NCBI GenBank assembly: GCA_964589775.1
Contig: CAZPUN010000024.1
Location: 1 to 22,750, forward strand
DNA length: 22,750 nt
Direction of reading: 5' to 3'
Source: an uncultured archaeon
Lineage (GTDB): Archaea; Asgardarchaeota; Thorarchaeia; Thorarchaeales; CAZPUN01
Part shown: piece by piece, positions 1 through 22,750 of the stretch
Position numbering within the stretch: position 1 is the first letter of the stretch
Layout of the letters: every line of letters starts with the position of its first letter
Made by a program: the position numbers and the translations under genes
The notes under the pieces: model-generated
What the model was told of the DNA's origin: nothing
Database searches by the model: none
Seen by the model: only the letters and a program-made list of their open reading frames with translations

Positions 1-2
1 TT

Positions 3-404
3 GTAAAATATAATCTATTTATAATGTCTCTCGGCAAAGTCTCATATGGTGAGCTTAAGATATCTCCTTCCAAATTATATGATCGCGCGGGAAATGCATT
101 TGTTTATATTCGAGAAAATTCATCACGACAATTTACGATGAATATTATCCAAATAATTGAAACTATTGATATAATGGCAAAGAAAAAGGATAGCTACGAG
201 TTTCTTTCAAATTCCATCATTAAGCTCTTTCCATACTTAATAAAACTCAAGGATACAATTGAGCAATATATTACGACATATTCGAAAATCATGAATGTAC
301 CGAGACCTGACATGCAGTTGATCCAAGAAATTGGTAAAATTAATGTGGATGATCTGCTAGTTAATATTTTGGAAAATGCCATTTCTAACGACAATGAAAA
401 ATAA
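3..404 (+). CDS. Hypothetical protein, probably 5'-truncated by the window edge
   Basis: The frame of the 24..404 ORF is open back to position 3 (VKYNLFI-MSLGK...), so the true start is probably upstream. No family motif recognised. Confidence 0.65.
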   Translation, partial: VKYNLFIMSLGKVSYGELKISPSKLYDRAGNAFVYIRENSSRQFTMNIIQIIETIDIMAKKKDSYEFLSNSIIKLFPYLIKLKDTIEQYITTYSKIMNVPRPDMQLIQEIGKINVDDLLVNILENAISNDNEK

Positions 405-566
405 ATTGTTGCCATTTCCATTTATGGATCAATAGTTGATGAAGGTATTAGTGTAGCAAAAGCAGTACCTTTGAAAGATAGCATCTGACTATATTTAAAA
501 TGAATTAAATAGAAAACAATAAAAAGGAAATTGTATCTTTCAACTCTACAATTCAAATGAGGTTGT

Positions 567-1469
567 ATGATGAGTGAGCTCGAACTATTTGCATTAATAA
601 TCGGAATTTTTGGTGCATTTTTCTATGGAATTTCCGTTCTTGTCTACAAGCAAGAAGAACATAACGTAAGCTATCTCTGGATCGACGGAATAAAAATGTG
701 GGTCTCACTCATTATATTTACTCCATTCATATTATTATTTTCAATTGATAAAATACTCGCAATTCCAACAGAAAAGGTACTCTTGTTGATTCTTGCAATC
801 TTTTTCGGTGCAGTATCTGCCGATCTCTTATATCTCTACAGTATGCGATTCATTGGTGTGTCCCGTGCATTTCCTATAGCAATGACATTTCCATTTTTCA
901 CATACATCTTATCCATCTTATTTATGGGTGCTCAGATATTACTGTGGCGAACAGTGGGCTTAATCCTTGTAATTATAGGAATTACTTTACTCACGGAAAA
1001 AGAAGATGAAGAAAGTATAAATGAACGAAATCATGTCAAGGGTTATTTAGCTGCGATTTTCTCATCACTTTCAGGAGCAATTTCAGCTGTGATTTTTGAG
1101 TATACTTCGCAAGGTTTAGATATTTTTGCTGCAACTTATGTAGAGCTATTCGGAGGTTCCATCATACTCGTTATCTTTATTCTGATTGGAATTCATAAGC
1201 ATCCAAACTGGCATCCCAAGAATTTAAAACGCGAAAGTATATTTAAAGTAGTAGCTGCTGCATTCATTGGAATGACACTTGGCTATCTCTTCTATAATTA
1301 TTCAATTCAAATATTAGGTGCAACAATCGGAACTGCCATTGCAACTGGAGCTCCTCTCTTCACTACTCCAATTTCTGTCGCATTCCTAGGTGAGAAATTC
1401 ACAAGGCGGCTTGTTCCGGGAACAATAATTACGGTTGTGGGTGTATGGCTCGTTTTACTTGGCATTTAA
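567..1469 (+). CDS. EamA/DMT-family transporter (about 10 TM, two EamA repeats)
   Basis: 300 aa hydrophobic protein with a duplicated motif (LYLYSMRFIGVSRAFPI..TFPFFT..LS.LF.G and FYNYSIQILGATIGTAI..GAPLFT..IS..FLGEK). SD-like GAGG at 559-562. Confidence 0.9.
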   Translation: MMSELELFALIIGIFGAFFYGISVLVYKQEEHNVSYLWIDGIKMWVSLIIFTPFILLFSIDKILAIPTEKVLLLILAIFFGAVSADLLYLYSMRFIGVSRAFPIAMTFPFFTYILSILFMGAQILLWRTVGLILVIIGITLLTEKEDEESINERNHVKGYLAAIFSSLSGAISAVIFEYTSQGLDIFAATYVELFGGSIILVIFILIGIHKHPNWHPKNLKRESIFKVVAAAFIGMTLGYLFYNYSIQILGATIGTAIATGAPLFTTPISVAFLGEKFTRRLVPGTIITVVGVWLVLLGI

Positions 1470-1506
1470 ATATTTCTTCTTCTTATTTTTATAGATGTGA
1501 ATAAAA

Positions 1507-2943
1507 ATGTCTGACGATCAATCAAAGCTAGAATTATTTGATGTTGTGAGTTTAGTCATTGGTTCAATTATCGGTGCAGATATATATATTGCCTCTGCAT
1601 TCGGTGCTGACTTGCTAGGTCCTGCTTCCTTGCTAGTCTGGCTTGTAGCAGGTCTCGTAGCAATGACCATTGCAATTAATTTTAGCTATTGCGCTCTGAT
1701 TTCACCCGATGTGGGCGGGCCTTATGCATATGCTCGTGATGTAAAGGGTGATTTCTTTGGCTTTATCGTTGGGTGGAGCTTATTTCTCGCAGAATGGGCA
1801 TCAATAGCTGTATTTCCTGCGGCATTTACACAATACTTTATGTTTCTATTTCCAAACCTAACATGGTTGGATCAAGCAATACTGAAGGGAATCTTTATTC
1901 TAATAATAATGATTTCTAATTTAATCGGAGTAAAAGCAGCAGGTAAGGCAAACGATATTCTGACAATTGGAAAACTGGGTCCACTTTTAGTTTTTGTTGT
2001 CTTTGGTTTATTTTTCATATTTCTAAATCCTGCAACTCTGGGGAATCTCCAACCGTTTTTCCAAGGAAGTGTTCTCAATTTTGGTCAGGCACTGGTATTA
2101 ATATTCTGGGCATATGCAGGATTTGAAATATCTACAATACCTGCCGGTGAAATCGATAACCCACATCGAACAATTCCAAAAGCGATAATGATTGGCATGA
2201 GTGTAGTTATTCTATTCTATATGGTTAGTAATTTCGTAGTTCTTTCCGTTGTTCCCGAAAGTGTTTTACAAGCTTCTACCGCACCTCTTGATTCCGCTGC
2301 TCAAATAATATTTAATTATTCTCCAATGATTATGACATTCGGTGTATTCATGATCTGGGCGGGGGCACTAATTTCAATCACGGGATCAAATGAATCTGGA
2401 ATGATTGGCACATCGCGCCTTGCTTATGCATTATCTATTGATGGCCTATTTCCAAAGTTTTTCAGCAAAATCCATCCAAAATTTAAAACACCATATCTTA
2501 GCATAATCGGAATTTCTCTATCTGCTTACATCTTCAGCCTTATCGGCGGTATGTCGTTCCTAATTAATGCATCTGTATTCTTTATGACTTTTGTATATCT
2601 GATAACGTCCGCAATAGTCATACCTCTCTCAAATAAGAAACCGGAAATAAAGAAAAAACTCAAGGGGCGACGACTTATGCCGACTCTAGGCGTGATATTC
2701 TCATTGTACATATTGTCGCAAACAAGTATTGATTCTATTATATCTGCCATAATCTTGATATTAATCGGAATCCCCGTATATGTGTATTTCGCACCAAAAG
2801 AAGAACGCAAAGAGCTCAAAGAGGAATTTCTATCCAAATATGCTATACACAAGCGTGCAATCGAACATACAGAAGTATTTCTCGGACATTTCGTAAAAAC
2901 ACTTGTAAATTTGAGGAGAAATAAAAACAAAAAATTAGAATAA
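1507..2943 (+). CDS. APC-family amino acid permease
   Basis: TM1 motif IGSIIGADIY, GGPYAY, TM6 motif FWAYAGFE, EIDNP.RTIPKAI, SRLAYALSIDGLFPKFFSKIHPKFKTPY; about 12 TM. Confidence 0.93.
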   Translation: MSDDQSKLELFDVVSLVIGSIIGADIYIASAFGADLLGPASLLVWLVAGLVAMTIAINFSYCALISPDVGGPYAYARDVKGDFFGFIVGWSLFLAEWASIAVFPAAFTQYFMFLFPNLTWLDQAILKGIFILIIMISNLIGVKAAGKANDILTIGKLGPLLVFVVFGLFFIFLNPATLGNLQPFFQGSVLNFGQALVLIFWAYAGFEISTIPAGEIDNPHRTIPKAIMIGMSVVILFYMVSNFVVLSVVPESVLQASTAPLDSAAQIIFNYSPMIMTFGVFMIWAGALISITGSNESGMIGTSRLAYALSIDGLFPKFFSKIHPKFKTPYLSIIGISLSAYIFSLIGGMSFLINASVFFMTFVYLITSAIVIPLSNKKPEIKKKLKGRRLMPTLGVIFSLYILSQTSIDSIISAIILILIGIPVYVYFAPKEERKELKEEFLSKYAIHKRAIEHTEVFLGHFVKTLVNLRRNKNKKLE

Positions 2944-3301
2944 TGAGATCAATCAAAAATCGGAATAATCATTGAATCTAATATCATTTCTTTCTCCTTT
3001 TTTAATACAACTTTTTTTTGAAGATTGTTTGGTCTATTGTTAATTTATTGAGTATATTTCCTCGTTTTTTTAATTTTAAACAAGTCTCCAAATATTGCAT
3101 AGTACATTTTTATATTGCAAAGAACTTGAAAAGAAAAATGATTATATGATTTTGAAATTCTCATATATTTTTTATAATAAAAATTTATTTTTCTTCAAAA
3201 TCGGTAAAAAATGAATTGATTTTTATTGAAAAATGATTTTTTAATATATTATATAAAAAAATTTATATGTAAAAATCTTAATATAAAATCCAAAATCAAA
3301 A

Positions 3302-3324
3302 TTGAATAAGCGAGTTGAATAAGC
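3302..3324 (+). repeat. 10-bp direct repeat TTGAATAAGC x2 immediately before the TTG start of 3326..3805
   Basis: TTGAATAAGC at 3302-3311 and 3315-3324. Confidence 0.6.
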
Positions 3325-3325
3325 T

Positions 3326-3805
3326 TTGTCCATAATTTTTAAAATTGTAATTACTGGTCCCGGATTAAAAACAAGAATTGAAGATTTGAAAGCATATGCG
3401 AATTCCGAGTCATATTTGAATATTATTGCAACAGAAGTATTATACAAAAGGACAAAGGAAGATCAGATATTAATATGGTTATTAAAGGAAAGTAGTTCAG
3501 CCATAAAAGCATATTATAGGAATGCATTAGTTGTCGTGTATTTGGGCGAAAAAAGTTCTAAGAATAAAGATCATCTAAAAAACATAATATTTCCAGCTGT
3601 AAATGATAACGATGTTCCCTTCCTTTACATAATAAATGGTGAGGATATAAAAAACGATAAAGAACTATTTGATGGATTAAATGATAATACAAAAGTGACA
3701 TTTATGAATAATGCTGAATTTTGTTTTGTAGATACTATAATTTCCGAAGTTAAATCGGAGTATACTAATTCATTGAATCGCGAAAACGTAGCGATAATAA
3801 AATAA
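3326..3805 (+). CDS. Degenerate Ras/Rab-like small GTPase-fold protein (probable pseudo-GTPase)
   Basis: Collinear Rab-like elements FKIVITG, IATEV, QILIW, KAYYRNALVVVY and NDVPFLYIING, but no canonical GxxxxGK[ST], DxxG or NKxD. TTG start. Confidence 0.6.
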   Translation: MSIIFKIVITGPGLKTRIEDLKAYANSESYLNIIATEVLYKRTKEDQILIWLLKESSSAIKAYYRNALVVVYLGEKSSKNKDHLKNIIFPAVNDNDVPFLYIINGEDIKNDKELFDGLNDNTKVTFMNNAEFCFVDTIISEVKSEYTNSLNRENVAIIK

Positions 3806-3818
3806 AAAATAAGAGCGG

Positions 3819-6800
3819 TTATGCTCTCTTTCTTCTCACAAGCCCTTGAATTTTTGTTAAGAATTTAGCGAGTTTGCTTGATATATACGGAATGACTACA
3901 AGGAACAATACTGGCAATAATACAATCACTCCGATTGAGTAACTTCTTAGGAAGTCCATGGTTGAGACTGTGGTTCCGCCTAAGATCACGAGAAACATGA
4001 AGAATTTAATGCGTATTGAAGAGGATATTCGTCCAAGATAATTTATTCGCTCGTCGATTATGACTGCTTCTGGAGTACCCATGAGAACCATTTTATCGAG
4101 TCGCTTTATGACTTTAGAAATTTCTCTGTACACGTTGAAAACTACAAGTACAATCGATGAAATGTATGTGGCAAATATTGTAAGCATAATGCTTGGTATT
4201 TGTATTTCACCCAATGCGAATGTCTGGCTTAATACATAGACCTGGAACCATTCGATGTGGTTTCCCCATTCGAATATCTGCCATACAACGAGTGGCACAA
4301 ACACTAGATGCCATATTCCTAAAATCATACGGCGTTTACTGATTCTGTTATTTACTAGAATTGAACTATTAGCATCTCTGTACAACCATATTCCATACAA
4401 GAGTAATGAAGCTCCTAGCAGTAAGACACTTTCTACTACTGCCAGGGAATAATTCTGTGCCGCAGCCGTGACAAATGAATGAAGTAGCACGATAGCCGAA
4501 ACGCTCAAGATAAATCCATAGAGAATATCGAGCTTTTTGATTCCTTTCTTCAATGTTTCAATTGTTTTGCCTTCAACAGAGAAGGATCTTGTGAGCTTGA
4601 AGTAAATAATCATGCCTATGAATGAAATCATAAAGGAAATGCCAGTACCTAATGTAAATGTCTGTGTCGACATAGTAATTTTGGGTGGTGGTACTTGAAC
4701 TTGAATGGTCTTTTGGGTGGATGCCGAAATATACAAGTTTCCAGATGCATAGACCTTTATTTCATACTCGCCGTGAGGTATTTGTGTAATGGGGACTGAT
4801 GCAATATAAACTCCAGTATCTTTTTCAACTGCTGTATAGTTTTGATTGTTGAAAGATACTGTAATATTTGCACCTTGTACTGGATGTCCAAATATATCTG
4901 AAGCTCTAACAGTTACATTAAGAATGCTGCCTTGTTCAGGAGTATCTGTAGATAACGATATGTCAAATTGAAAGACACCTATGACTTTTATTTGCCCGAC
5001 TAGTTCCGTGTTTGTTAGAAATCTTTGTTCAATTTTTATTGTGTATGTATAATCCCCTGAAGCCCAGCCAGATGTTGATACACTAGTTCTGTAAGTGCCA
5101 TTGCCAATAGAATTTAGCAGATAGACATTATCATGAATGTATAATTTAAGTGATGCAGAAGAAATTAGATGACCAAGACTATCTGTCAAGTTAATTTCAA
5201 ATTGAACTATATCCCCTTGTGTAATACTTTGATTTAGAACTGGCGAAATAATTAATGCCACAGGAGTACTCATTACTTTTACCATGACGCTTGTATTTAT
5301 GTCATTGAAATATGAGCCGTTAATATAAATGTGCATAGGAATTGTTCCCGGTGGTGCATCTATATAGAATGAAACATTTAGTTCGTAATCATCTACTACT
5401 GTTCCCGAGATATTGTAATTTATGAAACTTATTGAATAATTGAAATTATAAATCGGATTTCCATATATATCTCGCAATACGATAGTAAATGTTGAGTTTT
5501 TACCATTTTGAATCTCAGAGGGCATTTCTACCTTTACAACCGCATTTCCATAGATGATTATGTTCTTTTGCAATCTCGTCGGAATTAAATTATCGTGAGT
5601 AATTGAGATTATCAATGTGTAATTTCCTGGAGCATAGCCTACAGCTGAAAAATCGACAACGTATGTGCCGTTTCCAAGATCTGCAAAGATATAACTTGCG
5701 GGGCTCAAGGTTGATATTGTCGCACCTGATACTGATTTATTTGTCCAATCTTGTAATTGTATTCTTAGAGTTGTTATATTATTTTGACTTATCTGCCAAC
5801 CCAGTGAAGATTCAAGAACTGCATTTGGTATTGAATAAATGTCTATTGTTTCATTTAAGATCTTTGTGTGCCCAAATTCAGAGCCTACGTAAATTAAGAA
5901 GTATCTCGTTCCTATTGAATAGTTTGCAGGTACATTTGCAATGAATTGTGTTGTAGAAACGTTAGTAGCCGTATAATTAACACCATTTATGTTTATGATA
6001 ACCCACGGATTATCAAGCGGGGTATCATAAAAATCACTTACGTAAATTGATACATTGAAATTAGTTCCGCCCTCTGCCTTCTCAGGATATTGAATACTTG
6101 TACTGATATCGCCTGTAATTGACAAATAGAAGTTTCCAAAGGTGGTTGGATTTACAAAGTCATGTTCAACATGTATCTCACAAGTGTGATTTCCTAGAGG
6201 TATATCTGCAGACATACTTAATTGGTAATATCCGGGTGCAATTTTATTAAAATAGTAGTCATTTCCATCAATCGTTATGTAGACCGTTGCATTGTCTATG
6301 AAGTGTCCATAAGGATCAGTAATATTTAATGTTATTTGGAACTGCTCGAATTGTTCTACGCTATTTGGTGATGTTCGATTTATGTTTAGGCTGGTTGCAA
6401 ACACATCAAAATAGTCTGAATAATTAACTTGTTTTATTGCATAATTGTGATCTGCAAAAATTGTAAATGAATGCTCTCCAGGATTTAGAGTTATGTTTGG
6501 TGTAATAATATCATATGTATGCCCGGTGAATACTGCATAATAAATTGTTCCTTCAAGGTTCAATGATACGTTTGCGTTAGTAACCTGTTTTCCTAAATTA
6601 TCCGTAATAGTTACATTAGCCTGGAAGGCATCACCTTGCTTCACGCTTTCTGAAGCGAATACTGTCAGGTATAGATTACTTCGAACAGTAATTGCGTCTT
6701 CGATGAATCTATAGTAATCTGTATAATATGTATCTTCTACATTAATTGTTAGATTGACTTTACCCATTGGCCAGTTGGACGCAATTGCTCCTTCGTACAA

Positions 6801-9731
6801 TCCGGATGTCGCATTATATACTAATCCATACGTTTGAGTTCCGCCTTCATAATGTGCCGTAATTGTAACTCTTGCAGTTGTTACATCTTCAATATATACA
6901 TTCATTACATCTGCTGAAATCGATATCGGATTTCCTTGTTCTACATCTGTCTCGGATATATTTATTGTTACGTTTAATAGATATAATGAATCAATGTCTC
7001 GAACCATACCGCAAGTATATTTCAAATTACCTACAATTGGATACGCGAAGAAATCTACTCCCCTAGATATATCTGCGTGTCCTATGATTACGCCATCATA
7101 AATGTTTGCAACTTTATATTTGTATTCCATATATCCGGAGAAATTAAGCATGTGGACATTGCTATCTGAAGATGAGAAAACGATCTCAGATATATTATCT
7201 CCATCAAAATCAAAAATGTCTACAAATTGTAATTCTCCTGTGTATGCTGTAATACTCCAATTCTCTATCAGGTAATTTTTCATAGTCATGAGTGTTACAT
7301 TTCGAACTGTGTCAAATACTATTATTTCATCAATGCCGTCATTATTTGTATCATATGTTAGTACACGTTTTGCATATCCTCCGTATTTTATTCCATATTC
7401 CTCTCCTATATACGTGGATTCTGAATCTATCCAGCATAGATATGTACGATATCCATTGTTGTATCCACTATAATATGCCAATAGATCTTCTGTTGCCTTT
7501 GAGGAATTATGAAATACAGTTAATCCGAGCGCAGTATCGCCTTCAGTTAGTTCTGGAGATGAATAATTGTATGCTTTTGCTAATGTTAAATTATCAAAAT
7601 ACACCTGAATCGTATTATTTAATCGTAGTGCTGCTATTTGGCGGTCGGAACCAAATAGATTTACATCCTGAAGATCAACGACATAATTTGTTGAATTTAC
7701 TATGTTTACACTTGTATATGTAAAATCATGATTAACTCTAACAAGCAAATAATTATCTAAAATATCTTCGCCCACAATATAAATTTCATCATAACCATCA
7801 TTGTTAGTGTCTGCTATCGCAACGGGAAAGTTGTCTATGTATGTAGTATCAATCGGAATTGACAAATTATTGATCGATGTGGCATTATTACCATGAAACG
7901 CAAACAATATAACGCGATCTGGGAGTCTATCGAAAATAACGAAATCTTGCATATCATCTCCGTCAAGCCATGCTGAATATAATGCGACTCTTAGGTCTGT
8001 GGAATTTACTACATCCTTATTATATAGAACGCTTCCAGCATTGTTAAAGATCATAAAACCAACTGTATTATTTACGGATATATCCTTAGCAAATAGAGTT
8101 ATTGGTATTCTCTCATTTGATGTTTTGTTGATTAATCGGTCTACAATGTGTCTGCGTGTAATATCTGTTTCAGTAGGTGTATTATAGGTCCATGAAAAGT
8201 GTCCTGAAACGCTAAAATGCAAAGGCGATGTCGAATTTCCATATGTTTGTATGTTTAAGTACGCATCTTTAACTTCATAATAAAAATCATAATCTGCAGG
8301 TTCTAATCCCGTAAGAAATAGAATAAAGCCATCATTTGAACCAAATGTCATGTCGTATTTTTCGAAACTAGATGCCGAACTTTCTTTTATGTATAATACA
8401 GCTGATGATATGCGTGAGTTATCTGTACTTGTAATTTCAAATTTCACATATAGGTCATTAATTGTAGGATGCTCTGGATATATTGGTTTTGGATCAATAT
8501 TCGGTCTTTCAGTATCGCTTATTACAATTCTAATATCGCTTTGATCGTTTAATGTAATGATATCTTCTCTGCCATCATTATTCATATCGTATGTTGAAAT
8601 TTGAACAAACGGACCTACATCTTGAGGCTCTTCATACCCTAAATCTCCATTTTCACCACGATAGAATGCTGCCTGTATGTTCGGGCTTTGAATTGCAACG
8701 TCTGTCTTGTCATCTGCATCAATTAATGCCATACTAAATGACTTTTGACCATTGGCTAATATTGCTTCTTTTGATGAATTAAATAAATAAAATCCATTTG
8801 TTCCGTTAAAGAATAAAATGGGCCCTACGTTTTCAGGAATTATTATAAAATCCGTTTGATTATCCTCTGTAAAATTCCCAATTCCTATCAGATTTATGCT
8901 TCCAACTCCTTGAAATGATTGCGAATATATTAAACTCAAATCAGTACCATTATATAATTCAATTTTATTCTGAGCTGTAATTATAATATCATAATATGGA
9001 TCTGGTCCATATCTTATTTTCGATATGTCATATGGCGTATAGGTATTCACTTTACTATATAGAATTACGCCTGACTCATTTACTACATTTATGGATGCTG
9101 TATTCGTATATATTGCAATTTCATCACCAGTGTCTGTAGGATTAAAATCTGCTGCAACGCATCGTACTATCGTACCTGTAATAAGCGTATTCTCTCCCAA
9201 AGTAGCATTGTTGTGTACATCAATTATCTGTATGTAGGTGTCATTATATACTGCGATGTCTTCAAAGCCATCACCGTTAAAATCTCCTGATATGATCTCT
9301 TTTGCGTTATCTGTAATTAATGAAACTCTGGACGGAGTTGCAACATCAAAGTCTATTATTGTAACATTAAGCGTCGGTGTTGTTGTTACTAATAGAAATT
9401 CTGTCCGGCTATCGTTATCTATATCTATGCCTGTTAATGTATTCTCTATAAAATCTCCACCTATATTCATAGACGTAATAAACCCAGTGATCAAATCTCT
9501 AAAGTACAACCTGCCATCAACAATATACGCAAAGCCTCTATAAGCTCCAACTAATCCCGTTTCAAATCTATTAATTTTTTCGGGAACATGATAAAAATAA
9601 ATATCTGTCGCAGGTTGTTGGTCTTTTGAATATATATTGTTATGTTCAATTCCATTTGAAATCATTGTACTATTATTTGAACTTACATATATTAATAATA
9701 TTATAAGGCAGATTAGTAATACTTTTTTCAC
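3819..9731 (-). CDS. Giant cell-surface glycoprotein: signal peptide, two FG-GAP/VCBS beta-propeller regions, eight Ig-like repeats, C-terminal 7-TM domain
   Basis: 1970-aa ORF with GTG start and GGGGA SD upstream. N-terminus MKKVLLICLIILLIYVS; many D-x-[DN]-x-D-G-x-x-[DE] motifs; many N-x-S/T sequons; seven hydrophobic helices in the last ~285 aa. Confidence 0.88.
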   Translation of the reverse strand: MKKVLLICLIILLIYVSSNNSTMISNGIEHNNIYSKDQQPATDIYFYHVPEKINRFETGLVGAYRGFAYIVDGRLYFRDLITGFITSMNIGGDFIENTLTGIDIDNDSRTEFLLVTTTPTLNVTIIDFDVATPSRVSLITDNAKEIISGDFNGDGFEDIAVYNDTYIQIIDVHNNATLGENTLITGTIVRCVAADFNPTDTGDEIAIYTNTASINVVNESGVILYSKVNTYTPYDISKIRYGPDPYYDIIITAQNKIELYNGTDLSLIYSQSFQGVGSINLIGIGNFTEDNQTDFIIIPENVGPILFFNGTNGFYLFNSSKEAILANGQKSFSMALIDADDKTDVAIQSPNIQAAFYRGENGDLGYEEPQDVGPFVQISTYDMNNDGREDIITLNDQSDIRIVISDTERPNIDPKPIYPEHPTINDLYVKFEITSTDNSRISSAVLYIKESSASSFEKYDMTFGSNDGFILFLTGLEPADYDFYYEVKDAYLNIQTYGNSTSPLHFSVSGHFSWTYNTPTETDITRRHIVDRLINKTSNERIPITLFAKDISVNNTVGFMIFNNAGSVLYNKDVVNSTDLRVALYSAWLDGDDMQDFVIFDRLPDRVILFAFHGNNATSINNLSIPIDTTYIDNFPVAIADTNNDGYDEIYIVGEDILDNYLLVRVNHDFTYTSVNIVNSTNYVVDLQDVNLFGSDRQIAALRLNNTIQVYFDNLTLAKAYNYSSPELTEGDTALGLTVFHNSSKATEDLLAYYSGYNNGYRTYLCWIDSESTYIGEEYGIKYGGYAKRVLTYDTNNDGIDEIIVFDTVRNVTLMTMKNYLIENWSITAYTGELQFVDIFDFDGDNISEIVFSSSDSNVHMLNFSGYMEYKYKVANIYDGVIIGHADISRGVDFFAYPIVGNLKYTCGMVRDIDSLYLLNVTINISETDVEQGNPISISADVMNVYIEDVTTARVTITAHYEGGTQTYGLVYNATSGLYEGAIASNWPMGKVNLTINVEDTYYTDYYRFIEDAITVRSNLYLTVFASESVKQGDAFQANVTITDNLGKQVTNANVSLNLEGTIYYAVFTGHTYDIITPNITLNPGEHSFTIFADHNYAIKQVNYSDYFDVFATSLNINRTSPNSVEQFEQFQITLNITDPYGHFIDNATVYITIDGNDYYFNKIAPGYYQLSMSADIPLGNHTCEIHVEHDFVNPTTFGNFYLSITGDISTSIQYPEKAEGGTNFNVSIYVSDFYDTPLDNPWVIININGVNYTATNVSTTQFIANVPANYSIGTRYFLIYVGSEFGHTKILNETIDIYSIPNAVLESSLGWQISQNNITTLRIQLQDWTNKSVSGATISTLSPASYIFADLGNGTYVVDFSAVGYAPGNYTLIISITHDNLIPTRLQKNIIIYGNAVVKVEMPSEIQNGKNSTFTIVLRDIYGNPIYNFNYSISFINYNISGTVVDDYELNVSFYIDAPPGTIPMHIYINGSYFNDINTSVMVKVMSTPVALIISPVLNQSITQGDIVQFEINLTDSLGHLISSASLKLYIHDNVYLLNSIGNGTYRTSVSTSGWASGDYTYTIKIEQRFLTNTELVGQIKVIGVFQFDISLSTDTPEQGSILNVTVRASDIFGHPVQGANITVSFNNQNYTAVEKDTGVYIASVPITQIPHGEYEIKVYASGNLYISASTQKTIQVQVPPPKITMSTQTFTLGTGISFMISFIGMIIYFKLTRSFSVEGKTIETLKKGIKKLDILYGFILSVSAIVLLHSFVTAAAQNYSLAVVESVLLLGASLLLYGIWLYRDANSSILVNNRISKRRMILGIWHLVFVPLVVWQIFEWGNHIEWFQVYVLSQTFALGEIQIPSIMLTIFATYISSIVLVVFNVYREISKVIKRLDKMVLMGTPEAVIIDERINYLGRISSSIRIKFFMFLVILGGTTVSTMDFLRSYSIGVIVLLPVLFLVVIPYISSKLAKFLTKIQGLVRRKRA
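4690..6985 (-). repeat. Eight tandem ~95-aa Ig-like stalk repeats
   Basis: Repeat openings VEQGNP, VKQGDA, VEQFEQ, AEGGTN, ISQNNI, IQNGKN, ITQGDI, PEQGSI, mostly followed by D-x-x-G-x-x-[IV]-x-x-A-x-[VI] and later G-x-Y motifs. Confidence 0.7.
7050..8190 (-). repeat. Second, more degenerate FG-GAP-like propeller
   Basis: WLDGDDMQD, DTNNDGYDE, NLFGSDRQ, HNSSKATED, DTNNDGIDE, DFDGDNISE, HADISRGVD. Boundaries approximate. Confidence 0.65.
8550..9440 (-). repeat. First FG-GAP-like propeller: seven Ca-binding-type blade motifs
   Basis: DIDNDSRTE, DFNGDGFED, DFNPTDTGDE, RYGPDPYYD, NFTEDNQTD, LIDADDKTD, DMNNDGRED at roughly 45-50 aa spacing. Boundaries approximate. Confidence 0.75.
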
Positions 9732-9797
9732 TTTGTAGTCCCCATATCTTTTTAATATAATAATTTTATTTTTACGTATATAATATTTTTTTGTATT

Positions 9798-9837
9798 AAA
9801 TTAAGATAAAATCTATCTTATTTTGTAAAATTACAAA
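9798..9837. promoter_or_regulatory. Two adjacent inverted repeats upstream of the giant surface-protein gene (candidate operators)
   Basis: TAAGATA-N5-TATCTTA (9802-9820) and TTTGTAA-AA-TTACAAA (9822-9837). Confidence 0.4.
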
Positions 9838-10077
9838 GAATTATATTTGTGTGGAATTTCCTAATTGACCCTTTTTATTCATTGTATTTTTGTATTAGGT
9901 TCCATTTCCTTAATTGGCTAATTTTTGAATTTATAAAAAATAATTAAATTTATGAATTAATGAAATCGTGCGTTTTTTCTTTATTTTTGAATTCACAACT
10001 CTTAAATAATAATATTTATTATATTGAAAATAATACTATATACATACTTATCAAATTAAATATATGAGGAATTAAAA

Positions 10078-10584
10078 ATGAATGAAACTCACTTTAATTC
10101 TAGAGATGTAACTGTGGCAGCTATCTTGGCTGCATTCTCAGTTGTTGTGATTACTTTTTTGGGTCCTTATATAAATTCAGTGACTCATTTACCTGGTGGA
10201 TCTGCAGTTATTGGAATATTTGTATTTGCGCTCGTATTAGTTCATCGCTTTAGTGAGAAGAAAGGAATTTGCCTTTTTACAGCATCAATTACTGGAATTA
10301 TTGCCTCCTTTACACCCATGATGGCAGGAGTTGGTCCACAATCATTTGTTCTTGCATTTATTGTTGGTATAATTATGGAATTGCTCTATCTTATAGGAAA
10401 TGAAAAAGTCATTTTTGATGCATTGTTTGGTGGTATCGCAGGTTCATTGGGCTTAATTTTTCCATCATGGTTTCTAGGAATTCCACTTGCAATGTATTGG
10501 GCTGTATTGGTTGGTGGATTTATATCCGGATTGATAGGCGGATATTTTGGTGCTATTATTTCAAAGAAAGTAGTAATCATGTAG
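10078..10584 (+). CDS. ECF transporter S-component-like membrane protein
   Basis: 168 aa, about 6 TM. The N-terminus FNSRDVTVAAILAA carries the AxxxA helix-1 motif of S-components; later KKG..LF....TG..A. SD GAGGA at 10066-10070. Confidence 0.65.
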   Translation: MNETHFNSRDVTVAAILAAFSVVVITFLGPYINSVTHLPGGSAVIGIFVFALVLVHRFSEKKGICLFTASITGIIASFTPMMAGVGPQSFVLAFIVGIIMELLYLIGNEKVIFDALFGGIAGSLGLIFPSWFLGIPLAMYWAVLVGGFISGLIGGYFGAIISKKVVIM

Positions 10585-11098
10585 AATTATTATTTTTTCT
10601 TTTTCTTGGAATTATGAATGAAGTATTTTCTTTATATTGCTTATACGCATCACCAAATTTCTGTAATAATTCTTTTTCTTCGAACTTTTTAATATATGTA
10701 ATTAGAATTAATGCGAATAATCCTACAAATATAATTGCGAAAAATGATCTTGCGAAAATTGCGAAACCAAGATAAAGTAAAATTGTACCAAATGCCATAG
10801 GATTTCTGCAATAGGCATACGGTCCATCAACAATTAATTGGCGCGTAGCCACTTTTGGTATGGGTGTCCCTTTTCCTTCAGTGAATTGTACAGCGACCGT
10901 CCATATCCCTATAGCAAAGCCGATTACGCCACTTAATACACCTATTATTGTATTTAGTATGCCATAGTCTATTGAAATTAATGGGTATATGCTATCAAAA
11001 TACCGACCTAAGTATGCCAGCGTTGTTGGAACAAGTATTATAAAAATAAATCCCGCAGGAATTAAAAAGCCGATTCTTTTTATTTTGGAATATTCCAT
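10577..11098 (-). CDS. Isoprenylcysteine carboxyl methyltransferase / PEMT-family membrane methyltransferase
   Basis: G.GTP.P, LIVDGPYAYCRNPMAFG, and EEKELLQKFGDAYKQYKENTSFIIP. Confidence 0.9.
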   Translation of the reverse strand: MEYSKIKRIGFLIPAGFIFIILVPTTLAYLGRYFDSIYPLISIDYGILNTIIGVLSGVIGFAIGIWTVAVQFTEGKGTPIPKVATRQLIVDGPYAYCRNPMAFGTILLYLGFAIFARSFFAIIFVGLFALILITYIKKFEEKELLQKFGDAYKQYKENTSFIIPRKRKNNNST

Positions 11099-11243
11099 TT
11101 GTATTTCCCCTACTTATATTATTATGATCGTTAAATATCGTAGATGTATTTTTAATCCTTTCTAAAAAATCTATTTGCATTTATAATTCTTAACAATGAA
11201 CAGACTGTTCGTATGTTTTTGTAAAGTAATTTTGTTGGGCTTC

Positions 11244-11269
11244 TGCAAAAAATGAAAAAATATATATAT
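11244..11269 (+). promoter_or_regulatory. Putative archaeal BRE/TATA promoter of 11302..11781
   Basis: A-rich element followed by TATATATAT at 11261-11269, about 32 nt before the ATG. Confidence 0.45.
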
Positions 11270-11301
11270 CCGAATATATTATTTTAGCAACTGTGTGAAA
11301 A

Positions 11302-11781
11302 ATGAAAGCATGCAAACTCTTAGGATTATTACTTATATTTGGATTTACTCTGCCTTTAATGTCAATTCCAGTTTCTGCTTCTATCACAAATGATACAATC
11401 GATCTGCAAATTGTTGATGCATATTATGCAGATTTGGATAATGATGGTGTTCAAGACGATATACGAATTATTGCACTATTAAATGTCAGTGAGGAATATC
11501 TAAAAGGAAATACATTGCGATGGGATTTCGTTCTCAAAATTGAATTACCCTCTGGAGATTACTATGTGTGTAGTGCAGGAATTGTAACAAAAGCATCTGA
11601 TCAATACATTATATTTGATGCTTTGAATACAGTTACGGAATCCGGCTGGTATACTGCGATATTGGATGCACGATTTACAAACTATTTCCATGAAATGGAA
11701 AGCACTATATTTACATTCGATCCTCCTGAAAAAGGTGGTAATGGGACTCCTACATTAGTTGTTTCGACTGAATTGATTTAA
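11302..11781 (+). CDS. Secreted hypothetical protein with a DxDxDG Ca-binding-type loop, probable single beta-sandwich domain
   Basis: Signal peptide MKACKLLGLLLIFGFTLPLMSIPVSA; YYADLDNDGVQDD; beta-rich pattern including SGWYTA. Confidence 0.75.
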   Translation: MKACKLLGLLLIFGFTLPLMSIPVSASITNDTIDLQIVDAYYADLDNDGVQDDIRIIALLNVSEEYLKGNTLRWDFVLKIELPSGDYYVCSAGIVTKASDQYIIFDALNTVTESGWYTAILDARFTNYFHEMESTIFTFDPPEKGGNGTPTLVVSTELI

Positions 11782-11821
11782 TAAAAAAATTCATAACGTT
11801 TCATAACTCTAATTAAACAGA

Positions 11822-12901
11822 GTGCTCGGAGGAATTGCGATTTCGGACATTGATAACATAGATTTGACTCTTTTAATTGCACTACAGAAGATGCCTCTTG
11901 GTTCCTATAGCAACTTGGCAAATGAGACCGGAGTATGCGCACCGACGGTTCGAAACCGACTCGAACGATTGAAAAGTAAGAAAGTCTATTTCAGAGTTTC
12001 AGCAATATTAAATCATGAGGCATTAGGGTTAGAAATTGCAGATTATTTATTATATCAAAATGATCTATCTAAATTAGAAGCAATCGAACGTATTCTTGAT
12101 CGTCATCCCTATATTCTATATAGAAGTCGTGTCGTGGGTCAAAATAAAGGGATTTATGTTCAATTTAGAATTCCACAAAATACGAAAATACTCCTTGATG
12201 AACTTTTAACAAAGATGAAACAACTTGGTTATATTGAGGGATATACGGATTTTGAGACATTTGGAAATTCTGTATATAGCTCGTGTGATCTGGACGCTTG
12301 GAATAAACTGACATGGATATTCGATTGGGATAGTTGGTATCAAAAACGAATAAAGCCTTCAGAATTGCCATCATATTCAGAGGCTGTAATTCTTCATAAA
12401 TTAGATAGAATAGATCTTGAATTGCTACGGTTTTTAACAAAAGATGCTCGAATACGGCAGATGGAAATTGCGCGATTAATCAATACTCAACCATATACAT
12501 TAACACGAAAACGAAAATTTCTGCAGGAGCATGCAATAATCGATTACCGTGTTTTCTTAGGCTGGCGAGTGTTTAATATTTTTAATTCAATATTATTTGT
12601 TGTGCGGACAACTCCCGAGAAAAGTCGCGAGTTTGCTTTGCGAATTTATCAATATCCTATACCATTTCAATCAACATTTCGTTTTTCCAAAGACGGCTTC
12701 ATATGGTATGTCGCTCTGCCTCAAGACCAAATGTCTGATTTTATGACCGGCTTATGGAACATGTTTAGCGATTTTGACATGTACTGGATGGACTATAAAA
12801 CTAGCGAGACATATATCTTCTGGCCTGAGACTTTTGACCTTGAGAAAAAAAGGTGGAAGACATGTAGAAAATTTATGATTAATGATGTTCTTGATGGTTA
12901 G
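11822..12901 (+). CDS. Lrp/AsnC-type transcriptional regulator with two tandem wHTH-plus-effector modules
   Basis: IDNIDLTLLIALQKMPLGSYSNLANETGVCAPTVRNRLERL and a second copy LDRIDLELLRFLTKDARIRQMEIARLINTQPYTLTRKRKFL. Confidence 0.85.
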   Translation: MLGGIAISDIDNIDLTLLIALQKMPLGSYSNLANETGVCAPTVRNRLERLKSKKVYFRVSAILNHEALGLEIADYLLYQNDLSKLEAIERILDRHPYILYRSRVVGQNKGIYVQFRIPQNTKILLDELLTKMKQLGYIEGYTDFETFGNSVYSSCDLDAWNKLTWIFDWDSWYQKRIKPSELPSYSEAVILHKLDRIDLELLRFLTKDARIRQMEIARLINTQPYTLTRKRKFLQEHAIIDYRVFLGWRVFNIFNSILFVVRTTPEKSREFALRIYQYPIPFQSTFRFSKDGFIWYVALPQDQMSDFMTGLWNMFSDFDMYWMDYKTSETYIFWPETFDLEKKRWKTCRKFMINDVLDG

Positions 12902-13941
12902 ATCTTTGTATTTTGTAATATGTACTTTTCTTGAGTGCCTAAGGCAAAAATTGTAAATTTCTTTTTCTTTGGTGTTTCTACTCTTAGTGCAATTATTGGA
13001 ATAATCCGTATTGGCAGCTCTGGCTTTTTAAGTGGAGAACCCTTTTTGTTCTTGTAGTCCTCTTTATACTTCTTGAATACTTTCTGAAAGTCTTTAATTT
13101 GTGATTTGAGATTTTTAGTTACAAAGCCCATGAGTTCCTTGACATTCTTTTCATCAAGTTTCTCTAATGATGATATTTCCGCGTATTGCAATGAATCTAA
13201 TTTTATGTTCTTCGTCTCTATGGCTTTCTTTATGCTCTTATCAATTATCCATTCTGTTGTTCGACCTTCCTCAAATGGTGGAGTACCTACAGGTACATAT
13301 GCAACTTTTCCAAATCCCTCGCATCGCGAACAATCATCTTTTCCAAGTCCTTCACAAGTCTCACAGAGTACTTTCCCGGTTCCTGCACATTTGTCGCATC
13401 CTACTTTTCCAGTACCATAACAATAATCGCATTGGACCTTGATAGTCTTCTCTTCTTCGCCCTTCCCATGTATTTTTACTTTAACTGTAATTTCTTTTGT
13501 TCCAGTTCCATCACACTTCTTGCAGGATATCCATCCAGTTCCATTGCAGCTCTTACACGCTACTGTGCCCTTTCCGCCACAATCCTTGCATGTTATGCTA
13601 CCGGTGCCATTGCATGTTCCACAATCCGAAATCTCCATCTCTTCCCAATACGCTACTTCATCAGGTCCTTTCCAATCTTTGTGGTCCACAGATTTCGGGA
13701 AAATGTAAAATTTTAGTTTCTTTAGCTCATTCATCTTAACTACGCGATTTTCTCTCTTTTGTTTTGAACCGATAATCAAATCAAAGTTAAAAATAAGATG
13801 CCTTTCCGTCTCTTTTACGAATTCTGCAGCAGATATCGCATCTTTTTTCATTCCAAAGATCTTTGATAGCTGTGAGTCACTTAATTTGTCGATCCATTTC
13901 GAAAATACTTCATCCATGTTCGGAACGATTATTTTAGTCAT
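12898..13941 (-). CDS. Zinc-finger protein with eight DnaJ-type CxxCxGxG repeats and no J-domain (SSUH2-like)
   Basis: CGTCNGTG, CKDCGGKG, CKSCNGTG, CKKCDGTG, CDYCYGTG, CDKCAGTG, CETCEGLG, CSRCEGFG (about 13309-13623); no HPD motif. Confidence 0.8.
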   Translation of the reverse strand: MTKIIVPNMDEVFSKWIDKLSDSQLSKIFGMKKDAISAAEFVKETERHLIFNFDLIIGSKQKRENRVVKMNELKKLKFYIFPKSVDHKDWKGPDEVAYWEEMEISDCGTCNGTGSITCKDCGGKGTVACKSCNGTGWISCKKCDGTGTKEITVKVKIHGKGEEEKTIKVQCDYCYGTGKVGCDKCAGTGKVLCETCEGLGKDDCSRCEGFGKVAYVPVGTPPFEEGRTTEWIIDKSIKKAIETKNIKLDSLQYAEISSLEKLDEKNVKELMGFVTKNLKSQIKDFQKVFKKYKEDYKNKKGSPLKKPELPIRIIPIIALRVETPKKKKFTIFALGTQEKYILQNTKI

Positions 13942-14100
13942 TAGGCAAATAGTCCTCCTATTGTCTTTTGAATTACTAGTTTATTATTTGAATAATTTCC
14001 ATAAAAGTCCTTTCACAATTCATTTCAATTTCATGTTTTGCTATTTGTAAAAGCTGGCGCTATTTTTTGTAAAATATTACTATTGATTTTCTAGTAAAAA

Positions 14101-14127
14101 TGCAAAAAACTGAAATATTTATATATA
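14101..14127 (+). promoter_or_regulatory. Putative BRE/TATA promoter of the metacaspase gene
   Basis: TTTATATA at 14118-14125 preceded by an A-rich element; SD AGGAG at 14167-14171 before the TTG at 14179. Confidence 0.5.
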
Positions 14128-14178
14128 GGAAATTTAGTTATTTGCATAAGCTCTTAGAGCGAGCGAAGGAGTGTTTGT

Positions 14179-15321
14179 TTGCGTATGAAAAAGAATATGA
14201 TCTTTGGTATAATGCTCATTAGCTTTATGCTTACAATGAGCTTAATGCCAAGTGTTGTTGCAGCAAATAATACATTTGCAAGAGCTGGAGGACCACCCTG
14301 GCAGAATACAAATCAGACACCAAGCGTGGATATCACTGCGCCATCAAATGGAGCAACGGTGTCTGGAACAGTTACGATAACAGTAACTGCATCAGACCCT
14401 GAAGATGGGACACTAACGCCAAAAATATACATTGATGGAAATTTAGTTGCAACGGCCAACTCTTATGAATGGGATACGACAACTGTTGAAGACGGAACAC
14501 ATACAATTAGAGCTGAGGCTACTGATAGTGATGGAGCTACTGGTAGTGACACGATTTCTGTTACTGTTTCAAATAATGGTGGCGGTGGCACTACTGGTGG
14601 CGACGGTATTGTAAATCGCTATGCAGTTATCGTAGGAATTTCAGACTACAAAGCCATCAATGACCTGAGTTATTGTGATGAAGATGCTACCGATTGGTAC
14701 AACTACCTCCATGCATTAGGTTATCAAATTGTTTTACTTGGTGATGATACAAATAACTATCCTCAATGGGACGGTTTGGCAACTGAAGCGAATGTTAAAG
14801 CAGCCTTGAGAAATATGATTTCCAAAGCTGATGCTGATGATATCATTGTCTACGCCAGTTCAGGACATGGTACCGAGATCAAAAATGGTGTCGGTAGATA
14901 CGCTACCTATAGTCAAGCACTATGTATGTGGGACTGTTCCGCCGGTGAGGATGGTGAAGACGGTCTATTATACGATACTGAACTAGCAGATATCTTTGCT
15001 GCAGCAGTTAGTCGCACATTCATTTTCCTTGACCATTGTTATAGTGGTGGAATGGATGAAGTAATGGACAATGCAAACAGTGCATTAATTTACATGACAA
15101 CTACTTGCACCGATGATGGATACGGTTATGATGACTCTACCCATCAGAATGGTGCATGGACTTACTGGTTCTTAGAGGCTGGATTAATCGATCATTTCGG
15201 TAGCGATCCAAACACCACTATGGAAGAGGCTTTTGATTGGGCATTGGCCCAATATCCTTACGATGGTGGAGACACTCCACAGGAATTCGATGGTAATCCT
15301 GCGGAGCCATTCACTTTATAA
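14179..15321 (+). CDS. Secreted caspase-family (peptidase C14, metacaspase-like) protease with an N-terminal bacterial Ig-like domain
   Basis: Signal peptide; Ig domain (PSVDITAPSNGATVSGTVTITVTASD...WDTTTVEDGTHTIRAEATD); Gly linker; RYAVIVGISDY, LSYCDEDA, catalytic SGHG (His 14866-14868) and DHCYSGG (Cys 15037-15039), NGAWTY. Confidence 0.9.
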   Translation: MRMKKNMIFGIMLISFMLTMSLMPSVVAANNTFARAGGPPWQNTNQTPSVDITAPSNGATVSGTVTITVTASDPEDGTLTPKIYIDGNLVATANSYEWDTTTVEDGTHTIRAEATDSDGATGSDTISVTVSNNGGGGTTGGDGIVNRYAVIVGISDYKAINDLSYCDEDATDWYNYLHALGYQIVLLGDDTNNYPQWDGLATEANVKAALRNMISKADADDIIVYASSGHGTEIKNGVGRYATYSQALCMWDCSAGEDGEDGLLYDTELADIFAAAVSRTFIFLDHCYSGGMDEVMDNANSALIYMTTTCTDDGYGYDDSTHQNGAWTYWFLEAGLIDHFGSDPNTTMEEAFDWALAQYPYDGGDTPQEFDGNPAEPFTL

Positions 15322-15335
15322 ACAAAAGCATCACA

Positions 15336-15374
15336 TTCTTCCTTTTTTTCTTTTTTTAAAAAATGGAAAAAGAA
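15336..15374. terminator. Probable bidirectional terminator between convergent genes
   Basis: Pyrimidine/T tract (TTCTTCCTTTTTTTCTTTTTTT) followed by a purine/A tract (AAAAAATGGAAAAAGAAG). Confidence 0.55.
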
Positions 15375-15380
15375 GTAAAT

Positions 15381-16016
15381 TTACTTTCTTTTGCGGTGTT
15401 TTCGCTTATAATTTACGTAAATACTATATCCACGTAGGACAAAGATAATCACTAAAATTACTATTGAGACGGGCATTAGCCATGCATAATTATGGTAGTC
15501 TGCAAAAATGTGGAAAGTTCCAAAAATCACTCCAATGTAAGTTATTCTTTGTGTCCAAATAAGATACTTACGCTTGATCTTTTTGATCAATCGATAATAT
15601 ACTAAACCAAATAAAGCTGCAATTACCATAAATAGAAATGCCCAACGACCGTATTCTAGACCCACAATAGGATTTAACGGATCAATTAATGAGAAGTTCA
15701 ATGTCGGGAAAAGCTCATAGAATTGATATACGCCCAACCATTCATTAACCTGAGATAATAAAGCTGCATGAATTATCGCGAAGAATATGGCCAGAAATGC
15801 AATCGTGCAATGAATATCTATCATATACTTTGCTTTTATTCTTAAAGCTCTTGCTATTTTGCTTCTAATTATCGGCTCTCCAATGATGATAGCAATTACC
15901 ATTAGGAAATATGATAGAACTCCTAAGAAATCTGGAAGTAATCTTGCTCCTGCCCCAATATGTGGTTGCATATTTGTATAGTATTCTATAGTCTGCTCAA
16001 TTATCATTGTTTTCAC
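15381..16016 (-). CDS. Ferric reductase-like transmembrane (MsrQ-like, heme b) protein
   Basis: Helix HCTIAFLAIFFAIIH with paired His; later WTQRITY......FH matching the W..LHRLxY......H pattern. GTG start. Confidence 0.65.
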   Translation of the reverse strand: MKTMIIEQTIEYYTNMQPHIGAGARLLPDFLGVLSYFLMVIAIIIGEPIIRSKIARALRIKAKYMIDIHCTIAFLAIFFAIIHAALLSQVNEWLGVYQFYELFPTLNFSLIDPLNPIVGLEYGRWAFLFMVIAALFGLVYYRLIKKIKRKYLIWTQRITYIGVIFGTFHIFADYHNYAWLMPVSIVILVIIFVLRGYSIYVNYKRKHRKRK

Positions 16017-16138
16017 CTTTATTACAAAAAAATTTTTTATAAATAAAAATTCTTTTTTAATTTATTAATTTTTAAAAAATATTTTGTATATATATGTTTT
16101 TTTAATACATAATATCCTTTATTAATCCTTTAAATAAT

Positions 16139-16199
16139 TTACATTTTCTAAATATCTGATATTTTTATATAATATATAATTACATTTTCTAAGTATTTG
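16139..16199 (+). repeat. 20-bp imperfect direct repeat, 41-bp period
   Basis: TTACATTTTCTAAATATCTG (16139-16158) and TTACATTTTCTAAGTATTTG (16180-16199), two mismatches. Confidence 0.6.
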
Positions 16200-16257
16200 C
16201 CTAAAATTTGAAATAGAACTCTGAAAAACCAATATTGTTTAAATTTGATCGTAATGT

Positions 16258-16278
16258 TAATGATTTTTAAAATCATTA
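16258..16278. promoter_or_regulatory. Perfect 10-1-10 palindrome, candidate operator
   Basis: TAATGATTTT-T-AAAATCATTA in the divergent intergenic region between the ferric-reductase-like gene and the V4R cluster. Confidence 0.55.
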
Positions 16279-16591
16279 TTTCAGAGATTACATGTATGGA
16301 AGGATTTTTTATTATTTACTTTTCAGTTCTTTATGCTTATATACATCATGTGCAATAATTGACTAATTTTTAAGGCGTTATGGTATATTTTAAAAATGAA
16401 ATCAATGAAAACAAAAATATTGTAGAGAGCGACATGTAGTAGATTCGTTTTTAAAGGAGTATGTGAAAATTACAAAAAATTCAAAATATAAAAAAAATGT
16501 TTTTATTTTTATGATTTTTCTTAAAGAAATTATACATTATTATAAACAATCTTATAAATATTTTAATATATCGTAAATTTGAGGTGAAATT

Positions 16592-17119
16592 ATGACCGTT
16601 AATGCAAATGATATTTTAAAAGATATTACCTATGAAGACGGAATCTTAAGACAAATGGGTAAGCGAATTGTAATTGTACCATTTGCGTGGCTAATTAATT
16701 TGCAGAAGGAAATTGAAAACATTTTAGGTTCTGATGGTGCATATGTTCTAATAAAAAATGCCTCATATAAAGCAGGAATCGGTGTAGCAAATGAAATCAA
16801 TGCATTTTTAAAAAGCAAATCTCTTGAAGAGAAAATACAATTCTATCTGAATATTGTTAATACGGCCGGATGGGGAAAAGTCACATTAGTTAAAATTAAT
16901 AAAGATCCTCTAGAAGTTGTATTGAAATATGAACATTCTTATGTTGAAGGGCATTATCAAAATGAAAGTGAAGGAAAATGCTATTATATATCATCAGTGA
17001 GTGCTGTAATTGAGGAATTTATGAAGTTTGAGGGAATCAATTATCCATTGGAAGCAATTGAGACAAAATGTGTAGCAAAGGGAGACCCATATTGTGAATT
17101 TATTATTAAAAAAGCATAG
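16592..17119 (+). CDS. Stand-alone V4R (4-vinyl reductase/XylR-N-like) domain protein, paralogue 1
   Basis: DG.L...GKR, GWG, GKCY, ETKCVAKGDPYCEF; SD GAGGTG at 16581-16586. Confidence 0.9.
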   Translation: MTVNANDILKDITYEDGILRQMGKRIVIVPFAWLINLQKEIENILGSDGAYVLIKNASYKAGIGVANEINAFLKSKSLEEKIQFYLNIVNTAGWGKVTLVKINKDPLEVVLKYEHSYVEGHYQNESEGKCYYISSVSAVIEEFMKFEGINYPLEAIETKCVAKGDPYCEFIIKKA

Positions 17120-17193
17120 TGTTATTCTTTTTTACACTAATAATGAAATTTTTAATAATTTAATTCAATAATAGTAATAAATGGTGTATTAAA

Positions 17194-17724
17194 ATGTCTA
17201 TGGACATTAATAATTTGTTAGAAGGAATTGAATACAAAGACGGAATACTAACACACCGGGGCAAGCGAATTTTGATAGTGCCATTTTCATGGCTAATAAA
17301 TTTACAAAAGGAAATCGAGAACATTCTAGGTCCAGAAGGTGCTTATGTTTTAATTCGCAAGGCATCATATGAAGGTGGAGCTGAATTTGCTAAAGATTCT
17401 GAGCGTCTATTCGGTCATTTGCCCCTTGAACATAAAATTCGAGCATATCTTCAAATCAGTAGTTTAACCGGTTGGGGAAAACTATCTTTGGAAAAGTTTC
17501 AACTCGATCCTCTTGAGATCATTGTAAAATATGAGCATTCATACATTGAGGGTGCTTATGAAGGTGAATCAGAAGGAAAATGCTATTTCTTCACATCTGT
17601 AGCTGCAGTAATTGAGCAATATTTGAAGAAAGAAGGCATTAATTTCGAAATTGAAGCTATTGAGACTAAATGTATAGCAAAAGGGGATCCATATTGCGAG
17701 TTTGTTTTTAGAAAACACTCCTAA
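17194..17724 (+). CDS. Stand-alone V4R domain protein, paralogue 2
   Basis: Same motifs: TGWGK, GKCYF, ETKCIAKGDPYCEF. Confidence 0.9.
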   Translation: MSMDINNLLEGIEYKDGILTHRGKRILIVPFSWLINLQKEIENILGPEGAYVLIRKASYEGGAEFAKDSERLFGHLPLEHKIRAYLQISSLTGWGKLSLEKFQLDPLEIIVKYEHSYIEGAYEGESEGKCYFFTSVAAVIEQYLKKEGINFEIEAIETKCIAKGDPYCEFVFRKHS

Positions 17725-17870
17725 ATTTTTTATTTTTTATATTGATATTTTAAAATTTTTCAAAATAAATCCAAACATTAGGAATTTTGAAAACATATAT
17801 ATATCAGTTTTTACAAATATTATATACTTTAAATAATTCGTGTACTCGCTAAATTTATTGGTGAATAAAC

Positions 17871-18401
17871 ATGTCTGATCCCATGGAATATTTGTGTAAA
17901 AGTCTTTCATATGAAGATGGTAAATTACTACATTATGGAAAACGTATGTTACTCATTCCATTTTCATGGTTAATAAATTTACAAAAGGAGATTGAGAACA
18001 TTCTAGGTCCCGACGGTGCATATGTGCTAATCAAGAATGCCTCATACAAAGGCGGGCTTGAAATGGCAAAAGACATTGAGCGATTTTTCAAAGATTTACC
18101 CCCTGAACAAAAGATTGCAGCATTTTTGAAGCTTGGAAATATTACTGGTTGGGGAAAGCTCTCTCTAGAAAAGTTTCAATTAGATCCATTAGAAGTCGTA
18201 ATAAAATCAGAACATTCTTATGTAGAAGGAGCCTATGAAGGCGAATCAGAAGGAAAATGCTATTTCAGTTCATTAGTTACATCTGCCGTTGAGCAATACG
18301 TAAAGAATGTTGGCAACATTGACTATGAAATTGAAACCGTAGAAACAAAATGTATTGCAATGGGCGACCCCTATTGTGAACTTGTAATTAGAAAGGCATA
18401 A
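17871..18401 (+). CDS. Stand-alone V4R domain protein, paralogue 3
   Basis: TGWGK, GKCYF, ETKCIAMGDPYCEL; GGTGA SD upstream and its own TATA-like tract near 17795-17804. Confidence 0.9.
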   Translation: MSDPMEYLCKSLSYEDGKLLHYGKRMLLIPFSWLINLQKEIENILGPDGAYVLIKNASYKGGLEMAKDIERFFKDLPPEQKIAAFLKLGNITGWGKLSLEKFQLDPLEVVIKSEHSYVEGAYEGESEGKCYFSSLVTSAVEQYVKNVGNIDYEIETVETKCIAMGDPYCELVIRKA

Positions 18402-18499
18402 CCCTTTCTATGTTCTTTTTTATATGATTCTATATTGATGGTATATTTTTCGGTATTACAATCTTCTATCGTGTTTCACAAATAGGAAAAATAAGAGGG

Positions 18500-19702
18500 T
18501 TATTTATTTCCTAAGAATTTTAATGTTGTATATGTCATTACTGCGACACCATAAGGTAAAGCATCTTCATCAATGTTGAATTTTGGTGAATGATTTGGTT
18601 CAGTACAGCCTTTTTGCTCGTTTTTGCCTCCAAGCCAGAACATAGCCACTGGAATCTTGCCATTATTACTAAACTCAAAAAAGTCTTCTGCACCCATTGA
18701 TGGACGATCTAATTCAAAGTATTTTTCACCAAAGAGTTCTATTGTAGAGTTTTTGATTAGCTCGAACAATTCTTTATCATTGACTCCTGGAGAATAACCT
18801 CTTTCAATACGTGTCTCGACTTTGCCTCCGAAGGCTTCAGCGATCTTATTGGCTACTTCGGGGATTTTCTTCAGCAAGTCCTCCCGTATTTCGGGATTCA
18901 TGGTTCTTAAGGTGGCTTCTATGTTTGCAAAATCCGGAATAACATTGAATCTTTCCCCGGCAACTACTTTTCCTACCGTAAATACTACGCGTTCGATTGG
19001 ATCAACGTATCTTGTTATCCAACCATAGATAGAAGTTATAATTTGGGCTGCAATATATATTGGATCGACGGTTTCATGAGGTGCTGCTGCATGGCCTCCT
19101 TTTCCCATTATTTTGAATCTCAAAATATCTGAAGATGCAGTGAACTCACCGTATAGCGTTGAAATTACTCCTGTAGGTTTCTGTGTATGTACGTGTACTG
19201 CCAGAGCCGCATCGATTTTGTAATTTTCACGAGTTCCAAGTACTCCACTTTCAACAATTGGTCTTGCACCGCCTGGACCTTCCTCAGCAGGTTGAAAAAC
19301 AAAATAAACAGTTCCGGAAAATTCATCTTTTATCTCATTTAGAATTCGTAGAGTTGTAAGGAGCATAGCAATATGCGTATCGTGACCACAGGCATGCATA
19401 ACGCCTTCATTCTTCGATTTGTAGGGCACATCATTCAATTCCTTTACCGGAAGCGCATCCATGTCTGCACGCAACAAAATGGATTTTCCGGGACCTTTGC
19501 CTTCAATTTTTCCTACAATCCCTGTTTTTGCAATCCCTTTTTGATAATTGATGCCGAACTTATCAAGATATTCTGCTATGTATTTTGAAGTTTCAAATTC
19601 CTTGAATCCAAGTTCTGGATATTCATGAAAATGTCGCCTAAGGCGAATGGTTTCTTCTTTTAAAGCGAAAGCCTTCTCTTTTATTAATTCCTTTGTTATC
19701 AT
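18500..19702 (-). CDS. M20 family (aminoacylase-1/M20D-like) amidohydrolase
   Basis: RRHFHEYPELGFKE, LLRADMDALP, MHACGHDTH, FQPAEEG, GKGGHAAAPH, GAEDF, NHSPKF. Confidence 0.95.
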   Translation of the reverse strand: MITKELIKEKAFALKEETIRLRRHFHEYPELGFKEFETSKYIAEYLDKFGINYQKGIAKTGIVGKIEGKGPGKSILLRADMDALPVKELNDVPYKSKNEGVMHACGHDTHIAMLLTTLRILNEIKDEFSGTVYFVFQPAEEGPGGARPIVESGVLGTRENYKIDAALAVHVHTQKPTGVISTLYGEFTASSDILRFKIMGKGGHAAAPHETVDPIYIAAQIITSIYGWITRYVDPIERVVFTVGKVVAGERFNVIPDFANIEATLRTMNPEIREDLLKKIPEVANKIAEAFGGKVETRIERGYSPGVNDKELFELIKNSTIELFGEKYFELDRPSMGAEDFFEFSNNGKIPVAMFWLGGKNEQKGCTEPNHSPKFNIDEDALPYGVAVMTYTTLKFLGNK

Positions 19703-19858
19703 TCTTTCAGACTCCGCTCTTCATAATACTTTAAATGATGTTATTTTGTATATTTATTTGTTATATTATAGATGAAAATAATGCCCGAATGGTCTGGCTG
19801 TGCAAAAGAACATGAAGATAGGCTAAATTTGTATTTGAACCGGGAGAAATATTGACTT

Positions 19859-20130
19859 ATGTATATATTCATCTTTATAAAAGTATACAGAAAATTTGTG
19901 CAGCGTGCAATTGAGAATTTTAACGAATATGTTGCCGTGATATTGATCGGTAGCAGGGCAAAAGGGACTCCCAAGCCTTATATTGATTACAATGTTCTGG
20001 TTTGATGCAATATGCTAAATTCAATATTTCTGACAAAGTAATTCAGCAAATGCTTGAAGGTCATAAATTTTGCATGATGGTCTTAAAATTTTTGATCGCA
20101 TGAGTGTTCAAGATTCATATTCTAAAAATT
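19859..20130 (+). pseudogene. Decayed minimal nucleotidyltransferase (MNT antitoxin-like) gene
   Basis: 19859..20005 reads ...YVAVILIGSRAKGTPKPYIDYNVLV* (GS..G...DxD motif, second Asp changed to Asn, then TGA). A fragment ILHDGLKIFDRM follows after further stops. End coordinate approximate. Confidence 0.7.
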
Positions 20131-20187
20131 GCATTATCTATAAATAATATATAGGATATATTTTATTGCTTCTTTGGTGAATTTTGC

Positions 20188-21051
20188 TTGCACGAACGAA
20201 TTAAAGCTCAAATTGCAATGATTACTGCTGCTGTGATTTGGGGTACATCATTTCCAGTTGGAAGATTTGGCGTATTATATAGTGATCCATTAGCATTTGT
20301 AATAATTCGTTTTTCCATTGCATCACTTATTCTACTACCATATACTTATAATATAATCAAGAAGACTGGTTTTGGTCTAAATATCAGATGGTTGATTATT
20401 CTTGGTGCTACAAATGCATTTTCATACGCGCTCCAATATCTTGGGCTCCAACTTACAACTGCGAGTAAAACGTCTGTAATAATAAATTCGTATGTAATTG
20501 TAGTTGCCCTACTAGCACATTTTATGCTTGATGAGCGTCTAAAACCTAAGCAAATTCTGGGAATTTTTATTGGTCTTATTGGCATTGTTCTTATGTTTTC
20601 TGAAGGAAATCCTTTGATGCTGTTCGAAAACTTGAATTTGGGAGACTTTTTCTGTGTCGTTGCAAGCATAAGTTGGGGTATATATATTGTTTATACCCGA
20701 CGAATTATGCGTGAGCAGGCAAGTTCGCCTGTTGTAACAGGTATTGTATTGATTGAGACCGGGCTCTTTCTTCAAGGTGCTTGGCTGCTAATTCCTGAAC
20801 CCACAAACGCAATATTGCTTCCTACGGAGGCTGTTTTCGCCGTTCTATATTTGGCAATTGCATGTACAATTTTGGCATTTTTGCTATACAACTATGCTCT
20901 GAAGCAATTAGGAGCTACAACCTCTTCAGTATATACATTATTAGAAATAGTTTCTGCAGTGTTTGTCTCGATAATTTTTCTGAATGAAGTGATTACTATC
21001 TGGCTTTTAATCGGAATTATTTCGGTATTCATGGCAATCTTATTAGTATAA
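20188..21051 (+). CDS. EamA/DMT-family transporter
   Basis: AVIWGTSFP, IIRFSIA, GLQLTTASKTSVI, GDFFCVVASISWGIY, LYNYALKQLGA, FLNE; GGTGA SD before the TTG start. Confidence 0.93.
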   Translation: MHERIKAQIAMITAAVIWGTSFPVGRFGVLYSDPLAFVIIRFSIASLILLPYTYNIIKKTGFGLNIRWLIILGATNAFSYALQYLGLQLTTASKTSVIINSYVIVVALLAHFMLDERLKPKQILGIFIGLIGIVLMFSEGNPLMLFENLNLGDFFCVVASISWGIYIVYTRRIMREQASSPVVTGIVLIETGLFLQGAWLLIPEPTNAILLPTEAVFAVLYLAIACTILAFLLYNYALKQLGATTSSVYTLLEIVSAVFVSIIFLNEVITIWLLIGIISVFMAILLV

Positions 21052-21189
21052 GCCAATTTTCTTCTTTTTTATTTATCAATTCTAAAGTTTTAATATTTCA
21101 TTATTAGATTTTGTAAATTTTTCAAATTTGACCGATACTGTTAAATTTCATGGATACTATTATTATCATAAAAAAGCGAGGGAAAACAA

Positions 21190-21723
21190 TTGGATGAGGT
21201 AAAACCCCATATCAAAATGAAGCGTATGGGGCTAAAGCGTGGTTGGATATTTGATGATAATTTAAGAAGGTCTTGCCAAGCAATTATACAATTATATGCA
21301 GTAGATTGTCCATACTCAGGTTTATGGTTTATGCGAATTGATGAGCTTCCCGGAGAACATACTCTATATGTAACTCCGATCTTCTCAAGTGGTTCTACAA
21401 AAACTCACGCGTATATTGAAAACCAAGTAGATATATTTAAAAAAGCAATTGATAGAGAACGTTATTATCATATACTGCGTATTAATAATTATGAGACTAT
21501 AAATCCTAAAGGTCCTGTAATAGGTCCAATTGAGGAAATTCCTATTGAAATCCGAGAAAATTATGAACTTCAACGTTATTTTGATGTAACAGGTAATTTG
21601 CGAACGCCCCTTAGAAACGCATGGGTTGCATTAGTAGAGCCTAATGATTTCGAAAGTATGATAAGATTGTTCTTCTATGAACGTATATGGCCTATAAAAG
21701 ATTATGTTCTTGAAGAATATTAA
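21190..21723 (+). CDS. Hypothetical soluble protein
   Basis: 177-aa ORF with protein-like composition and GAGGG SD before the TTG start; no family recognised. Confidence 0.7.
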   Translation: MDEVKPHIKMKRMGLKRGWIFDDNLRRSCQAIIQLYAVDCPYSGLWFMRIDELPGEHTLYVTPIFSSGSTKTHAYIENQVDIFKKAIDRERYYHILRINNYETINPKGPVIGPIEEIPIEIRENYELQRYFDVTGNLRTPLRNAWVALVEPNDFESMIRLFFYERIWPIKDYVLEEY

Positions 21724-21981
21724 TTCTTCAATCTTTTATATACTGTCTCTCTATTATCAACTTGTAATATTTCAATCTCAGAAAATTCAAAATCAATAGA
21801 AAAAATAATGCGATATTTTCGCATTCTGACATATTATGTATTTTTTTAATTTGTTTGATTTTAAAGGGATTAATTCAAGGCCATACATGATGTCTTTAAT
21901 CTTTTTTTGGTCTTATCGCTTTATTTCTTTGATTGCGATTTTTAAAAATCTTATTTGGACTATTTTAATCAAGAACTTCAT
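21720..21981 (-). pseudogene. relE: RelE/ParE-family toxin pseudogene
   Basis: ATG at 21981 overlaps the end of the antitoxin ORF; in-frame TAA at 21913-21915; frameshift near 21830-21850. The C-terminal frame reads YVRMRKYRIIFSIDFEFSEIEILQVDNRETVYKRLKN*, a typical RelE tail. Confidence 0.8.
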
Positions 21982-22153
21982 CAATTGAACACCAATTGCC
22001 TTTTTTCATATCTTTTTTTATTGCTTTTAAGATTTGTAATTCACATGTGGGTAATTCTTCAAAGCCATCAAAGTTTTTTTCGAATGATTTTAATATTTTG
22101 GAATCTTGTATATGGATTTTTATTTGGTTTATTATATCAGTACGCGAAGACAT
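21965..22153 (-). CDS. Putative RelB-like antitoxin
   Basis: 62 aa directly upstream of and overlapping the relE remnant. C-terminus EELPTCELQILKAIKKDMKKGNWCSIDEVLD fits archaeal antitoxin tails; GAGG SD upstream. Confidence 0.65.
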   Translation of the reverse strand: MSSRTDIINQIKIHIQDSKILKSFEKNFDGFEELPTCELQILKAIKKDMKKGNWCSIDEVLD

Positions 22154-22354
22154 ACTTTACGCCTCATTAAAACCTCATATGTGCCATTCATATATATTCA
22201 TGAGTATTTTGTCGTAATGTCATTTTGCAAATAGATGTAGAATTTTTAATATTTTTCTGATTTGATGCTATTTGAGTTTTTAAATCTTAAATCAAAAATA
22301 ATTTATATTGCTTTTTCATAGAATTCCGTTTAGAACTATATGAAGGCAAATACC

Positions 22355-22750
22355 ATGAAATGGGTAACTCGAGAAAAAGCGAGTGTCGATAGAATTGCTT
22401 GCCCATGGTTGATCAAGCGTTTTGTCGATGCCGATGCTGAATTCCTTTTTGTTCCACGGGACAAAGTCCTTGAAGTTGCTGAGAAGGAAGATGCAATTCC
22501 TTTTGATTATCCCGGTGTTGAACTTGGGCATCATAATGGAAAATGCAGCTTTGAAGCAATAGTTGAAAAATACAACATTACAGACCCTGCTGTCAAATGT
22601 ATCGCAGAAATTGTGCATGGTGCAGATGTTGATGAAGATCTGCACAAGATTCCCGAGTCTGCAGGATTAAAAGCAATTGCATTTGGATTCAAATATCTCA
22701 TTGATGATGACCACAAGAAGATGGAACTAGAGTTTCCAGTCTATGATGCA
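22355..22750 (+). CDS. Chromate resistance protein, stand-alone ChrB C-terminal domain (ChrF-type); 3'-truncated by the window edge
   Basis: Manual translation: MKWVTREKASVDRIACPWLIKRFVDADAEFLFV...AIPFDYPGVELGHHNGKCSFEAI...IAEIVHGAD...PESAGL...VYDA. Not in the ORF track because no stop lies in the window; alternative in-frame ATG at 22340. Confidence 0.9.
   Translation, partial: MKWVTREKASVDRIACPWLIKRFVDADAEFLFVPRDKVLEVAEKEDAIPFDYPGVELGHHNGKCSFEAIVEKYNITDPAVKCIAEIVHGADVDEDLHKIPESAGLKAIAFGFKYLIDDDHKKMELEFPVYDA

Follow-up and report, generated by a model that had tools for sequence, protein, structure and literature searches.

Adhesion GPCRs (class B2, e.g. latrophilins and GPR56) carry a very large, adhesive and glycosylated ectodomain on seven membrane helices, with the N-terminus outside and the C-terminus inside the cell and with a long third inner loop. 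The head of integrin alpha is one seven-bladed propeller built from FG-GAP repeats, whose calcium loops are of the DxDxDGxxD type; it sits on Ig-like legs, followed by a single membrane helix and a GFFKR tail. An eight-bladed FG-GAP/VCBS propeller is present in the Vibrio cholerae biofilm matrix adhesins Bap1 and RbmC, while bacterial 7TMR-DISM receptors combine an extracellular binding domain and a conserved seven-helix module with interchangeable cytoplasmic parts. Asgard archaea are thought to have met bacterial partners via cell-surface contacts and protrusions. Among the papers searched, none combined the terms Asgard and FG-GAP, and the protein family treated here is undescribed in them; Asgard "integrin repeat-containing ESPs" are only mentioned, with reference to Liu et al. 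2021, in one paper.

We analyzed a window of 22,750 nucleotides (the whole stretch of DNA under study, contig CAZPUN010000024.1 of an uncultured Thorarchaeales archaeon). A preliminary description, based on the letters of the sequence, had proposed an adhesion-receptor-like protein in which integrin-type propellers and an Ig stalk are fused to a seven-helix bundle of GPCR-like topology, in a probable Asgard archaeon. The Asgard origin is supported, and the gene encodes a real giant surface protein that is built like an adhesion receptor and rests on a seven-helix base of no known family. It is very probably not a GPCR homologue, as no kinship was shown. Of the adhesion-GPCR-like layout, the architecture and the N-out/C-in topology stand while the GPCR machinery is not supported: there is no convincing 7tm_2 similarity in sequence or fold, Pfam found no GAIN/GPS domain before TM1 in the protein, the genome yielded no G-alpha match and a hinge of about 7 residues joins the stalk to TM1. 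Compared with integrin alpha, two propellers are present instead of one, apparently with eight instead of seven blades, and seven helices without a GFFKR-type tail replace the single-pass anchor. Bap1 and RbmC, in contrast to this protein, are secreted, bacterial and without a membrane domain or an Ig stalk of this kind. In case of the 7TMR-DISM receptors, their 7TM and extracellular Pfam families were absent from the whole protein, from its transmembrane part and from 150 family members; further, the ectodomain is far larger here and no kinase, cyclase or other enzymatic output is attached.

The gene and its ectodomain

A single intact open frame of 1970 amino acids spans the window from 3819 to 9731 on the reverse strand (Table 1). 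The public gene call (P0002, 1948 amino acids) begins 22 residues downstream of a GTG codon at 9731 and does not contain the hydrophobic N-terminus, which only this GTG start includes. The codon was taken as the start because the orthologue P0003 (85% identical) opens with the same MKK and hydrophobic segment. A GGGG stretch precedes the GTG, and a P0003-like N-terminus is regained by that start. The signal peptide proposed earlier is recovered as a hydropathy peak at residues 4 to 22 that is kept in the orthologue. No RNA run is listed for this DNA; it is present in one hydrothermal-vent metagenome run, which may be its source.

Table 1. Coordinates of the giant gene and of its protein features in the window.
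Feature	Residues	Window positions	Strand	Basis or remark
Whole gene	1970 codons and stop	3819-9731	(-)	GTG start at 9731, backed by orthologue P0003
N-terminal signal/anchor segment	1-22	9666-9731	(-)	Hydropathy peak at residues 4-22; conserved in P0003
FG-GAP beta-propeller 1	about 41-405	8517-9611	(-)	Apparently eight-bladed
Ig-like beta-sandwich spacer between propellers	about 411-508	8208-8501	(-)	All-beta, model residues 389-495
FG-GAP beta-propeller 2	about 509-912	6996-8207	(-)	Apparently eight-bladed
Eight Ig-like repeats, PPP hinge at end	930-1684	4680-6944	(-)	Self-derived HMM, 8 copies
Seven-helix membrane module and 19-residue basic tail	1685-1970	3822-4679	(-)	Hydropathy, model, conservation
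TM1	1691-1711	4599-4661	(-)	Hydropathy and model
TM2	1735-1754	4470-4529	(-)	Hydropathy and model
TM3, conserved LYGxWLYRDA at its end	1762-1783	4383-4448	(-)	Hydropathy, model, alignment
TM4, conserved GLWHLxxVP	1801-1821	4269-4331	(-)	Hydropathy, model, alignment
Outer loop 2	1822-1845	4197-4268	(-)	Short helix and beta-hairpin; G1823, W1828 and P1846 near-invariant
TM5, conserved Y.SS and N.YRE	1846-1866	4134-4196	(-)	Hydropathy, model, alignment
Inner loop 3, 41 aa	1867-1907	4011-4133	(-)	Helical extensions of TM5 and TM6; M...GTP..V...E and SSIR.KF conserved
TM6	1908-1926	3954-4010	(-)	Hydropathy and alignment; K1909 near-invariant, F1913 invariant
TM7	1931-1951	3879-3941	(-)	Hydropathy and alignment; P1940 invariant
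Basic cytoplasmic tail	1952-1970	3822-3878	(-)	Poorly conserved; 7 K+R, zero acidic residues

In a Pfam search with the whole protein, FG-GAP_3 exceeded its cut-off of 26.9 with 43.8 bits, as did FG-GAP with 28.6 bits against a cut-off of 22.1. Six strict calcium-loop-type motifs (DxDxDxxxD/E type) are located at residues 103, 150, 382, 641, 794 and 841. Residues 23 to 930 were folded with AlphaFold from an alignment of 47 homologues, and the resulting model (pLDDT 89, pTM 0.70) contains two propellers of 32 and 31 strands with an Ig-like sandwich in between, in good agreement with the two FG-GAP propeller regions initially proposed. Foldseek matches were re-examined with VIA-align: each propeller superposes on eight-bladed propellers (Bap1/BamB-like), and designed eight-blade proteins were among the matches. 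As modeled, both FG-GAP propellers look eight-bladed and not seven-bladed as in integrin-alpha. The term integrin-type is therefore apt at the level of the FG-GAP repeat and does not extend to the blade count. The spacer between the propellers carries invariant P..HPT..D and YY..V.D.YLN motifs.

For the stalk, a self-derived HMM returned exactly eight copies of a unit of about 95 amino acids from residue 930 to residue 1684, the number of Ig-like repeats that had been counted before. The Ig-like Pfam families Big_1, CarboxypepD_reg and Big_7 match this region at sub-threshold level only. The last repeat ends at about residue 1667 to 1684, and the proline hinge (PPP, residues 1681 to 1683) alone stands before TM1, where it had been placed; at least 90% of 97 closer homologues share its third proline. 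The ectodomain contains 58 N-x-S/T sequons, which were counted as support for its location outside the cell, and one more lies in outer loop 1. Based on these sequons, the ectodomain is predicted to be N-glycosylated.

The seven-helix module and its family

The protein has seven membrane helices in an N-out/C-in topology. Seven hydropathy segments coincide in number with seven model helices, and with the N-terminus outside, 26 lysine and arginine residues fall on the inner loops and tail and 2 on the outer loops, so that the inside location of the basic loops, as first described, was borne out. The same is true for the two very short outer loops (outer loop 1, ECL1, 7 residues; outer loop 3, ECL3, 4 residues) and for the long inner loop 3 (ICL3, 41 residues). 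Zinc ribbons that follow TM7 in relatives (see below) give independent support for a cytoplasmic C-terminus.

To model the module, residues 1675 to 1970 were folded with AlphaFold using 150 family sequences. The model (pLDDT 82, pTM 0.76, with pLDDT above 90 over TM2 to TM6) consists of seven long helices, and TM3, TM5, TM6 and TM7 have helical extensions below the membrane. A resemblance of the basic tail to helix 8 had also been suggested. This was not sustained, since the tail is modeled as a straight continuation of TM7 (pLDDT about 65 to 70) and has the lowest conservation among the segments. When two copies of the module were co-predicted as a homodimer, the score was 0.17 against a mark of 0.42. 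An internal duplication of helix hairpins, considered for the YRD and YRE motifs at the ends of TM3 and TM5, was rejected at hhalign probabilities of 1 to 2%.

Conservation was compared over ten full-length homologues. Identity in the module is 85% to P0003 and 44 to 58% to the nine more distant homologues, while the ectodomain segments reach 20 to 37% identity to the same nine. By this comparison of sequences, conservation of the seven-helix part is about twice that of the ectodomain and exceeds that of any other part of the protein, which fits the earlier view that a simple anchor would not need seven helices. Conservation is highest in TM3 to TM7, inner loops 2 and 3 and outer loop 2, and lowest in TM1, inner loop 1 and the tail. 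This protein has all of the family motifs LYGxWLYRDA, GLWHLxxVP, NxYRE, GTPxxV..E, SSIRxKF (running from inner loop 3 into TM6) and IPxxxS (at the end of TM7), which the 97 closer homologues conserve as well, and outer loop 2 carries the motif G..I.WF..YV...G...IP. The protein matches the profile of the family alignment at 370 bits.

When 1.84 billion representatives were searched exhaustively with phmmer, only 122 clusters were obtained at E < 1e-3, and all named members belong to Asgard lineages (Thor-, Sif-, Odin-, Loki-, Sigyn- or Promethearchaeota). Within everything searched, the module is restricted to Asgard lineages, as judged from sequence. Matches were found in 103 of 400 genomes across the phylum and in 58 of 86 genomes of a sister family of the same order, with 1 to 4 family matches per genome. 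The module is nearly always C-terminal, in proteins of 1,300 to 2,500 residues. Stand-alone or differently fused short forms were considered and rejected: short hits are fragments that start inside an Ig repeat or the module, or that lie on contigs of at most about 11 kb. As far as these sequences indicate, the module never stands alone and always ends a giant ectodomain. The source genome (2.16 Mb, 96.75% complete) contains a second paralogue on contig 52 (L008:4253-9115, forward strand), a protein of 1,620 amino acids with an FG-GAP ectodomain, Ig-like repeats and the same seven-helix motifs.

The question whether the conserved module carries different ectodomains had been raised before, and one distant member (P0127) indeed has a BNR_2 sialidase-type propeller ectodomain in place of FG-GAP. 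Variation is also seen on the cytoplasmic side. A double zinc ribbon directly follows TM7 in 10 out of 10 distant members tested (the P0112-P0143 subfamily of Sigyn- and Promethearchaeota). Many Thorarchaeota members have an acidic tail of 90 to 110 residues after TM7 (P0008:2361-2458, P0009:2420-2529 and similar), ending in a conserved repeated LTK..I..LP / EL.KLTK.QL motif, in fuller form LTK.EII..LP.ELKE.MG.EEL.KLTK.QLE.LLP, that is absent from the window protein; these tails matched no Pfam family.

Function and kinship of the protein

In our preferred reading, to which we give about an even chance, the protein resembles an adhesin at the cell surface, and its seven-helix base connects the stalk, via a conserved inner face, with a partner inside the cell; adhesion, coupling and partner are all inferred. 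The two calcium-type FG-GAP propellers would serve as the binding head, and the Ig-like spacer together with the eight Ig-like repeats would form a stalk tens of nanometres long, which the short proline hinge would link directly to TM1 of the Asgard-specific module. The module would then act as the coupling base, which grips the stalk by means of TM1 and the conserved hairpin in the outer loop; a short proline-containing hinge combined with such a hairpin would permit a fairly rigid connection. On the inner side, the extensions of TM3, TM5, TM6 and TM7 with WLYRDA, NxYRE, GTPxxV..E and SSIRxKF would present a conserved helical surface on which a putative cytoplasmic partner could dock. In our view, the module does more than anchor the protein. 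A modular adhesion or contact receptor that works from the outside to the inside would be expected to vary in the way seen in other lineages, where a zinc ribbon or an acidic helical tail follows TM7. This protein itself has no output domain, only a poorly conserved tail of 19 residues after TM7, and the helices could be highly conserved because of packing or lateral assembly and not because of signaling.

The latter point leads to a structural role, which we rate as possible but rather unlikely: the protein would be part of a glycoprotein coat in which the seven helices serve as a very firm, perhaps laterally packing root and nothing is signaled inward. A giant glycosylated Ig stalk with its many sequons, the low number of matches per genome and the lack of both an output domain here and a conserved neighbor all fit a coat protein. 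However, a single helix suffices for anchoring, and a mere root does not readily account for strongly conserved motifs in the cytoplasmic loops ICL2 and ICL3, for cytoplasmic domains added after TM7 in other lineages or for a membrane part with about twice the conservation of the exposed part. A stronger version of the preferred reading, in which the base is an Asgard-specific transducer, unrelated to GPCRs and integrins, that passes contact or mechanical signals to the cytoskeleton, small GTPases or membrane-remodeling machinery, appears unlikely at present.

Alternatively, the module could move an ion or small molecule as a channel or transporter, gated or positioned by the ectodomain. We consider this quite improbable, as no transporter or channel family was consistently matched by sequence and the structural matches all lie in the noise range of helical bundles. 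Pfam and NCBIfam gave zero matches on the module (residues 1680 to 1970), and Pfam on 150 module sequences gave scattered weak matches with no 7tm family among them. DUF2207_C matched 10 members, with positions that disagreed among the three looked at, and HlyIII matched 3 members; both were treated as transmembrane composition noise. A profile search of all PDB sequences returned designed channels and, as the best natural match, the beta-1 adrenergic receptor over TM5 (13.7 bits, E 0.2), which is not significant. Comparison of the module model with known folds likewise gave no convincing match: the best E-value of a Foldseek search against the PDB was 0.15, with TM-scores of about 0.2 for GPCRs, superposition on GPCRs with VIA-align resulted in an rmsd of 15 to 16 A, and a shape search of the ESM Atlas stayed at TM-scores of at most 0.37. 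Judged from the model, no known fold is convincingly matched.

These results also bear on a true distant relationship to GPCRs, according to which the module would be a forerunner of adhesion GPCRs that the archaeal ancestors of eukaryotes already possessed. The gross layout and topology (large adhesive ectodomain, seven helices, long third inner loop), a charged motif at the inner end of TM3 and the non-significant adrenergic receptor match speak for it, but with no 7tm family match among 150 members, the poor structural scores given above, no GAIN/GPS domain before TM1 and no G-alpha (PF00503) match in the 96.75%-complete genome, we regard this already disfavored idea as extremely improbable. 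Searches of the genome for 7tm_2 and GPS gave no match, although the controls of both searches were likewise silent. By sequence, kinship to GPCRs, rhodopsins or PAQR proteins was rejected, with nothing found in Pfam/NCBIfam and nothing significant against the PDB. Features of microbial rhodopsins were looked for as well: there is no Bac_rhodopsin Pfam match and no lysine in TM7 of this protein, nor is one conserved there in the family.

Restriction to Asgard archaea in our searches, an adhesion-receptor build and a membrane base conserved above the exposed part therefore make this family a tangible candidate for connecting the exterior of the cell to its eukaryote-like interior. The conserved inner face is a defined bait for partner searches. 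The family further shows that seven helices can come to carry a large ectodomain with no relation to GPCRs, which calls for caution in reading topology as homology. Should the Asgard transducer reading be true, the archaea most closely related to eukaryotes would have invented the adhesion-receptor principle independently. New for this copy are the GTG start, the apparent eight-bladed propellers, the second paralogue, the lack of conserved neighbors, the zinc-ribbon subfamily and the negative internal-repeat test.

Gene neighborhood

At the locus of the 85%-identical orthologue (L003), the whole neighborhood is kept. At four other family loci (L004, L005, L006 and L007) the neighbors are unrelated, and no gene is conserved across the family loci compared. 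A 159-aa open reading frame (window 3326-3805, forward strand) lies tail-to-tail with the giant gene and has a counterpart of 162 amino acids at L003:13943-14431 with 52% identity. It gave no Pfam, PDB sequence or GTPase match, and a Rab-like reading of this frame is without support from sequence searches. We considered a receptor-transducer pair of the giant protein and this neighbor and rejected it because the frame is kept only beside the 85%-identical orthologue, is absent from L004 to L007 and has no GTPase match.

Small GTPase genes of the Arf/Ras family are located 4 to 5 kb from the giant gene in two loci (L003:17653-18189 and L007:18790-19320), where their positions and orientations differ. 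Such genes are numerous in Asgard genomes, and for this reason no meaning was given to the proximity, which is probably due to chance. At the locus of the homologue P0004, a gene for a 744-aa protein of no Pfam family (L004:14201-16435, forward strand), absent at the other loci, directly follows on the same strand. On contig 52, the genes next to the second paralogue encode an Acyl_transf_3 membrane acyltransferase on one side and a beta-helix/NosD-type protein on the other.
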